Source of the DNA: Chloroflexota bacterium
Lineage (GTDB): Bacteria; Chloroflexota; Limnocylindria; QHBO01
Assembly (NCBI GenBank): GCA_052388515.1
Contig: JBQTHZ010000022.1
Span: 25,102-89,101, forward strand
Length of the DNA stretch: 64,000 nucleotides
Direction of reading: 5' to 3'
The notes under the pieces were generated by a model. It saw nothing but the letters and a program-made list of their open reading frames with translations. It was not told the origin of the DNA and made no database searches. A program made the position numbers and the translations under genes. Positions 1-64,000 of this stretch are shown piece by piece. The stretch's first letter is position 1. Each line of letters begins with the position of its first letter.

Positions 1-1660
1 GGAGCTCAACGAGCTGATGGAGGAGTACGGCCGGCTTCAGCATCGGTTCGAGGCGCTCGGCGGCTACGGCATGGAGGCCGATGCGCGGCGCATCCTGGCC
101 GGGCTCGGCTTCGCGGACGCAGACATGGAACGCGACACGGGTGAGCTCAGTGGCGGCTGGATGATGCGCGTCGCGCTCGCGCGGCTGCTCCTTCAGAACC
201 CCGACGTGCTGCTCCTCGACGAGCCGACAAACCACCTCGATCTCGCATCGGTCGAGTGGCTGCAGGGCTTCCTGGCCGTCTACGCCGGAGCCATCGTGCT
301 CGTCAGCCACGATCGTGACTTCATCAACGAGGTCGCCAACCGGGTCGTCGAGCTGCACGACGCCAATGCCACGGAGTACGTCGGCGACTACGCCGACTTC
401 GTCGAGCAGCGCACCGAGCGCATGGCGCAGATCGAGGCGGCCGCCAAGAACCAGCAGCGAAAGATCGCGCATACCCAGGCCTTCATCGATCGGTTCCGAT
501 ACAAGGCCTCGAAGGCAAGACAGGTGCAGAGCCGCGTGAAGGCGCTCGAGCGGCTGGACCGTGTCGCGTCGCCAACCGGCCGAACCAGGTCCGTGAGGTT
601 CCGCTTTCCCGCGCCGCCGCGCAGCGGCCGGACGGTCATCTCCCTCACCGATATCGCCAAGCGCTACGGCGACACGGTGGTCTACGGCGGCGACCTCGAT
701 CTGCAGCTCGAGCGCGGGCAGAAGGTGGCGCTGATCGGTCCGAACGGGGCGGGCAAGTCGACCCTGCTCAAGATCCTGGCAGGAGTCCTCGCATTCGAGA
801 GCGGCACTCGCGAGCTCGGCTCGAACGTGCAGGTCGCCTACTTTGCACAGCACCAGATCGAGGCGCTCAACCCGGAGAACACCGTGCTCAACGAGCTGAA
901 CGACGCGGCGCCGATGATGAGCACGACGGACATGCGCAAGCTGCTCGGCGCGTTGCTCTTCAGCGGGCAGGCGGTGGACAAGCAGGTCGGCATCCTGTCG
1001 GGCGGCGAGCAGACGAGACTGGCGCTGGCCAAGCTCCTCGCCGATCCGGCCAACCTGCTCTGCCTCGACGAGCCGACGACCCACCTCGACATCCAGTCAC
1101 GCGACGTGCTCGAAGACGCCCTCAACGCCTTTCCCGGCACGATCGTGCTGATCACCCACGACCGATACCTCATCCGCAGCGTTGCCAACACGATCATCGA
1201 GGTCAATGACGGGAACGCGACCGTCTATCCGGGCGACTTCGAGTATTACGCCGCCAAGCGCGGCGTCGACATCGAGACGCGAGGAGCCGTGGAAGGCGCG
1301 CGTTCCACGCCGCGCGGCGTGGTCGCCGCTGCTCCGAAGCCGCGCGAGTCGGCGAAGGCGGCCGCGAACCGCAGGCGACGCGAGGCCGAGGAACGGAACT
1401 CGCGCCACCGGCGCACGCGCGACCTGCGCCTCGCCATGGTGCGCGTCGAGACGGAGAGCGCGGCCATCGAGCGCGAGCTGGCGGAGATCACTCAGCGCCT
1501 GGCCGACCCAGGCATCTATGCCGATGCGACGATCGTCAAGCGGCACGTCGCCCGCCACAACGCGCTCCGCGATCGGAGCGAGGAGATCGGCCCTGAGCTG
1601 GCGCGCCTCCGCGCCGAGCTTGCTGAGGCCGAAGAGCCTCAGCTCGTCCCCAGCGAGTAG
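1..1660 (+). CDS. ABC-F family ATP-binding cassette protein (5' end outside window)
   Basis: Two ABC cassettes with signature [12 protein letters not shown] / [12 protein letters not shown] and Walker [10 protein letters not shown]. The frame is open to the window edge, so the N-terminus is missing. Arg-rich coiled C-terminal tail typical of ABC-F. Confidence 0.85.
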
Positions 1661-1663
1661 CGG

Positions 1664-2620
1664 GTGACGGGACGCGCGTCCCCCGGATCGGCCGGGCTGC
1701 TGGGAGCCGGCCTGGTCGTCCTGGCGGCGATCTGTTTCGGCACCCTCGGACCGATCACCCGCTATGCCGATGACGCCGGCGTGGGCTCGCTGGCCATCGT
1801 CGCCTGGCGCGCGGGGATCGGCGCCACCGCCATGATCCTGCTCCTGATCACACTGCGTGGCGCCGCCGGGCGGCGACCGCTGGCGCTGCGCGAGATCCCG
1901 GCCGGCGATCGGTGGTTCATCGGCGCAGCGTCGATGGCCAACCTGGTCCTCAACCTGGCGATGTTCATCGCCTTCGTGCGCATCGAGATCGGCCTCTCGC
2001 TGCTCGTCTTCTACAGCTACCCGGCATTCGTGGCCGTGGCTTCCGTCGCCTGGTTCGGCGACCGGCTCGACGCGGTGCGATGGGGAGCGCTCGGCCTGTC
2101 GATGTTCGGGCTGATCCTCACGCTCACCGGCTCGGGCGAGCTCGGCGAGCTCGACGCGCTGGGCATCGGCCTCTCGTTCCTGGCCGCGCTGACCCAGGCG
2201 TTCTACGTCCTCGCCGCACGCCACGGATTCGCCCGCATTCCGCCGGTCGAGTCGGCGGCCCTGACCATGGGCGGTGCGGCACTCGGCTATGTCGCGATTG
2301 CCCTGGTCATCGGGCAGCTCGTCGACCTTGGTGCACCGCTCGCTTCGGGCGCGGCACTCCTGCCCGTGCTGCTGGCCGGGCTCGTCGGTGCCGCGATCCC
2401 GACCCTGTGCTTCATCACCGGCATTCGCCTGCTGGGCGCCCCGCGGGCGGCGATCCTGAGCACGCTCGAGCCTGTCGTTGGCGTCGCCCTGGCGGCGTGG
2501 CTCCTGAACGAGCGGCCTGAGCTCCTCCAGCTCGCCGGCGGCGCGTTGATCCTGACGGCGGCGGTCCTGCTTCAGCTGCGGGGCCGTACTGCCTCCGAGC
2601 ACGAGGCAGTCGGCGCCTGA
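1664..2620 (+). CDS. EamA/DMT-superfamily permease
   Basis: About 10 TM helices with duplicated EamA-like halves. Start lies 4 nt after the ABC-F stop. Confidence 0.7.
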   Translation: MTGRASPGSAGLLGAGLVVLAAICFGTLGPITRYADDAGVGSLAIVAWRAGIGATAMILLLITLRGAAGRRPLALREIPAGDRWFIGAASMANLVLNLAMFIAFVRIEIGLSLLVFYSYPAFVAVASVAWFGDRLDAVRWGALGLSMFGLILTLTGSGELGELDALGIGLSFLAALTQAFYVLAARHGFARIPPVESAALTMGGAALGYVAIALVIGQLVDLGAPLASGAALLPVLLAGLVGAAIPTLCFITGIRLLGAPRAAILSTLEPVVGVALAAWLLNERPELLQLAGGALILTAAVLLQLRGRTASEHEAVGA

Positions 2621-2792
2621 CAAATCAGTGGTGACTTCCGGCACCGTCGTGCGCACAGCACCGGTTGGCACCGATGCTCACTCCCCGCAACCGCACAACC
2701 GAAGGTACTACCACCTGATGGGACCTTCGGCTAGGGTCGAAATCGAGCCCGCATCGAACCGCGATCGGGTCGAACGACCAGGGGAGGCGATC

Positions 2793-3596
2793 ATGGTGGC
2801 AAGTCTCAACCGGCGCACGGTGGCGCCGATGCTCGTGCTTCTGTCGATGCTGCTGATGCTTGTCATCGCGGCTCCGGTGGCAGCCAAGAATCCGCCGGGC
2901 AACAACGGCACCGTCAAGATCGATGGCGTCGAGTTCGACCGGCACCCGAACAATGAGCCGCACGTCGGCTGCACCTTCGAGGTCGACTTCTACGGCTTCG
3001 ACGAGGGCGACCTCTGGGCCGATGTGACCTTCGAGGCACACGCTCCCACCGGCCGCGGCGTGCTCCTGCAGGACCGGATCTTCATCGGGGAAGATGACAA
3101 CGACGGCGGCGGGAGCGAGGCGGGCTGGGATGCCTCGCGCGAATACGACCTCACGCGGGCATTGAGCGGCTACCCGGTTCATCCGCAGCAGGGGTATCAC
3201 GTCAAGCTGACCGTCAACGCGGACGGATCGCAGGGCGCCGATACCAAGCACAAGGTGTTCTGGGTCGGCCCCTGCGACGCTCCCTCGAACCCACCGAACA
3301 ACCCACCGAACAACCCACCGAACAACCCGCCGGCGAATCCGCCGAACAACCCGCCGGGGAATCCCCCGAACAATTCGCCGGGGACCCCGCCGGGGAGTGG
3401 CACCGATGGCGCGAGCGCTCCGCCGCGAAGTGACACAGCGGGGAGCAGTGGAGGCCCGACGGTCCCCATGCTGCCGGACACGGCGATGAGTGCCACATCG
3501 GCATCGCTCGTGCTGTTCGGCGTCGCGGTCATGGTCGGCGGGACGGGAGCGCTCGCTCTCGCCGCCGTTCGTCGCACCCGCTCGCGCCGCCGCTGA
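2793..3596 (+). CDS. Secreted cell-wall-anchored protein: signal peptide, unknown globular domain, PPNN proline-rich linker, LPDTA sorting signal
   Basis: GGAGG RBS at 2783-2787, then ATG at 2793 and a signal peptide MVASLNRRTVAPMLVLLSMLLMLVIAAPVAA. C-terminus is LPDTA, a hydrophobic stretch and RRTRSRRR, the sortase tripartite signal with an LPXTG variant. The ORF-track start at 2628 lacks a signal peptide and an RBS. Confidence 0.7.
   Translation: MVASLNRRTVAPMLVLLSMLLMLVIAAPVAAKNPPGNNGTVKIDGVEFDRHPNNEPHVGCTFEVDFYGFDEGDLWADVTFEAHAPTGRGVLLQDRIFIGEDDNDGGGSEAGWDASREYDLTRALSGYPVHPQQGYHVKLTVNADGSQGADTKHKVFWVGPCDAPSNPPNNPPNNPPNNPPANPPNNPPGNPPNNSPGTPPGSGTDGASAPPRSDTAGSSGGPTVPMLPDTAMSATSASLVLFGVAVMVGGTGALALAAVRRTRSRRR
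3282..3380 (+). repeat. Imperfect tandem 12-nt coding repeat (ccaccgaacaac)n encoding (PPNN)n
   Basis: Directly visible: about 7-8 tandem copies encoding PPNNPPNNPPNNPPANPPNNPPGNPPNN. Confidence 0.8.
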
Positions 3597-3605
3597 TGAT
3601 GATGA

Positions 3606-3625
3606 TGGGCGGGCTCCGGCCCGCC
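3606..3625. terminator. Bidirectional stem-loop between convergent genes
   Basis: gggcgggc-tccg-gcccgccc, a perfect 8-bp GC stem with a 4-nt loop. It sits between the sorted-protein stop (3596) and the aspartokinase stop (3651), and is preceded by a (tga)4 run. Confidence 0.6.
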
Positions 3626-3650
3626 CATCGGTCGAGGCAACGGCCGGCGA

Positions 3651-4721
3651 CTACCCTGGCTCCGCGGAGCCTCCCATGAACGATGCGTGCACGGCCTGGG
3701 CTGCCGAGGCGGCCGAGGCGAGCGGTACCTCGGCCCACACGACACGCATGCCACCTTCGTCGAACGCGCCCTCGCCGTGCGCCGGCAGCGGCAGCACCTC
3801 CGGCATGAGCGACGCGGGCCCGACGAGGCTGATCCGCGCCACGCGCTCCTTTCGATCGACGGCGAGCATGAGCACGCCGCCCTCGGAGACCGACGAGGGA
3901 CGAACAAGCGTCTGGGGCGCGCCGTCCTCGAGGGCTCGCACCACCAGCCGCAACTTCCCGCGGCGCGCCCGACGGACCGCCACCGGATGAACGACCTCGG
4001 CACCCATCTCGGCCAGCAGCTCCAGCTGCAACGCGTCGACGAAGGGCAGGAAGCGGGCGCTCGGCACGAGGTGCGGATCGGCTTCGAGGACGCCACCGAC
4101 GTCCTTGAACAGCTCGCACCGATCGGCTCGCAGCGCAACCGCCAGGGCCACCGCCGACAGGTCGGTCCCTCCGCGGCCGAGCGTCGTCAGCTCGCCATGG
4201 GTGCCGATCCCCTGGAACCCGGCCACCACCGGCACCAGTCCCCCGTTGAGCGCCGCGCGCACCGGCCGCGAGAGCACGCGCCGCACCTCTGCCCCGAGGT
4301 GTGCGGCCGCCGTTCGAATGCCGGCCTCGGCCCCGGAGAACGACCGAGCGGGAATGCCACGCCCCTGGAGGCCGAGCGCAAACAGCGAGGCGGAGAGCGC
4401 CTCCCCTGTGGCCAACGCGCGATCCGTCTCTCTCGCGAGCCCTGAGTCGGCGGCGTGACCCGGCTCTCGAAGCGAATCACCGCGATCCGGCAGGAGCACG
4501 CGCGCGGCGCCCAGGATGGTGTCGGTCACGCCCTCGAACGCGCTGACCACCACGACCGGTCGGACGCCCGAACCGCGCTGGCGTACGACGACCTCCACGG
4601 CGGCCGCGATGTCCTCCGGTCGACGCAGGACCGATCCGCCGAACTTGTCGACGACGATCTCGGGAGACGATGGCCGGGGCACGTTTCCGGCCTCAGGAGG
4701 CGGCCGACGGATCGGCCGCAA
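3651..4721 (-). CDS. ask: Aspartate kinase (true start probably the downstream GTG near 4682)
   Basis: Amino-acid-kinase N-terminus IVVDKFGGSVL matches the aspartokinase VxKFGG motif, followed by ACT-like C-terminal region. The ORF-track start overlaps the upstream HAD gene by 29 nt; the V at 4682 would remove that overlap. Confidence 0.75.
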   Translation of the reverse strand: MRPIRRPPPEAGNVPRPSSPEIVVDKFGGSVLRRPEDIAAAVEVVVRQRGSGVRPVVVVSAFEGVTDTILGAARVLLPDRGDSLREPGHAADSGLARETDRALATGEALSASLFALGLQGRGIPARSFSGAEAGIRTAAAHLGAEVRRVLSRPVRAALNGGLVPVVAGFQGIGTHGELTTLGRGGTDLSAVALAVALRADRCELFKDVGGVLEADPHLVPSARFLPFVDALQLELLAEMGAEVVHPVAVRRARRGKLRLVVRALEDGAPQTLVRPSSVSEGGVLMLAVDRKERVARISLVGPASLMPEVLPLPAHGEGAFDEGGMRVVWAEVPLASAASAAQAVHASFMGGSAEPG

Positions 4722-5475
4722 TCACCTCGCCACGCGGCAGCGGACCGCCGGCGCGGACGATCTCCGGCAGGTCGTCCAGCGATCGGATGATCCGCACATC
4801 GGTGGGCACCGGCTCTCCGGCCGGCGTGATCCGGATCCCCTCGTGCCGATCGAGCCAGGCGGCATCCATGCCCGCGCCCCAAGCGCCGCGCACGTCCGCC
4901 CGATACGAGTCGCCGACCATCAGCGCCTCGTCGGGACGGACCCCGGCGCGATCGAGCGCCATGCGGTAGAACGCCGGATTCGGCTTCGCCACACCGACCG
5001 CACCCGAGGCAAGGACGAAGTCGAAGGATCGGTCGATGCCAAGCTCCACGATGATGGGACGCAGGTTGGAGCCCCAGTCGCTGATGATCCCGATCTTCAC
5101 GCCTTCGCACGCTCGCACTTCGCCCAGCATCGGCTTGACGTCGGGATAGAGCTGCCAGGCGTCGGTCGAGAACTGGCTGGCCAGGATGCGATCGAGGACC
5201 TCGCGGCGAGCGCCGACCCCGAGCCGCTCGAGCATGACACCGTGATATTGACGCCAGTAGGCCTCGATGCGGCCGTCGTCGCTCCACGTGTCGTTGTCCG
5301 GGCGGTGATACTGGTCCCAGAACCAGCGGTCGGCCTCCTCCCACGCGGCGCGGAGCTCATCCTCGGTGATCTCGTGTCCATCAGCGGCCAGCACGCCCGA
5401 CAGCGCATCGGCCAACGTGTGACGCGGCGAGAGGAGCGTGAAGCCCGCATCCAGGCAGAGCAGTCGATACGCCAT
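4693..5475 (-). CDS. HAD-superfamily hydrolase
   Basis: Motif I LLCLDAGFTL (DxG), motif III KPNP and motif IV VGDSYRADV. The long N-terminal extension in the ORF track is discarded; the ATG at 5475 gives a canonical HAD start. Confidence 0.7.
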   Translation of the reverse strand: MAYRLLCLDAGFTLLSPRHTLADALSGVLAADGHEITEDELRAAWEEADRWFWDQYHRPDNDTWSDDGRIEAYWRQYHGVMLERLGVGARREVLDRILASQFSTDAWQLYPDVKPMLGEVRACEGVKIGIISDWGSNLRPIIVELGIDRSFDFVLASGAVGVAKPNPAFYRMALDRAGVRPDEALMVGDSYRADVRGAWGAGMDAAWLDRHEGIRITPAGEPVPTDVRIIRSLDDLPEIVRAGGPLPRGEVIAADPSAAS

Positions 5476-5578
5476 GGCCCGCAACGGTAGCGCACCATGC
5501 CAGACCGATGCGCCCGGCGCGGCCGCTGATACCCTTCCATGCGTGCCCGCACCGCTCGGCTCGGAAGCCGTCCACGAC

Positions 5579-6445
5579 ATGCGTCGCGCTCTCCTCGGTT
5601 GGTACGCCGTGGAGCACCGCGACTTCCCGTGGCGCGGGACGCGCGACCCATATGCCGTCCTGGTCAGCGAGGTCATGCTGCAGCAGACGCAGGCAGCGCG
5701 GGTCGCGCAGCGCTTCCCGTCGTTCATGGCCCGCTTCCCCACGGTCGAGTCGCTCGCGTCAGGGCCGGTCGCCACGGTCGTCGCCGAGTGGAGCGGGCTC
5801 GGCTACAACCGCCGGGCGATCGCGCTCCACAGAGCCGCGACGATCATCTCGCGCGAGGGCTGGCCGCGTGACGTTGCGAGCCTGGCTCGGCTGCCGGGGA
5901 TCGGTCCCTACACGGCGCGCGCCGTTGCCTCGCTTGCCTTCGACACGCCAGTCGGCGTGGTCGATACGAACGTCCGTCGCTGGCTGCTCCGTCGATTCGG
6001 TGGACCCGACCGGCCACGACGGCTTCAGTCGCTGTCCGACACGCTCGCAGCGTCGGGCACCGGGCCGGACGTCGCCGCATGGACCCACGCCAGCATGGAG
6101 TTCGGGGCCGCCATCTGCCGCCCGCGGGATGCGCGGTGCGACATCTGTCCGATCGCCGCCGGCTGCCCGTCCCGGGATGCCGCCGCGACGGTGGCGGTGC
6201 CACGGCAAGCCGCCCTGCGAGGGACCGATCGCGCCTACCGCGGCGCGGTCGTGCGGCTGCTCTCGGCCGCAGCCGGCCACCGGATCACCGAACGGCGCCT
6301 ACGTCGAGTCCTGGCGCTCGACACGGGACGCATCGGCAGACGCCTGGACTCGGCGGACTGGGAGCGCATCATCGATGGCCTCGAGCGCGACGGCCTCGCC
6401 CATCGGTCCGGCGGAATCGTTCGGCTGGGCGCGGCTACAATTTGA
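5579..6445 (+). CDS. mutY: A/G-specific adenine DNA glycosylase (MutY-like HhH-GPD with 4Fe-4S cluster); no obvious MutT-like C-terminal domain
   Basis: DFPWR...DPYAVLVSEVMLQQTQ is the MutY signature. HhH-GPD element LPGIGPYTARAV. Cys cluster CRPRDARCDICPIAAGC. Confidence 0.7.
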   Translation: MRRALLGWYAVEHRDFPWRGTRDPYAVLVSEVMLQQTQAARVAQRFPSFMARFPTVESLASGPVATVVAEWSGLGYNRRAIALHRAATIISREGWPRDVASLARLPGIGPYTARAVASLAFDTPVGVVDTNVRRWLLRRFGGPDRPRRLQSLSDTLAASGTGPDVAAWTHASMEFGAAICRPRDARCDICPIAAGCPSRDAAATVAVPRQAALRGTDRAYRGAVVRLLSAAAGHRITERRLRRVLALDTGRIGRRLDSADWERIIDGLERDGLAHRSGGIVRLGAATI

Positions 6446-6448
6446 GGC

Positions 6449-6967
6449 ATGAGCATGAAGCTGGCGGTCGGCGATCCGCTCCCGTCGGTAGGCCTGCGCG
6501 CCACCGACGGGTACCTCCTCAACCTGCGCACCTTCGTCACCAGGCAGCCGGCGTTGATCCTCTTCTTCGGCGCACCGACGCTGAAGGGCGCCAGCCGCCG
6601 CAGGGGGCTCAAGGCCATCGAGGCCCTGTCCGATGGGCATCAGCGGCTGCACGAGGCCGGCATCGCGGTCGTCGGCATCAGCTGCGACTCCGAGCAGCAG
6701 CAAACGGCGTTCGTCACCAAGCAGTCGCTGCCATTCCTCCTGCTCAGCGATGAGCGCCGCAGCGCGGTGGAGATGCTCGGCATCGAGGCGACCGCCGACG
6801 GTGAGAACGTGAACGTGGCCCAGCCCGTCGCCATCGCGGTGGATCGAGATGGGATCATCCGCGCGATCATCGACCGAGTCGAGCCGGATGCGCTGATCGA
6901 CCAGGCGGTCCGTGCGCTCTCCGAGCCGATCCCGGCCGCCGCCGAGGACGCATCTGCCTCCGCGTAG
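6449..6967 (+). CDS. Thioredoxin-fold AhpC/TSA (Bcp-like) family protein lacking the peroxidatic cysteine
   Basis: Bcp-like layout: LILFFGAPTLKGA sits where FxPxxxTxxC is expected, followed by GISCDS. The conserved Cys position is Ala/Gly. Confidence 0.5.
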   Translation: MSMKLAVGDPLPSVGLRATDGYLLNLRTFVTRQPALILFFGAPTLKGASRRRGLKAIEALSDGHQRLHEAGIAVVGISCDSEQQQTAFVTKQSLPFLLLSDERRSAVEMLGIEATADGENVNVAQPVAIAVDRDGIIRAIIDRVEPDALIDQAVRALSEPIPAAAEDASASA

Positions 6968-6971
6968 GCCG

Positions 6972-7991
6972 ATGCGAGCCATTCGGCTCCATGCCGCTGG
7001 CGAGCCGATGCGGCTCGACGAGGTCCCGATCCCGGACCCGAGCGGCGCCCAGGTCCGCATCCGCGTCGGCGGCTGCGGTGTCTGCCATACGGACCTGCAC
7101 ATCGTCGACGGCACCCAGCCACGGGTCTCGTTGCCGGTCACCCTCGGGCACGAGGTCGCCGGTTTCGTCGACGCCGTCGGCCCGGGTGCCGCCGAGCAAC
7201 CGCCCATCGGCCAGGCGGTCCTGGTGCACGGCGGCTGGGGCTGCGGCCGATGCCGGGAGTGCGGGGCGGGCGCCGAGCAGCGCTGCGACCGATCCATTGC
7301 TCCAGGCTTTCAGGCCGACGGCGGCTACGCCGAGGCCATGCTCGTCCCCCATCCCCGCCATCTCGTCCCGCTGACCCGGCTGGACCCCGTGCGCGCGGCT
7401 CCCCTGGCCGATGCCGGCGTCACGCCCTACCGTGCCGTGCGGCGCGCCGAACGCTGGCTCCGGCCAGGCGCCCGGGTGCTGGTGATCGGTGCCGGAGCGC
7501 TTGGCCAGTTCGCGCTCCAGTACCTCCGCCTCGTGCCCGACGCGGGAGCCGACCTCGTCGTCGGCGTGCAGGAGCGTTCGCCGATGCGCCTGGCGCGAGC
7601 GACGGAGCTCGGCGCCGATCTCGCCCTGCCGGAGACCGATCCAGGTGCGCTCCTCGACTCGCTCGGCGATCAGGTGGACGTGGTGCTCGACTTCGTCGGG
7701 AGCGATGCGACGCTCGCCCAGGCTGGCGCCGTCGTCGCTCCGGACGGGCTGGTCGTGCTGGTGGGCGAGGCTGGGGGCTCAGCGCCGTTCGGGTTCGACG
7801 GCCCGCCCGTCGAGTCGTGGCTGACGACTGTCGCCTGGGGCTCGCATGGCGACCTCCGCGAGGTTGTGCGACTTGCCGAGGATGGCGTGCTGCAGTGGGT
7901 TGTCGAGCCGGTTCCGCTGGACGAGGCACTGGCCGCGCACGATCGCCTGCGTTCGGGCGACGTCAACGGCCGCCTCGTGTTGGTGCCGTGA
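6972..7991 (+). CDS. Zinc-dependent alcohol dehydrogenase (MDR family)
   Basis: GGCGVCHTDLH zinc/catalytic motif, structural zinc Cys cluster WGCGRCRECGAG..C, and Rossmann VLVIGAGALG. Confidence 0.85.
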   Translation: MRAIRLHAAGEPMRLDEVPIPDPSGAQVRIRVGGCGVCHTDLHIVDGTQPRVSLPVTLGHEVAGFVDAVGPGAAEQPPIGQAVLVHGGWGCGRCRECGAGAEQRCDRSIAPGFQADGGYAEAMLVPHPRHLVPLTRLDPVRAAPLADAGVTPYRAVRRAERWLRPGARVLVIGAGALGQFALQYLRLVPDAGADLVVGVQERSPMRLARATELGADLALPETDPGALLDSLGDQVDVVLDFVGSDATLAQAGAVVAPDGLVVLVGEAGGSAPFGFDGPPVESWLTTVAWGSHGDLREVVRLAEDGVLQWVVEPVPLDEALAAHDRLRSGDVNGRLVLVP

Positions 7992-8221
7992 CGCTTCGAT
8001 CGCTTCCGAGCAGGCCACCGAGTTGAACAATGTGCGCCCAGCGGTCAATGCCCGGAAATCGCGGCCTGGCACCGAGGTTCTGAGCGTGGACGGGAGGCCG
8101 ATCGGCCTCATGGGCCGGGCAGTGTCCGTCCTCGTGAGCAGTGTTCAGGACGGGTGACCGTGCGATGAACAGTGCGCATCGAGGCGCACATTGTCCAGGA
8201 CCGATCCGCGCCCGTACGGGC

Positions 8222-8941
8222 TCAGCCGCCGAAGAGGCGAGAGAAGATGCCCTTCCGATCTCCCTGCCGGACGTAGAAGGGGGCGGCGGTGGCGTCGTAC
8301 ATCTCGCGGAGAACCGGCGCGCGGAGATCGGTGACGGCCAGCAGCCGACGCGAGCCGAGATGCTCGGTGGCGACGGCATGGAGCCGGTTGCGGACGGCGT
8401 CGAAGTCGGCGAGCAGCGCATCGGGATGCAGCTGGATGCCGGCCGTCCAGGCGGTGCCGGCGCGGAGCAACCAGGCTCGCTCGACATGCGCCAGCTCGGA
8501 CAGGGCGGCATGCAGCTCGCGGCCGAACGGCTCCGGCACCTGCTCCGGAACCTCGAGCGCCGGCAGGTTCCCGAGTGGCCGGCGCGCGCGCAGAGCATCC
8601 GGCCGATTCGGATCGATACCGGCCGCCAGGAATGGCAGCACGCCGACGGCCACCTCGATCTGGGTCGGCGCGCCTGGATCGACCACGACACGCTCCTGGA
8701 CCGCATCGGCTCGCTCGAACAGGTCGCGTGCCTTCATGCGAATGCTGTCGCTCCCCGGAGGACCGAAATCCACGAGCGCCGCGGGAGAGCTGAAGGCCGC
8801 GATGAATCGCTCGCCGGCCTCGTCCGTTCCGTGGCGGAAGGCCTCGCTGTTCAGCAGCTCCGGGTGCGGCGCTTCACCGCTCGACGACCGGATGGGCACG
8901 ACGAGATCGGCGTCGACGAGGTCGTCCAGGTTCGGAGCCAT
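8222..8941 (-). CDS. Hypothetical protein (possibly SseB-family-like), downstream of gltX
   Basis: Clean 240-aa frame from ATG 8941, 27 nt after the gltX stop. No motif I can name with certainty. The upstream part of the ORF-track frame overlaps gltX and is rejected. Confidence 0.4.
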   Translation of the reverse strand: MAPNLDDLVDADLVVPIRSSSGEAPHPELLNSEAFRHGTDEAGERFIAAFSSPAALVDFGPPGSDSIRMKARDLFERADAVQERVVVDPGAPTQIEVAVGVLPFLAAGIDPNRPDALRARRPLGNLPALEVPEQVPEPFGRELHAALSELAHVERAWLLRAGTAWTAGIQLHPDALLADFDAVRNRLHAVATEHLGSRRLLAVTDLRAPVLREMYDATAAPFYVRQGDRKGIFSRLFGG

Positions 8942-8967
8942 CTCGCCTGCGCGTGGCTCGTCGAAAC

Positions 8968-10449
8968 TCAAACCGGCACCCCGGCCAGCTTGCCGAGCGC
9001 ATCGTCGATCCGGGCCAGGGAACGAGGGCGCCCGAGCATCTCGAGCGAGGCGAAGAGCGGCGGCGAGACGGTTCGGCCGGTGATCGCCACCCGGATCGGC
9101 GAGAAGAAGTCGCCAGCCTTCATGCCGGCCGCATCGGCGGCCTCCCGGCAGCGCTGCTCGAGCACGTCGGCGCTGAAGTCGGCGTCGTCGAGCTCCGCCA
9201 GCACCGAGCGCGCTCCCTCCAGCGAGTTGCGAGCCTCTTCCGGCCCGCCCTTCTTCGGGTGGAGCAGCTCCGGCCCATACCAGCCGGCCACGACCTCGTC
9301 CGGCTCCCACACGAACCCGATGAGGCCCGGGACGTCACCGAGCTTCACGAGCCGCTCCTTGATGAGCGGCACCAGGCGGAGCAGGTCGTCATCGCGTATG
9401 GCATCGGGCACCCATGGGCGCAGGCGCAGCGCGAGCTGCTCATCGCTCATGCCGCGGATGTAGACCCCGTTGAGGTGATCCAGCCGATCCTTGTCGAAGA
9501 TCGCGCCACCGTGGTGGACCTTGCCGATCTCGAACCGCGCCGCGAGCTCGTCGAGGTTGAAGATCTCCTCTTCGGTGCCGGGCGACCAACCCAGGAAGGC
9601 GAGGAAGTTGACGAAGGCCTCCGGCAGATAGCCCTCCTCTCGATACGCGGTGATGGCCGTCTGCAACTTGCGCTTGCTCATCTTCGATCGATCGGCGTTG
9701 AGGATGAGCGGGATGTGCCCGAAACGTGGTTCGCGGTATCCGAGCGCCCGGATCAGCGCGATGTGCTTCGGCGTGTTCGACAGATGATCCTCGCCGCGGA
9801 TGACGTGCGTGATCTCCATCGATTCATCGTCGACGACAACGACGAAGTGGTAGAGCGGCATTCCGTCGTTGCGCACGATCACGAAATCGCCGAGCAGCGC
9901 GTTGTCGAACTCGACCTCGCCGCGGACCAGGTCGTCGAAGCGGATCTTCTCCGGCTCGACCCTGAAGCGAATGACCGATGCCCGGCCCTCGGCCTCGAAG
10001 GCGGCACGCTCCGCATCGGTCAGGGCCAGGCAGCGCCGGTTGTAGCGCGGCGGCTCCTTGGCCGCTTCCTGCTGATGGCGAACTGCCTCCAGCTCCTCCG
10101 GCGTGCACCAGCACCGATATGCCGCGCCGGCCTCGAGCAGCCGATTCGCCTCCCGGGCGTACAGATCGGCTCTCCCGCTCTGCCGGTACGGAGCGTGGGG
10201 ACCAATGTCCTCCCCGCCGGCCACCTGCGGGCCCTCGTCCCACGTGATGCCGAGCCAGTGGAGGTTGTCGATGATGTCCCGCTCGAAGTCGACCGTGCTG
10301 CGCGCGGCGTCGGTATCCTCGATGCGCAGCACGTAGGTGCCACCGGCGTGGCGCGCGGCGAGGTAGTTGTAGAGGCTGGTGCGCGATGTGCCGATGTGGA
10401 GCGGCCCCGTGGGGCTGGGCGCCATGCGAACGCGCATCGGTCGGTCCAT
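8968..10449 (-). CDS. gltX: Glutamate--tRNA ligase
   Basis: HIGH motif PTGPLHIGT, KMSKS motif KMSKR, and class-I GluRS architecture. Confidence 0.95.
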   Translation of the reverse strand: MDRPMRVRMAPSPTGPLHIGTSRTSLYNYLAARHAGGTYVLRIEDTDAARSTVDFERDIIDNLHWLGITWDEGPQVAGGEDIGPHAPYRQSGRADLYAREANRLLEAGAAYRCWCTPEELEAVRHQQEAAKEPPRYNRRCLALTDAERAAFEAEGRASVIRFRVEPEKIRFDDLVRGEVEFDNALLGDFVIVRNDGMPLYHFVVVVDDESMEITHVIRGEDHLSNTPKHIALIRALGYREPRFGHIPLILNADRSKMSKRKLQTAITAYREEGYLPEAFVNFLAFLGWSPGTEEEIFNLDELAARFEIGKVHHGGAIFDKDRLDHLNGVYIRGMSDEQLALRLRPWVPDAIRDDDLLRLVPLIKERLVKLGDVPGLIGFVWEPDEVVAGWYGPELLHPKKGGPEEARNSLEGARSVLAELDDADFSADVLEQRCREAADAAGMKAGDFFSPIRVAITGRTVSPPLFASLEMLGRPRSLARIDDALGKLAGVPV

Positions 10450-10536
10450 CCCCCGATGCTAGCAGCCCGCACGGAGGGGTAGGCACCGGACGGGCGCGAA
10501 CCTATCATCACCGCACTCACACCGGAGGACCCGAGC

Positions 10537-11061
10537 ATGGTGGCCAACGGCCCCGAGAATCCGGAGCCCGAGAACAGGCTCTATGACCAGTTTCCGCAGG
10601 GGAAGGATCTGCCAGGGGACCAGCGAGCAGGGACGGAGGAAGGCTACAACACCTACGTCCGGCTCAACGACCCCGAGCTGTTCAGGCCGGAGGCGCTGGA
10701 GGCCGATCCGGCTCTGCGAGCATTCGCCAACAGCGGAGAAGAGATCAGCATCTCCTACGCGCTGTTCAAGAGCAGCACGCGCGAGTCCGAGTGGGCCCTT
10801 CACAAGCCGGGCCGCACGATGGCAGCCGACACGCAGAAGGGGCCGGGGTCCGGAGGCCGACTCCCGGCGGACCTCGATATCAAGCGCTCCGTTGAGCGGT
10901 ACCCGGGGCCGGCGGAGGCGAACATCGCAACGTTCGTCATCAACCACGACAACACGCTGGCCCGGTGGAAGCAGAGCATCATCGTCATGGAGAATGGCGC
11001 ACGTGCCGGCCAGATGATCTACAAGCATCCACATCCCGACGATGACCCGGCCGACCGGTAG
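10537..11061 (+). CDS. Hypothetical protein, no recognised domain
   Basis: Strong RBS GGAGGA 7 nt before ATG. High GC3 codon bias consistent with real coding. Divergent from gltX. Confidence 0.5.
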   Translation: MVANGPENPEPENRLYDQFPQGKDLPGDQRAGTEEGYNTYVRLNDPELFRPEALEADPALRAFANSGEEISISYALFKSSTRESEWALHKPGRTMAADTQKGPGSGGRLPADLDIKRSVERYPGPAEANIATFVINHDNTLARWKQSIIVMENGARAGQMIYKHPHPDDDPADR

Positions 11062-11101
11062 CGACCGAGGGCGCTGATCCGCCCGCGATGGCAGGTGGTT
11101 C

Positions 11102-14100
11102 ATGCGATGCCCCTCGTGCGATTCGGATAACCCGGACGCCGCTCATTTCTGCGCAACATGCGGGGGTCGACTGCTCCTGACCTGCGCGCACTGCGGGGCG
11201 GAGCTGGCGCATGACGCCCGGTTCTGCTCGTTCTGCGGCGAACCGGTCGGTGGTGAGGGCCAGCGGCCGGCGGAGGCGGCGCCCGAGCCCGAGCGGCGCC
11301 GGGTCTCGGTGCTCTTCGTTGACCTTGCCAATTTCACTGCGCTTGCGGAGGCGATGGACCCGGAAGAGGTTCGGGCGGTGCAGGCACGCTACTTCGAGGT
11401 GGCGCGATCGATCGTTGCCGCCTACGGGGGCACGATCGAGAAGTTCATCGGCGATGCCGTCATGGCTGTCTGGGGTGCGCCATCCGCCCACGAGGACGAT
11501 GCAGAGCGGGCGGTCCGCGCCTCCCTTGCCATGGTCTACGCGGTCGACCGCATGGGCGGAGCCGCGTCCGGCCGAGCACTCCACGCCCGTGCTGCCGTCG
11601 CGACGGGGGAGGCGGCGGTGACGATCGGCGCCCGGGGCCAGGGCATGGTCGCCGGGGACCTCGTGAACGTGGCCGCACGTCTCCAGAGCCGCGCGCCGGT
11701 CGGCGGCGTGCTCGTCGATCGGACGACCCGCGAGCGCGCGTCGACTGCAACATCGTTCCGGCGCGTCGGGGCGCTGGCTCTCAAGGGAAGGACGGGCCGG
11801 CTCGAGGCGTACCGCGCGACGGGCGCCGGCGACGGCTCCGACGGGCGACGGAGCGGCGTTCACCCGGGACGGTTGGTCGGTCGCGATCGAGAGCTGCGGG
11901 AGCTGACCGACCTGGTGAGCACGGTCATGCGCGACCGTCACAGTCGCCTGGTGTCCGTGACGGGCATCGCCGGGATCGGCAAGAGCCGGCTCGCGTGGGA
12001 GCTGGATCGCTGGGTGGACGAGCATCCCGACGGAATCGCGTGGCACGATGGGCGTGCTCTCGCGTACGGCGAGGGGATCGCCTTCTCCGCGGTGGCGCAG
12101 ATGGTCCGTCGTCGTGCCCGCATCGCCGATGGCGTGGCGCCGGAGGTGGCGCGCCGCCAGCTGGGAGCTGCTCTCGAGGAGCTCATCCGCGACGAGGCGG
12201 AGCGACGCTGGATGGAGCCACGTCTCGCGACACTCCTGTCGCGCGAGGACACGACTGCGTTCGACCGCGACGAGCTGTTCGCCGCGTGGCGACGGTTCTT
12301 CGAGGGAGTCTCCGAACGGACCCCGGTCATCCTCGTGTTCGAGGATCTGCAATGGGCGGATCCCAGCCTGGTCGACTTCATCGAGTACATGGCCACGTGG
12401 TCCAGGACCCGACCGATCTTCATCCTTACGCTGGCCAGACCCGAGCTCCTGGACCGCCGCCCGGCGTGGGGTTCCGGGGTCGGCAGCTTCACGGCGATCA
12501 GCCTGGAGCGCTTGCCCGACGATGCCATGCGAGAGCTCCTGGCAGAACGGGCACCTGACCTTCCGGCTGAGCTCCTGCAGCCGATCCTCGAGCACGCCGG
12601 CGGCGTGCCGCTCTACGCCGTCGAGGTCGCCCGGATGCTCGGCGATCGCCGTGACGCAGGGCAGGAGGAGGGGCCACCATCGGTGCGCGCGACGGCGCCA
12701 CCCATGCAGATCGAGGTGCCCGACTCACTCCACGGGCTGATCGCCGCCCGCATCGACTCGCTGCCCGCCGGCGAGCGGCGACTCCTGCTCGCGGCTGCCG
12801 TGCTCGGACACCGCTTCCGGCCGGACGCGCTCCTCACCGTCGCGGGCGGAGGTCCCGACCGAACTCGAGAGCGTCTCGACGGCCTCGTTCGGCGCGAGCT
12901 GCTGACCCTCGACGAAGAGCTCAGCTCACCCGGGCATGGCGAGGTCGGATTCGTACAGGACCTCGTGCGCGAAGTGGCATACCATACGCTCGCGCGCTCG
13001 GAGCGACGCACGCTCCACCTGGCGGCCGCCCACTACCTGGAGTCGCTCGACGAGGACGTCGCGGAGCAGCTCGCCGGGCACCTGGTCGAGGCTCATCGAC
13101 TCACGTCGCAGCCACGCGAGGCCGATCGGCTCGCCCGACGAGCGGTCGCTGCGCTCCGGCACGGCGCGCGGGGCGCCACCGCGCTCCACGTGCCAGAGCG
13201 CGCGCTCGGAATGCTCCAGGCGGCGCTCCGGCTCGGAGGAGCGGGGCAGCGTCCGACGCTCCTGGCCGAGGCTGCCGATGCCGCCCAGGCGGCTGGCCGT
13301 CTCGAGCTCGCCGAAGAGCACCTTCGCGAGCTCATTGCGCTCCAGTCGGGGGCGGGCGAGCAGCACGAGGCCGCTCGATCGCGGGCCAGGCTCGCGAGCG
13401 TCATGCTGTCCGCGCAACGCAACGAGCCGGCGCTGGCGGAGCTGGAAGCGGCGATGCGGGCGATCCGCAACTGGGAGGCCGACCCGGCCGGTGTCGCACT
13501 GGTGGCGGAGCTCGCCCGGGCGCGGACCGTCGTTGGCGACGACCGCGAGGCACTCGCCTGGGCCGACCGCGCGCTGGCGGCGGCGGAACACCTCGGGCTG
13601 GCCGGCATCGCAACCGACCTCCGCGTGACGCGTGGAACCGCGAGGGTCGCCCTGGGCGAGGAGGAGGAAGGGCTGACCGACCTGCGGGCGGCGATCGCGC
13701 AGGCCCAGGACGCGGGGTCGCTCCACACCGAGCTTCGGGCCCGGAACAACGAGGCATGGGCACTGCTGGCCGATGACCCACGTGCGGCGATGGAGACAGC
13801 CCGACTGGGCCTGGAGCTGGCCACGGCGATGGGCCTCGCCGACATCGCCGTGCCCCTGGCTGACATCGCGTGTACCGCGGCAATCGAGACCGGGGAGTGG
13901 GGCTGGGCGTTGGAGACCATCGATGAGCTCACGCAGCGCGGGATTCCCGACACATACGGGATCGTGCTGGCCGCCACCGCCTCCATCATCGGCACGCTCC
14001 GTGGGGCTGCCGACGCCATGGACGCGCTCGACGCGCTCGAACCGCTGCCGCCCGAGACCGACGGGCAGGTCGTCGCCGGCGTGCGGCAGGCGCGCGCGTG

Positions 14101-14665
14101 GGCCGCGTTCGTGGCGGGTGAGCCGGAACAGGCGCGCCGCCTGGCGCAGGAGGCCACCACCGGATACGTCGGGAACGACCCCGCATACCAGCGGGCGCTC
14201 GCGACGCGCGCCGCGTTGTGGGCGGGCGATCAACCATCGGCCGAGGCGAGCATGGCTGGCCTCAGCGCTCCGGGGCAGTGGGGGCGCGCGACCGAGGCAA
14301 CCGTCGAGACGATGGAAGCCGGGCTCGCCGCGATCGGCGCACAGCAGGATGCGCGCGCACGCTACCGCCGAGCCCGTTCGGGATGGGAGGAGCTCGGTCT
14401 GCCACTTCAGCTCGCACTCTGCATGCTTGACGAACACAGGCTCGCACCTGGATCCGCGAGCGGCGGCGAGCTCATCGCCCTGGTGACGTCACTCGGCGCG
14501 GACGGCCTGCTCCCCCTGGTCGGCGACGATGAGGTGGCACTCAGGAGCCGATCAGATCCTCCACGACCGGCGCGATCGCGTCCACCCAGAGGCGGTACTG
14601 CGCGCCGGACGGGTGCAGCCCGTCGTCCGCCACGAGCGTCGGGTCGTCCCGCGCCGCCTGGCTGA
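11102..14665 (+). CDS. Multidomain signalling protein: double zinc ribbon, class III adenylate/guanylate cyclase, AAA/STAND ATPase, TPR-like repeats
   Basis: N-terminus CPSCDS..CATCG..CAHCG..CSFCG. Cyclase core VSVLFVDLANFT...FIGDAVMAVWGAP. P-loop GIAGIGKS. Long Ala/Leu-rich TPR-like C-terminal half. The last ~40 aa are low-complexity R/P-rich and overlap the lipase gene, so the true stop may lie earlier or there is a frameshift. Confidence 0.75.
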   Translation: MRCPSCDSDNPDAAHFCATCGGRLLLTCAHCGAELAHDARFCSFCGEPVGGEGQRPAEAAPEPERRRVSVLFVDLANFTALAEAMDPEEVRAVQARYFEVARSIVAAYGGTIEKFIGDAVMAVWGAPSAHEDDAERAVRASLAMVYAVDRMGGAASGRALHARAAVATGEAAVTIGARGQGMVAGDLVNVAARLQSRAPVGGVLVDRTTRERASTATSFRRVGALALKGRTGRLEAYRATGAGDGSDGRRSGVHPGRLVGRDRELRELTDLVSTVMRDRHSRLVSVTGIAGIGKSRLAWELDRWVDEHPDGIAWHDGRALAYGEGIAFSAVAQMVRRRARIADGVAPEVARRQLGAALEELIRDEAERRWMEPRLATLLSREDTTAFDRDELFAAWRRFFEGVSERTPVILVFEDLQWADPSLVDFIEYMATWSRTRPIFILTLARPELLDRRPAWGSGVGSFTAISLERLPDDAMRELLAERAPDLPAELLQPILEHAGGVPLYAVEVARMLGDRRDAGQEEGPPSVRATAPPMQIEVPDSLHGLIAARIDSLPAGERRLLLAAAVLGHRFRPDALLTVAGGGPDRTRERLDGLVRRELLTLDEELSSPGHGEVGFVQDLVREVAYHTLARSERRTLHLAAAHYLESLDEDVAEQLAGHLVEAHRLTSQPREADRLARRAVAALRHGARGATALHVPERALGMLQAALRLGGAGQRPTLLAEAADAAQAAGRLELAEEHLRELIALQSGAGEQHEAARSRARLASVMLSAQRNEPALAELEAAMRAIRNWEADPAGVALVAELARARTVVGDDREALAWADRALAAAEHLGLAGIATDLRVTRGTARVALGEEEEGLTDLRAAIAQAQDAGSLHTELRARNNEAWALLADDPRAAMETARLGLELATAMGLADIAVPLADIACTAAIETGEWGWALETIDELTQRGIPDTYGIVLAATASIIGTLRGAADAMDALDALEPLPPETDGQVVAGVRQARAWAAFVAGEPEQARRLAQEATTGYVGNDPAYQRALATRAALWAGDQPSAEASMAGLSAPGQWGRATEATVETMEAGLAAIGAQQDARARYRRARSGWEELGLPLQLALCMLDEHRLAPGSASGGELIALVTSLGADGLLPLVGDDEVALRSRSDPPRPARSRPPRGGTARRTGAARRPPRASGRPAPPG

Positions 14666-15242
14666 TCTCGAAGATCTCGGGGATGAACCGAATGCCGCGA
14701 GCATCGCACGCCTCGCGCAGGATGGCGTTGGCACGCAGGATCGCGTCGCTCTGCTGGACCGGATCTCCAAACGCCTCGCCGCTGGGCGTGACGGTGTAGT
14801 CCGGCGTCGCGATGCACACGACCCGGTCCGGCGGCAGCCGCGTCAGCAGCTCCTCCAGGATGACCGCCACGTTGCCGGCGTACTGCGAGTCGGCGACGCC
14901 CTGCACGACGTCGTTCACGCCGATGAGGACACTCACGAGCTCGGGCCGGAGTGCGTCGAGCTGTGGAAGCTCGTCATTGATCAGGTCGAGTGTCGTGTAG
15001 CCGTTCACCGCAGGATTGCCCACGAGCTCGATCCCGGGCAGGCGCTCGACGAGTTGGTTCGGCCAGCGCTCGGCCTCCGCAACGGACGTCCCGATCGTGT
15101 ACGAGTCACCCAGGGCAACGAAGCGCACCGCAGATCCCTCCCCATCGTCCGATTCGGTCGCACATCCCGCCAGCAGGCTGAGGACCAGGAGCAGCCAGAT
15201 CCGCGCGACGCGCTGGCGCATCGCGGCCGCTACCCTGTCCAC
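14541..15242 (-). CDS. SGNH/GDSL hydrolase lipoprotein
   Basis: Lipobox LLAGC after a signal peptide. GDSYT block I, GVND block III and DGLHP block V. Confidence 0.8.
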   Translation of the reverse strand: MDRVAAAMRQRVARIWLLLVLSLLAGCATESDDGEGSAVRFVALGDSYTIGTSVAEAERWPNQLVERLPGIELVGNPAVNGYTTLDLINDELPQLDALRPELVSVLIGVNDVVQGVADSQYAGNVAVILEELLTRLPPDRVVCIATPDYTVTPSGEAFGDPVQQSDAILRANAILREACDARGIRFIPEIFEISQAARDDPTLVADDGLHPSGAQYRLWVDAIAPVVEDLIGS

Positions 15243-15304
15243 GCATGCAGCGTGCCGCAGGGAGACGTGTTCCCGCCATTCATCGCCTGGCCGTGGCCTG
15301 GTAG

Positions 15305-16042
15305 GTGTTCCTCACCGGCACCCTCCTGAACGTCGCAACGGTGCTGATCGGCACCCTGATCGGGCTTGCACTGGGCACGCGCATGCCGCAGCGCATGCAA
15401 GCGAGCCTGACCACCGGCCTCGGCCTGTTCACCGTGCTCATCGGCCTCAGTATGGGACTGCGCATCTTCACCGATCCCGCGGCCCGGGCCGGTGACGATC
15501 TCGCGGTGCTCGGCGCGGTGCTGCTCGGCGTCGTGATCGGCGAGCTGCTCCGGCTGCACGATGGCCTGGAGTGGTTGGGCGGCTGGTTTCAACGCCGGCT
15601 GGCGAGTGGCGACCGTCCCAGCCGCGTGGCCGAAGGGTTCGTCACGGCAAGCCTGGTCTTCTGCGTCGGTCCGCTGACGATCCTCGGATCGCTGGCCAAC
15701 GGCCTCACCGGCGACATTCAGCTGCTCGCCGTCAAGTCGCTCCTCGACGGCGTCGCCAGCATCGCCTTCGCCGCGGCACTCGGCGCGGGGGTTGCGCTCT
15801 CGGCTCTCACCGTGTTGATCGTGCAGGGCGGGATCGCGGGAGCCGCGCTGCTCCTGCGTGACGTCATGGACCAGGCGACCATCCTGGCGATCACCTCGGC
15901 CGGCGGCGTCATCCTGCTCGGGGTTGCGCTGCGGCTGCTCGACCTGAAGCCGATCCGGGTGGCGAGCTTCCTGCCCGCATTGCTGCTCGCCCCGCTCTTC
16001 ATCCGCCTGGCCGCGGTGGTGAGAGACGCGTTCGGCAGCTGA
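15305..16042 (+). CDS. DUF554-like (YqgA-type) integral membrane protein
   Basis: About 240 aa, multi-TM. The N-terminus GTLLNVATVLIGTLIGL resembles DUF554. Confidence 0.45.
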   Translation: MFLTGTLLNVATVLIGTLIGLALGTRMPQRMQASLTTGLGLFTVLIGLSMGLRIFTDPAARAGDDLAVLGAVLLGVVIGELLRLHDGLEWLGGWFQRRLASGDRPSRVAEGFVTASLVFCVGPLTILGSLANGLTGDIQLLAVKSLLDGVASIAFAAALGAGVALSALTVLIVQGGIAGAALLLRDVMDQATILAITSAGGVILLGVALRLLDLKPIRVASFLPALLLAPLFIRLAAVVRDAFGS

Positions 16043-17080
16043 TCAGGTCAACGTGAACGCCGCGCGCACGCCGCCGGCCCGCTCCCCTCGCGGGTCGAGG
16101 ATGGCGGGCGAGGCATACTCGGCGAGGGCGCCGGGCAGCGGATCACCCGCCAGCCCCAGCTGTCGAAGGATCTCGACGGCGGTGGCATCGCCACCGCGGC
16201 GGGCGAGGTTGCCGTCCTCGATGGCTGCGCCGATGCCCACCGGCCCATCGCCGTACGGCGCCTGCGTTGGCAGTCCACCGGGCGGCAGGCCCATGGCCAG
16301 CACGCCCTCCGCCCCTCCCTTGCTGACGATGCGCTTGGGATAGGCACGCATCAGCGCGGTGTCGATCCGGCGCCGCTCGCCGCCGACGAGCTCCGGATGG
16401 GCCATCATCGCGTCACGGATGCGCGTCAGCGCCTCGCGCAGCGGAGGGTCGGCCACCGCCGACGGATCAGCGAGGCGGGCGAAGGCGAGCGCCAGGCCCC
16501 CCAGCGGCATGCCGAAGCAGACGACCCCGCAGCCGTCGGTCGCCGTCGCAATGCGCTCGATCGGGACATCCGAGAGGGCGGAGACGGTCTCGAGTGCCAG
16601 CCGCTGAACGGGATGCCCGGGGTGCCAGTAGCTGTCGATGGGCCAGCCAGATGCCTTGGCGAAGAGGACCATGCCGGCGTGCTTGCCCGAGCAGTTTCCG
16701 CGCAGCACGGTCGGGCGCTCGCCATCGCGCACCAGGCGTTGGGCCGTCTCCGCGTCGTACGGAGCGTGGACCTGGTTCTGAAGCACGCTGCTCGTCAACC
16801 CGGCGCGGCGCAGGATCTCCTGCACCAGGCGCACATGGCGGTCCTCGCCGCTGTGACTGGCCGCCATGATGGCCAGCGCCTCGGTTCCGAGCTCGTACTC
16901 GTCGAACCGGCCCATGGCGACGAATGGAGCCAGCTGAAAGGGCTTGGCGCTCGAACGCAGGTAGACGAACTGATCCGGATCACCCGTCGACGCTACCGGC
17001 GACCCATCCGGCGCAACGACGGCAATCGAGCCGCGATGAACGGACTCGACACGGTCGCCGCGGGTGACCTCCACCAGCAC
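16043..17080 (-). CDS. Asparaginase II family (Rhizobium-type, thermolabile) enzyme
   Basis: Matches the family blocks VTRGDRVESVHRG, RSSAKPFQ, ASHSGEDRH, NCSGKHAGM and TDGCGV. GTG start at 17080 is preceded by GGAGGA. The ORF-track start at 17158 adds an Arg/Gly-rich junk leader. Confidence 0.8.
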   Translation of the reverse strand: MLVEVTRGDRVESVHRGSIAVVAPDGSPVASTGDPDQFVYLRSSAKPFQLAPFVAMGRFDEYELGTEALAIMAASHSGEDRHVRLVQEILRRAGLTSSVLQNQVHAPYDAETAQRLVRDGERPTVLRGNCSGKHAGMVLFAKASGWPIDSYWHPGHPVQRLALETVSALSDVPIERIATATDGCGVVCFGMPLGGLALAFARLADPSAVADPPLREALTRIRDAMMAHPELVGGERRRIDTALMRAYPKRIVSKGGAEGVLAMGLPPGGLPTQAPYGDGPVGIGAAIEDGNLARRGGDATAVEILRQLGLAGDPLPGALAEYASPAILDPRGERAGGVRAAFTLT

Positions 17081-17200
17081 CGGAGGTGCGGATCCTCCAC
17101 GCCGTCCCGTGCCGCCACGGCGCCCTGTCAATCGCGCGCCGCCGCGCAGGTCAGGCACCCACGACGACGCGGGCCGTCCGCCGCCCGGTGCGTCGACGGT

Positions 17201-17833
17201 CTACTGGCCGCCGCCACCCTGTCCGGCCGGCTGCCCCTCGCGCGGCTCGGCTGCAGACTTGTCGCCGCCCTCGCGGTCGCCCTTGCTGAAGATGCTCCCC
17301 CCGCCGCTCGGCCGTTGGGCCGGCTGGGCACCGCTCTGGCCTGGCTGTCCCGGCTGCGGCGTCGGTCGCGCGCCGGGCTCGCGGGTCATCGTGACGCCGC
17401 CTTCCCAGTGAGCCCCTTCCTTGACCACCAGCACCTGGGTCTTGATGTTGCCCTTGACCCGACCGGTCGAGCCGATCTCGAAGCGGCCGCCGCAATCGAC
17501 ATCGCCCTCGTAATCGCCGTTGACGACCACGTTGTGCGCCTTGATCGCGCTGCGGACGCGAGCCTGCGGGCTGATGATCAGCGTCCCCTGGCACTCGATC
17601 TCGCCCTGTGCCTCGCCCTCGATCCGCAGGTCGCGGTCGCTGACGTACTTCCCGTTGAACCGGGCATGGGGATCGATGACGCTCTCGTTGCCGCGCTCAT
17701 CGCGCCGGGGAAATTCGCTGGGTGACTGTGCCACGTCGACCTCACTCGTCAAGCTGTCCGGATACAGGTTCCCGACCACGTCCTCGCGCGAGAGACTGTC
17801 CGGCTTGGTTTCACGCTTTGATCCGAAGACCAT
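17201..17833 (-). CDS. Bactofilin (DUF583) cytoskeletal protein with Gly/Gln/Pro-rich C-terminal tail
   Basis: Repetitive beta-helical bactofilin core (G.I.G / V.G.. repeats). RBS GAGGAGG before ATG. Confidence 0.75.
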   Translation of the reverse strand: MVFGSKRETKPDSLSREDVVGNLYPDSLTSEVDVAQSPSEFPRRDERGNESVIDPHARFNGKYVSDRDLRIEGEAQGEIECQGTLIISPQARVRSAIKAHNVVVNGDYEGDVDCGGRFEIGSTGRVKGNIKTQVLVVKEGAHWEGGVTMTREPGARPTPQPGQPGQSGAQPAQRPSGGGSIFSKGDREGGDKSAAEPREGQPAGQGGGGQ

Positions 17834-18018
17834 GCTCTCCTAACCTCCTCAGGTGGCGGATCCGAGCGACGGGCGGGCACACGGTCCGTGCGCGAATAGC
17901 GTCGTGCACTGGCCGATAGCCTAGCAGCATGCCGCCAGCCAAGGTAGATCCACGCTGGAGACGGCAGGACTCGTACCAGCCTCCAGCGTGTGGTCGGGCG
18001 CCGGGTGGGAGCTCGCGC

Positions 18019-19137
18019 TCAGCCGTGCGCGGCGCGGCTTCGGGACGCCACGGCAATGACGCCGGCCGCCACCGGTATGACGATGAGGCCGGTGCGGAGG
18101 CCCGCAAGCTCACCGAGCATGCCGACGAGCGACGGCCCGATCAGAAAGCCGGCGTATCCCAGCGAGAGGACATACGAGGCCGCCCGTCCGGCATAGACGC
18201 CGGCCCGACGTCCTGCCAGGCTCACCACCACCGGCACCACGAAGGACGCACCCAGCGCGGCGACCGCCATCCCGACGATGGCGACCGCCGGGATCTGCAC
18301 CGACAGCGCCACCACCATCCCGATCATCGTCATCGTCCCCGACACGAGGAGCGTCGTCGGAGCGCCGAGCGAGTTGGCCACACCGGCGCCGATCAGGCGT
18401 CCGATGAGCATGGCGGCATGGAACGCGCCCGGGCCGAGGGCACCGATGAACGCCGCTGCGCCGAGCTCGTCACGCAGATAGATGGCCGACCACGTCTCCA
18501 TGGATCCCTCCGCCAGGAATGCCAGGCCCGCCAGCGCGGCAAGCGGCAGCATGGCGAACGCGATCGCTCGCGGCACCGCTCCGTTGGGTGCGGCGGCGCG
18601 CCAGGTCGCCGTGAGCGACAGCGCTGCAACCACCACGACCGACGCCGACAGGATCGGATACACCAGGCCGAACGGAATGCCGCCGCCGACCAGGGCGCCG
18701 CCGCCGACCGCGCCCACGACGCCGCCACCGCTGAACGCAGCGTGCAGCAACGTCAGGCGCGCCGGCCGGCTCCAGCGTTCATCCGCGAGCGCGGCACCAT
18801 TGATGGCAACGTCGAAGGCGCCGCTTCCGGCTGCGAAGACGACGACGCCGACCACCAGCACCGGCAACGATGCGAGCGTCGCGACCACGGCCAACCCGGC
18901 AGCCAGGCCGATGGCGGTGACGGCGATCCCCGGTCCGGATCCGACGCGATCGATCAGCCGCCCGGTCCCGACCATGACCGGCAGCGATACGGCGAAGCCG
19001 GCGGTCAACATCAGCCCGAGCGGCCCGGTGGTCAGATTGAATCGAGCCGCGAGGTCGGGGAGCACCGCCTGCCAGGTGCCCCACACCAGGCCGAAGACGC
19101 CGAAGGCGATCGGCAGCGGGGAGACGGGGAGGCGCAT
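18019..19137 (-). CDS. MFS transporter
   Basis: 12 predicted TM segments and MFS motif GRLIDRVG. Confidence 0.75.
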
Positions 19138-19179
19138 CGGGCCATTGTGGCCGCGCGCGCGACACTAGAATCGGCGGCG

Positions 19180-19887
19180 ATGTCCCTTCACCCCAGCCAT
19201 CATCCGCTGGTCGCGCACAAGCTGGCCATCCTGCGCGACAAGACGACCGAGCCGAAGAAGTTCCGCGAGCTGGTTCGCGAGCTGACCTGGCTGCTCGGCT
19301 ACGAGGCCATGGCCGATCTCGCCACCCGCCCGGAGGTGATCGAGACACCCCTCGAGCCGATGACCGCCGCGCGCCTGGGGCCCAAGGTCGGGCTCATCCC
19401 GATCCTGCGCGCGGGGTTGGGCATGGTCGACGCCATGCTCGAGCTGCTGCCGACGGCTGAGGTGTGGCATATCGGCCTGTACCGTGACGAGCGGACGCTG
19501 AAGCCGGTGGAGTACTACAACAAGCTGCCCGATGCGGCCACCGTGCAGGTCTGCCTGATCCTGGACCCGATGCTCGCCACCGGCGGCTCTTCCGCCGCGA
19601 CCGTCGACATCCTCAAGGAGTGGGGCGCCGCCCGGATCAAGCAGGTGTCGCTCATCGCCGCTCCCGAGGGCGTTGCCACGCTCGCCGCGGCCCATCCCGA
19701 CGTCGACGTCCACGTCGGCGCACTCGACTCCCACCTCAACGAGCGCGGGTACATCGTCCCGGGCCTCGGCGATGCCGGGGATCGGCAGTTCGGCACGTTT
19801 GCCGGACCAGCATCGGAGCCAGGCCACGGCCCGGCCGACGAGACCGCCGAGGTCGTGCGACGACTCCAACGAGACCTGGAGCGCTAG
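19180..19887 (+). CDS. upp: Uracil phosphoribosyltransferase
   Basis: [21 protein letters not shown]-terminus. PRPP-binding [15 protein letters not shown]-terminal [16 protein letters not shown]. Confidence 0.9.
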
Positions 19888-20250
19888 AGCCAGCGGCGAT
19901 CGACGCCTGAGCTGCGCCAGAGCGCATGGTTCGGGCCCGCCGAGCGTTCACCGATGGAGAGGATCACGCCGCCCGACGGATGCGGCTCGCGGTGCCGCGT
20001 CCATCGCGACCGATCGAGCGGGCATGGAAATGTCCCGAAGGAACCGCCGTCGGACCGTTGATGCAATCGCTGGTGCCGTTGGCTGCCCCTTCGGGACGAC
20101 AACAGGGTATCGGTCGTCGAATCGCGCGCGCAATCCCCCTTCTCCACGACCTTCGGGTCTTGATGGCAGGTTATCCACATCCTGTCCCCAATGGTGGACA
20201 GTGACCTGCCTTCACACCGCGTTGATGGTTGCGGCATAGAATCGGCGCAC

Positions 20251-20718
20251 ATGAGCACGAATCGGCAGCGCGTCATCTTCGTCTGCACCCACAACAGCGC
20301 CCGCAGCCAGATGGCGGAGGGTATGCTTCGCGCCTGGGGCGGTGATCGCTTCGAGGCATTCAGTGCCGGGACCGAGGCGACGCGCGTGCGGCCAGAGGCG
20401 GTCACCGTCATGGAAGAGATCGGGATTGACATCTCGAGCCACTCGAGCACGACCCTCGACCCGTACCTGGGCGAGGCGTTCAGCTGGCTGATCACCGTCT
20501 GCGACCAGGCGAAGGAGGCGTGCCCCACCATCCCCGGAGTTGCGCAGCAGGCTCACTGGAGCATCGACGATCCTTCCGCCGTTGACGGCGACGAGGAGAC
20601 GCGCCTGGCCGCCTTCCGTCTCGCGCGCGACGTCCTGCGGGATCGCCTCCGCACCTTCATGCTGGCGCCCGGTCGCGATGACCTGCCGCAGCCGGAGACG
20701 CAGCGCATCGGCGGCTGA
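20251..20718 (+). CDS. Low-molecular-weight phosphatase / ArsC (thioredoxin-coupled arsenate reductase) family protein
   Basis: CX5R P-loop VIFVCTHNSARSQMAEG. About 155 aa. Confidence 0.75.
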   Translation: MSTNRQRVIFVCTHNSARSQMAEGMLRAWGGDRFEAFSAGTEATRVRPEAVTVMEEIGIDISSHSSTTLDPYLGEAFSWLITVCDQAKEACPTIPGVAQQAHWSIDDPSAVDGDEETRLAAFRLARDVLRDRLRTFMLAPGRDDLPQPETQRIGG

Positions 20719-20740
20719 TCCGGCTGATACGCTGCCCGGA

Positions 20741-21268
20741 GTGAGCCGCCGCGTCGATGCATGCACCCACTGCGCAACCGCCGATGAGCAGCCGCTGGTC
20801 TGCGATCGATGCGGGTGGCGCTGGTACGCCAATCCGAAGCCGGCAGCCGCGGTTCTTCTCGAGCGCAACCCGGACGGCCCGGACCCCTCGGTCCTGCTCC
20901 TGCGCCGCGCCGTCGAGCCGGGGATCGGCGCCTGGGATCTCCCGGCCGGGTACCTCGATCCCGGCGAGTCCTTCGAGGATGCGGCACGCCGTGAAACGCT
21001 CGAGGAAGCCGGCATCCTCGTCGAGCTGGTCGCGTTGACTGGCGTCTATCATTCGCCGGGTGCCAACGCGGTGACGGCGGTCTACCGTGCGCGTGCGGCC
21101 GAGGCACGCCCAACGGTCCTGACCGACTTCGAGTCCAGCGACCACGCCTGGGTGCCGCGCTCTGCCGTCGATGACTGGCTCCCGCGTATCGCGTTCACAT
21201 CGATGGCGGCCGCCGTCGCAGATTGGGCGGCCGGCAGGCTGGGCGGCCCGCGGCCGGACGACCCGTGA
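20741..21268 (+). CDS. NUDIX hydrolase with N-terminal zinc ribbon (NudC-like layout)
   Basis: CTHC...CDRC zinc ribbon, then Nudix box GESFEDAARRETLEEAGI. Start assigned to the GTG at 20741 in the ORF frame; it is uncertain. Confidence 0.65.
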   Translation: MSRRVDACTHCATADEQPLVCDRCGWRWYANPKPAAAVLLERNPDGPDPSVLLLRRAVEPGIGAWDLPAGYLDPGESFEDAARRETLEEAGILVELVALTGVYHSPGANAVTAVYRARAAEARPTVLTDFESSDHAWVPRSAVDDWLPRIAFTSMAAAVADWAAGRLGGPRPDDP

Positions 21269-21310
21269 GGCTGCGCTACACTCACGCCGACCCAAGCTGA
21301 CAGGAGACCG

Positions 21311-22302
21311 ATGCCCGACTCCCCCGTGACGGTGGCCGTCACCGGTGCCGCCGGCCAGATCGGCTATGCGCTCCTCTTTCGGATCGCCTCCGGCCATGCG
21401 TTCGGACCCGACACGCCCGTGCGGCTCCGTCTGCTCGAGCTCGAAGCCGCCCTGCCGGCCCTCGACGGCGTTCGGATGGAGCTCGATGACTGCGCGTTCC
21501 CCCTGCTCGATGGCGTGGTCTGCACGTCCGCGACCGATGAGGCCTTCCGTGGCGCCAACTGGTCGATCCTGGTGGGCGCCGTTCCGCGCAGGGAAGGCAT
21601 GGAGCGCAAGGATCTGCTGAGCATCAATGGCGGCATCTTCACCGGCCAGGGAGAGGCGATCGCCCGCAATGCCTCCGACGACTGCCGCGTGCTCGTGGTC
21701 GGCAACCCGTGCAACACGAATGCGCTGATCGGGTCGACCGCGGCGGCTCGTCACGGCATGCCGAAGGACCGGTGGTTCGCGATGACCATGCTCGATGAGA
21801 ATCGCGGCCGGTCCCAGCTGGCGGCACGGGCGGCTGTGCCGGTGAGCGACGTCCGCGACCTCGCCATCTGGGGCAACCACTCATCGACCCAGTTTCCGGA
21901 CGCCTGGCACGCGACCATCGGCGGCAGTCCGGCCCCGGACGTCATCGACGACGAGGAGTGGCTGCGCGGCGAGTTCATTGCCAGCGTCCAGCAGCGAGGA
22001 GCTGCAATCATCAAGGCGCGTGGGCAGTCGAGCGCCGCCAGTGCGGCCAACGCGGTGATCGACACGGTGCGCAGCATCGCGCGCCCGACCGGAGCGCTGT
22101 TCAGCGCCGCCATCCCGGCGCCGGCGCCTGGCGGCTATGACGTTCCCGCGGGCCTGGTGTTCGGATATCCGCTGCGCGCCACGGATCCCGGAGCGGTCGA
22201 GGTCATGCAGGGCATCCAGCACGACGCGTTCGCGCGCTCGATGATCGAGGCCACCACCAACGAGCTGCTCGAGGAGCGTGGAGCGATCGAGGAGCTCCTG
22301 GC

Positions 22303-22306
<4 letters not shown>
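21311..22306 (+). CDS. mdh: Malate dehydrogenase
   Basis: [24 protein letters not shown]-binding N-terminus. MTMLDENRG and [11 protein letters not shown] are MDH signatures. Confidence 0.9.
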
Positions 22307-23607
<1,301 letters not shown>

Positions 23608-24024
23608 ATGGGAGACGATCATGCCATCGAGGCTGATGCCGCACTGACACCGGACGAGGTGAATGCCGCCTATGCCTGGGTCGGGTGGCCGCAGCGCGAA
23701 GGATGGCGACTCGACGCCATCGCGAAGAGCTGCACATGGTTCGCTTCGCGCTGGGAGGGCGAGCTGATCGGAATTGCACGCATCCTCGATGACGGTGGGC
23801 TGCACGCCAGCCTGTGGGATGTCATCGTGCGCCCCGACCACCAGCGGCAAGGCGTCGGGTCCGCGCTCGCGCGGGCCGCCCTAGCCCGCTGCCTGGACCG
23901 GCGAATCGTGGCGATCGTGAGCACGCCCGCGGCGGTCGCGTTCTTCGATAGACTCGGCTTCGCCAGCGAGTCGCATGGCCACGCTGCGATGTACATTCGG
24001 CCGCTCGCCGGCGGTCCCCACTGA
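23608..24024 (+). CDS. GNAT family N-acetyltransferase
   Basis: Acetyl-CoA motif RQGVGSALARAA. About 138 aa. Confidence 0.7.
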   Translation: MGDDHAIEADAALTPDEVNAAYAWVGWPQREGWRLDAIAKSCTWFASRWEGELIGIARILDDGGLHASLWDVIVRPDHQRQGVGSALARAALARCLDRRIVAIVSTPAAVAFFDRLGFASESHGHAAMYIRPLAGGPH

Positions 24025-24027
24025 CCG

Positions 24028-24795
24028 ATGCGCCTCACCGTGCTCGGCCGCTCACCGGCCCGTCCGAACCCGGGCGAGGCCTGCGCCGGCTATCTCGTCG
24101 AGGGCGAGGGCGCACGACTCCTCCTGGACATCGGTCCCGGCATCGTTGCGCAGCTGCTGCATCGCCACCACCCGGATGATCTCGACGCGGTCATCGTCAG
24201 CCACATGCATGCCGACCACATGCTCGATCTTGTCACCCTCCGCTACGTCTACCCGTGGCGTCGCCTCGCGCCGGGCGAGCGGTTGCGGGTTGTGCTTCCG
24301 CCCGGATCCGCGGATCAGCTGCTCGACCTGGCGAAGGGCGTCGGGGGCGCGAAGCACTTCGAGGACGCATTTCAGCTGAGCGAGCATGACGGGCGCACCC
24401 CGTTCCGCTTTGGCTCCCTGACGATCACACCGCGCGCGACACAGCACTACATCCCTTGCTGGGGGTTTCGCGTCGAGGGCGACGAACGCCGGCTTGCATA
24501 TACCGCCGATACGGCTCCCTGCGGGGGCCTCACCGATCTCGCTGATGCCGCCGACCTGCTCCTCAGCGAGGCCACGCTGCGCTCAATCGAAGAGGACGCG
24601 CAACCGCCCGAGCCGCGGGGACACCTGACCCCCGCCGAAGCCGGCAGCGCCGGCCGCGATGCCGGCGCCCGACGCCTGGTGCTCACTCACCTGCCGGTCA
24701 ACGGCGACGATGCGAACTGGGCGCTCACCGCCGCTGCCGATGCGTTCGGCTCGGATGTCGAAGTCGCCGTTCCGTCGAGCACCTACGATATCTGA
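24028..24795 (+). CDS. MBL-fold metallo-hydrolase
   Basis: HxHxDH motif SHMHADHM, plus downstream His/Asp ligands. Confidence 0.75.
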   Translation: MRLTVLGRSPARPNPGEACAGYLVEGEGARLLLDIGPGIVAQLLHRHHPDDLDAVIVSHMHADHMLDLVTLRYVYPWRRLAPGERLRVVLPPGSADQLLDLAKGVGGAKHFEDAFQLSEHDGRTPFRFGSLTITPRATQHYIPCWGFRVEGDERRLAYTADTAPCGGLTDLADAADLLLSEATLRSIEEDAQPPEPRGHLTPAEAGSAGRDAGARRLVLTHLPVNGDDANWALTAAADAFGSDVEVAVPSSTYDI

Positions 24796-24800
24796 ACAAC

Positions 24801-25004
24801 TCAGCTCGAGCCCAGGAGCTCAACGAGCTCGGCCAGCTCCTGGGTCCAGCCCTGTTCGTTTTCCGACCGATGTGTCTCGCGCCGGAAGCCGGACTCGCGC
24901 AGCCGCAGCGTCGTCCCGCCGTCGGCGCCACGCTCGACCCACCACTCCACCAGCGTCGCCGATTCGGCCACATTTCCCAAGGAGGCTATTGCCGTGCGCC
25001 GCAA
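24801..25004 (-). pseudogene. Orphan C-terminal fragment resembling the end of an SRPBCC/AHSA1-domain protein
   Basis: A 67-aa ORF ending ...ENEQGWTQELAELVELLGSS looks like the C-terminus of AHSA1-type proteins, but there is no N-terminal half. Upstream of it lies an AT-richer patch with the palindrome gatatatc. Confidence 0.3.
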
Positions 25005-25132
25005 AGCGCTGATTCGTGAGCGCGGCTCCCATCAGCGGATATATCGTTACTGATATGTCGGCCGAACGGGACGAGCCTCGCCCCGACCGCTGGGTGCCGA
25101 CGTGGGTAACGGCCATGCGAACCGCACCTGGC

Positions 25133-25662
25133 TCAGTCGGAGACAGGGTCGTCCGTCACCCGAGCTCGAGCGATCCATCGGTCCGCCGACCAGGTCGCCA
25201 GCGCCCAGACCAGCGAGACGACGATGGCCACCAGGGCCATCAGACCTGCAGCGGCGAGTGCACCGGTTCCGGGAAGGGCTCCGGCCATGACGAGCGTGGC
25301 AAGCAGGACGACGGCCAGCACGATGGCGACCATCACCAGCGCGATCTTCATCGCGGTCACGGCGAACCAGCGCAGGGAGTGGCCCTGCGCGCGACCGGCG
25401 AGCCAGAGGACGCAGGGTCCGGCGGCGCCCGCCAGCGAGGTGTAGATCCCGAACCCACTGAACAGCGAGCCGATGCCGAGCCGCTCGCCTGCCACCATCA
25501 ACACGAAGAGCCAGACCGCGAGCAGCGTTGACAGCGCCCCGACACCGACCAGCCAGACGAGGAGCAGGGTGGCGGTCCCGCCGGAAAGCCGCTCGACCAG
25601 CTCGCCACTCTCCGTTTCGACCAGTTCCGTCGGCCCGTCGCGCTGCTCGGGCGGACCGCTCA
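25133..25662 (-). CDS. Hypothetical 4-TM membrane protein, translationally coupled to the upstream PLP enzyme
   Basis: ATG at 25662 overlaps the TGA of the cystathionine lyase gene (ATGA). Four hydrophobic helices. The ORF-track N-terminal extension is discarded. Confidence 0.55.
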
Positions 25663-26814
25663 TGATGCCGATGCGGTGAAGGCCGCCTCCAGGTCGGCAC
25701 GCAGGTCGTCCACCGCCTCGATCCCGACGCTCAGCCGCACCAGGGAGGCCGGCACGGCGAGCGGCGAGCCTGCCACGGATGCGTGGGTCATCGGTGCCGG
25801 CACCTCGATGAGGGACTCGACCGCACCGAGGGACTCGGCCAGGGTGAAGAGCCGCGTTGCAGCCGCGAACCGGCGCGCGCGCTCCTCGCCGTCGCGCAGC
25901 TCGAAACTGAGCATGGCGCCCGGCACGCGCATCTGCCGCGCAACGAGATCGGCGGAAGGCTCGTCCGGAAGCCCCGGATAGTGCACGGATCTCACCTCGG
26001 GACGATCCGACAACCAGAGCGCCAGCACCAGCGCATTGGCCGATGCGCGCTCCATGCGCAGCGCGAGGGTCCGCATGCCGCGCATGACGAGGAAGCAGTC
26101 GAACGGGCTGGGCACTGCCCCGGCCGCGTTCTGGTGGAAGCGCAGCTTCTCCGCCAGGTCGTCCGAACGCGTGGCGATGAGGCCGCCGATGACGTCGGAG
26201 TGGCCGCCGAGATACTTCGTGGCCGAGTGCAGTGCCACGTCGGCGCCCAGGTCCAGCGGACGCTGGATGTAGGGCGTGGCGAACGTGTTGTCCGCGACGG
26301 TGATGGCGCCGGCCACGGCGGCAAGGCGCGCAACGGCGCTGATGTCGATCACCTTCAGCAGCGGATTCGACGGCGTCTCGATCCAAACCATCCGTGGCGG
26401 GTGCTCGCCACCGAATGCAGCCGCGACGGCATCGAGGTCGCGGAGGTCGAGCGTATCGGTCTCGATCCCGTATCGGCGCCAGACCTTGTCGGCAAGGCGC
26501 CAGGTGCCGCCATACACGTCGTCGCTCATGAGCAGCCGATCGCCCGGGTCGAGCAGGTAGAGCACGTTCTGCGTTGCGGCCAGGCCGGAGGCGTACGCCA
26601 GGCCATGAGCGGCGCCCTCGAGATCGGCGATCGCCCGCTCGAGCGCGATGCGCGTCGGATTCCCGCTGCGTCCGTACTCGAAGCCGGACCGCAGCACACC
26701 CACGCCGTCCTGCTTGAAGGTGGTGCTCATCTGGATGGCGGGCACCACGGCGCCGGTGTGGGGATCGGGCGCTGCGCCGGCATGCACCGCCAGCGTCTCG
26801 AAGCGGTCAGTCAT
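25660..26814 (-). CDS. Cystathionine gamma-lyase / gamma-synthase family PLP enzyme (Cys/Met metabolism)
   Basis: MTDRFETLAVHAG N-terminus and PLP-lysine region ...HSATKYLGGHSD. Confidence 0.85.
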   Translation of the reverse strand: MTDRFETLAVHAGAAPDPHTGAVVPAIQMSTTFKQDGVGVLRSGFEYGRSGNPTRIALERAIADLEGAAHGLAYASGLAATQNVLYLLDPGDRLLMSDDVYGGTWRLADKVWRRYGIETDTLDLRDLDAVAAAFGGEHPPRMVWIETPSNPLLKVIDISAVARLAAVAGAITVADNTFATPYIQRPLDLGADVALHSATKYLGGHSDVIGGLIATRSDDLAEKLRFHQNAAGAVPSPFDCFLVMRGMRTLALRMERASANALVLALWLSDRPEVRSVHYPGLPDEPSADLVARQMRVPGAMLSFELRDGEERARRFAAATRLFTLAESLGAVESLIEVPAPMTHASVAGSPLAVPASLVRLSVGIEAVDDLRADLEAAFTASAS

Positions 26815-26848
26815 CTGGCCCGCATTCTGACACCGATGGCGCCCAGCC

Positions 26849-27274
26849 TCACCCGGTGGGAGATTCGGATGCGATCGGCTCCGCCGGCGTTGCATGGGGG
26901 CTCGCCTGCCACACGCGCCAGGCGTCGCGGGCCAACCAGACGGCGATGAGCAGGATGAGGAAGCCGTTCACCGGGTGGAGCGCAGCGATGGCCGGAACCG
27001 AGTCCCGCTGAAAGACGAGGATGGATTGGAGGATGAACTGGCCGGCCATGACCGCCGCTGCGATCGCCTGCCATCGGCCGAACCGTCCGACCAGGGCGGT
27101 CACGAACAGGACGACAGGCACCAGCGTCAGCAGATAGCCGACGTCCCGGTGCGTCACGAACGCCGAGGCTCCGGAAAAGATGCCCATGCCGGCCAGGAAG
27201 ACCTGGTAGAGCAGGCCGATGACGAAGAGCCAGGCGACGACGAGGTGGATCGGGCGCGCGATGCGCTTGGCCAT
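26849..27274 (-). CDS. Hypothetical small membrane protein (4 TM)
   Basis: Hydrophobic 141-aa ORF between mmsA and the lyase on the same strand. Confidence 0.5.
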   Translation of the reverse strand: MAKRIARPIHLVVAWLFVIGLLYQVFLAGMGIFSGASAFVTHRDVGYLLTLVPVVLFVTALVGRFGRWQAIAAAVMAGQFILQSILVFQRDSVPAIAALHPVNGFLILLIAVWLARDAWRVWQASPHATPAEPIASESPTG

Positions 27275-27280
27275 CTCGCC

Positions 27281-28825
<1,545 letters not shown>

Positions 28826-28888
28826 GACGCTCCTCGTGTGCGCGTTCGGTACTGAGCTGAGAGCCTCAACGATACTCCGCGCACGCCA

Positions 28889-29140
28889 ATGCGTCAGCAG
28901 GCCTGGGTCTTCAACCCGACCCGTGGCACGACTTCTGCCGACCCGTGCGGCATGATCGAACAAGAGCGCTCCCAGCCAGACACACCGCCGATCGACGAGT
29001 CCACCTACGGGGGCAGCGCGGCCGAGACCGGCGGCCTCTACGACGACGCCGGCGCCACGACCGCCAATCGCGAGGGCGACACGATGTCCGAGGCCGAGGA
29101 GGAGGACGGCCGCCCACCCGAGGCACCCTCGGACGGCTGA
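28889..29140 (+). CDS. Small acidic hypothetical protein
   Basis: 83-aa ORF (60 aa if started at MIEQERSQPD), very D/E-rich. Loosely resembles the DTEGH-repeat mini-protein at 63421-63639. Confidence 0.35.
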   Translation: MRQQAWVFNPTRGTTSADPCGMIEQERSQPDTPPIDESTYGGSAAETGGLYDDAGATTANREGDTMSEAEEEDGRPPEAPSDG

Positions 29141-29212
29141 CCTACCAGTCATCGGCATCGCTGCCGTCGCCATCGTGCTCCCCGGGGGAAGGCGCGCCGG
29201 GCCGTGGCCCGA

Positions 29213-29295
29213 GGCTTCCTCCCGCGCCGTTGCGCCGTTGCCCGGGGCTCCTCCTCCCGCGCCGTCGCCCGGGGCTCCTCCTCCCGCGCCGTTGC
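29213..29295. repeat. Tandem 27-bp direct repeat, two full copies plus one degenerate copy
   Basis: ccggggctcctcctcccgcgccgt(c/t)gc at 29242-29268 and 29269-29295. A partial copy lies just upstream. Confidence 0.75.
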
Positions 29296-29403
29296 CGGCG
29301 GAGCAACTATCGGCGATTCAGCATCCGAAACCGCTCCCCGCGCCGTCGCACGTTGCTCCCGTGGCAACCCCCGACGACGGAGCGCTTCCTCAGTCGCAGT
29401 TAG

Positions 29404-29420
29404 TTGCCACATTGGCAACA
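29404..29420. promoter_or_regulatory. 17-bp perfect palindrome gttgcca-cat-tggcaac, candidate regulator operator
   Basis: Directly visible. An extra half-site tggcaac lies at about 29364. Confidence 0.4.
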
Positions 29421-29474
29421 TGTTCCGCGGCGTCATTGCCGGACGAAGCCACGTCAGTGGCGGACGAGGCTACG

Positions 29475-30494
29475 TCAGCGCCCGGGGATGTCCGCGCCGC
29501 GCAACACGACCTCGGCGCGGGTCGTGCGCCAGTCGTAGTCCGTGACCTGGTCCCGCGCCGCGAGCAGGCCCTGCGCGCGCAGCCAGTCGTCCGAGTACAG
29601 CTTGCCGACATAGTTGTGACCCGAATCCGGCAGCAGGACGACGAACAGGGCATCCGAATCGTCCACGTCCCGGGCAACCTGGAGCGCCGCCCAGAGTGCC
29701 GTGCCACACGACTCACCCATGAGGATTCCCTCGGCGGCCGTGGCGGCACGGGCGGTCAGCATCGAGTCGCGGTCTGTCACGCGGACGACGACGTCGCACA
29801 CCCCGGTGTCGTACGTGGTGGGCCAGAAGTCCTCGCCGATGCCCTCGGTGAGGTAGGGCCCTGGAGTGTCGCCCGAGTAGACGGAGCCTTCCGGATCGGC
29901 GCCGACGATCACGACTTCGGCGTTGCGCTCCTTCAGGTAGCGACCGGCCCCGGAGACCGTCCCTCCCGTCCCGAGGGCGACCACGAGATGCGTGACCAGC
30001 CCATCGGTCGCGTCCCAGATCTCCGGGCCAGTGGTGACGTAATGGGCCTCGGGGTTTGCAGGGTTCGAGTACTGGTCGGGCTTCCACGCACCCGGCGTCT
30101 CGCGCGCCAGCCGATCCGAGACCCGGTAGTACGAGCGCTCGTCCGATGGCTCCACATCGGTCGGGCACACGACGACCTCCGCGCCGTAGGCCCGCAGGAG
30201 CGCGCGCTTCTCCTCCGACTGCTTATCGGCCATGACGAAGATGCAGCGATAACCCTTCACCGCCGCGGCCTGCGCAAGGCCGATACCCGTGTTGCCGCTC
30301 GTCGGCTCCACGATCACGCCGCCCGGCCGGAGCACGCCCGCTCGTTCGGCCGCCTCGATCATGGGCAGCGCGATCCGGTCCTTGACCGATCCGCCCGGGT
30401 TCATGTGCTCCAGCTTTGCGACGATCCGCGGTCGCACGTCCGCCGCCAGCCGATCCAACGCCACCAGCGGCGTCGTGCCGACCGAGGCGGTCAC
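29475..30494 (-). CDS. Cysteine synthase / cystathionine beta-synthase family PLP enzyme (CysK-like paralog)
   Basis: PLP-lysine motif NPGGSVKDR, glycine loop SGNTG and GTGGT. Start probably the GTG at 30494, 25 nt after the lgt stop. The ORF-track start at 30566 overlaps lgt by 46 nt. Confidence 0.75.
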   Translation of the reverse strand: MTASVGTTPLVALDRLAADVRPRIVAKLEHMNPGGSVKDRIALPMIEAAERAGVLRPGGVIVEPTSGNTGIGLAQAAAVKGYRCIFVMADKQSEEKRALLRAYGAEVVVCPTDVEPSDERSYYRVSDRLARETPGAWKPDQYSNPANPEAHYVTTGPEIWDATDGLVTHLVVALGTGGTVSGAGRYLKERNAEVVIVGADPEGSVYSGDTPGPYLTEGIGEDFWPTTYDTGVCDVVVRVTDRDSMLTARAATAAEGILMGESCGTALWAALQVARDVDDSDALFVVLLPDSGHNYVGKLYSDDWLRAQGLLAARDQVTDYDWRTTRAEVVLRGADIPGR

Positions 30495-30519
30495 ATCGGG
30501 CAGGATCCCGCCCGGTCGA

Positions 30520-31422
30520 TCAGCCAGCGCTTGCCTCCGGGTGCGGTTGCGATGCCGTCGAGGCATCGGGCTCGCGCTCCGCGGCGGGTTTGATCATCGG
30601 CGAGCCCCAGCCGCGGCGGTGCCGGTAGAAGAGCCAGGCCCCTGCGGCAACGAAGCCGATGAGTCCCACCCACATCGCGGTGGGGACGCCGAGGATCGTC
30701 CAGTTGTTGACACGATAGGTCTCGAGGACGGTCCTCACGGCGCCGTACCACATGATGTACATCAGGGCGGCGTCGCCGGCGAAGAGGCGCGGGCCGAAGC
30801 GGCGGATGGCGAACAGGATGACCAGCATACCGATGAAGTTCAGCGCCATCTCGTACGCGAAGAGCGGTACGAAGGTCGTGGTCTCGACCGGGTAGGTCAC
30901 CGCGTCCCACGGGGTGCCGCCGCGGTGCGCGGCATCGATCTGGACCCCGAACGGCAGGCAGGGCGGAAAGTCCACGCCGCACAGCGAGGTGGGCGGGCCG
31001 TACAGCTCCTGGTTGACGAAGTTTCCCAGGCGGCCGATGACCTGGCCGAGCAGCGCGGCCGGCGCGAAGACGTCGAGCCAGCGAGCCGCGTTGATCCCCT
31101 TCGACCGTGTGGAGAGCCAGATACCGGCTGCGCCACCAGCGAGGGCTCCGGGGATGCCGATGCCCCCGTTCCAGATCTGCACGATCTCGGCGGGGTTGGC
31201 GCTGTAGTAGTCCCACAGGTGGATGACGTGATAGATCCGGGCGCCGATGACGCCGGTGATCACGACCAGCAGCAGCATCGACCAGCCGTCCTCGGGGTTC
31301 TCGCCGAGCCACGTGGCAACCCGCGCCCCGAGCACTGCCGAGATGAGCACCGCGCTGGCGATGATGATCCCGTACCAATGCAGCTGGAGCGGGCCGATCT
31401 CGAATGCGATGGGGTCGATCAC
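30520..31422 (-). CDS. lgt: Prolipoprotein diacylglyceryl transferase
   Basis: Lgt signature GRLGNFVNQELYG and about 7 TM helices. Confidence 0.9.
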   Translation of the reverse strand: MIDPIAFEIGPLQLHWYGIIIASAVLISAVLGARVATWLGENPEDGWSMLLLVVITGVIGARIYHVIHLWDYYSANPAEIVQIWNGGIGIPGALAGGAAGIWLSTRSKGINAARWLDVFAPAALLGQVIGRLGNFVNQELYGPPTSLCGVDFPPCLPFGVQIDAAHRGGTPWDAVTYPVETTTFVPLFAYEMALNFIGMLVILFAIRRFGPRLFAGDAALMYIMWYGAVRTVLETYRVNNWTILGVPTAMWVGLIGFVAAGAWLFYRHRRGWGSPMIKPAAEREPDASTASQPHPEASAG

Positions 31423-31431
31423 CCGGGGATT

Positions 31432-32694
31432 CTAACGCCCCACCGCCGACGGCTCAGGAGCCTCGGGCTCGGGGAAGCGGTCCAAGCGCCGCAGGATGGG
31501 GAACATTCGCGACCAGGCCACCGCCACGGCGACGGTCGCGCCGCCGCCGATGACGACGGCCGGCACGATCCCCCACCAGGCTGCAGTGACGCCGGACTCG
31601 AACTCCCCCAGCTCGTTCGAGGCTCCGATGAAAACGGAGTTCACGGCGCTCACGCGTCCGCGGATCTCGTCCGGCGTCTCGAGCTGGACCAGGAGATGGC
31701 GGATGTAGACGCTCACCATGTCGCCGGCACCCATGACGACCAGCGCGGCGAGGCTCAGCGCCAGGCTGGTGGACAGTCCGAAGACGATCGTCGCAACGCC
31801 GAACGCGGCCACGCCGCCGAACATCCACCGTCCCACGTGCCGTCGAATCGGCCGCATCGTCACGACGGCGGCGAGCAGCGCCGCGCCAACCGCAGGTGCC
31901 GCGCGCATGACCCCGAGTCCGACCGGCCCGACGTCGAGGATCTCGCCGGCGTAGATCGGGAGCAGCGCCGTCGCCCCGCCGAACAGCACCGCGAACAGGT
32001 CGAGCGAGATGGAGCCGAGCACGATCGGTCGGGAACGGACGAAGGTGACGCCCGACAGGAGGGTCGACCACGACACCGGCTCGCGCGACCGCACGTCGCG
32101 TCCGCCGCCACGCAGGCCGGAGATGAGCACCACGCCGCCCACCAGCAGCATGACGGAGAGCCCGTACGCTGCCTCCACGCCGAGCACGACCAGCGCCCCG
32201 CCCACGGCCGGACCGACAATGGTCGCGACCTGGCCGAGTGACGAGTTGAGCGCCACCGCTCGAGGAAACAGGCTGATCGGCGCAAGGTTCGGCAGGAGCG
32301 CCTGGCCGGTCGGCTGGTTGAAGGCCCGCGCGATCCCGAACAGCACCATCACGCCGAAGACCGGCGCGGTCTCGGTCACGCCGGCGATGGAGATGCCCAG
32401 CAGCACCGCGGCGCACACCGCCAGGAGCGCGTAGGTCATCAGCTGCACGCGGCGCCGATCGTATCGGTCCGCGACGTGGCCGGCGGGCAGGATGAGCACG
32501 ATGAAGGGCAGGAACTGCGAGAGCGCCACGAGCCCGAGGTCGAGCGGGTCGCCGCTGACGCTGAACACCTGCCAGCCGACCGCGACCGTCTGGACCTGGG
32601 TGGCAAGGCCCACCATGAACCGTGCCGACAGGTATCGGCGCAGGTCCGGATGGCGCAGGACGATGAGCCGGCCGTCCGCCGGATTGCTCGACAT
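31432..32694 (-). CDS. MFS transporter
   Basis: 12 TM segments, motif GHVADRYDRR. Start at the internal ATG 32694. Confidence 0.7.
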   Translation of the reverse strand: MSSNPADGRLIVLRHPDLRRYLSARFMVGLATQVQTVAVGWQVFSVSGDPLDLGLVALSQFLPFIVLILPAGHVADRYDRRRVQLMTYALLAVCAAVLLGISIAGVTETAPVFGVMVLFGIARAFNQPTGQALLPNLAPISLFPRAVALNSSLGQVATIVGPAVGGALVVLGVEAAYGLSVMLLVGGVVLISGLRGGGRDVRSREPVSWSTLLSGVTFVRSRPIVLGSISLDLFAVLFGGATALLPIYAGEILDVGPVGLGVMRAAPAVGAALLAAVVTMRPIRRHVGRWMFGGVAAFGVATIVFGLSTSLALSLAALVVMGAGDMVSVYIRHLLVQLETPDEIRGRVSAVNSVFIGASNELGEFESGVTAAWWGIVPAVVIGGGATVAVAVAWSRMFPILRRLDRFPEPEAPEPSAVGR

Positions 32695-32818
32695 CTGAGG
32701 CCAGAGGGTACCGGGCGACCGACATTGCCGCCGTGCGGCGCTGGACCGCGTGCGGCACGCTATGGCCAACGAGCCCGGCGAACGCTTAGGGTTCGGGCAC
32801 GCACCGCAGGATGGACCG

Positions 32819-34123
32819 ATGACCGAGACGGGTCCCGAGCAATCCCGGACCAGGCTGCCGCTCTCGCAGCTCGTCACACTGTCGATCTACTGGTTCGGCA
32901 TCCAGACGATCTGGGGCGGCCTCAACATCACGATCATCCCCGGCCGGCTCGACGACCTGAGCCGCGACACCCAGGGAACCCTGCTCGCGATCATCATGCT
33001 GGCCGGTGCGATCGCGCCGATCATCATCCAACCCACCGTTGGCGTGATCAGCGATTACACGGTGACCCGCTGGGGCCGCCGGAAGCCGTACATCGTGGTC
33101 GGGACCCTGCTCGACGTCGTCTTCCTTGCGGGACTCGCCTTCAACAACGACTTCGTGGCGATGGTCGCCTTCTACTTCCTCCTCCAGGTTAGCTCCAACT
33201 TCGCGCAGGGACCGTTCCAGGGATACGTCCCGGATCTCGTCCCCGCGAAGCAGGTCGGCACGGCCAGCGGTTTGATGGGGCTGATGCTCACCCTGGGCAC
33301 GATCGCCGGCGTCGGGATTGCCACGCTCGGCGGCATCACCGACAACGTCGCGCTCGCGACCCTTGCCCTCGGGGTCGTCGAGGTGGCCACCATGGTGGTG
33401 CTGATCGCCACGGTCGACGAGGGCCGCGCAGGACCGAAACGGACGCGTCCGTGGCGCGAGGTCGCACTGTCAGCGTGGGGCCGCGACATCCTCCAGCAGC
33501 GCGACGTGCTCTGGCTGCTGCTCGTGCGGCTCCTCTTCCTCGGGGCCTACAACGCGACCCTGATCGCCATCGGCTACTTCCGGCGTTCGCACGGGTTGAG
33601 CGACGATGACGCGGACGCCACGGTCTTCCTGGCAACGGCCATCGTTGGGGTCTCGACCGCGGTCGCGGCCATTCCGGGCGGCCGGCTGTCCGATCGATTC
33701 GGTCGGCGACCCGTGATCTGGGCCGCGGCGCTGATCGCCGGGATGGGCCTGCTGGGCGTCGCGGTCGCACCGACTCCCGAGCTCGCCATCGCCTCCTGGG
33801 TCCCGTTCGGGATCGGGATGGGAACCTTCCTGTCGGCGGATTGGGCACTCATGGCCGACGTCATCCCCAAGCACACGGCCGGCAGGTACATGGGGATCCT
33901 GAACGCCGGCACCGCCATGGCCGGCCCGGTCTTCATCGTGGTCGCCGGGCCGGTCCAGGACCTGGTGGCTGCCGGCTTCGGCGATGCAGCCGGCCCGCGG
34001 GTCGCGATGGGGGTCGCCGCCGGGTTCATCGCGCTGTCGGCGTTGGCGCTCAGCCGCGTCGATCCGCGCCGCCGAGAGGACGAGGACGACATCGCGACGC
34101 GAGCGTCGACGGTGGCAGCATGA
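32819..34123 (+). CDS. MFS transporter
   Basis: 12 TM segments. Start at the MTETGPEQ ATG. Divergent from the upstream MFS gene. Confidence 0.7.
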   Translation: MTETGPEQSRTRLPLSQLVTLSIYWFGIQTIWGGLNITIIPGRLDDLSRDTQGTLLAIIMLAGAIAPIIIQPTVGVISDYTVTRWGRRKPYIVVGTLLDVVFLAGLAFNNDFVAMVAFYFLLQVSSNFAQGPFQGYVPDLVPAKQVGTASGLMGLMLTLGTIAGVGIATLGGITDNVALATLALGVVEVATMVVLIATVDEGRAGPKRTRPWREVALSAWGRDILQQRDVLWLLLVRLLFLGAYNATLIAIGYFRRSHGLSDDDADATVFLATAIVGVSTAVAAIPGGRLSDRFGRRPVIWAAALIAGMGLLGVAVAPTPELAIASWVPFGIGMGTFLSADWALMADVIPKHTAGRYMGILNAGTAMAGPVFIVVAGPVQDLVAAGFGDAAGPRVAMGVAAGFIALSALALSRVDPRRREDEDDIATRASTVAA

Positions 34124-34866
34124 GCACCGCGACGGACCGGGCGCGGCGCACGGGGCCGCGTGAGCTGAGCGTGGCCGTCACGCCGCGCTATCGGCTCATG
34201 TGGGGCCTGAACCGCGTGGTCATGGGCACGCTGTTCGACATGCGCGTCAGCGGGGTGGACCGCTGGCCGCGGCCGCCCTTCCAGATCGTGGCCAACCACC
34301 ACAACGGATTCGATCCGTTACTCGTGCTCTCGGTCGTGCCGGTCGAGCCGCGCATCACGTGGTTCGGGCCGAAGGAGGCCGACTTCAGCCGCGGTTTCAA
34401 GAACCGCGTGATGGCCTTCTTCGGCGGCGTCATCCCGTACAACCCGCAGAAGACGACGCTCACATCCGCCGTCCGGGCTGTTCGCCGAGTCTTCGCGGCC
34501 GATGGGGTGCTCGGCATCTTCGCGGAGGGACGCATCGGCTTCCGAGAGACCGACCTGCTGGACTTCGAGGACGGCGCGGCGGCCTTCGCCATCTCCGCCG
34601 GCGTCCCCGTGGTCCCGTGTGCGGTGGTCGGCAGCACGAACCTCTGGTTCCGCCGGCGGATCGAGATCCGCTTCGGACCGCCCATTCCGACCGACGCCGT
34701 CCGCGGCCACGGGGCTCGAGACGCGCTCGAGGCCCGCATCCGGGAGGGCGTCGCCGCGCTCCTGCCCGACCGCGAGCCGCGGCTGCCGCGACGCCGGCCG
34801 CTCGCGTTCCTGACCGATCTGCTCAACGGGGCCGACGACATCGCTCGCCGCGGCGGTGAGCGCTAG
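34120..34866 (+). CDS. 1-acyl-sn-glycerol-3-phosphate acyltransferase (PlsC family)
   Basis: HX4D motif ANHHNGFDP, FAEGRI and PVVPCAV blocks. ATG overlaps the TGA of the MFS gene (ATGA). Confidence 0.75.
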   Translation: MSTATDRARRTGPRELSVAVTPRYRLMWGLNRVVMGTLFDMRVSGVDRWPRPPFQIVANHHNGFDPLLVLSVVPVEPRITWFGPKEADFSRGFKNRVMAFFGGVIPYNPQKTTLTSAVRAVRRVFAADGVLGIFAEGRIGFRETDLLDFEDGAAAFAISAGVPVVPCAVVGSTNLWFRRRIEIRFGPPIPTDAVRGHGARDALEARIREGVAALLPDREPRLPRRRPLAFLTDLLNGADDIARRGGER

Positions 34867-34878
34867 CATCGGTCCGAC

Positions 34879-35151
34879 ATGCTCCCCCTGATCTGGACGT
34901 TGTTCGTCGTGCTCGCCGTCGCGGGATTCCTGATGATCGCCGCCTACTGGCTGGATGTGCAGGAGCGACCGGACCTGACCACGCGAGCGCGGATCGGCTG
35001 GTCGGCGGCGGTCCTGCTCTTTCCGATCTCGATCCCGGCCTATGCCTTTGCCGGTGGTCCGGGATGGCCGCCCTTCCTGCGGATCACGAGCCTCGTGCCG
35101 ATGCTGGCGGTCGCGCTCTTCGCCGGCTTCGTGTTCGGGGCGTTTAGCTAG
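34879..35151 (+). CDS. PLDc_N-like small membrane protein (cardiolipin-synthase N-terminal-type domain)
   Basis: 90 aa, two TM helices. Conserved W...RPDL...W..AVLLFP pattern. Confidence 0.55.
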   Translation: MLPLIWTLFVVLAVAGFLMIAAYWLDVQERPDLTTRARIGWSAAVLLFPISIPAYAFAGGPGWPPFLRITSLVPMLAVALFAGFVFGAFS

Positions 35152-35752
35152 GACGCTCGCGGCGGAAGGCCACGAATGACACCGCCGCGACGAGGCCGAT
35201 GACGCCGAGCAGCGCCAGGGCGGTCACCGGGATCTCAGCCTCCTGCGCTGCCGCCAGGCTGTCGTCGGGCGCCGTGATTGGCAGGGGCGCCTCCGCACCG
35301 ACCTCGAGCGCCACGTTGCCGGAGCACAGCCCGGTGGTGTGCATGGCGCCATCCCACGTGGTGAACACCAGCCAGCGCTCACCCGTCCCGAAGCTCATGC
35401 CGCACGACGCTCCGTCGCCGCCGGCAAGCACGTCGATTCCGGCCCCGACCTCGCCCTTGGCAACGCCGTCGACGTCGAAGGTGTAGATGGATTGGCCGAA
35501 CGGCATCGGCATCGGAACGGTCGCCGCGATGGCGCCACCTCGACGAGTGTCGACGCCCACCGGCGACTCGTTGACCACCGTACCGGCGAAGACGGCATCG
35601 GCGAACTCCGCGGCCTGCTCCGGCGTGGACATCGCGCAGCTGCATGCTGCCACCTGGGCCACGGGCAGGCTGGCCAGGCCGATTGCGAAGATGACCGCGA
35701 AGACGAGCCTCATCGTGCCGTTGGGACGCTCGGAACGCCGCATCGGTTGCAT
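35144..35752 (-). CDS. Secreted TIMP/NTR-like protein with C-terminal TM anchor
   Basis: Signal peptide ending VAQVAA, then CSCAMSTPEQAAEFADAVFAGTVV. Vertebrate TIMP-2 starts [22 protein letters not shown]. A C-terminal hydrophobic helix is followed by RRERPS. Confidence 0.55.
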   Translation of the reverse strand: MQPMRRSERPNGTMRLVFAVIFAIGLASLPVAQVAACSCAMSTPEQAAEFADAVFAGTVVNESPVGVDTRRGGAIAATVPMPMPFGQSIYTFDVDGVAKGEVGAGIDVLAGGDGASCGMSFGTGERWLVFTTWDGAMHTTGLCSGNVALEVGAEAPLPITAPDDSLAAAQEAEIPVTALALLGVIGLVAAVSFVAFRRERPS

Positions 35753-35769
35753 CGGTCTACCATGGCTCC

Positions 35770-37209
35770 ATGACGAGCCAGACCGATACCACCGCGTCCA
35801 CAGATGAAGTGCATGCCGCCGTGGCCTATCTCCGCGAGCACGACGCAGCGCACCTCGCGCAGCTGGACGAGTTCCTGCACATCGAGAGCGTCTCCGCCGA
35901 TCCCGGACGCACGGACGAGGTCCGGCGCGCCGCGCGGTGGATCGCCGACGAGCTCACGCGGCTCGGCGTCGAGCGTGCCACGCTCCACGAGACCAGCGCG
36001 CACCCGATCGTCACCGCCGAGTGGATGAAGGCCGGCGATGACGCGCCGACCGTGCTCGTGTACTGCCACTACGACGTCCAGCCGACGGATCCCCTGGACG
36101 AGTGGATCCGTCCGCCGTTCGAGCCGCGGCACGAGAACGAGCGCGTCTACGCCCGCGGCGCCGGCGACGACAAGGGCCAGCTCTTCATGCATCTCAAGGC
36201 GGTCGAGGCCTGGATGGAAACCACCGGGCGCCTGCCGGTGAACCTGCGCTTCTTCTTCGAGGGAGACGAGGAGGTAGGCTCCGAACCCGTCGAGGCGTTC
36301 ATCGCCGAACACGCCGACCTGCTGACGGCCGACGTGTGCGTCGTATCGGACGGAGACACGTTCGACGACGACGGCACGCCCGCCATCGGCTACGGACTGC
36401 GCGGGATCGCCTACTGGGAGGTCCGCGTCCACGGACCACGCCAGGACGTCCACTCCGGCCAGTACGGCGGCGGCGTCGACAATCCGGCCAACGTGCTCGT
36501 CCGCATGCTGGCTTCCATGACCGATGCCGACGGCCGGGTCGCGCTGCCCGGCTTCTACGACCGAGTACGCGATCTGACCGACGAGGAGCACGCGGCCTAC
36601 GCCGTCCTTCCCTTCGACGAGCGCGCATGGGCCGATGAGTCCGGCGTTCCGGCACCGATGGACGGCGAGCGCGGGCACTCGCTGCTCGAGCGGCTCTCCG
36701 CCCGGCCCACCTTCGACGTCAACGGCATCTGGGGCGGCTACCAGGGCGAAGGCGCCAAGACGATCATCCCGGCCTGGGCAGCCGCGAAGATCTCGACGCG
36801 GCTCGTCCCGGATCAGGACCACCGCGAGATCGAGGCGCTGATGGTGGAGCATCTCACCTCGATCGCGCCGCCGTCGGTGCGCGTGGAGGTCAGGATCATC
36901 CACGGTGGAGCGCCGGCCATCACGCCGCTCGACCATCCGGGCATCGGGCCCGCGGCCCGCGCGCTCGAGGCCGGATTCGGCAAGGCACCACTCTTCCAGC
37001 GCTCCGGTGGCTCCGTCCCGGTCGTCGCGGCGCTCGATGCGCATCTCGGGTTGAAGACCCTGATGGTCGGATTCGCCAATCCCACCGGGAACTTCCATGC
37101 GCCGAACGAGTGGATGAGCCTGCGCAACCTTCGCGACGGCATGGCCTCGCTCGTTCACCTGTGGGGCGAGATCGGGCAGATGAAGGCGACCGACCTGCGC
37201 ACGGAGTAG
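35770..37209 (+). CDS. M20 family dipeptidase
   Basis: M20 metal-binding blocks HYDVQP, GAGDDKGQ and EGDEEVGS. Confidence 0.8.
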   Translation: MTSQTDTTASTDEVHAAVAYLREHDAAHLAQLDEFLHIESVSADPGRTDEVRRAARWIADELTRLGVERATLHETSAHPIVTAEWMKAGDDAPTVLVYCHYDVQPTDPLDEWIRPPFEPRHENERVYARGAGDDKGQLFMHLKAVEAWMETTGRLPVNLRFFFEGDEEVGSEPVEAFIAEHADLLTADVCVVSDGDTFDDDGTPAIGYGLRGIAYWEVRVHGPRQDVHSGQYGGGVDNPANVLVRMLASMTDADGRVALPGFYDRVRDLTDEEHAAYAVLPFDERAWADESGVPAPMDGERGHSLLERLSARPTFDVNGIWGGYQGEGAKTIIPAWAAAKISTRLVPDQDHREIEALMVEHLTSIAPPSVRVEVRIIHGGAPAITPLDHPGIGPAARALEAGFGKAPLFQRSGGSVPVVAALDAHLGLKTLMVGFANPTGNFHAPNEWMSLRNLRDGMASLVHLWGEIGQMKATDLRTE

Positions 37210-37221
37210 CTCGGCCGCGTG

Positions 37222-37256
37222 GGGTACCGCGCGAAGCGGTGGTGACGCGGGTACCC
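37222..37256 (+). terminator. GC-rich stem-loop after the M20 gene
   Basis: gggtaccgcg...cgcgggtaccc, a 10-11 bp stem with a 14-nt loop, 13 nt after the stop. No U-tract. Confidence 0.45.
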
Positions 37257-37323
37257 GGTTGACGAGCGCAGCGCCCCGGGGCTACCGTACGCCGCGACAT
37301 AGATTTCAGAGGTTTTCAACCGC

Positions 37324-37977
37324 GTGCCCGCCCAACCGCCTGCCAAGGACCCCGATGATCCCTGGCTGCCGCTGGGTGCCGCCTCGAGGCTGGTGGGCGT
37401 GGGTCCCGATACGCTGCGTCGATGGGCCGATACCGGCAAGGTCCAGAGCTACCAGACGCCGGGCGGGCATCGGCGATTTCTGCGCTCCAGCCTGGAAGCC
37501 ATGATCAACGCCCCGCGGCGGCATCGATACGGCATGGAGCGGCTGCCGGACTCCACGCGGACGATGGCGGGCGAGCTTCATCGGCGCATGCAGCGCACCG
37601 GATACGCCACGCAGCCCTGGCAGGCGCGCCTGTCGGCCGAGCAGCGCGACGAGTTCCGCCGATGGGGCCAGCGGACGTTCCAGCTGGTCATCGAGTACGT
37701 CGCCGCATCGAAGAAGGCCGAGCGCCAGATCCTGCTCGACGAGGCCGAGAAGATGGGTGGCCTGTACGGTGGCGAGGCATCGCGGGCCGGCCTGACGCTG
37801 GCCGAGACGGTGGAGGCGTTCCTCTTCTTCCGCTCCCCGGTGCTCGACGCGATCACCGGCCACCTGCGGCGCCGGTCCGCCGACGTCACCGACCTCACCG
37901 CCGCCTTCCACGAGGCGAACGCCGCCATCGACCAGGTGCTCGTGGCCCTGGTGAGCTCCCACCGGGAAGGTCGCTGA
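37324..37977 (+). CDS. MerR/excisionase-type HTH DNA-binding protein with unknown C-terminal domain
   Basis: N-terminus LPLGAASRLVGVGPDTLRRWADTGKV is a MerR-like HTH. GTG start. Confidence 0.55.
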   Translation: MPAQPPAKDPDDPWLPLGAASRLVGVGPDTLRRWADTGKVQSYQTPGGHRRFLRSSLEAMINAPRRHRYGMERLPDSTRTMAGELHRRMQRTGYATQPWQARLSAEQRDEFRRWGQRTFQLVIEYVAASKKAERQILLDEAEKMGGLYGGEASRAGLTLAETVEAFLFFRSPVLDAITGHLRRRSADVTDLTAAFHEANAAIDQVLVALVSSHREGR

Positions 37978-37978
37978 T

Positions 37979-39103
37979 CTACTCGACGACGTAGAGCTCG
38001 GTGGAGGTCGTGTTCAGACGCTCGCCGCCGACATCGGTGCAGACGACGATGTCCTCGATCCGGGCTCCCCAACGCCCCTGGAGATAGATCCCCGGCTCCA
38101 CGCTGAAGGCGTGGCCCTCGCGGAGCAGCTCCGGATTCGAGGCGACGATGTACGGATCCTCGTGGGTCGCCATGCCGATGCCGTGGCCGGTCCGATGGAT
38201 GAACGCATCGCCGTAGCCGGCCTCGTCGATGATCCGGCGCGCGGTCGCGTCGACTTCGCTGCACGCCACTCCTGGTTGAACCGCCTCGCAGGCGGCGGCC
38301 TGGGCCTCGCGAAGGACCGCGTGCAGCGCCGCGAACTCCGGCGCCGGCTCGCCGACGAACGCGGTGCGGCTCGTGTCGCTGCTATAGCCGGCGCGCGTTC
38401 CGCCGATGTCGAGAACGACGGCGTCGCCCACCTCGATCACCCGATCGCCGGCCACGTGATGCGGGCTGGCAGCGTTCGGGCCGGACGCAACGATCGCGAA
38501 GCCTGCCTCGTCGTGTCCTGCTCCCAGCAGCAGCTCACGGATGTGCCTGCTGACCTCCGACTCCGTCTGCCCTGACAGGCGCTCTCCGACGATCGCGCTC
38601 ATCGCCTCGTCGGCTCCGACCGCCGCAGCGCGCAGGCGCTCGATCTCCTCCGAGCTCTTGATGCGCCGCAAAGCGCTCATGGTCGGTCCGGCCTCGACCA
38701 GCTCCGTCGGATCGAGCGCCGCGCGCAGGCGGAGGGCGAAGCGTGCCCACATCTGGTCCTGCACAGCCACCCGGCGGGCACCCGCCACGATCGCCTGGAC
38801 CAGTCGGACCGGGTCATCGGTCTCGTCCCACGCCACGAGCGTGATCTCATCCGCGAGCTCACCCAGCTCGTGTCGGGCGAGCGGCTCCTCGAGACGCGGC
38901 AACACCAGCGCCACCTCACCATCGGCTGGAACGATCAGGCAGGTCAGCCGCTCGAGCGCCGGCGCCGCATACCCGAGGAGGTATGCGTAGTCGTGCGACG
39001 GTGTGACCAGGAGCGCGTCGACGCTGCGTTCGGACGCCGCACGGGCAGCTTGTGCGAGGCGTTCGCGGTGGACGGAGGGCGCGAATCCGGTGGCAGGGGT
39101 CAT
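37979..39103 (-). CDS. M24 family Xaa-Pro peptidase
   Basis: HRTGHGIGMATHE and SVEPGIY...GARIEDIV metal-ligand blocks. Confidence 0.8.
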   Translation of the reverse strand: MTPATGFAPSVHRERLAQAARAASERSVDALLVTPSHDYAYLLGYAAPALERLTCLIVPADGEVALVLPRLEEPLARHELGELADEITLVAWDETDDPVRLVQAIVAGARRVAVQDQMWARFALRLRAALDPTELVEAGPTMSALRRIKSSEEIERLRAAAVGADEAMSAIVGERLSGQTESEVSRHIRELLLGAGHDEAGFAIVASGPNAASPHHVAGDRVIEVGDAVVLDIGGTRAGYSSDTSRTAFVGEPAPEFAALHAVLREAQAAACEAVQPGVACSEVDATARRIIDEAGYGDAFIHRTGHGIGMATHEDPYIVASNPELLREGHAFSVEPGIYLQGRWGARIEDIVVCTDVGGERLNTTSTELYVVE

Positions 39104-39209
39104 GCTCGAAGCCTAACCGATGAGCCCATTGCCAGCTGCCAGCGAATCGCCCAGGCTGCCGTGGGACGTGCCACACTGTCATACGCCGTCATACGAGTCC
39201 GGGAGGCCG

Positions 39210-41756
39210 ATGCGCAAGGCTGAACTGCCGCACGTCGAACGCCGCGACCACCACCGCGCGCGCCTCAGCGCTGCCGGCCTGGCCGCCGTGCTCACGCTCG
39301 GCACGGCTTCGTACCCGGCCGACACGTCGGCGGCGGATCCGCGACAGGCAGCGATCGAGCAGGTCGCCGTCGAGCATGGCGTCGCGCCATCCGACCTGGA
39401 GGTCGTCAACGAGCGACAGGCGACCAGTGGCGGAGAGACACTCAGCGCGGTGAAGCTGTTCGACCGCCACAGCGGTGAGATCCACTCCGTGTACCGCGAT
39501 GTGCGCGGCGTGATCGGCGACGGCACGGTTCTGCAGGCGGTTACTGACAGGGGCGCGGTCGACCTGACGGTGCTCGAGCGCAAGGCCGATGAGCCGCTGC
39601 TCGCGGCGGTCGCCGAGCTGCCCACCGAGGGCACGTTGCGGGTTGCCATCTGGACCGACGTCGACACGGGCATCGCAGCGGAGGCGGTCCGCGCCGTCCA
39701 TCCGGAGGTCACATGGCTGGCGGGACGGCCCGTGACGGATGACCTCGCGCAGCTGCGGTCGCTCCGCGGCGAGCTGTGGGAGGCACGTCGCGTCGTGCTC
39801 ATGGCGGCGGCCGATCGCCTCCGAACGCGGGTCGAGGCCCAGGGGGGAACGGTCGCGTATGCGAGCACCTCGTCTCCACTCGTCTTCGCTGACATGCCGG
39901 CGACCGGCGTGGAGGCGCTCGCATCCCTCCCGGAGGTGACGAGCATGGGCCTCGAGGGGACCTGGGAGACCCAGATGTCGAGCGCCGGTCGTGCCGTCGG
40001 CGCGAACTGGACGAGCGGGAGCGGCGACCAGGGCAATGGCGTCCGAGTGGGGGTGGTGGAGTACCAGAACGTTCGCAATACCGGCGACATGGCAGGGCAG
40101 GTGGCACGCTCATACAGCACCACCGGCTCGCTGTCGTATGGCAGCGGTGGCGGCGATCATCCGACCTGGGTCGCCGGCGCCGTGGCGAGCAGGAGCGGCA
40201 CCTATGCCGGCGTGGCACCGGGTGCGGACATTGTCAGCGCGTCGACGGGTGGGTACCGACCCAGCCTCGCCACGGACCGAGCGATCATCGCCGCGGCGGA
40301 TTGGGCGATCTCGCCCTCGGGCGGCGACGCGGACATCCTGAACGCCAGCATCGGCCAGGACACCGCGACCGGAGCGGAGGAAGCACGCCGGTACTTCGAC
40401 TCGATCGCCTGGGAGGATGGCCGCCTCGTCGTGGCCGCATCAGGAAACTACGTCACCTTCGGCAACTGGGACGTCGTGTCGCCCGGGACCGGATACAACG
40501 TGCTCACCGTGGGCGGCATCAATGATCGCGGCACTGCCGGCACCTCCGATGACCGGCTCTGGTACGTGCCGGGCTCGAATGGTGCGGCCTACCGTGACCG
40601 GACCGATGCCTCCTGGAACGTGCACGGCGACTACAACAAGCCGAACGTGTCGGCACCATCGGTCAGCGTCAGGACGGCGAACGGCATCATCGGCGATGGC
40701 ACGAGCGTCGCCTCGCCGATCGTGGCCGGGGTTGCCGCCCAGCTGGTGGCCCGTGCGCCGGCACTCGCCGCCTGGCCAGAGGCGACGCGCGCGCTGGTCA
40801 TGGCCGGCGCCTTCCGCCGCAGCCCGATGCCGAACGGCGGAGTCGATACCGACCACGAGGGCGTCGGCACCGTGTCGGCGACCTGGTCGAACCGGGCGCT
40901 GGTCAATGGCAACGGCACGTACGGTGGGTACGTCTTCGGCGCAATGACACGTGGGCAGACGGTCGTTCGCGAAATCCCGGTGGTGGCCGGTCAGCGGGTC
41001 CGTGCCGCGCTCGCATGGAGCAGCCACACCTCCGGTTCGAACACCACCAAGGCCGATGCGCTGATGGCGGACCTCGACCTGCGCATCATCGCGCCGAATG
41101 GGGCCGTGACCGGGTCGTACTCGTGGGACAACCCGTACGAGGTCGCGGAGATCACCGCGGCGACGACCGGTACCCTGCGGATCGAGATCCGGCACGACCG
41201 CTTCGATGCCGCAGAAGAGCCGTACGGCCTCGCCTGGACGGTGCGCGGTCCATTCTTCGACGCCGATGACTCTCCGTTCCGCGCCGACATCCTGTGGGCT
41301 GCCCGCGAGGAGATCACGGCCGGCTGCGCCACGAATCGCTACTGCCCGGGCGCGGCGGTGACGCGCGAGCAGATGGCCTCGTTCCTCCGTCGCGCGGGCA
41401 ACGTGCCCTCGTCATCGATCGATCGGTTCACCGATGACGATGCGTCGATGCACGAGGCGGACATCAACGCGATCGCCGCCGTCGGGATCACCGGTGGCTG
41501 CGCCACGTCACGCTATTGCCCGCGCAGCCCGGTGACCCGCGAACAGATGGCGTCCTTCCTGGTGCGGGCGCTGGACCTGCCGGCCGGCAGCCGAGACTAC
41601 TTCACCGATGACGAGGGCAGCCAGCACGAGGCCGCCATCAATGCCCTTGCCGCGGCCGGAATCACCGGTGGCTGCGCCACCGGGCGCTACTGCCCGGGCG
41701 CCACGGTCACGCGCGGCCAGATGGCGGCTTTCCTCCATCGTGGTTTCGGTCCGTGA
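39210..41756 (+). CDS. Secreted S8 (subtilisin-like) serine peptidase with three C-terminal SLH domains
   Basis: GGAGG RBS and signal peptide. Subtilase His box HPTWVAG and Ser box GTSVASP. Three tandem ~50-aa repeats of F.D......H...I.A.A..GIT.GCAT.RYCP...VTR.QMA.FL fit the S-layer homology domain. Confidence 0.8.
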   Translation: MRKAELPHVERRDHHRARLSAAGLAAVLTLGTASYPADTSAADPRQAAIEQVAVEHGVAPSDLEVVNERQATSGGETLSAVKLFDRHSGEIHSVYRDVRGVIGDGTVLQAVTDRGAVDLTVLERKADEPLLAAVAELPTEGTLRVAIWTDVDTGIAAEAVRAVHPEVTWLAGRPVTDDLAQLRSLRGELWEARRVVLMAAADRLRTRVEAQGGTVAYASTSSPLVFADMPATGVEALASLPEVTSMGLEGTWETQMSSAGRAVGANWTSGSGDQGNGVRVGVVEYQNVRNTGDMAGQVARSYSTTGSLSYGSGGGDHPTWVAGAVASRSGTYAGVAPGADIVSASTGGYRPSLATDRAIIAAADWAISPSGGDADILNASIGQDTATGAEEARRYFDSIAWEDGRLVVAASGNYVTFGNWDVVSPGTGYNVLTVGGINDRGTAGTSDDRLWYVPGSNGAAYRDRTDASWNVHGDYNKPNVSAPSVSVRTANGIIGDGTSVASPIVAGVAAQLVARAPALAAWPEATRALVMAGAFRRSPMPNGGVDTDHEGVGTVSATWSNRALVNGNGTYGGYVFGAMTRGQTVVREIPVVAGQRVRAALAWSSHTSGSNTTKADALMADLDLRIIAPNGAVTGSYSWDNPYEVAEITAATTGTLRIEIRHDRFDAAEEPYGLAWTVRGPFFDADDSPFRADILWAAREEITAGCATNRYCPGAAVTREQMASFLRRAGNVPSSSIDRFTDDDASMHEADINAIAAVGITGGCATSRYCPRSPVTREQMASFLVRALDLPAGSRDYFTDDEGSQHEAAINALAAAGITGGCATGRYCPGATVTRGQMAAFLHRGFGP
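41277..41753 (+). repeat. Three tandem SLH-domain coding repeats (about 150-174 nt each)
   Basis: Repeat units start near 41277, 41427 and 41601. Confidence 0.7.
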
Positions 41757-42480
41757 TCCGCGGCGCGCCGGCGCCGTCCTGGTCGTCGTCGGTCTGCTGA
41801 GCGCCTGCACGACCGACACGCCGCCGTCCGCCGCGCCGCGCGGCTCGACGGCCTCCCCCACGATGGCGGCACCACCGCAATCCTCATCCCCGTCACTGTC
41901 ACCGCAGTCTTCGTCGACCGTGAATCTGCCGGATGGCCTCGCCGTGCCGGAGCCCGAGCGAGCATTCGACCCCGCGACCCTGCTAGATGCCATGCGCACC
42001 TCACGGCGCCCCGGCGGCGTGCCCGATCGGCTCGAGACGGATGCCATCGCATCCGCCCTATCTGACGCGATCCGGGTCTACGGCGGACAACCGTGGACCA
42101 CGATGGCGATTGGAGGGTCCTGCGGTTCACAGATATGCACGCTGGAGGTCGCCGGCACCCGCTCGGGCAACCTCGGCGAGGATCTGTGGGTCTTCGACGT
42201 CACGCCTGCGAGTGGGGCGGTTCAGCTGGTCAGCGCTGACCTGCGGTCGCTGCCACCCGACGTCTCGATCCAGCTCGACGAATTGGCCCGCGCCATGCTC
42301 CCGGCGACCAACTTCGAAGGCCTGAACCTCACGAATGTCCGGTGGCTTCCGCCGCCGGACGACGCGCAGTTCGTCCTGAGCTATCGGTCCGGCGAGGAGG
42401 AGGTGAGCACATGTGGGTTGGACATCACTCTCGATGCCGTCGCGCCGGGCATCGTGTCCAGGCTATTCCTCGACTGCTAG
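41740..42480 (+). CDS. Hypothetical lipoprotein
   Basis: GTG start overlaps the S8 stop. Signal VVSVRDPRRAGAVLVVVGLLSAC with lipobox LLSAC. Ser/Pro-rich linker, then a globular domain containing four Cys. Confidence 0.55.
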   Translation: MVSVRDPRRAGAVLVVVGLLSACTTDTPPSAAPRGSTASPTMAAPPQSSSPSLSPQSSSTVNLPDGLAVPEPERAFDPATLLDAMRTSRRPGGVPDRLETDAIASALSDAIRVYGGQPWTTMAIGGSCGSQICTLEVAGTRSGNLGEDLWVFDVTPASGAVQLVSADLRSLPPDVSIQLDELARAMLPATNFEGLNLTNVRWLPPPDDAQFVLSYRSGEEEVSTCGLDITLDAVAPGIVSRLFLDC

Positions 42481-42481
42481 G

Positions 42482-42906
42482 TCACTCGATCCGCAGCGCC
42501 ACCTCGGTGCTCGCACCGTCGCGAATGCGCCAGGCTCGAAGCGACCCGGCCGGGCTCGCGTCGGGATCGGCGAGGGTGGCCAACAGGTAAAAGGCATCGG
42601 GATACTGCGCCGTGCGAAGGTCGGTGGCTGACGGCACCGCGGGCGATCGCGTGTGGGAGTGGAAGATGGCGACCAGGTCCTCGCCCACATCCTCGATGCC
42701 GAAGACGATACGGACCAGGTCGTCGGGATGCACGTTGTAGCGCAGCGGGCTGGCCTCCACGTTTCGAGCCGGATGGAAGGCGGTGGCTCGGCCCGCGCCG
42801 AGGTCTCCGGCGAGCAGGCCACATGCCTCGTTCGGAAGCTCCGTGCGGGCGTGGGCGATGAGCTCATCCGCGAGGGCCGCGGCGATCGATAGCCCGTCCT
42901 TCACCA
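42482..42906 (-). CDS. mec: JAMM/MPN+ metalloprotease (Mec+ type, CysO-processing)
   Basis: JAMM motif E...HSHTRSPAVPSATD. GTG start overlaps the cysM TGA (GTGA). Confidence 0.8.
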
Positions 42907-43851
42907 CAGGAGCGATCCCTCGAGCTCGTCCTCCAGCTCGTCCAGGTCCCGGCTCCACAGGTCAGCGGAGAGGTACTTCCATCCGCCGTCCGCCAGCAGC
43001 ACGACCACCGACCCAGTCGCGATGTCACGGGCGACGCGCACGGCCACCGCGATGGCCGCCCCACACGAGAGTCCGGCGAAGATGCCTTCCTCGCGCAGCA
43101 GCCGGCGCAGACCGATCACCGCGTCGCGATTGGTGACCAGGAATTTATCGTCCAGGACCGACTCGTCGAGCACCGGGGGGACGAACCCCTCATCGAGCGA
43201 GCGCAGCCCCTGCACCCCCTCGCCGGGCAGCGGCTCGGCGGCCACGATGCGCACCCCGGGTCGCTCGCGCTTCAGGTGGCGACCCACGCCGGTGAGCGTC
43301 CCGCCCGTTCCGAGTCCGGCAACGAACACGTCCACGTCCGGGACCTGGTCCAGGATCTCGGGCCCGGTGGTCTCCTCGTGCGACCGGGGGTTGGCCTCGT
43401 TCCCGTACTGGTACGGCATGAAGAGGCTGGCGTCACCAGCGGCCAGCGACTGCGCCAGCCGGATGGCGCCGTTGGTGCCCTCGGCGCCGGGGGAAGGGAT
43501 GATCTCGGCGCCGAAGAGGCGCAGGACCTGCTCGCGCTCTGGCGTGGTGTTGTCGGGCATCACGATCCGCACCGGGTGGCCCAGGTGAGACCCGATCATC
43601 GCCTGGCTGATGCCGGTGTTGCCGCTCGACGGCTCGAGGATCGTCTGTCCCGCCCGCAGCGAGCCATCGGCGAGCGCGGCCTCGATCATGGCCCGCGCCA
43701 CGCGGTCCTTGACGCTGCCGGTCGGGTTGTTGCCCTCCAGCTTGGCGTAGAGGCGCACGCCGTCGTGCGGCGCGAGGCGCCGCAGCTCGACCATCGGGGT
43801 GTTGCCGATGGCGGCGATGAGATCAGGCGCGGCGCCGACCGTGGCCGGCAT
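42901..43851 (-). CDS. cysM: Cysteine synthase CysM (sulfur-carrier-protein-dependent type)
   Basis: PLP-lysine NPTGSVKDR, SGNTG, and GTGGT. Sits directly between cysO and mec as in the mycobacterial CysO-CysM-Mec+ system. Confidence 0.85.
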   Translation of the reverse strand: MPATVGAAPDLIAAIGNTPMVELRRLAPHDGVRLYAKLEGNNPTGSVKDRVARAMIEAALADGSLRAGQTILEPSSGNTGISQAMIGSHLGHPVRIVMPDNTTPEREQVLRLFGAEIIPSPGAEGTNGAIRLAQSLAAGDASLFMPYQYGNEANPRSHEETTGPEILDQVPDVDVFVAGLGTGGTLTGVGRHLKRERPGVRIVAAEPLPGEGVQGLRSLDEGFVPPVLDESVLDDKFLVTNRDAVIGLRRLLREEGIFAGLSCGAAIAVAVRVARDIATGSVVVLLADGGWKYLSADLWSRDLDELEDELEGSLLW

Positions 43852-43855
43852 CGGT

Positions 43856-44131
43856 CTAGCCAGACCCTCCGGCCATGGCGGGCAGGAGGATGATCGTGTC
43901 GTCGCCGCTGACCGCCGTCTCGAGTCCATCGCGATAGCGCACGTCGCGATCGTTGACGTACACGTTGATGTAGCGGCTCAGCTCGCCGTTCTCGGTGACC
44001 CGGTCTCGCAGGGCCGGGTGCTTGCCGAACAGGTCGTCGAGCGCCTCCGAGACGGTGCTGCCGGTCACGTCGACGGTGCGGCTGCCACCGGTGTTCTCGC
44101 GGAGGACGGGAGGGATGCGGATGATGCTCAT
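43856..44131 (-). CDS. cysO: ThiS/MoaD-family sulfur carrier protein CysO, with Ser-Gly extension after the Gly-Gly
   Basis: 91-aa beta-grasp protein ending ...LLPAMAGGSG, i.e. GG is not C-terminal. Confidence 0.75.
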   Translation of the reverse strand: MSIIRIPPVLRENTGGSRTVDVTGSTVSEALDDLFGKHPALRDRVTENGELSRYINVYVNDRDVRYRDGLETAVSGDDTIILLPAMAGGSG

Positions 44132-44150
44132 GCGTTGTCAGTCCGAGAAG

Positions 44151-45266
44151 TCATGCGCGTGAGCCGGCCGCTGCGAGCGGCTCGGTGCGCGCGATGCCCT
44201 CGCCGCAGGCGGGGCAGGCCGGGTCACGCCAGATTCGGACCTCGTCGAAGCTGGTGCCCATGGCATCGAACATGAGGAGCCGGCCGGAGAGCGTCTCCCC
44301 CACCCCCAGGACGAGCTTGAAGACCTCGTTCGACTGGAGCATGCCGATGACCCCGGGCAGGACTCCGAGCACGCCGGCAACGCTGCAGGCAGGCGCCAGC
44401 TCGTCCGGCGGTTGGGTCGGGTACATGCATCGATAGCACGGCCCCTCGAACGGCACGAAGGTCGTGATCTGCCCGTCCCAGCGATAGATCGAGCCATGGA
44501 CGACGGGCTTGCGCAGCTTCACGGCTGCATCGTTGAGCACGTAGCGCGTGTCGAAGTTGTCGGTGCCATCGACGATGACGTCGTAGTCGGCAATGAGCCG
44601 TTCCACGTTCTCGGCATTCAGGCGCTCCGCATGCTTGACCACCACCGTCTCGGGATTGAGCCCGTGGATGCTGAGCTCGCCCGAGTCGACCTTGCGCATC
44701 CCGAGCCGATCCGCACCGTGCAGGACCTGGCGCTGGAGGTTCGACTCCTCGACCAGGTCATCGTCGACCAGGCCGATGGTCCCCACTCCCGAGGCCGACA
44801 GGTAGAGCGCCGACGGGGAGCCGAGCGCCCCGGCGCCGATGAGCAGCACCTTGGCGTCGAGCAGCCTGCGCTGCCCCTCGGGGCCGATCTCGGGGATCAG
44901 GGTCTGGCGCGCGTATCGACGCTGCTGCGCCGGCGTCAGGAGCTGCCGCGGCTCCTCCCACTGGCCACCCTGCTCCTTCCAGTGGCCGATGGGCGCCTTC
45001 ATGTTCACGACGTTGGTGTAGCCCATCTCCGTGAGCCATCCGGCTGCACGCGCGGAGCGCGCACCCGTGGCGCAATGCAGCAGCAGCGGAGCGTCCCTGT
45101 CGGGCTCGATATCGCCGATGCGCTGCGGCACGTCGCGGAATGGCACGAGGGTCGCATCCACGACGTGGCCCGCGTCCCATTCGCCCTGCTCCCGGACGTC
45201 GATCACGCGATAGCCATCGCGCGCCAGGGCCACCGCCTCGGCGGCGGCCACCTCGCGGAATGTCAT
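44151..45266 (-). CDS. Sulfur-carrier E1 (MoeB/ThiF/MoeZ-like) with N-terminal rhodanese domain
   Basis: N-terminal rhodanese with active-site loop HCATGARS. E1 nucleotide loop VLLIGAGALGSPS. Zn CxxC pairs CYRC and CPAC. ATG overlaps the sufU TGA. Confidence 0.85.
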   Translation of the reverse strand: MTFREVAAAEAVALARDGYRVIDVREQGEWDAGHVVDATLVPFRDVPQRIGDIEPDRDAPLLLHCATGARSARAAGWLTEMGYTNVVNMKAPIGHWKEQGGQWEEPRQLLTPAQQRRYARQTLIPEIGPEGQRRLLDAKVLLIGAGALGSPSALYLSASGVGTIGLVDDDLVEESNLQRQVLHGADRLGMRKVDSGELSIHGLNPETVVVKHAERLNAENVERLIADYDVIVDGTDNFDTRYVLNDAAVKLRKPVVHGSIYRWDGQITTFVPFEGPCYRCMYPTQPPDELAPACSVAGVLGVLPGVIGMLQSNEVFKLVLGVGETLSGRLLMFDAMGTSFDEVRIWRDPACPACGEGIARTEPLAAAGSRA

Positions 45267-45685
45267 GGTGCTGAGCCTCCTGCGAGCACGTCGGCCTCGT
45301 CCGGCCAGCGGGCCTCTGCGCCGATGACGGCGCCCTGGAGCACCTTGTAGCTGAGCAGCGCGCACTTCAGTCGGGCCGGGCCGATCGGCACGCCCAGGTT
45401 CTCGATGACCTCTCTCGGATCGATGCCGCGCAGCTCGTCCAGGCTCTTGCCACGCAGCTCATCGGTCAGGATCGAGGCCGAAGCCTGGCTGATGGCACAG
45501 CCACGCCCGTCGAAGGCGACGTCGGCGACGCGATCCTTCGCCTCGTCGAGCAGCAGGGTCATCGACATCTCGTCGCCGCAGGTCGGGTTCGAATCGGCGA
45601 AGTGCAGGTCATGCGGATCGAGCACGCCCTTGTTATGGGGCTCGCGATAGTGCTCGAGGATGAAATCCCGGTAGAGGTTGTCCAT
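45263..45685 (-). CDS. sufU: SufU/IscU-like Fe-S assembly sulfur-acceptor protein (NifU N-terminal family)
   Basis: Conserved Cys ligands in NPTCGDE, GRGCAIS and LKCA. Confidence 0.8.
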   Translation of the reverse strand: MDNLYRDFILEHYREPHNKGVLDPHDLHFADSNPTCGDEMSMTLLLDEAKDRVADVAFDGRGCAISQASASILTDELRGKSLDELRGIDPREVIENLGVPIGPARLKCALLSYKVLQGAVIGAEARWPDEADVLAGGSAP

Positions 45686-45692
45686 CGATATC

Positions 45693-46952
45693 TCATGCAG
45701 TTCCGAAGAGGCGCTGGGTGGCGTGGATGGCATCGGCGAGGCGCTCGATGTCGTCGACGTCGTTGTACACGTAGAAGCTGGCGCGGGTGGTGGCCGGCAG
45801 ATCGTAGCGGGACATGACCGGCTGGGCGCAGTGGTGACCCGCCCGCACGGCGACGCCATGGCCGTCGAAGACGGTGGCCACATCGTGCGGGTGGACGCCA
45901 TCGATGACGAAGCTGATGACGGCCGCGTGCTCATCCGGTGACGCGGGGCCGAGGAGCCGCACCCCGTCGAGCTCCCCGAGCCTGTCCCAGGCGCGCTCGA
46001 ACAGGAATCGCTCGTGGGCGCGGACGTTGTCCATGCCCAGCCCCTCGAGGTAGGCGATGGCCGCCGTCAGTCCGGCGGCCTCCGCAATGGCCGGCGTGCC
46101 GGCCTCGAACTTGAGCGGCACCTCCGCCCAGGTCGTGCCGGCCAGGGTCACCTTGCTGATCATGCTGCCGCCGGTCATGAAGGGTGGCATCGCCTCGAGC
46201 AGCTCCCGGCGGCCCCAGAGTGCGCCGATGCCCGATGGCCCGAGCATCTTGTGGCCCGACAGCGCCAGGAAGTCGACGCCAAGCTCCACGACCGAGACGG
46301 GCATGTGCGGAACGCTCTGCGCGGCGTCCAGGATCACGAGGGCGCCGGCTTCGTGCGCCATGCGGCTGACCTCGGCAACCGGGTTGATCGTTCCCAGAGC
46401 GTTGCTGACGTGGCCGATGGCGACCAGCTTCGGTCCCCTGGCCAGCCGCCGGCCGAGATCCTCGAGGTCGAGCCTGCCGTCATCGGTGATGGCGACGTAC
46501 TCGAGCGTCGCACCGGTATCGGCAGCGAGCTGCTGCCATGGCACCAGGTTGGCGTGGTGCTCCATCTCGGTCGACAGGACCAGGTCTCCGGCCGCGACGT
46601 TCGTGCGCCCCCAGCTGTACGCGACAAGGTTGATGGCCTCGGTCGCATTGCGGACGAAGACGACTTCGCGCTCGCTCGGTGCATCGATGAAGCGCGCCAG
46701 CGCCGCGCGGGCGCCCTCGAAACGCGCCGTCGCGTCCTCCGAGAGCTCGTAGATGCCGCGGTGCACATTTGCGTAGTGGTGCCCGTACGCGTCCGACAGC
46801 GCCTCGATGACGGCGCGCGGCTTCGGCGCGGAGGCCGCCGAGTCAAGGAAGGTCAGCGGATTCCCGGACCGATGCGGACGATCGAACACCGGGAAGTCGG
46901 CGCGCAGCACGGAGCCGTCGAAGACGCCGGGTCGGAGCTGCTTGATCGCCAT
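45693..46952 (-). CDS. sufS: Cysteine desulfurase SufS
   Basis: PLP-lysine SGHKMLGPSGIG and catalytic Cys RAGHHCAQP, in class V aminotransferase fold. Confidence 0.9.
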   Translation of the reverse strand: MAIKQLRPGVFDGSVLRADFPVFDRPHRSGNPLTFLDSAASAPKPRAVIEALSDAYGHHYANVHRGIYELSEDATARFEGARAALARFIDAPSEREVVFVRNATEAINLVAYSWGRTNVAAGDLVLSTEMEHHANLVPWQQLAADTGATLEYVAITDDGRLDLEDLGRRLARGPKLVAIGHVSNALGTINPVAEVSRMAHEAGALVILDAAQSVPHMPVSVVELGVDFLALSGHKMLGPSGIGALWGRRELLEAMPPFMTGGSMISKVTLAGTTWAEVPLKFEAGTPAIAEAAGLTAAIAYLEGLGMDNVRAHERFLFERAWDRLGELDGVRLLGPASPDEHAAVISFVIDGVHPHDVATVFDGHGVAVRAGHHCAQPVMSRYDLPATTRASFYVYNDVDDIERLADAIHATQRLFGTA

Positions 46953-46966
46953 CGGTCCCTTCGGTC

Positions 46967-47823
<857 letters not shown>

Positions 47824-47827
<4 letters not shown>

Positions 47828-48321
47828 GAATTCCTTGCTTCCTGCGTGGTCATGGCTGAGTGCTGTGCTGCGCGCCTGCGGCGAACCGCAGGCGGATAGG
47901 GCGGGCCTCCGGCCGTGGCGATCACCTCGGCCAGGTTCGTTGCCCCGAGTGTCGAGGAGAGTGACTCGTACACGCGCTGGAAGATCTCGTGCACGCTGCA
48001 TGGCTGCGGCCGGTCGCAGTGCTCGAGATCATCGGCGCCGGCGCACGGCATCTCGAGCAGCGGGCCCTCGAGCGCACGGACCGCCTCGGTCATGGCGATC
48101 TCGTCCGCCGGTCGAGCGAGGCGGTAGCCGCCCGCCTGCCCGCGCGTGGCGCTCACGATGCCGGCACGGCGAAGGTCACCGACGAGCTGCTCCAGGTAGG
48201 CATGCGGCAGCTTCTCGCGCTTCGCGATCTCGGTCAGCGACAGGCAGGTGTCCTCGGGATCGAGGCGCGCCAGCGTGACGAGGACCCGGATGCCGTACTC
48301 GGTCCGCGTGCTGATCTTCAT
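47824..48321 (-). CDS. Rrf2-family (IscR/SufR-like) transcriptional regulator with three clustered Cys
   Basis: N-terminal wHTH STRTEYGIRVL..LSLTEIA. Cys cluster CAGADDLEHCDRPQPC. Confidence 0.8.
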
Positions 48322-48325
48322 CGGT

Positions 48326-48658
48326 TCACAGCCTCACCCGGACCTCGTCGCCATCGACGATCGTCTCGTAGGCGTTGACGGCCCGAACCGGCGGAAGGGC
48401 CAGGACGCGGCCACTGAACAGGTCGAAGCGGCCGCCGTGACGCGGGCACTCGACGCCGTTGTCATCCAGCTCGCCCTCCCCCAGGGTCCCGCCGTCGTGG
48501 GTGCAGACGTTGTCGATGGCACCCCATTCGCCGTCCTCGGTCAGGCCGATGCAGAGCGAGCGGCCGTCCACCTCCACCACGCGGACGTTGCCCGGCTCGA
48601 CGTCGCCAGCCCGCGCGACGGTCACGAAACCGCCGACCGGCTGCTCGAGGGCGGTCAT
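48326..48658 (-). CDS. Rieske [2Fe-2S] ferredoxin
   Basis: CTHDGG...CPRHGGRF, the CxH...CxxH Rieske boxes. 110 aa. ATG overlaps the sufD TGA. Confidence 0.8.
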   Translation of the reverse strand: MTALEQPVGGFVTVARAGDVEPGNVRVVEVDGRSLCIGLTEDGEWGAIDNVCTHDGGTLGEGELDDNGVECPRHGGRFDLFSGRVLALPPVRAVNAYETIVDGDEVRVRL

Positions 48659-49899
48659 GCGAGCACCTCGGTCGTACCGATGCGCCGCGCCAGGGCGTCG
48701 AGGATGCGCTCGCGAATCGTCTCGTCCTCGATCTTCGCCACCACCTGCTCGAAGAAGCCGCGTACGATCATGCGCTGCGCAGCGTCCGCGTCCAGACCCC
48801 GGCTCTGGGCGTAGAAGAGGGTCGTCGGATCGATGGCCCCCGCCGTGGCACCGTGGCCGCAGCGCAGGATGTCGTTGGCCTCGATCTCGAGCACCGGGAT
48901 CGGCTCGGCGCCGGCCTGCGGGCTCAGCAGCAGGTTGCGGCACTCCTGGTAGCTGCTCGTCTGCTTCGTGCCGTGGCGCACGTTGGTGACGCCGTAGAAG
49001 GAGGCGTGGGCCCGATCGTAGAGCGCGGAGAGGTAGAGCAGGTCGCTGGTGGTGTGATCGGCGGCCAGGTCCTGGACGGTATTGATGTCGATCTGCTGAT
49101 CGTCGCCGGCGGCCAGCAGGCCGAGCACCTTCGACGTCCCTCCCTTGCCGGTCATCAGGACGTCCAGCCCCAGCTTCGTCACCTTCGAGCCCACCTCGGC
49201 GTTGAGCGTCGTGACGACGGCGTCCTGCCCACACACGACGCGCTCGGCGCCGATCCGCCACGCGCCATCGCCCAGCTGCTGCAGGCTGGCGTAGCGGACG
49301 CGGGCAGCCTGCCCCGCATGCACGTCGGCGATGCCGCCGAACCATGCGGAGGCGCCGTCGGGTGAGACGACCTCCTCGAGCAGTGTCACGCTGCTGCCCT
49401 CTTCCGCCACCACGAGAGAGACTGGGTAGAAGCTGACATCGCCGCGGGCCAGGACCTGACGCGCCACCAGCGTTCCGTCGACGGTCACGCCGCGTGGGAC
49501 GTGGCAGAACAGACCTCCCGTCCAGGCCGCGTGCGCCAGTGCCCAGAAGTGCGCGTGTGAGCTGGGCCCGTCCGCCTGGCCAAGGGAGCGTTGCACGAGC
49601 TCGGGATGTTCACGGACGGCCGTCTGGAGATCGGTCAGGATGACCCCGGCCTCGGCCGCGCCGGGCGGAAGATGGGTCTCGAGGGCCGGCGCGTCGAGCA
49701 GCAGCTCGGCGCCGCGTGGCAGGCCCTCGAGTGACGTTCGCCGCCATTCCTCTTCCTGGCCGGTGGGCGGCGGGGTCTGCTCGGCAGCCTCCCACCATCG
49801 TGCGCGAAGCGCGCGCAGCCAATCCGGCTCGTCGAACCGGTCGCTGATGCGCCCGATCGCGTCGACGTCGAGCGCCGATGCGGTCTGCGTGAGGGTCAT
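48655..49899 (-). CDS. sufD: Fe-S cluster assembly protein SufD
   Basis: SufB/D family fold, C-terminal motif LFYAQSRGLD. Confidence 0.85.
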   Translation of the reverse strand: MTLTQTASALDVDAIGRISDRFDEPDWLRALRARWWEAAEQTPPPTGQEEEWRRTSLEGLPRGAELLLDAPALETHLPPGAAEAGVILTDLQTAVREHPELVQRSLGQADGPSSHAHFWALAHAAWTGGLFCHVPRGVTVDGTLVARQVLARGDVSFYPVSLVVAEEGSSVTLLEEVVSPDGASAWFGGIADVHAGQAARVRYASLQQLGDGAWRIGAERVVCGQDAVVTTLNAEVGSKVTKLGLDVLMTGKGGTSKVLGLLAAGDDQQIDINTVQDLAADHTTSDLLYLSALYDRAHASFYGVTNVRHGTKQTSSYQECRNLLLSPQAGAEPIPVLEIEANDILRCGHGATAGAIDPTTLFYAQSRGLDADAAQRMIVRGFFEQVVAKIEDETIRERILDALARRIGTTEVLA

Positions 49900-49903
49900 C
49901 GGA

Positions 49904-51316
49904 TCAGCCGACCGCGCCTTCCATCTGAAGCTGGATGAGGCGGTTCATCTCGACCGCATACTCCATGGGCAGCTCCTTGACGATCGGCTCGATGAAGCCG
50001 TTGACGATCATGGCGGAGGCCTCCGCTTCCGACAGACCGCGGCTCATCAGGTAGAAGAGCTGCTCGGACCCGACCTTGGAAACCGTCGCCTCGTGACCGA
50101 TGGTCACGTTCTCCTCGTCGATCTCCATGTACGGGTACGTATCCGAGCGCGCGTCGTCGTCGAGGATCAGCGCGTCGCAGCGAACGGTCGACTTCGAGCG
50201 TTCGCAGCCGGGATAGACCTTGATCAACCCGCGGTAGGACGTGCGCCCGGTGCCTCGCGAGATGGACTTCGAGGTGATCAGGCTGGTCGTGTTGGGGGCC
50301 GCGTGGATGATCTTGCCGCCGGCATCCTGGTGCTGGCCGTCGCCGGCGAAGGCGATGCTGAGCACCTCGCCGTGCGCCCGCTCGCCGAGCAGGTAGATGG
50401 ATGGGTACTTCATCGTGACCTTCGAGCCGAGGTTGCCGTCGACCCACTCCATCACCGCATCCTCGTGCGCCACGGCGCGCTTGGTGACGAGGTTGTAGAC
50501 GTTCGAGCTCCAGTTCTGGATCGTCGTGTATCGGACCCGCGCGCCCTTCTTGACGATGATCTCGACGACCGCGCTGTGCAGGCTGGCGGTCGAATACGTC
50601 GGCGCGGTGCAGCCCTCGACGTAGTGAACGCTGGAACCCTCGTCCGCGATGATCAGCGTCCGCTCGAACTGGCCCATGTTCTGGGTGTTGATGCGGAAGT
50701 AGGCCTGCAGGGGCAGCTCGACGTGCACGCCCTTCGGCACGTAGATGAACGATCCACCCGACCAGACCGCGGTGTTCAGCGCGGCGAGCTTGTTGTCGTT
50801 GGCCGGGATGACCGTGCCGAAGTGCTCGCGGAACAGCTCGGGGTGCTCCTTGAGGGCCTGGTCGGTGCCCATGAAGATGACGCCCTGCTTCTCGAGGTCC
50901 TCGCGGATGTTGTGGTAGATGACCTCGGAGTCGTACTGGCCGCCGACGCCGGCGAGGTACTTCTTCTCCGCCTCCGGGATACCGAGCTTGTCATACGTGC
51001 GGCGGATGTAGTCGGGCACGTCATCCCACGACTGGGCGGCCCCCTCCTGGTTGCCGGTGACGTAGTAGTAGATGTCCTGGAAGTCGATCCCGGACAGGTC
51101 CGCACCCCACTTCGGCATCGGGCGCGCGTCGAAGTGCCGATACGCCTTCAGGCGAAGGTCGGTCATCCACGTCGGCTCGTCCTTGATGCGGCTGATCTCC
51201 GCCACGACCTCGGCGCTGATCCCCTTGGCGAAGGTCGTGCGAGGCTGCTCGGCATCGTGCCAGCCATACTTGTACGAGTCGGGAATCTGGGTCAGGGCGG
51301 GATTGGGAAGGGCCAT
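49904..51316 (-). CDS. sufB: Fe-S cluster assembly protein SufB
   Basis: SufB signatures KYGWHD and LFYLMSRGL, 470 aa. Confidence 0.9.
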
Positions 51317-51433
51317 GCGCTCCTCGCGGACTCACGCCGGAATCGCCTCGCGGAGCGAATCCCGACTGAATTGGTCGGTGTTACGAGCTCATTGTCCTGC
51401 ACCTCGCTCGTCCGGTCAACCGACCGGCGGTGG

Positions 51434-52597
51434 TCACCGTGCCGCAGCCGACACCTCCTGCAGGGACGCTCCGCCAGCCACGAGCCGGCGGCCGATATCG
51501 GCCGAGAGCGCACCATCGATGCTTGCCAGGCCGATCACGCGCTCGCCGTGACGGGAGGCGAGCAGCCGATCCCGGATCAGCCACTCCTCGGTCTCCCCTC
51601 CGTCCAGGGTGCCGATGACGTCCAGCGTTGCGCCGCCGATCTCGGTGAAGACCCACGGCGAGGGGACCGCGGGTACCGGCAACCCGATCATCGAGAGCGC
51701 CGCGCGCTCGCCTGCCTCACGCGCCGCGTGCCAGTGCTCGACGCGCTGACCGTTCACGCGGGCGACGTCGCCGGCCGCCCACACCGCCGGATGGTCCGTG
51801 CGCTGCCCGACGTCCACCAGGATCCCGTCTCGTGTCGCAATGCCGGCGGCCACCGCCAGCTCCTGGCGCGGAAGCACCCCGATTCCCGCCACGACGAACG
51901 TGGCGGGAAGGCGTTCGTCGTGGATCCAGGCCGCGTCGTCCGAAAGGCGGCTGATGGCGGACGCGAGGCGCAGCTCCACGCCGGTGCCGGCGAGCCGATT
52001 CGCTGCCCAGCCAGCCAGGCCGAGTCCCATCGTCCCACCCCACAGGCTGGATGACATCTCGACGACTGTCGGCCGCAGCCCGAGGGCGGCCAATGCGGAA
52101 GCGACCTCGAGGCCGATGAACCCGCCACCGACGACGACCGCCGGCGCGCCCGGCGCCGCAGCGATCGCCGCGGCGCGAATGCGGCGCGCGTCCGCCACGG
52201 TCCGCAGCGGCAACGCCGTCACGGCGCCCGGGATCCGGAGCCGGCGAAGCTCCGCTCCGGTAGCCAGCAGGCACCGTTCGAACGTGATGGATCGACCGTC
52301 GGACGTGGTCACTCGCCGCGCGTCGGGCTCGAGGCGGGTGACGTGCGCGCCGGTCCAGAGCTCGATGGAGCGCCGCGTGTACCACGAGCCGGACTCGGCA
52401 GCCAGCAGCTCGTCCGGCAGGTCGTCGCGGAGCAGCTCCTTGCTGAGCGGCGGACGGTTGTACGGTGGATGCTCCTCGGAACCGACGATCAGGATCGATC
52501 CGTCGAACCCGTGGCGCCGGAGCGTGCGGGCGCAGCGAACCGACGCGACGCCGCCCCCGACCAGGAGGACGTCGACTGCATGGTCAGTCCGGGGCAT
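51434..52597 (-). CDS. FAD/NAD(P)-dependent ferredoxin reductase (pyridine nucleotide-disulfide oxidoreductase family)
   Basis: FAD Rossmann VLLVGGGVASV and NAD Rossmann VVVGGGFIGLE. Ends 118 nt upstream of sufB on the same strand. Confidence 0.75.
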   Translation of the reverse strand: MPRTDHAVDVLLVGGGVASVRCARTLRRHGFDGSILIVGSEEHPPYNRPPLSKELLRDDLPDELLAAESGSWYTRRSIELWTGAHVTRLEPDARRVTTSDGRSITFERCLLATGAELRRLRIPGAVTALPLRTVADARRIRAAAIAAAPGAPAVVVGGGFIGLEVASALAALGLRPTVVEMSSSLWGGTMGLGLAGWAANRLAGTGVELRLASAISRLSDDAAWIHDERLPATFVVAGIGVLPRQELAVAAGIATRDGILVDVGQRTDHPAVWAAGDVARVNGQRVEHWHAAREAGERAALSMIGLPVPAVPSPWVFTEIGGATLDVIGTLDGGETEEWLIRDRLLASRHGERVIGLASIDGALSADIGRRLVAGGASLQEVSAAAR

Positions 52598-53621
52598 CGA
52601 CCATGTCCGCGCGCAGCATCGTCGGGACCAGGCGGTCGCGGAGAAGGCGCTGAAGACCAGCCGTCTGGCCGGTCATCACCAGCCAGCCCCGGACGAGGGG
52701 CGGGCCTGCCGCCCGCGCAAGGCTGTGAGCGCGAGCCATGGGATCCCGCCAGCGATCGATGAGCGCATCCGTGCGCGGCGCGTCCGTGCCCAGTGCGGCG
52801 ACCTCGCGACGAACGTTCCGGAGCGGCGAGGCACGTGCCGCAGCGGCAAACGAAGGTGCCAGCTCGTCCAGCGCGCGGTGGACGGCCACGATCCGCGCCC
52901 CGTTCCACCGCGTCCCGACGCCGCGCCCCATGCGCTCGATCTCGTACGCGAGCTCGTGATCGGCCAGCAGGACCTCGCGGCCCACGGCGGCCAGCCCGCA
53001 GTCGACTGTGGTCTCCGGCGATGGGGACCACTCCGGAGCGGGGCGCCGCATGAGCTGGACGAGGTGCCGCCCGGGATACGCCTGCGTCGAGATCACGCGA
53101 ACGAGGCGATCGGCGGTCCACGCCGCCCCGCGGTTGAGGACGAGCGTGCCCGGGTCGAGCTTGGAGCGCCAGGCTTCGGCCGGTCGATCGACGAACTTCA
53201 GGCTCAGCGCATGGTCGACCGAGAGCTCCAGGTCCTCGGCGGCGCGACCCTGGAGCACCCGGAGCATCCCCTCGGCTGCCCGCTCGAGCGCACCGGCGAG
53301 GATGGTCATGCCGGCGTCGTGGGTGGCCAACCGCTCGCCCAGCGTGCCGGGACCGGCGAGGAGCTCGTCCAGGCGCCCCACTGCCGTGTCACTGACGGGC
53401 GGAGCGGAGCAATCGACGATCGATTCGAGATGCGGCTCGGACCCGTCCACGGCCCGGAAGGCGGCCGCCAGCGCACGAGCCTGGACGCGCAGCCAGCTCG
53501 AGTCGGCCTCGGCAGCGACCGCTTCCGCGTCGGCCGCAAGCCGGTCAGCGTCGAATGCCCCCTGCCGGGCGGCGCCGAACGCGGCGACGAGGCGCGCATA
53601 TCGGCCCAGGAGGTCATCCAC
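52584..53621 (-). CDS. Hypothetical protein
   Basis: Long ORF with coding-like composition and no recognisable motif. Overlaps the reductase start by 14 nt. Confidence 0.4.
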   Translation of the reverse strand: MDDLLGRYARLVAAFGAARQGAFDADRLAADAEAVAAEADSSWLRVQARALAAAFRAVDGSEPHLESIVDCSAPPVSDTAVGRLDELLAGPGTLGERLATHDAGMTILAGALERAAEGMLRVLQGRAAEDLELSVDHALSLKFVDRPAEAWRSKLDPGTLVLNRGAAWTADRLVRVISTQAYPGRHLVQLMRRPAPEWSPSPETTVDCGLAAVGREVLLADHELAYEIERMGRGVGTRWNGARIVAVHRALDELAPSFAAAARASPLRNVRREVAALGTDAPRTDALIDRWRDPMARAHSLARAAGPPLVRGWLVMTGQTAGLQRLLRDRLVPTMLRADMVDAPD

Positions 53622-53656
53622 TCCCCCATGCTACCGGCGCGGCTAGACTCGGTCCG

Positions 53657-54520
53657 ATGCCGCTCCCCGATGGCCTCCGCCTGCGCGATGCCGACGCCGC
53701 CGACCTGTCGCGCATCGCCAGGCTGCGCGAAGGGGTCGGCTGGTCGGTGCATGACTGGGCGCTGCGTGCCGTGCTCCAGGGACCGCAGGCACGATGCCTG
53801 GTCGTGGTCGACGACAACGAGCTCGTGGTCGGCGTCGGCTCGGGGATCAGCTATGGAAGGCTCGGGTTCGTCGGCAACATGGTCGTGGACACCGACCATC
53901 GCCGGCGGGGAATCGGCGCCGCGATCCTGCGGGCGGTGGTCGGGTTCCTGGAGGAACGCGGCACGACACGCATGGAGCTGTATGCGACCGCCGACGGGCG
54001 ACCGCTCTACGCGCGCCACGGCTTCGAGCTGACCGGACCGAGTGCCATGGTTCGCGTCCCTCGCGGATTGGTCGTGCGCGTCGACGATGGGATCACCCTG
54101 GACGAAGCCAGCGCGGATGCCGACGCCGACCTGGCCGCGTACGATGCGCCGCGCTTCGGTGGCGACCGCGGCATGGTGCTCCGAGAGGCGCTCGACGATC
54201 CCGACAGGCCGCTCATCCTCGCTCGACGGGATGGCGAGATCCTGGGGTACGGCTGGATCCGCCCGGACGGCGAGCGCATCGGTCCCCTTGTGGCCGATAC
54301 GCCCGAGGTCGCCGCAGCCATCATCGGCGATGCGTTCGACCGGATGCCACGGGCCGATGAGCTGACGCTGAATCTGCCGTCCGACAACGTCGCCGGCGCT
54401 GCCTGGCTGGCAGCGCGTGGCGCGGACCTTGCCCCGTGGGACGGCCGGATGGCGCGCGGACCTGAGATCCCCCGCCGCGGCGACACGATCTACGGCAACG
54501 TGGTGGGGGCGCTCGGGTGA
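53657..54520 (+). CDS. GNAT family acetyltransferase (two-lobed)
   Basis: RRRGIGAAILRAV acetyl-CoA motif. Start at the ATG 53657. Confidence 0.65.
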   Translation: MPLPDGLRLRDADAADLSRIARLREGVGWSVHDWALRAVLQGPQARCLVVVDDNELVVGVGSGISYGRLGFVGNMVVDTDHRRRGIGAAILRAVVGFLEERGTTRMELYATADGRPLYARHGFELTGPSAMVRVPRGLVVRVDDGITLDEASADADADLAAYDAPRFGGDRGMVLREALDDPDRPLILARRDGEILGYGWIRPDGERIGPLVADTPEVAAAIIGDAFDRMPRADELTLNLPSDNVAGAAWLAARGADLAPWDGRMARGPEIPRRGDTIYGNVVGALG

Positions 54521-55443
54521 CCATGACGACCGGCCTCGTGCTCCGAGCGAGGTCCGGGTTCTACACGATCGCGACCGCCGAAGGCGACCTGGTCGAGGCG
54601 CGGCTGCGCGGGCGCGTGAAGAAGGAGCGGCAAGCTTCCGACCTCGCCGTGATCGGCGACCGGGTCACAATGGAGCGCCTCGACGACGGGACGGGTGCCA
54701 TCGACTCCGTCGAGCCGCGCCACGGCCGCTTCAGCCGTCGCCAGCCCGGCCCGCGCGGCGCGTGGCGCGAGGACGTGATCGTGGCCAACCCGGACCTGGT
54801 GGTCGTCGTGTTCTCGGCCGACCGGCCGCCACCGAACCCCCGCCTCATCGACCGTTTTCTCGTCATCGCGGAGTACAACGAGGTCCCGGTGTTGCTGGTG
54901 GCCAACAAGGTCGACCTGGTCGGGACCGATGCAGCCCGCTCCCTGTTCGGGCCGTACGAACGCATCGGGTATGACCTGCTGTATACCAGCGCCAGGACCG
55001 ATATCGGTCTCGAGGAGCTGCGTGGTCGCCTGGCCCGCAAGCTGGCGATCGTCACCGGCCCGTCGGGCGTCGGCAAGTCGACGCTGTTGAACGCCTTGCA
55101 GCCGGGTCTTCAGCTCGCGACCGCCGAGGTTTCCGACGTGCTCAGCGGTAAGGGAAAGCACACCACCACCCACGCCGAGCTGCATCCGCTCGATGGATCC
55201 GGCGGCGGATACGTCGCCGATACGCCGGGCATCCGGGAGCTTGGCCTGTGGCAGATTCCATCCACCGAGCTGGCTTCGTGCTTCCCCGAGTTCCGCCCGC
55301 ATCTCGGCGCGTGCGCGTTCAACGACTGCACCCACCTGCACGAGCCGCGCTGCGGCCTTCGTGCGGCCGTGGATGCGGGTGTGGTCTCCGAGGCTCGGTA
55401 CGACTCGTATCGGCGACTGGCGACCGGCGATCTGGCGGGCTGA
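54517..55443 (+). CDS. rsgA: Ribosome small-subunit biogenesis GTPase RsgA
   Basis: OB domain, GTPase in circularly permuted order (NKVDL before GPSGVGKST), and zinc finger CAFNDCTHLHEPRC. Confidence 0.85.
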   Translation: MTMTTGLVLRARSGFYTIATAEGDLVEARLRGRVKKERQASDLAVIGDRVTMERLDDGTGAIDSVEPRHGRFSRRQPGPRGAWREDVIVANPDLVVVVFSADRPPPNPRLIDRFLVIAEYNEVPVLLVANKVDLVGTDAARSLFGPYERIGYDLLYTSARTDIGLEELRGRLARKLAIVTGPSGVGKSTLLNALQPGLQLATAEVSDVLSGKGKHTTTHAELHPLDGSGGGYVADTPGIRELGLWQIPSTELASCFPEFRPHLGACAFNDCTHLHEPRCGLRAAVDAGVVSEARYDSYRRLATGDLAG

Positions 55444-55444
55444 G

Positions 55445-56143
55445 ATGGAGATCGCCCCGGGCGTCCATCACGTGCGTCTGCCGGGGGTGGACACGTTCAT
55501 CGTCGCCGAGCCCGGACGACCCGTGACGCTGATCGACGCCGGCATGTTCTGGTCGCGCTCGCCGATCGAGCGGCACCTGCGGCGGATCGGACGCCGCCGG
55601 GACGAGATCGAGCGGATCGTCTGCACGCATGGGCACCCGGACCACATCGGAGGCATCCGGCGGTTGCTCCAGGGACGGCCGGAGGCATCGGTCCTGATGC
55701 ATTCGGCAGACATCGCCGGCCTGCGGATCAGCCCGCGCCAGGCACTGCGCCGGACCACGGACGGCGTCGCGCGACGCGTCCGGCTGCTCGATCTCCTCAC
55801 GCGAGCTCCAGAACGTCTCGAGCCGATCGAGGACGGCGACGAGATCCCGGTGCTGGGCGGGCTCAGGGTGGTCCATACGCCCGGGCATACTCCGGGAAGC
55901 ATCTGCCTCTATGCCGAGCGTCATCGGCTGCTCTTCACCGGCGATGTGCTTCAGGTGATCAGGGGACGCCTCACCTATGCCAACGCCTTCTTCAGCCACG
56001 ACATGAACCAGGCGCGGGCGACCCTGGCGAGGCTGGCGGAGCTCGATGTCGAAACGATCGCCATGGCGCACTACCGCCCCTGGCGCGACCACGCAGGTCT
56101 CGCGCTCCGCGCCCTGGCGGCCGGCAGCACGATCACGCGGTAG
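55445..56143 (+). CDS. MBL-fold metallo-hydrolase
   Basis: HxHxDH motif CTHGHPDHIGG and HTPGHTPG. Confidence 0.75.
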   Translation: MEIAPGVHHVRLPGVDTFIVAEPGRPVTLIDAGMFWSRSPIERHLRRIGRRRDEIERIVCTHGHPDHIGGIRRLLQGRPEASVLMHSADIAGLRISPRQALRRTTDGVARRVRLLDLLTRAPERLEPIEDGDEIPVLGGLRVVHTPGHTPGSICLYAERHRLLFTGDVLQVIRGRLTYANAFFSHDMNQARATLARLAELDVETIAMAHYRPWRDHAGLALRALAAGSTITR

Positions 56144-56300
56144 CCCTGGCCCGACGTCGTTCGATCAGTACTCAAGTGCTGTTGAGGCGGATGGCAGCGG
56201 CAATCACTGTCTGGACACCGGCCCAATCCAGCGTCAATATCGCGCTGGCCGATCATCTGGGGGCCGATCAAGGTCCGACGTCGGACGGAGGAATCGACCG

Positions 56301-57314
56301 TTGCCCGAGCAATCCCTCGAAGGGATGCCCGGAGTCGCCGAACGAGCGAGCCGGGATGTCCGGACGCGCCCCTCGACGGAGCACGGCCCCGCACCTATCG
56401 AGCATCGCCCCGCGGATCCCCGCCTGGTCGGTTTCGCCGATGAGCCGCGTGACCACCGTCTCTACCGTCGCATGCGGTTCATTCGGCGGTTCGAAGAGCG
56501 CCTGCTCGACCTGTTCGAAGAGGGCGTGCTCAACGGCACGACGCACGCGTGCATCGGCCAGGAGGCGGACTGCGTCGGCGTGATCGAGCATCTGCGGCCG
56601 GGCGACCACATCTTCAGCAATCACCGTTGCCATGGCCACTACCTCGCCTGGACCGGCGACGCGATCGGGCTGCTTGCCGAGATCATGGGCAAGGCGGCAG
56701 GCGTGTGCGGCGGGATCGGTGGCAGCCAGCACCTGTGCACGAGCGGGTTCAAGTCCAACGGCATCCTCGGCGGCACGGCCCCCGCCGCGGCAGGGATCGC
56801 GCTTGGCATGAAGCTCTCGAAGAGCGACGCCGTCAGCGTCGCCTTCATCGGCGACGGGACCTTCGGGGAGGGGGTCCTGTACGAGACGCTGAACATCGCC
56901 TCGCTCTGGGCGTTGCCCCTCCTGATCGTCGTCGAGAACAACGGCTACGCGCAGAGCACGCCGATCGCGGCCAACCTGGCCGGCGACATCCCCGCCCGGA
57001 TCCGGGCGTTCGGCATCCAGGCATCGCACCTTGACTCGACCGACGTCCGCGAGATCGAGGCCGAGGCAGCACGGCTGGTTGGCGCCGTGCGCGAGGCGCG
57101 GACCCCGCGAGCCCTCGTGATCGACACGTACCGGCTCTGCCATCACTCGAAGAGCGACGACAACCGACCCGAGGCGGAAGTCGCCGAACGGTGGCTGCGC
57201 GAGCCGCTCGTCATCCAGGCTGCGCATCTCACCGAGGAGAGTCGCCTGGGCATCGACCGCGCGGTGGAGGACGCCATCGACGAGATGATCGACGCGGCCC
57301 GGGCACTGCCCTGA
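56301..57314 (+). CDS. ThDP-dependent 2-oxoacid dehydrogenase E1 component, alpha subunit
   Basis: ThDP motif GDGTFGEGVLYETLN...LIVVENNGYAQST. Start uncertain: TTG 56301 with a GGAGGA RBS, or ATG 56325. Confidence 0.8.
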   Translation: MPEQSLEGMPGVAERASRDVRTRPSTEHGPAPIEHRPADPRLVGFADEPRDHRLYRRMRFIRRFEERLLDLFEEGVLNGTTHACIGQEADCVGVIEHLRPGDHIFSNHRCHGHYLAWTGDAIGLLAEIMGKAAGVCGGIGGSQHLCTSGFKSNGILGGTAPAAAGIALGMKLSKSDAVSVAFIGDGTFGEGVLYETLNIASLWALPLLIVVENNGYAQSTPIAANLAGDIPARIRAFGIQASHLDSTDVREIEAEAARLVGAVREARTPRALVIDTYRLCHHSKSDDNRPEAEVAERWLREPLVIQAAHLTEESRLGIDRAVEDAIDEMIDAARALP

Positions 57315-58321
57315 TGCTCGTTCATGACCTGAACGCTGCCCTCGGGCAGCTCCTTCGCGAGGACCCGCGGGTGGTCGTCATGGGCGAGGACATCGCCGAC
57401 CCCTACGGCGGCGCCTTCAAGGTGACGCGTGGCCTGACCGACGCGGTGCCGGAGCGTGTCCTCACCACGCCGGTCAGTGAGGGCGCCATCGTCGGCGTGG
57501 CCGCCGGGTTGGCCATGTCGGGCTATCGGCCGATCGTGGAGGTCATGTTCGCCGACTTCCTGACCCTCACCTTCGACCAGGTCGTCAACCACGTGACGAA
57601 GTACCCCGCCATGTACGACGGCAAGGTGACCTGTCCGGTGATCATTCGCAGCCCGTCTGGAGGCCACCGCGGCTACGGGCCGACGCACAGCCAGAGCCCG
57701 GAAAAGCACTTTCTCGGCGTTCCGAACCTCCTGGTCGTGGCCTCGTCCCCGTATCACGATCCGCTCGCGGTGTACCGGGCCCTCCTCCAGCGGGACGATG
57801 CGGTGCTGTTCGTCGAGCACAAGCTCCTCTATCCGGAGCCGCTCTCGGCACCCGTGGGCGGTCGCATCGGGGAGGCGCTCGGCCGCGAGGAGTCCTCAGC
57901 GGGCTGCCTTCCGACGGTCGCGCTCTCGTGGGTCCCGCCCGAGGATTGCACGGTCACCGTCCTGGCCTACGGGTACACGGCGCTGATCGCCGCGCGGGTG
58001 CTCGAGCGTCTTGCGATCGAAGAGGAGATCTTCGGCGAGCTGCTGGTACCGGCCCAGATTGCGCCGATGGACCTGGGGCCGGTCGAGGCCTCCGTGCGTC
58101 GGACGCGCAGCCTGCTCACCATCGAGGAGGGGACGGCGGGCTGGGCGTGGGGAACCGAGATCGCCCAGCAGATCGGCCACCGGCACTTCGGCCAGCTGCG
58201 CCGGCCAGTCGACGTGCTTGCCAGCGCCGCGACCATCATCCCCAGCAGCCGTGAGCGGGAGGAGCTGGTGCTCGTCAGCCCTGCCGACATGCGGTCCCGC
58301 ATCCGCGAGGCGGCGACATGA
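57314..58321 (+). CDS. 2-oxoacid dehydrogenase E1 component, beta subunit (transketolase-like)
   Basis: VVMGEDIADPYGGAFKVTRGL...PVSEGAIVGVAAGLAMSG are E1-beta signatures. Start overlaps the E1-alpha stop. Confidence 0.85.
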   Translation: MLVHDLNAALGQLLREDPRVVVMGEDIADPYGGAFKVTRGLTDAVPERVLTTPVSEGAIVGVAAGLAMSGYRPIVEVMFADFLTLTFDQVVNHVTKYPAMYDGKVTCPVIIRSPSGGHRGYGPTHSQSPEKHFLGVPNLLVVASSPYHDPLAVYRALLQRDDAVLFVEHKLLYPEPLSAPVGGRIGEALGREESSAGCLPTVALSWVPPEDCTVTVLAYGYTALIAARVLERLAIEEEIFGELLVPAQIAPMDLGPVEASVRRTRSLLTIEEGTAGWAWGTEIAQQIGHRHFGQLRRPVDVLASAATIIPSSREREELVLVSPADMRSRIREAAT

Positions 58322-59460
58322 CGCCGGTCCTGATTCCCTGGACCGATGTCAACAGCGAGGCGGCCACGGTGGTTGCGTGGCACGTCCCCGATCGCTCGCG
58401 CGTGAGCTCGGGTTCTGCGCTGGTGGACGTCGAGACGAGCAAGGCCGCGCTGGAGATCGAGGCCGGTGCAGACGGCGTCCTCCTGCAGCTGGTTGCTGCC
58501 GGCCACGACGTGACCGTCGGTGAACCCGTCGCCATCGTCTTCGACGACGAGACAGCGCTGGAGGCATTCGTCCACGCAAGAGCAACGGAAGCCTCCACCT
58601 CTCTCGACGCCGGCGGCGATGGCGCGGGCCCTCGGGCGACGGCCAAGGCGCGGGAGCGTGCCGACGAGCTTGGCGTGGATCTCGCCACCATCCCGGCAAC
58701 CGGGCTGATCACCGTGCGACATGTCGAGGAGGCGGCCGGCTCCGCCCCCGAGCCCGTCCAGGACGCGGCCGAGCCCCTGGCGGGCGACGACAGGACAGAG
58801 CGGCTCCTGCTGATCGGCGCGGGCCTGGGCGCCACCCAGGTGCTCGACATCCTGGCCGGCACGCCCGGCCAATCGGCGATCGGCATCGTCGACGACAACA
58901 CGTCGTTCTGGGGTCGCACCATCCGCGGGCTGCCCGTGGTCGGCGGCAGCGCCGCCATCGCCGCGCTGTGGGAACGATCGGCCATGGATGCCGTCGTGAT
59001 CACGATCAGCACGTCGATCGAGGCCCGGGCGCGACTTCGCGGCATCTGCCAGGCCGCCGGGATCCCGCTCGCCAATGTCGTGGACGCGACCGCGAAGATC
59101 GCCACGGGGGTCCGGATGGGGAGCGGCAACGTAATCTGTGCGTTCGTCCAGGTCGGAACCGAGACCGTGCTCGGTGACAACAACTTCCTGTCGGCGTTCA
59201 ACAGCTTTGACCACCACAACGTCATCGGCTGCGACATCTCCACCGGGCCGGGATGCATGACCTCGGGCGAGGTCGTGATCGAGGATGGCGTACGGCTGGG
59301 CACCGGCGTCTTCGTGGAGCCCAAGCTCACGCTCGGAGCGCGTGCGGTGGTCGCCTCGGGTTCGGTCATCGTCCACTCGGTGCCTGCCGATCACGCGGTG
59401 AAGACCAAGGTCGTCACCACGACCGTGGTTCCCATCCGGCGCGGCGGATCGTCCGCGTGA
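58318..59460 (+). CDS. Lipoyl domain + E3-binding domain fused to a PglD/NeuD-type left-handed beta-helix acyltransferase (atypical E2)
   Basis: Lipoyl-lysine context VDVETSKAALEIEA, a PSBD-like segment, then LLLIGAGLGATQVLDIL (the PglD/NeuD N-terminal Rossmann-like subdomain) and hexapeptide repeats carrying a DHH-type His. No chloramphenicol-acetyltransferase-like E2 core is present. ATG overlaps the E1-beta TGA. Confidence 0.7.
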   Translation: MTPVLIPWTDVNSEAATVVAWHVPDRSRVSSGSALVDVETSKAALEIEAGADGVLLQLVAAGHDVTVGEPVAIVFDDETALEAFVHARATEASTSLDAGGDGAGPRATAKARERADELGVDLATIPATGLITVRHVEEAAGSAPEPVQDAAEPLAGDDRTERLLLIGAGLGATQVLDILAGTPGQSAIGIVDDNTSFWGRTIRGLPVVGGSAAIAALWERSAMDAVVITISTSIEARARLRGICQAAGIPLANVVDATAKIATGVRMGSGNVICAFVQVGTETVLGDNNFLSAFNSFDHHNVIGCDISTGPGCMTSGEVVIEDGVRLGTGVFVEPKLTLGARAVVASGSVIVHSVPADHAVKTKVVTTTVVPIRRGGSSA

Positions 59461-60137
59461 GCGACACCGGCGACGGCGACGACGGCCGCACGAGGTCGGA
59501 GATCGTCGTCACGGCGCTTGTCATCTGGGCACCGTTGCTGGTGGTTCTCGGTGGAGCGCTGCTGCTCACGTCGACCACGGAGGTGACCGTCCGCCAGCTC
59601 ACACAGGACCCGACGACGGTGCTCGGCGGTCCGTTCTATGTCGGTGCGCTGTCGAACCTCGGCAATGTGCTCTGGGCGGCCGCCGCGACGGCCTGCCTGG
59701 TCACCGCCCTGGCGCTGCGCTCGCTCATCGACGCTGGGTGGCGCCGGTTCATGCTCGTCTCGGGGATCTTCACAACGGTCCTGCTGGCGGACGATCTCTT
59801 CCTCATCCACGACGAGATCCTGCCGCGGTACGCCGGCATCAGCGGCGAGCTGTACGGCATCGTGTACGTGGTCGGCATGCTGGCCTACCTCGGCGGCTTC
59901 CGCCGGCGGATCGCAGAGACCAACTGGACGCTTCTCCTGGCTGCGCTCGTGTGCTTCGGTATCTCCACCGTGGTCGATCTCGGGTCGTCGCGACTCAGCG
60001 AGATCGTCGCATCGTCGATCGTGATCCTCGCCGAGGACGGGGCGAAGATCCTGGGAATTGGCACCTGGCTCGCCTACTTCGTGTCGGTGAGCCGACAGGC
60101 GATCGTCAGCGGGCCGCCGCGGTTCCAGACCGCCTGA
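59457..60137 (+). CDS. Hypothetical polytopic membrane protein, translationally coupled to the atypical E2
   Basis: GTG start overlaps the TGA (GTGA). About 6 hydrophobic helices. Confidence 0.5.
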   Translation: MSDTGDGDDGRTRSEIVVTALVIWAPLLVVLGGALLLTSTTEVTVRQLTQDPTTVLGGPFYVGALSNLGNVLWAAAATACLVTALALRSLIDAGWRRFMLVSGIFTTVLLADDLFLIHDEILPRYAGISGELYGIVYVVGMLAYLGGFRRRIAETNWTLLLAALVCFGISTVVDLGSSRLSEIVASSIVILAEDGAKILGIGTWLAYFVSVSRQAIVSGPPRFQTA

Positions 60138-60146
60138 CGGGTTGCT

Positions 60147-61781
60147 TCACGCCTTCGATCGGGAGAGCGCGCCGCGATACAGGTCCAGGAGCCGCGTGCT
60201 CAGGCCGGGCCCGGAGCTGACGAGATCACGGAATGCATCGGCCTCGAGCGCGAGGAGCATGCCCGCCGCGGTGGCGGTCACGGTCGCGGTCCGCGGCGAC
60301 TGGCGAAGGAGCCCGATCTCTCCGAAGACGTCGCCCGGCCCGAGGTCGCGCAGGTGGACCGCCGTGCCGCCGGCGTCCGGCACCTGGGTCACGGCGACGC
60401 TGCCCTCGCCGATGACGTAGAACCGATCGGCGGCATCCCCCTGGCGGATGATCACGGTGCCCTGGTCCACCGGGACCTCCTCCAACTGGCGGGCGGCGGC
60501 CTCCAGGCGTGCGGCCGGCAACCCGGCGAAGATGGGATGCTCGAGCATCCGTGCGCGGGACGGATCCAGGGCTGCGGGCCGGGACTCTCGCGGCGCGAGG
60601 GCAAAGGCGGTCACGACGCCGACCACGGTGATCACTGCGGAGCCGATGAGGACCGGACCCACGCCGAACGCGCCGGCGATCAGCGGCATGACCAATGATC
60701 CAAGCGCGTAGAGAATCGCAGACGTCGTCTGCAGGACACCCATGGCGCGCCCTCGAAGCTCGTCGGGCACGATGCGCTGGATCAGCGTCGTGTTCACCAC
60801 GTCGAGCAGGAGGAGTCCACCGACCGCAATGCCAATGGCCAGCATGGCAGTCACGAGGTCGCCGGCCAGCGCGAGCCAGGCGAGACCGATCCCACCGAAC
60901 ATGCCGCCCAGGACCAGCGGCACCCCGAGACGACGAGCAAGCAGCGCCCCGGCCGCGATCCCGGTCACGACCCCTCCGACCCCGGTCGCTGCGTTGAGAA
61001 ATCCGGTACCGGCCTCGCCCGCGTTGAGCACGTCGACCGCGATGACGACCGTCAGCACTCCCACGCCTCCGCCCACGATGCTCGTCGTCGAGTCAAGGAT
61101 GAGTGGCCCCGCCAGCGGCCGGACGAGCTGGCGCCAACCGGCGGCAGGAGGTGCCGCGGCGTCCTCGCTGGTGGTCACCGGGCTCGCCGCGCGCGGCACG
61201 GGAAGCCGCCACAGGACGACCGCCACCACAGCGAACGAGATCGCGTTCAACAGGAACGCGAACTCGAGCCCACCACTCGCGAGCAGGATCCCGGCGAGAG
61301 CGGGGCCAACGATGAAGGCGACGTTGTCGAGGGTTGCCCACGCACTGTTTGCCGGGCCGAGGTCGCTCTCGTCCACGAGCATCGGCAGGAGCGCCGCGAT
61401 CGCCGGACCGAAGAACGTGGAGAAGCAGGCCGCAACGATGGCGAGGCCGACGATCGCGAACGTCGGCGCGTCCACGAGGACGGCCGCCACCAGGATCAGC
61501 ATCAGGACGCCGCGCGCCACATCCGTGACCAGCAGGACCATGCGGCGGTCGAAGCGGTCGGCCACGATTCCCGCAGGCACCGAGAGCAGGACGTACGGCA
61601 GGATGCGTGCAGCACCCACGATCCCCAGGAGGACCGCGGACTGGCTCTCGGCGTAAACGGCGACCAGGACGGCCACCAGGTAGAGCCAGTCACCGATCCC
61701 GGAGATGAACTCACCGGCCAACAGCCGTGCGAGCGCTCGATTTCGACGGAAGAGCTCGACGTAGACGCGGAGCAGGCTCAC
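60147..61781 (-). CDS. MFS transporter fused to a C-terminal cyclic-nucleotide-binding (cNMP) domain
   Basis: 12 TM MFS core with motif GIVADRFDRR, then a CAP-family cNMP domain (FGEIGLL...RTATV). GTG start at 61781 with a GAGGAG RBS, overlapping the S8 TGA. Confidence 0.75.
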   Translation of the reverse strand: MSLLRVYVELFRRNRALARLLAGEFISGIGDWLYLVAVLVAVYAESQSAVLLGIVGAARILPYVLLSVPAGIVADRFDRRMVLLVTDVARGVLMLILVAAVLVDAPTFAIVGLAIVAACFSTFFGPAIAALLPMLVDESDLGPANSAWATLDNVAFIVGPALAGILLASGGLEFAFLLNAISFAVVAVVLWRLPVPRAASPVTTSEDAAAPPAAGWRQLVRPLAGPLILDSTTSIVGGGVGVLTVVIAVDVLNAGEAGTGFLNAATGVGGVVTGIAAGALLARRLGVPLVLGGMFGGIGLAWLALAGDLVTAMLAIGIAVGGLLLLDVVNTTLIQRIVPDELRGRAMGVLQTTSAILYALGSLVMPLIAGAFGVGPVLIGSAVITVVGVVTAFALAPRESRPAALDPSRARMLEHPIFAGLPAARLEAAARQLEEVPVDQGTVIIRQGDAADRFYVIGEGSVAVTQVPDAGGTAVHLRDLGPGDVFGEIGLLRQSPRTATVTATAAGMLLALEADAFRDLVSSGPGLSTRLLDLYRGALSRSKA

Positions 61782-62623
61782 GCGCGCGCTTCTCCTCGTC
61801 CACGGGGGTGGCGGCGACCGGGATTGTCGGCGACGCTGGTCAGGATCGCCTTGACCTCGAACGGGCTGAGGCCCGGGTGCTTCGACAGGATGAGTGCCAC
61901 GAGTCCGGCCAGGTGCGGCGCCGCGAAGCTGTTGCCGGTGGCAATGGTGCTCCCGCCGTCCTTCCACGCGATCGGAACGTCGACGCCCCATGCCCCGAAC
62001 TCCACCGGCGGCGCGGGATTGTAGTAGATCCGCCAGGGGTCCGGCTCGGCGTGGGCAGCCACCGAGAAGACCGATGAAAAGAGCGAGGGATAGCTGGGCG
62101 CCGGGACGTTGTTCGCAGCGCTCACCAGCGCGGTACCGCGAAAGTACGCGCGATCGGCGAGGTCATGGAAGACCGGGTAGAGCGACTCGCTCTTCGACGA
62201 CAGGCTCAGGTTGCAGACCTGCAGTCCCTGCTCGATCGCCCATTCAAGACCGGCGGCGAAGGCGGTTCCCTTCCCGCGCAGGTCCGGGCCGAGGACACGA
62301 ATCGAGACGAGCTCGACGTCAGGCGCCAGGCCGACGATGATCGCGCCACACGCCGTGCCGTGACCGAACATGTCGACTGCCTGGTCCGGAACGACGACGG
62401 GCTCCTCTCCACCGATCTCGACCGTCACGTTCTCGACGACCCGACCGTGCAGGTCAGGGTGATCGTTCTCGAGCCCCGAGTCGATGATCCCGACGCGAAC
62501 GCCCTTGCCCGTGGCGCCACCCCAGGCCCATTCGCGGGTCAGGCCGACCAGGCGAAGGGGGCGGCGCAGTGCGTGCTTCGGATCCGCGAACGGCTCCGAC
62601 CAGGCCGGGAGCTGGTCGGTCAC
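61778..62623 (-). CDS. Intracellular S8 family subtilisin-like serine peptidase (no signal peptide)
   Basis: Catalytic triad blocks IIDSGL, HGTACG and GNSFAAP. 281 aa. ATG overlaps the GAF-protein TGA. Confidence 0.8.
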   Translation of the reverse strand: MTDQLPAWSEPFADPKHALRRPLRLVGLTREWAWGGATGKGVRVGIIDSGLENDHPDLHGRVVENVTVEIGGEEPVVVPDQAVDMFGHGTACGAIIVGLAPDVELVSIRVLGPDLRGKGTAFAAGLEWAIEQGLQVCNLSLSSKSESLYPVFHDLADRAYFRGTALVSAANNVPAPSYPSLFSSVFSVAAHAEPDPWRIYYNPAPPVEFGAWGVDVPIAWKDGGSTIATGNSFAAPHLAGLVALILSKHPGLSPFEVKAILTSVADNPGRRHPRGRGEARA

Positions 62624-63399
62624 CGCCCGGCTCGGGGACGCCTGGTGCGTCCGGCATGCATCGCCACCACGTCGAGGATGTCGGTCAGGAGCGCCGTCTC
62701 GCGATCGGTGAGCGAACGCAGGCGGGCAACCTGGTCGACGAGGCGCCAGAACGGGGCCTCGTCGTCCACGTCGAGGTCGTTGGTCGCGGCGGCCACGAGG
62801 TCGTCGACCTGTGCCTCGTCGAGGTCAGGGCCGACCTGCGCAAGGACGCTGCGCAGCAGGCGCTCAGTATCGCGCTGAACGCGGGCCGCACCGATGGCAA
62901 CCGTCGCCTGCGCGGCGAACACACCGAGCAGCTCCATGTCATTCAGCGAAAAGGTCGCTGACCCACGCTTGTCGAGCACCTGCAGCACGCCGACCGTGCC
63001 CTGCTCGTCCAGGAGCGGCGCGGCAGCGATCGATCGGGGAACGTAGCCCGTCTGCTCGGCGGCGTCGCGATTGAATCGAGGGTCGTTCGCGACGTCCGAA
63101 AGGGACAGTGCCTGACCGGTCGAGTAGACGAATCCCGCGATGCCCTGCGTCGGCGGGACGGTCAGCCCGACCGCACCCGCCCCCTGCTCGCCGGCAGCGA
63201 CGCGGAACTCGAGCCGATCGGGATCCTGCTCGAACAGCGCGATCGATGCCGCCTCGGCGTCGAAGAGACGAACGGTCGCGTCGACGATGCTCTGCAGCAG
63301 GCGCGTCTCGACATCCCCGGTGAGGCGTCGCCCGATCGCAGAACGCCGCGCCGCCGCAACGAGTGCGGCGAGCGCGGCATCGGCCTGTTGGTTGGCCAC
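62620..63399 (-). CDS. GAF-domain protein
   Basis: GAF fold signature region (ASIALFE...GIAGFVYSTGQAL...DPRF), about 170 aa, then an acidic C-terminal tail. Confidence 0.65.
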   Translation of the reverse strand: MANQQADAALAALVAAARRSAIGRRLTGDVETRLLQSIVDATVRLFDAEAASIALFEQDPDRLEFRVAAGEQGAGAVGLTVPPTQGIAGFVYSTGQALSLSDVANDPRFNRDAAEQTGYVPRSIAAAPLLDEQGTVGVLQVLDKRGSATFSLNDMELLGVFAAQATVAIGAARVQRDTERLLRSVLAQVGPDLDEAQVDDLVAAATNDLDVDDEAPFWRLVDQVARLRSLTDRETALLTDILDVVAMHAGRTRRPRAGR

Positions 63400-63420
63400 C
63401 AGCGCTACATCAACGCGGGC

Positions 63421-63639
63421 TCAGGAGAGCTTAGAGAGATGGCCCTCGGTGTCGTCGTCATCGCCGGCCTTGGGGAGATACGGTCCGTGGCCCTCGGTGT
63501 CCTCGTCGAGCTTCCTGGTGTCGTCGGTCTGGTCCGTCATGATGTGTCCCTCTACTGCGTCGTCGTCAAATGCCTCGCCCCCGAGCGAACCCGGTCGCGA
63601 AAAGCCCTCCATCGGCGGCTGCCGCCGGTAGTTATCCAT
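63421..63639 (-). CDS. Small acidic protein with three D(T/V)EGH repeats
   Basis: GGAGG RBS 9 nt upstream of ATG. The 72-aa product contains AVEGH, DTEGH and DTEGH. Confidence 0.55.
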   Translation of the reverse strand: MDNYRRQPPMEGFSRPGSLGGEAFDDDAVEGHIMTDQTDDTRKLDEDTEGHGPYLPKAGDDDDTEGHLSKLS

Positions 63640-63753
63640 AAGCGGGTACCTCCTGTGGGCGGCGGTGTAACCGCGATGACGTCATCCTATGAATGAGCCG
63701 TACAGTTCGCGAAGCGGGTGTGCGACAGGCCCGGTGTCGGCTATTCGACACTC

Positions 63754-64000
63754 TCACCTGGTGCTCCGTGCTTCGAGGGCACCGAGATCGCTGATCACCA
63801 GGGTGTCGTGTTCGATCTCGAGCAATCCCTCCTCCACCAGCCCGCTGAGGAGCTTGTTGACGCTCTGGCGGGTCCCGCCGATCATCGCAGCCAGATCCGA
63901 CTGTGTGAAGGGCCAGTTCAGCTCGACGCGGCCGGCCGCTCTCGGATCGACATCGCGCGCGAGGCGGACGAGGCGCATCGAGAGACGTCCCGCCAGGTCG
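63754..64000 (-). CDS. Crp/Fnr-family transcriptional regulator (C-terminal HTH part; N-terminus beyond window)
   Basis: HTH_Crp segment TQSDLAAMIGGTRQSVNKLLSGLVEEGLL. The frame is open to the window edge. Confidence 0.65.
   Translation of the reverse strand, partial: DLAGRLSMRLVRLARDVDPRAAGRVELNWPFTQSDLAAMIGGTRQSVNKLLSGLVEEGLLEIEHDTLVISDLGALEARSTR

What the first reader, a model, noticed from the sequence alone, without database searches (positions are those of the whole stretch)
60147..63399. Translationally coupled GAF-protein, intracellular subtilase and MFS::cNMP-binding transporter module
Three minus-strand genes linked by ATGA and GTGA overlaps: a GAF small-molecule sensor, a signal-peptide-less S8 protease (about 280 aa) and an MFS transporter (EntS/MFS_3-like) with a C-terminal cytoplasmic cyclic-nucleotide-binding domain. 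A divergent Crp/Fnr regulator and a DTEGH-repeat mini-protein lie immediately upstream. The combination suggests a second-messenger-gated export or import process tied to regulated proteolysis.
Basis: partly seen in the sequence, partly recalled or inferred. Interest (0 to 1): 0.65.

Follow-up and report, generated by a model that had tools for sequence, protein, structure and literature searches.

The report
cAMP-wired repeat-peptide, protease, exporter operon
A soil bacterium (Candidatus Limnocylindria) carries a conserved, previously undescribed operon in which an unannotated tandem-repeat acidic/histidine mini-protein is always paired with a cyclic-nucleotide sensor and a cytoplasmic subtilisin, and usually with a nucleotide-gated exporter, which looks like a bacterial way of dicing a polyprotein into many small peptides and exporting them on a cAMP signal.

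Summary
The three genes exist as described: GAF 62620-63399, pro-less and signal-less S8 subtilase 61778-62623, and MFS_3 with a C-terminal cNMP-binding domain 60147-61781, all on the minus strand. Two details are wrong. Both overlaps are GTGA, and the Crp/Fnr gene is co-directional, not divergent.

The unit is larger than reported: crp, a Crp-type palindrome and promoter, a 72-aa mini-protein, GAF, S8, MFS.

- **Mini-protein:** it belongs to an unannotated family (1,823 clusters, no Pfam or NCBIfam) built from acidic-run-[TV]-E-G-H motifs separated by species-specific basic spacers, with 2 to more than 10 copies.
- **Conservation:** in 55 well-flanked loci, GAF and a mini-protein accompany the S8 in all 55, MFS::cNMP in 49 and Crp in 48.
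- **Gene order:** at least five different orders occur, across two phyla (Limnocylindria and Gaiellaceae).
- **Overlaps:** the 4-nt overlaps are conserved.

Best reading (confidence about 0.4): cNMP-Crp switches on a polyprotein precursor. A GAF-controlled cytoplasmic subtilase dices it, and the cNMP-gated EntS-like MFS exports the peptides, which may be a metal chelator or a signal. No step has been shown biochemically. The main rival is regulated proteolysis of a cytoplasmic disordered protein.

I found no prior description.

The parts
63754..64000 (-). 3' end of a Crp/Fnr-family regulator gene (HTH domain). The gene runs off the window end and is co-directional with the operon.
   Evidence: PF13545 HTH_Crp_2, 55.7 bits. 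Full-length orthologues are 231 aa with cNMP_binding plus HTH_Crp_2 and a canonical FGELALL..PRS cassette.
63735..63750 (.). Perfect palindrome TGTCGAATAGCCGACA (TGTCG-N6-CGACA). Proposed binding site of the adjacent Crp, centred about -65 from the inferred transcription start.
   Evidence: TGTC-N8-GACA is conserved in all 26 aligned crp-mini intergenic regions. The exact pattern occurs twice in the 64-kb window against 0.19 expected. The box lies upstream of the mini gene in both gene orders (L091).
63711..63727 (-). Second conserved element, TGTCG..GCTTC. It overlaps the -35 region and may be a second, imperfect Crp half-site at about -42.
   Evidence: The 80% consensus of the 26-locus alignment keeps TG-TCG and GCTTC. 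Its function is inferred.
63684..63689 (-). -10-like hexamer TAGGAT of the operon promoter.
   Evidence: Conserved as TAGGAT in the 80% consensus of 26 loci. The E. coli-type consensus scan did not pick it up.
63649..63654 (-). Shine-Dalgarno AGGAGG, 9 nt before the mini-protein ATG.
   Evidence: Read from the sequence. GGAGG is conserved before ATG-GAC-AAC-TAC in 26 loci.
63421..63639 (-). Mini-protein of 72 aa with net charge about -12 and no hydrophobic segment. It has a conserved N-terminal leader (MDNYRRQPPMEGFSRPGSLGGEA) and three acidic-[VT]-E-G-H motifs at 63544-63567, 63487-63507 and 63439-63462. Proposed precursor or substrate.
   Evidence: GC by codon position is 0.68/0.42/0.79, like the neighbouring genes. 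It is a member of an unannotated family of 1,823 clusters. A mini-protein is present in 55 of 55 well-flanked loci.
62620..63399 (-). GAF protein of 259 aa: an N-terminal helix, a GAF domain (residues about 30-175), and a C-terminal helical region with conserved PxWxLVDxVARLR. Proposed cNMP sensor coupled to the protease.
   Evidence: PF01590, 70.6 bits. The best PDB relatives are cNMP-binding GAFs: 4mcw, 1ykd, 5w10, PDE2A/10A/5/6. AF2 model pLDDT is 77, with the C-terminal part at low confidence. The family alignment is A3.
61778..62623 (-). Cytoplasmic, pro-less subtilase (S8) of 281 aa. It has a GTG start inside a GTGA overlap with the GAF stop, and a conserved N-terminal LPAWSEPF extension.
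   Evidence: PF00082, 93.1 bits. It aligns to mature subtilisin. AF2 pLDDT is 81, and Foldseek's best matches are subtilisin BPN' variants with the calcium loop deleted. It is closest to, but below the cut-offs of, QhpE and mycosin. No signal peptide.
60147..61781 (-). MFS_3 (EntS/DHA3-like) transporter of 544 aa. It has a GTG start inside a GTGA overlap with the S8 stop. The C-terminal cNMP-binding domain covers residues about 417-537 (60171-60533) and is expected to be cytoplasmic.
   Evidence: MFS_3 93.9 bits; cNMP_binding 73.1 bits; nearest cNMP domain is mycobacterial Pat at 72 bits. Hydropathy peaks span residues 25-395. PBC motif FGEIGLLRQSPRTA.
60082..60097 (.). Second exact TGTCG-N6-CGACA palindrome, 50 nt downstream of the MFS stop. 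Whether it belongs to the system is uncertain.
   Evidence: No box is seen at the equivalent position in related loci.

Best explanation
The unit is a five-gene, cyclic-nucleotide-wired cassette: crp, then a Crp-dependent promoter, then mini-protein, GAF, S8 and MFS::cNMP.

Proposed mechanism:
1. A class III cyclase raises cAMP (or a related cNMP). The liganded Crp binds the TGTCG-N6-CGACA box and switches on the operon.
2. The first product is an intrinsically disordered polyprotein. It has a recognition leader (or, in another clade, a C-terminal follower) plus 2 to more than 10 copies of an acidic-run-[TV]-E-[GA]-H motif separated by short basic spacers.
3. The signal-less, pro-less subtilase is made in fixed ratio with the GAF protein through translational coupling. 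It is probably controlled by cNMP binding to that GAF. It dices the polyprotein at each repeat into peptides of about 13-16 residues.
4. The EntS-like MFS exports the peptides, and its cytoplasmic cNMP-binding domain gates transport.
5. The exported Asp/Glu/His peptides act outside the cell. They are most likely a metal-binding peptide: cleavage before E-G-H or after E would expose an N-terminal X-X-His or Gly-His copper/nickel site. Alternatively they are a species-specific signal.

Shown: the gene content, its conservation and coupling, the conserved operator-like box, and the domain families.

Inferred: the ligand, that the mini-protein is the protease substrate, the cleavage sites, the export direction, and the role of the peptides.
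For: - **Constant membership despite shuffling.** Among 55 loci with at least 3 kb on both sides of the S8 gene, GAF is present in 55, a mini-protein in 53 by regex plus 2 variant forms found by eye, MFS::cNMP in 49 and Crp in 48.
- **At least five gene orders keep the same members**:
  - Crp-mini-GAF-S8-MFS
  - MFS-Crp-mini-GAF-S8
  - mini-Crp-GAF-S8 with a convergent MFS
  - cyclase-MFS-GAF-S8-Crp-mini
  - Gaiellaceae S8-GAF with MFS and mini in either orientation
- **Two phyla.** Limnocylindria and Gaiellaceae.
- **Translational coupling is conserved**.
- **The mini-protein is under protein-level selection.** Its motif codons vary synonymously, and its GC3 resembles that of neighbouring genes.
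- **Its copy number varies in whole units.** One example has a 45-bp period, 6.4 copies, at 97% identity.
- **It has a conserved leader or follower**.
- **C-terminal tails resemble a spacer cut after its basic residue.** This holds for 42 of 45 unique tails.
- **The mini-protein has no signal peptide and no hydrophobic segment**, and I take a 70-180-aa protein to be too large a substrate for an MFS exporter (general knowledge of the family), so proteolysis before export is the simplest logic.
- **The S8's closest named family is QhpE** (112 bits over nearly the full model). QhpE is a cytoplasmic subtilisin that trims a small peptide before export by a dedicated efflux transporter (PMC7876137).
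- **The Crp-type box tracks the mini gene** in both Limnocylindria gene orders.
- **All three sensor domains are of the cNMP-binding type**, and a cyclase is adjacent in at least 11 loci.
- **Some Gaiellaceae minis are strongly His/Glu-rich** (EVEGHAFLEGHPDAHAEAHPEAH x2), which fits metal binding.
Against: - No biochemical step has been tested.
- One Chloroflexota lineage keeps a mini-protein with no S8, GAF or MFS within 7-8 kb (L084 and L090).
- About 10% of loci lack an adjacent MFS. Three of them carry a stand-alone cNMP-binding protein instead, so export is not demonstrably obligatory.
- The conserved part of the repeat is the acidic-His motif, while the spacer is variable. That is equally what one expects of a multivalent binding protein.
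- Subtilisin pockets give no clear specificity call. Basic residues at the subtilisin BPN' 101/103 equivalents occur in Limnocylindria but not in Gaiellaceae.
- The window's own mini-protein has only three diverged motifs and one full spacer, so it would yield very few units.
- The transport direction is inferred from family only.
Confidence: 0.4

Rival explanations
1. Cytoplasmic regulated proteolysis. The mini-protein is not cargo. It is a disordered, multivalent acidic/His protein, such as a metal buffer or a decoy or inhibitor of a partner such as Crp, GAF or the protease itself. Its level is set by the GAF-controlled subtilase in response to cNMP. The MFS exports something else, or merely removes the fragments.
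For: - Mini, GAF and S8 form the invariant core (55 of 55), whereas the MFS is missing in about 10% of loci and is replaced by a stand-alone cNMP-binding protein in L032, L037 and L038.
- The mini-protein persists without the module nearby in L084 and L090.
- The conserved element is the acidic-His motif, not the spacer.
- GAF domains can bind small disordered partners: PDE6 GAF with its P-gamma subunit is among the structural matches.
Against: - The MFS::cNMP is translationally coupled to the S8 in 37 of 41 loci. It travels with the set through rearrangements and into a second phylum.
- Copy-number expansion of near-identical units and C-terminal tails that look like processed ends are more typical of product-yielding precursors.
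Confidence: 0.25
2. The mini-protein is a trans-acting pseudo-substrate, inhibitor or folding helper for a subtilase that lacks its own propeptide. The real substrates of the protease are other cellular or imported proteins and peptides, and the MFS moves their products, possibly inward.
For: - The S8 has no I9-type propeptide, yet subtilases normally need one (general knowledge).
- The mini-protein is made from the same transcript, just upstream.
- Multivalent acidic motifs could occupy the basic 101/103 edge of the binding cleft in Limnocylindria enzymes.
Against: - Intracellular subtilisins fold without a classical propeptide (general knowledge).
- Mini-proteins are disordered, extremely variable in length (54 to more than 170 aa) and in copy number, which is unlike a chaperone.
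- MFS_3/DHA3 relatives are exporters (for the family assignment, plus general knowledge).
Confidence: 0.1
3. The genes are functionally unrelated neighbours held together by phylogenetic inertia: a housekeeping intracellular protease, a generic efflux pump and a small ORF of no consequence.
For: Most loci come from one class, Limnocylindria, where conserved synteny could be inherited. All functions are inferred from domains only.
Against: - The same members recur in at least five different orders and orientations and in Gaiellaceae.
- The 4-nt overlaps are conserved.
- The flanking genes differ between loci.
- The small ORF shows protein-level constraint and belongs to a family of 1,823 clusters.
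Confidence: 0.05
4. A cyclic-nucleotide-based anti-phage system (Pycsar/CBASS-like), in which a cNMP activates a membrane effector and a protease.
For: PADLOC gives weak domain-level hits of the cNMP-binding domains to Pycsar effector models (33 bits) and a generic 'subtilase' model. A cyclase is sometimes adjacent.
Against: - The hits cover only the shared cNMP-binding or S8 domains, with no system-specific model.
- The cassette is a conserved chromosomal locus across whole lineages with housekeeping neighbours (RsgA, SufBD, M24). It does not look like a variable island.
- The adjacent cyclases are large Guanylate_cyc+AAA_16 signalling proteins.
Confidence: 0.03

Closest known systems
QhpE / QhpC / QhpF (quinohemoprotein amine dehydrogenase maturation)
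   Same: Both have a compact subtilisin-like protease with no signal peptide or classical propeptide, acting in the cytoplasm. It is encoded in the same operon as its small peptide substrate and trims it before export through a dedicated efflux transporter (PMC7876137). QhpE is the best-covering named model for this S8: 112 bits over positions 1-215 of 219.
   Different: The score is below the curated cut-off of 165. There is no radical-SAM QhpD, flavoprotein QhpG or dehydrogenase subunits. The transporter is an MFS, not an ABC type. The substrate here is a Cys-free tandem-repeat protein. QhpE cuts once, whereas many cuts are proposed here.
Multi-core peptide precursors cut by S8 proteases: cyanobactin PatE with PatA/PatG, yeast alpha-factor and fungal dikaritins with Kex2, animal prohormones with prohormone convertases (own knowledge)
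   Same: A leader plus tandem copies of a unit flanked by conserved recognition sequences. Copy number varies between species. An S8-family protease releases the units. Basic residues lie next to acidic spacer stretches.
   Different: No modifying enzyme (heterocyclase, macrocyclase domain, prenyltransferase and so on) is present in the operon. Processing would occur in the bacterial cytoplasm rather than a secretory compartment. Here the conserved element is the acidic-His motif and the variable element is the basic spacer. The S8 has no PatA/G DUF or P-domain. This is a resemblance of logic, not homology.
EntS / MFS_3 (DHA3) exporters and peptide-exporting MFS pumps (for example the ryptide exporter NF041056)
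   Same: Pfam MFS_3 is well above its cut-off (93.9 against 27). The nearest equivalog models are the H+ antiporter 2A0121, EntS and the ryptide exporter. These are exporters of acidic chelators or small ribosomal peptides.
   Different: All equivalog cut-offs are missed (EntS 88 against 324; ryptide exporter 53 against 575). None of these models includes a C-terminal cNMP-binding domain. I found no paper describing such a fusion.
cNMP-binding proteins next to bacteriocin-type exporters (TIGR03896 cyc_nuc_ocin)
   Same: This is a precedent for a cyclic-nucleotide-binding domain being associated with export of ribosomal peptides. A weak hit to the model was seen (34.5 bits).
   Different: The score is far below the cut-off of 161. 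In that family the domain is a separate protein beside ABC/C39 exporters in cyanobacteria. Here it is fused to an MFS, or stands alone in L032, L037 and L038.
Ribosomal peptide metallophores (methanobactins, bufferins; PMC11626156) and N-terminal X-X-His (ATCUN) peptides such as albumin DAHK and hepcidin DTH (own knowledge)
   Same: Gene-encoded small peptides rich in metal ligands. The [DE]-[GA]-H triads would form an ATCUN or Gly-His site if exposed by cleavage. Some family members are frankly His/Glu-rich.
   Different: Known bacterial examples need MNIO or other modifying enzymes and Cys-derived ligands, and they use Sec or TonB-linked machinery. Here there is no Cys and no modifying enzyme, and metal binding is untested.
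Bacillus intracellular subtilisin proteases (ISPs) (own knowledge)
   Same: Cytoplasmic S8 enzymes with only a short N-terminal extension instead of a prodomain. The high-affinity calcium loop is absent here: the best Foldseek matches are loop-deleted BPN' variants.
   Different: The conserved N-terminal motif here is LPAWS(E/L)PF, not LIPY/F. ISPs are not coupled to a GAF protein, a repeat substrate or a transporter.

Membership tests
Peptidase S8 (subtilase) | Pfam PF00082 above the gathering score; catalytic Asp, His and Ser in that order; oxyanion Asn. | tested here: met
   93.1 bits against 21.8. IIDSG, GHGT, AANN and GNSFAAPH align to subtilisin D32, H64, N155 and S221. These positions are invariant across two phyla.
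QhpE (NF049966) | Score at or above the curated cut-off of 165, and a qhp operon context (QhpC, radical-SAM QhpD, QhpF ABC exporter). | tested here: not met
   112 bits, below 165. No qhp genes in the window or in related loci.
Type VII secretion mycosin (TIGR03921) | Score at or above 278.75; signal peptide and C-terminal membrane anchor; ESX locus. | tested here: not met
   113.6 bits. No hydrophobic N- or C-terminus. No ESX genes nearby.
Intracellular subtilisin proteases (Bacillus ISP type) | No signal peptide; a short N-terminal extension carrying LIPY/F that blocks the active site. | tested here: inconclusive
   No signal peptide. A short extension of about 35 aa with an invariant PAWS motif instead of LIPY/F. 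The AF2 N-terminus has low confidence.
GAF domain, cyclic-nucleotide-binding subgroup | GAF fold, plus ligand-contacting residues of the cAMP/cGMP-binding GAFs, plus demonstrated binding. | tested here: inconclusive
   The GAF fold is met (70.6 bits; model pLDDT above 90 over residues 30-170). The nearest sequence and structure relatives are cAMP/cGMP-binding GAFs. Ligand residues were not mapped, and binding cannot be tested here.
MFS_3 / EntS | Pfam MFS_3 above its cut-off; EntS equivalog at or above 324 bits; about 12 transmembrane helices. | tested here: inconclusive
   MFS_3 is met at 93.9 against 27, with hydrophobic peaks spanning residues 25-395. The EntS equivalog is not met at 88 against 324. 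It is a family member, not an EntS orthologue.
cNMP_binding (CAP-type) domain | PF00027 above its cut-off; phosphate-binding cassette with conserved Gly-Glu and Arg-[ST]-Ala. | tested here: met
   73.1 bits against 27.5. FGEIGLLRQSPRTA. The nearest named domain is the cAMP-binding domain of mycobacterial Pat, at 72 bits.
Crp/Fnr transcription factor | N-terminal cNMP-binding domain plus C-terminal HTH_Crp_2; a palindromic TGTGA-N6-TCACA-like operator. | tested here: inconclusive
   The HTH is met in the window (55.7 bits against 27). The N-terminal domain is seen only in orthologues because the gene is cut by the window end. A conserved TGTCG-N6-CGACA box is present, but binding is untested.
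RiPP / cyanobactin-type multi-core system | A precursor with a leader and repeated cores flanked by conserved recognition sequences; at least one post-translational modifying enzyme; PatA/PatG-type protease domains. | tested here: not met
   The leader-plus-repeat architecture is present. However, no modifying enzyme occurs in any of the gene orders examined, and the S8 carries no extra domain.
Pycsar / CBASS-type defence | A system-specific cyclase and effector models; a variable defence-island context. | tested here: not met
   Only shared-domain hits of 24-34 bits. It is a conserved chromosomal locus with housekeeping neighbours.
Any described family for the mini-protein | A match to a Pfam or NCBIfam model, or a source name. 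| tested here: not met
   No Pfam or NCBIfam hit at E<=0.01 for the window protein, and no credible hit at E<=1 for six diverse members. All of the listed best 120 of 1,823 homologue clusters are 'hypothetical' or unnamed with no Pfam domain. A literature search on the motif found nothing relevant.

The most novel reading that the evidence does not exclude
Bacteria of two soil phyla run a prohormone-like pathway. A cAMP-Crp-induced, intrinsically disordered polyprotein is diced in the cytoplasm by a GAF-regulated, pro-less subtilase into many copies of an unmodified acidic peptide carrying an N-terminal X-X-His (or Gly-His) copper/nickel site. The peptides leave the cell through an MFS pump that opens only when its own cNMP-binding domain is occupied. 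That would make it a gene-encoded, modification-free metallophore (or pheromone) whose synthesis, processing and export are all gated by one second messenger.
Probability: 0.3. Interest if true: 0.85.

Novelty: new variant of a known kind. Interest (0 to 1): 0.72.

Why it matters
If the model holds, four things follow.
- It would be the first bacterial example of polyprotein-style peptide production by a cytoplasmic subtilase without any modifying enzyme.
- It would be the first transporter of the major facilitator superfamily shown to be gated by a fused cyclic-nucleotide-binding domain.
- It would give a function to a large unannotated protein family (at least 1,800 clusters) in Limnocylindria and Gaiellales. 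These are abundant but uncultured soil lineages whose physiology and signalling are almost unknown.
- It would give cAMP signalling in these phyla a concrete output: one messenger controlling transcription, processing and export.

Even under the main rival, cNMP-controlled degradation of a disordered acidic/His protein by a GAF-subtilase pair would be a new regulatory module.

The system is small (five genes, about 4 kb) and could be tested directly by heterologous expression.

Tried and rejected
- **Single-repeat profile.** I replaced it with a three-unit profile (A2).
- **Literature.** Searches for the motif strings, for GAF + subtilisin + MFS-cNMP combinations, and for bacterial tandem-core precursors with subtilisin returned nothing relevant. 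One search failed on a term-length rule.
- **Pfam, NCBIfam and PADLOC.** Scans of mini-proteins and of the trio gave no system-level assignment.
- **Rfam.** A scan of 59900-64000 at E<=1 found nothing, so there is no known riboswitch or leader RNA.
- **Promoter and repeat tools.**
  - The consensus promoter/terminator scan did not find the conserved TAGGAT promoter and found no terminator after the MFS.
  - The inverted-repeat tool missed the 5+5 palindrome, which I found by pattern search instead.
  - Tandem Repeats Finder sees no DNA-level repeat in the window's own mini gene because its three motifs have diverged, unlike L001.
- **Apparent S8-GAF fusion.** The fusion protein P0431 looked like Rosetta-stone evidence. 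I rejected it as a frameshift artefact of a long-read assembly, because the MFS next to it is fragmented.
- **Covariation test.** I tested whether basic residues at the subtilisin 101/103 equivalents track the acidity of the mini motif. They are present in Limnocylindria and absent in Gaiellaceae, while the motifs are about equally acidic, so the test is not informative.
- **GAF C-terminal region.** It has no structural match and low model confidence.
- **Circularity caveat.** The 'invariance' of E-G-H in my motif table is partly circular, because I anchored on EGH. Variants DDV[TS]GH (L052) and [DE]VEAH (Gaiellaceae, L081) exist.

Full report
**Observation**

- **GAF protein:** 62620-63399, 259 aa, PF01590 70.6 bits.
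- **S8 subtilase:** 61778-62623, 281 aa, PF00082 93.1 bits.
- **MFS transporter:** stop at 60147, with MFS_1 128 bits, MFS_3 93.9 bits and a C-terminal cNMP_binding domain at 73.1 bits.

Three details need correction.
1. Both junctions are GTGA (cggGTGAcc and gcGTGAgc). Neither is ATGA.
2. The MFS therefore starts at GTG 61781 (544 aa), not at the upstream ATG of the longest ORF.
3. The Crp/Fnr gene (HTH_Crp_2 55.7 bits) lies on the same strand directly upstream and runs off the window end. It is co-directional, not divergent.

- **The overlaps are not start-call artefacts.** GAF/S8 overlap by 4 nt in 54 of 65 related loci, and S8/MFS in 37 of 41. Independent gene calls agree. The S8 N-terminus is conserved from its first residues.
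- **The S8 has no cryptic signal peptide.** The most hydrophobic 9-residue window in its first 70 residues scores 1.12. The RR at residues 20-21 is followed by charged residues, not an h-region.

**Anatomy in the window**

Reading 5' to 3' on the minus strand:
- the crp 3' end (63754-64000);
- a perfect palindrome TGTCGAATAGCCGACA (63735-63750);
- a second conserved TGTCG..GCTTC element (63711-63727);
- a -10-like TAGGAT (63684-63689);
- AGGAGG (63649-63654);
- a 72-aa ORF (63421-63639);
- after 21 nt, GAF, then S8 (4-nt overlap), then MFS::cNMP (4-nt overlap).

The 72-aa product is MDNYRRQPPMEGFSRPGSLGGEAFDDDAVEGHIMTDQTDDTRKLDEDTEGHGPYLPKAGDDDDTEGHLSKLS. Its net charge is about -12 and it has no hydrophobic stretch. 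GC by codon position is 0.68/0.42/0.79, like its neighbours. Rfam finds no RNA family in the region.

**Organism and conservation**

S8 homologues are named Candidatus Limnocylindria / Chloroflexota. A scan of one genome per species returned 80 loci with S8 identity from 94% down to 53%.

In 55 loci with at least 3 kb on both sides of the S8:
- GAF is adjacent in 55;
- a mini-protein is found in 53 by regular expression, and the other two carry variant forms (DDV[TS]GH in L052; one DVEAH plus a degenerate copy in L081);
- MFS::cNMP is present in 49;
- Crp is present in 48;
- all four partners are present in 42.

Membership survives rearrangement. The orders seen are:
- Crp-mini-GAF-S8-MFS (this window, L001, L002);
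- MFS-Crp-mini-GAF-S8 (L041, L043, L052);
- mini-Crp-GAF-S8 with a convergent MFS (the clade with about 60% S8 identity; L085);
- cyclase-MFS-GAF-S8-Crp-mini (L091);
- in Gaiellaceae (Actinomycetota), S8-GAF (again with a 4-nt overlap) with MFS::cNMP and a 54-65-aa mini-protein in either orientation and no adjacent Crp.

Flanking genes differ between loci. This is strong evidence for a functional unit whose invariant core is mini + GAF + S8.

A large Guanylate_cyc+AAA_16 cyclase is adjacent in at least 11 loci. Its homologue in this window lies 46 kb away, at 11102-14512.

**The mini-protein family**

Every locus encodes a short, disordered protein built from an acidic run followed by [TV]-E-G-H and a spacer of about 5-25 residues. 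The spacer is species-specific and usually ends in Arg/Lys followed by Ala/Thr/Ser. Examples are GFRKGAT, AGRLQAT, TTRRGVT, RSPLKAT, IRRGT and KHTPSAS.
- **Copy number** runs from 2 to more than 10. In L001 the array is a 45-bp unit repeated 6.4 times at 97% identity. The window's own copy is minimal and diverged.
- **Two architectures** exist. One has an N-terminal leader, MD(N/R)(Y/F)RRRPPMEGFSRPGSLGGEA, followed by repeats. The other has repeats followed by a conserved C-terminal follower (..EGH(S/M)(M/I)..NP..AR(D/E)LA.A(R/K)E.DIQR..KK).
- **Protein-level selection.** Motif codons vary synonymously: GAG/GAA, GGC/GGT/GGG/GGA, CAC/CAT.
- **Caveat on invariance.** I anchored on EGH, so its invariance in my tables is partly circular. 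L052 uses V[TS]GH and Gaiellaceae often use VEAH. What is universal is an acidic run, a beta-branched residue, a small residue and His.
- **His/Glu-rich variant.** One Gaiellaceae member is frankly His/Glu-rich: EVEGHAFLEGHPDAHAEAHPEAH, twice.
- **C-terminal tails.** In the leader-type proteins, the tail after the last motif is 4-7 residues. In 42 of 45 distinct cases it ends within two residues of an Arg/Lys, as if it were a spacer already cut after its basic residue.
- **Family size and annotation.** A three-unit profile finds 1,823 protein clusters at E<=0.01. All of the 120 best listed are 'hypothetical' or unnamed, and none has a Pfam domain. Pfam and NCBIfam scans of diverse members are empty. 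A full-text search for the motif finds nothing relevant.

**Regulatory wiring**

An alignment of 26 crp-mini intergenic regions shows four conserved features:
- TGTC-N8-GACA immediately after the crp stop;
- the downstream TGTCG..GCTTC element;
- TAGGAT;
- GGAGG 6-10 nt before ATG-GAC-AAC-TAC.

Taking a start about 7 nt after TAGGAT, the two elements centre near -65 and -42. This resembles class I plus class II CRP promoters (inference).

The exact TGTCG-N6-CGACA occurs only twice in 64 kb against 0.19 expected. The other copy lies 50 nt beyond the MFS stop.

Across loci the box sits upstream of the mini gene whichever side of crp that gene is on. It often also sits upstream of crp. It is absent from the Gaiellaceae loci, which lack an adjacent crp.

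All three sensor domains are of the cyclic-nucleotide type.
- **Crp orthologue:** carries FGELALLDGSPRS.
- **MFS C-terminal domain:** carries FGEIGLLRQSPRTA and is closest to the cAMP domain of mycobacterial Pat.
- **GAF:** its best sequence and Foldseek matches are CyaB2, Lcd1-cAMP, PDE2A/10A/5/6 and a GAF-HD-GYP protein (model pLDDT 77).

The GAF protein also has a C-terminal helical region with a conserved PxWxLVDxVARLR. This region has no structural match and is shortened in Gaiellaceae, where the protein is 206-216 aa.

**The protease**
- It aligns with mature subtilisin from residue 36 and has intact catalytic motifs.
- It lacks the I9 propeptide.
- It lacks the high-affinity calcium loop. 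The best Foldseek matches are loop-deleted BPN' variants (model pLDDT 81).
- It has a short N-terminal extension with an invariant PAWS motif across both phyla.
- The best named models are mycosin (113.6 bits, cut-off 278.75) and QhpE (112 bits, cut-off 165, nearly full-length). It is a member of neither.

QhpE is nevertheless the nearest functional analogue. It is a cytoplasmic subtilisin, encoded with its small peptide substrate, and it trims that peptide before export through a dedicated efflux transporter (PMC7876137).

In Limnocylindria the residues equivalent to BPN' 101 and 103 are Arg and Lys, on the strand that pairs with substrate P3-P5. They are not conserved in Gaiellaceae. I therefore give this little weight.

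**Most likely mechanism (confidence about 0.4)**
1. cNMP-Crp turns on the operon.
2. The mini-protein is a polyprotein precursor recognised through its leader or follower.
3. The subtilase, made in fixed ratio with and probably controlled by the cNMP-binding GAF protein, cuts at every repeat.
4. The EntS-like MFS, gated by its cytoplasmic cNMP domain, exports the resulting peptides of about 13-16 residues.

The argument rests on five points.
- A 70-180-residue protein with no signal peptide seems to me too large a substrate for an MFS exporter.
- A protease is always present.
- The repeats expand in whole units.
- The natural C-terminus looks like a processed end.
- The only gene the Crp box reliably precedes is the mini gene.

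What the peptides do is open. The Asp/Glu/His chemistry, the EntS-like pump and the His-rich variants point to metal binding. Cleavage before E-G-H would create an N-terminal X-X-His (ATCUN) site like albumin DAHK or hepcidin DTH, and cleavage after Glu would create a Gly-His site (own knowledge). The species-specific spacers would equally suit a signal.

Shown: the genes, their coupling, their conservation, the operator-like box and the domain types. Inferred: everything else.

**Rivals**
- **Regulated proteolysis of a cytoplasmic disordered protein, with the MFS as an accessory (about 0.25).**
  - One Chloroflexota lineage keeps the mini-protein, together with a conserved unknown upstream gene, but has no S8, GAF or MFS within 7-8 kb (L084 and L090).
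  - About 10% of loci lack the MFS.
  - L032, L037 and L038 have a stand-alone cNMP-binding protein in its place.
- **The mini-protein as pseudo-substrate or helper of a pro-less protease (about 0.1).**
- **Chance adjacency (about 0.05).** The shuffled but constant membership and the cross-phylum conservation argue against it.
- **A Pycsar-like defence system (about 0.03).** PADLOC gives only shared-domain hits, and the locus is a conserved chromosomal one.

**Comparison with the known, and novelty**

The system works like a leader-protease-exporter peptide pathway. Comparable systems are QhpE/QhpF, cyanobactin PatA/G with multi-core PatE, and Kex2 or prohormone convertases acting on tandem precursors. 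It also uses cyclic-nucleotide control of peptide export, as was suggested for TIGR03896 proteins.

It is a member of none of these.
- Curated cut-offs are missed.
- No modifying enzyme is present.
- The precursor family is unannotated.
- I found no description of an MFS-cNMP fusion, or of the GAF-subtilase pairing, in the libraries and literature available to me.

I rate it a new variant of a known kind. The stronger reading, a modification-free and second-messenger-gated polyprotein metallophore or pheromone pathway, gets about 0.3 probability.

**Dead ends**
- The P0431 S8-GAF 'fusion' is a long-read frameshift artefact.
- The consensus promoter scan and the inverted-repeat tool missed the conserved elements.
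- Subsite covariation was uninformative.
- Multimer structure prediction, which would be the most useful computation, was not available.

Noticed in passing
window 56046-59460 (+): A 2-oxoacid dehydrogenase E1-alpha and E1-beta pair is followed by a 380-aa protein. Its lipoyl and E3-binding N-terminus is fused to a PglD_N/hexapeptide acetyltransferase domain instead of the usual E2 catalytic domain. This is an unusual E2 replacement.
   Followed up: no
window 11102-14512 (+): Homologue (42% identity over 1,138 aa) of the large Guanylate_cyc+AAA_16 cyclase that sits directly beside the module in at least 11 related loci (for example L002, L004, L059, L060, L089, L091). It is a candidate source of the cyclic nucleotide, here 46 kb away.
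   Followed up: partly
window 60082-60097: Second exact TGTCG-N6-CGACA palindrome, 50 nt beyond the MFS stop and inside the 3' end of the convergent ORF 59253-60137. Two exact copies in 64 kb compare with 0.19 expected, but no box is seen at the equivalent position in related loci.
   Followed up: partly
L085 6256-6795; L084 6433-6813; 22 clade-B loci: A conserved protein with no Pfam hit (tested on the L084 copy), carrying ..AQLRRFIKSRxYVPMHExRRRF..VGVYPMRPV, lies immediately upstream of the mini gene and, in L084, L085 and L090, directly downstream of an M24 peptidase gene. This holds in L084 and L090, where S8, GAF and MFS are absent nearby. In L084 a TGTC-N8-GACA box precedes it.
   Followed up: partly
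L032 6840-7139 (-), L037 1665-2084 (-), L038 6878-7144 (-): In a sublineage without the MFS, a stand-alone cNMP-binding protein (139 aa in L037) is encoded convergently right after the S8 (4-nt overlap in L037). The cNMP domain therefore stays with the protease even when the transporter is gone.
   Followed up: partly
L037 2251-3003 (-): A 250-aa predicted membrane protein carries SDVEGH and DDTEGH in a non-repeat, apparently folded context next to the module. The motif may be recognised in other proteins too.
   Followed up: no
L005, L022, L025, L032, L056, L062-L064, L068, L086, L091: In long-read (MFD/ERZ) assemblies the repeat arrays of the mini gene, and sometimes the MFS, are broken by frameshifts. 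The apparent S8-GAF fusion protein P0431 is one such artefact. Gene callers will mis-annotate this family.
   Followed up: yes
L086-L089 (Gaiellaceae loci): An ECF sigma factor gene and a small 'Frankia_peptide' (PF14407, weak) gene, usually with an FTCD_C gene, recur a few kb from the S8-GAF-MFS-mini set. L089 also has SCO4226-like and OsmC genes nearby. Relevance unknown.
   Followed up: no
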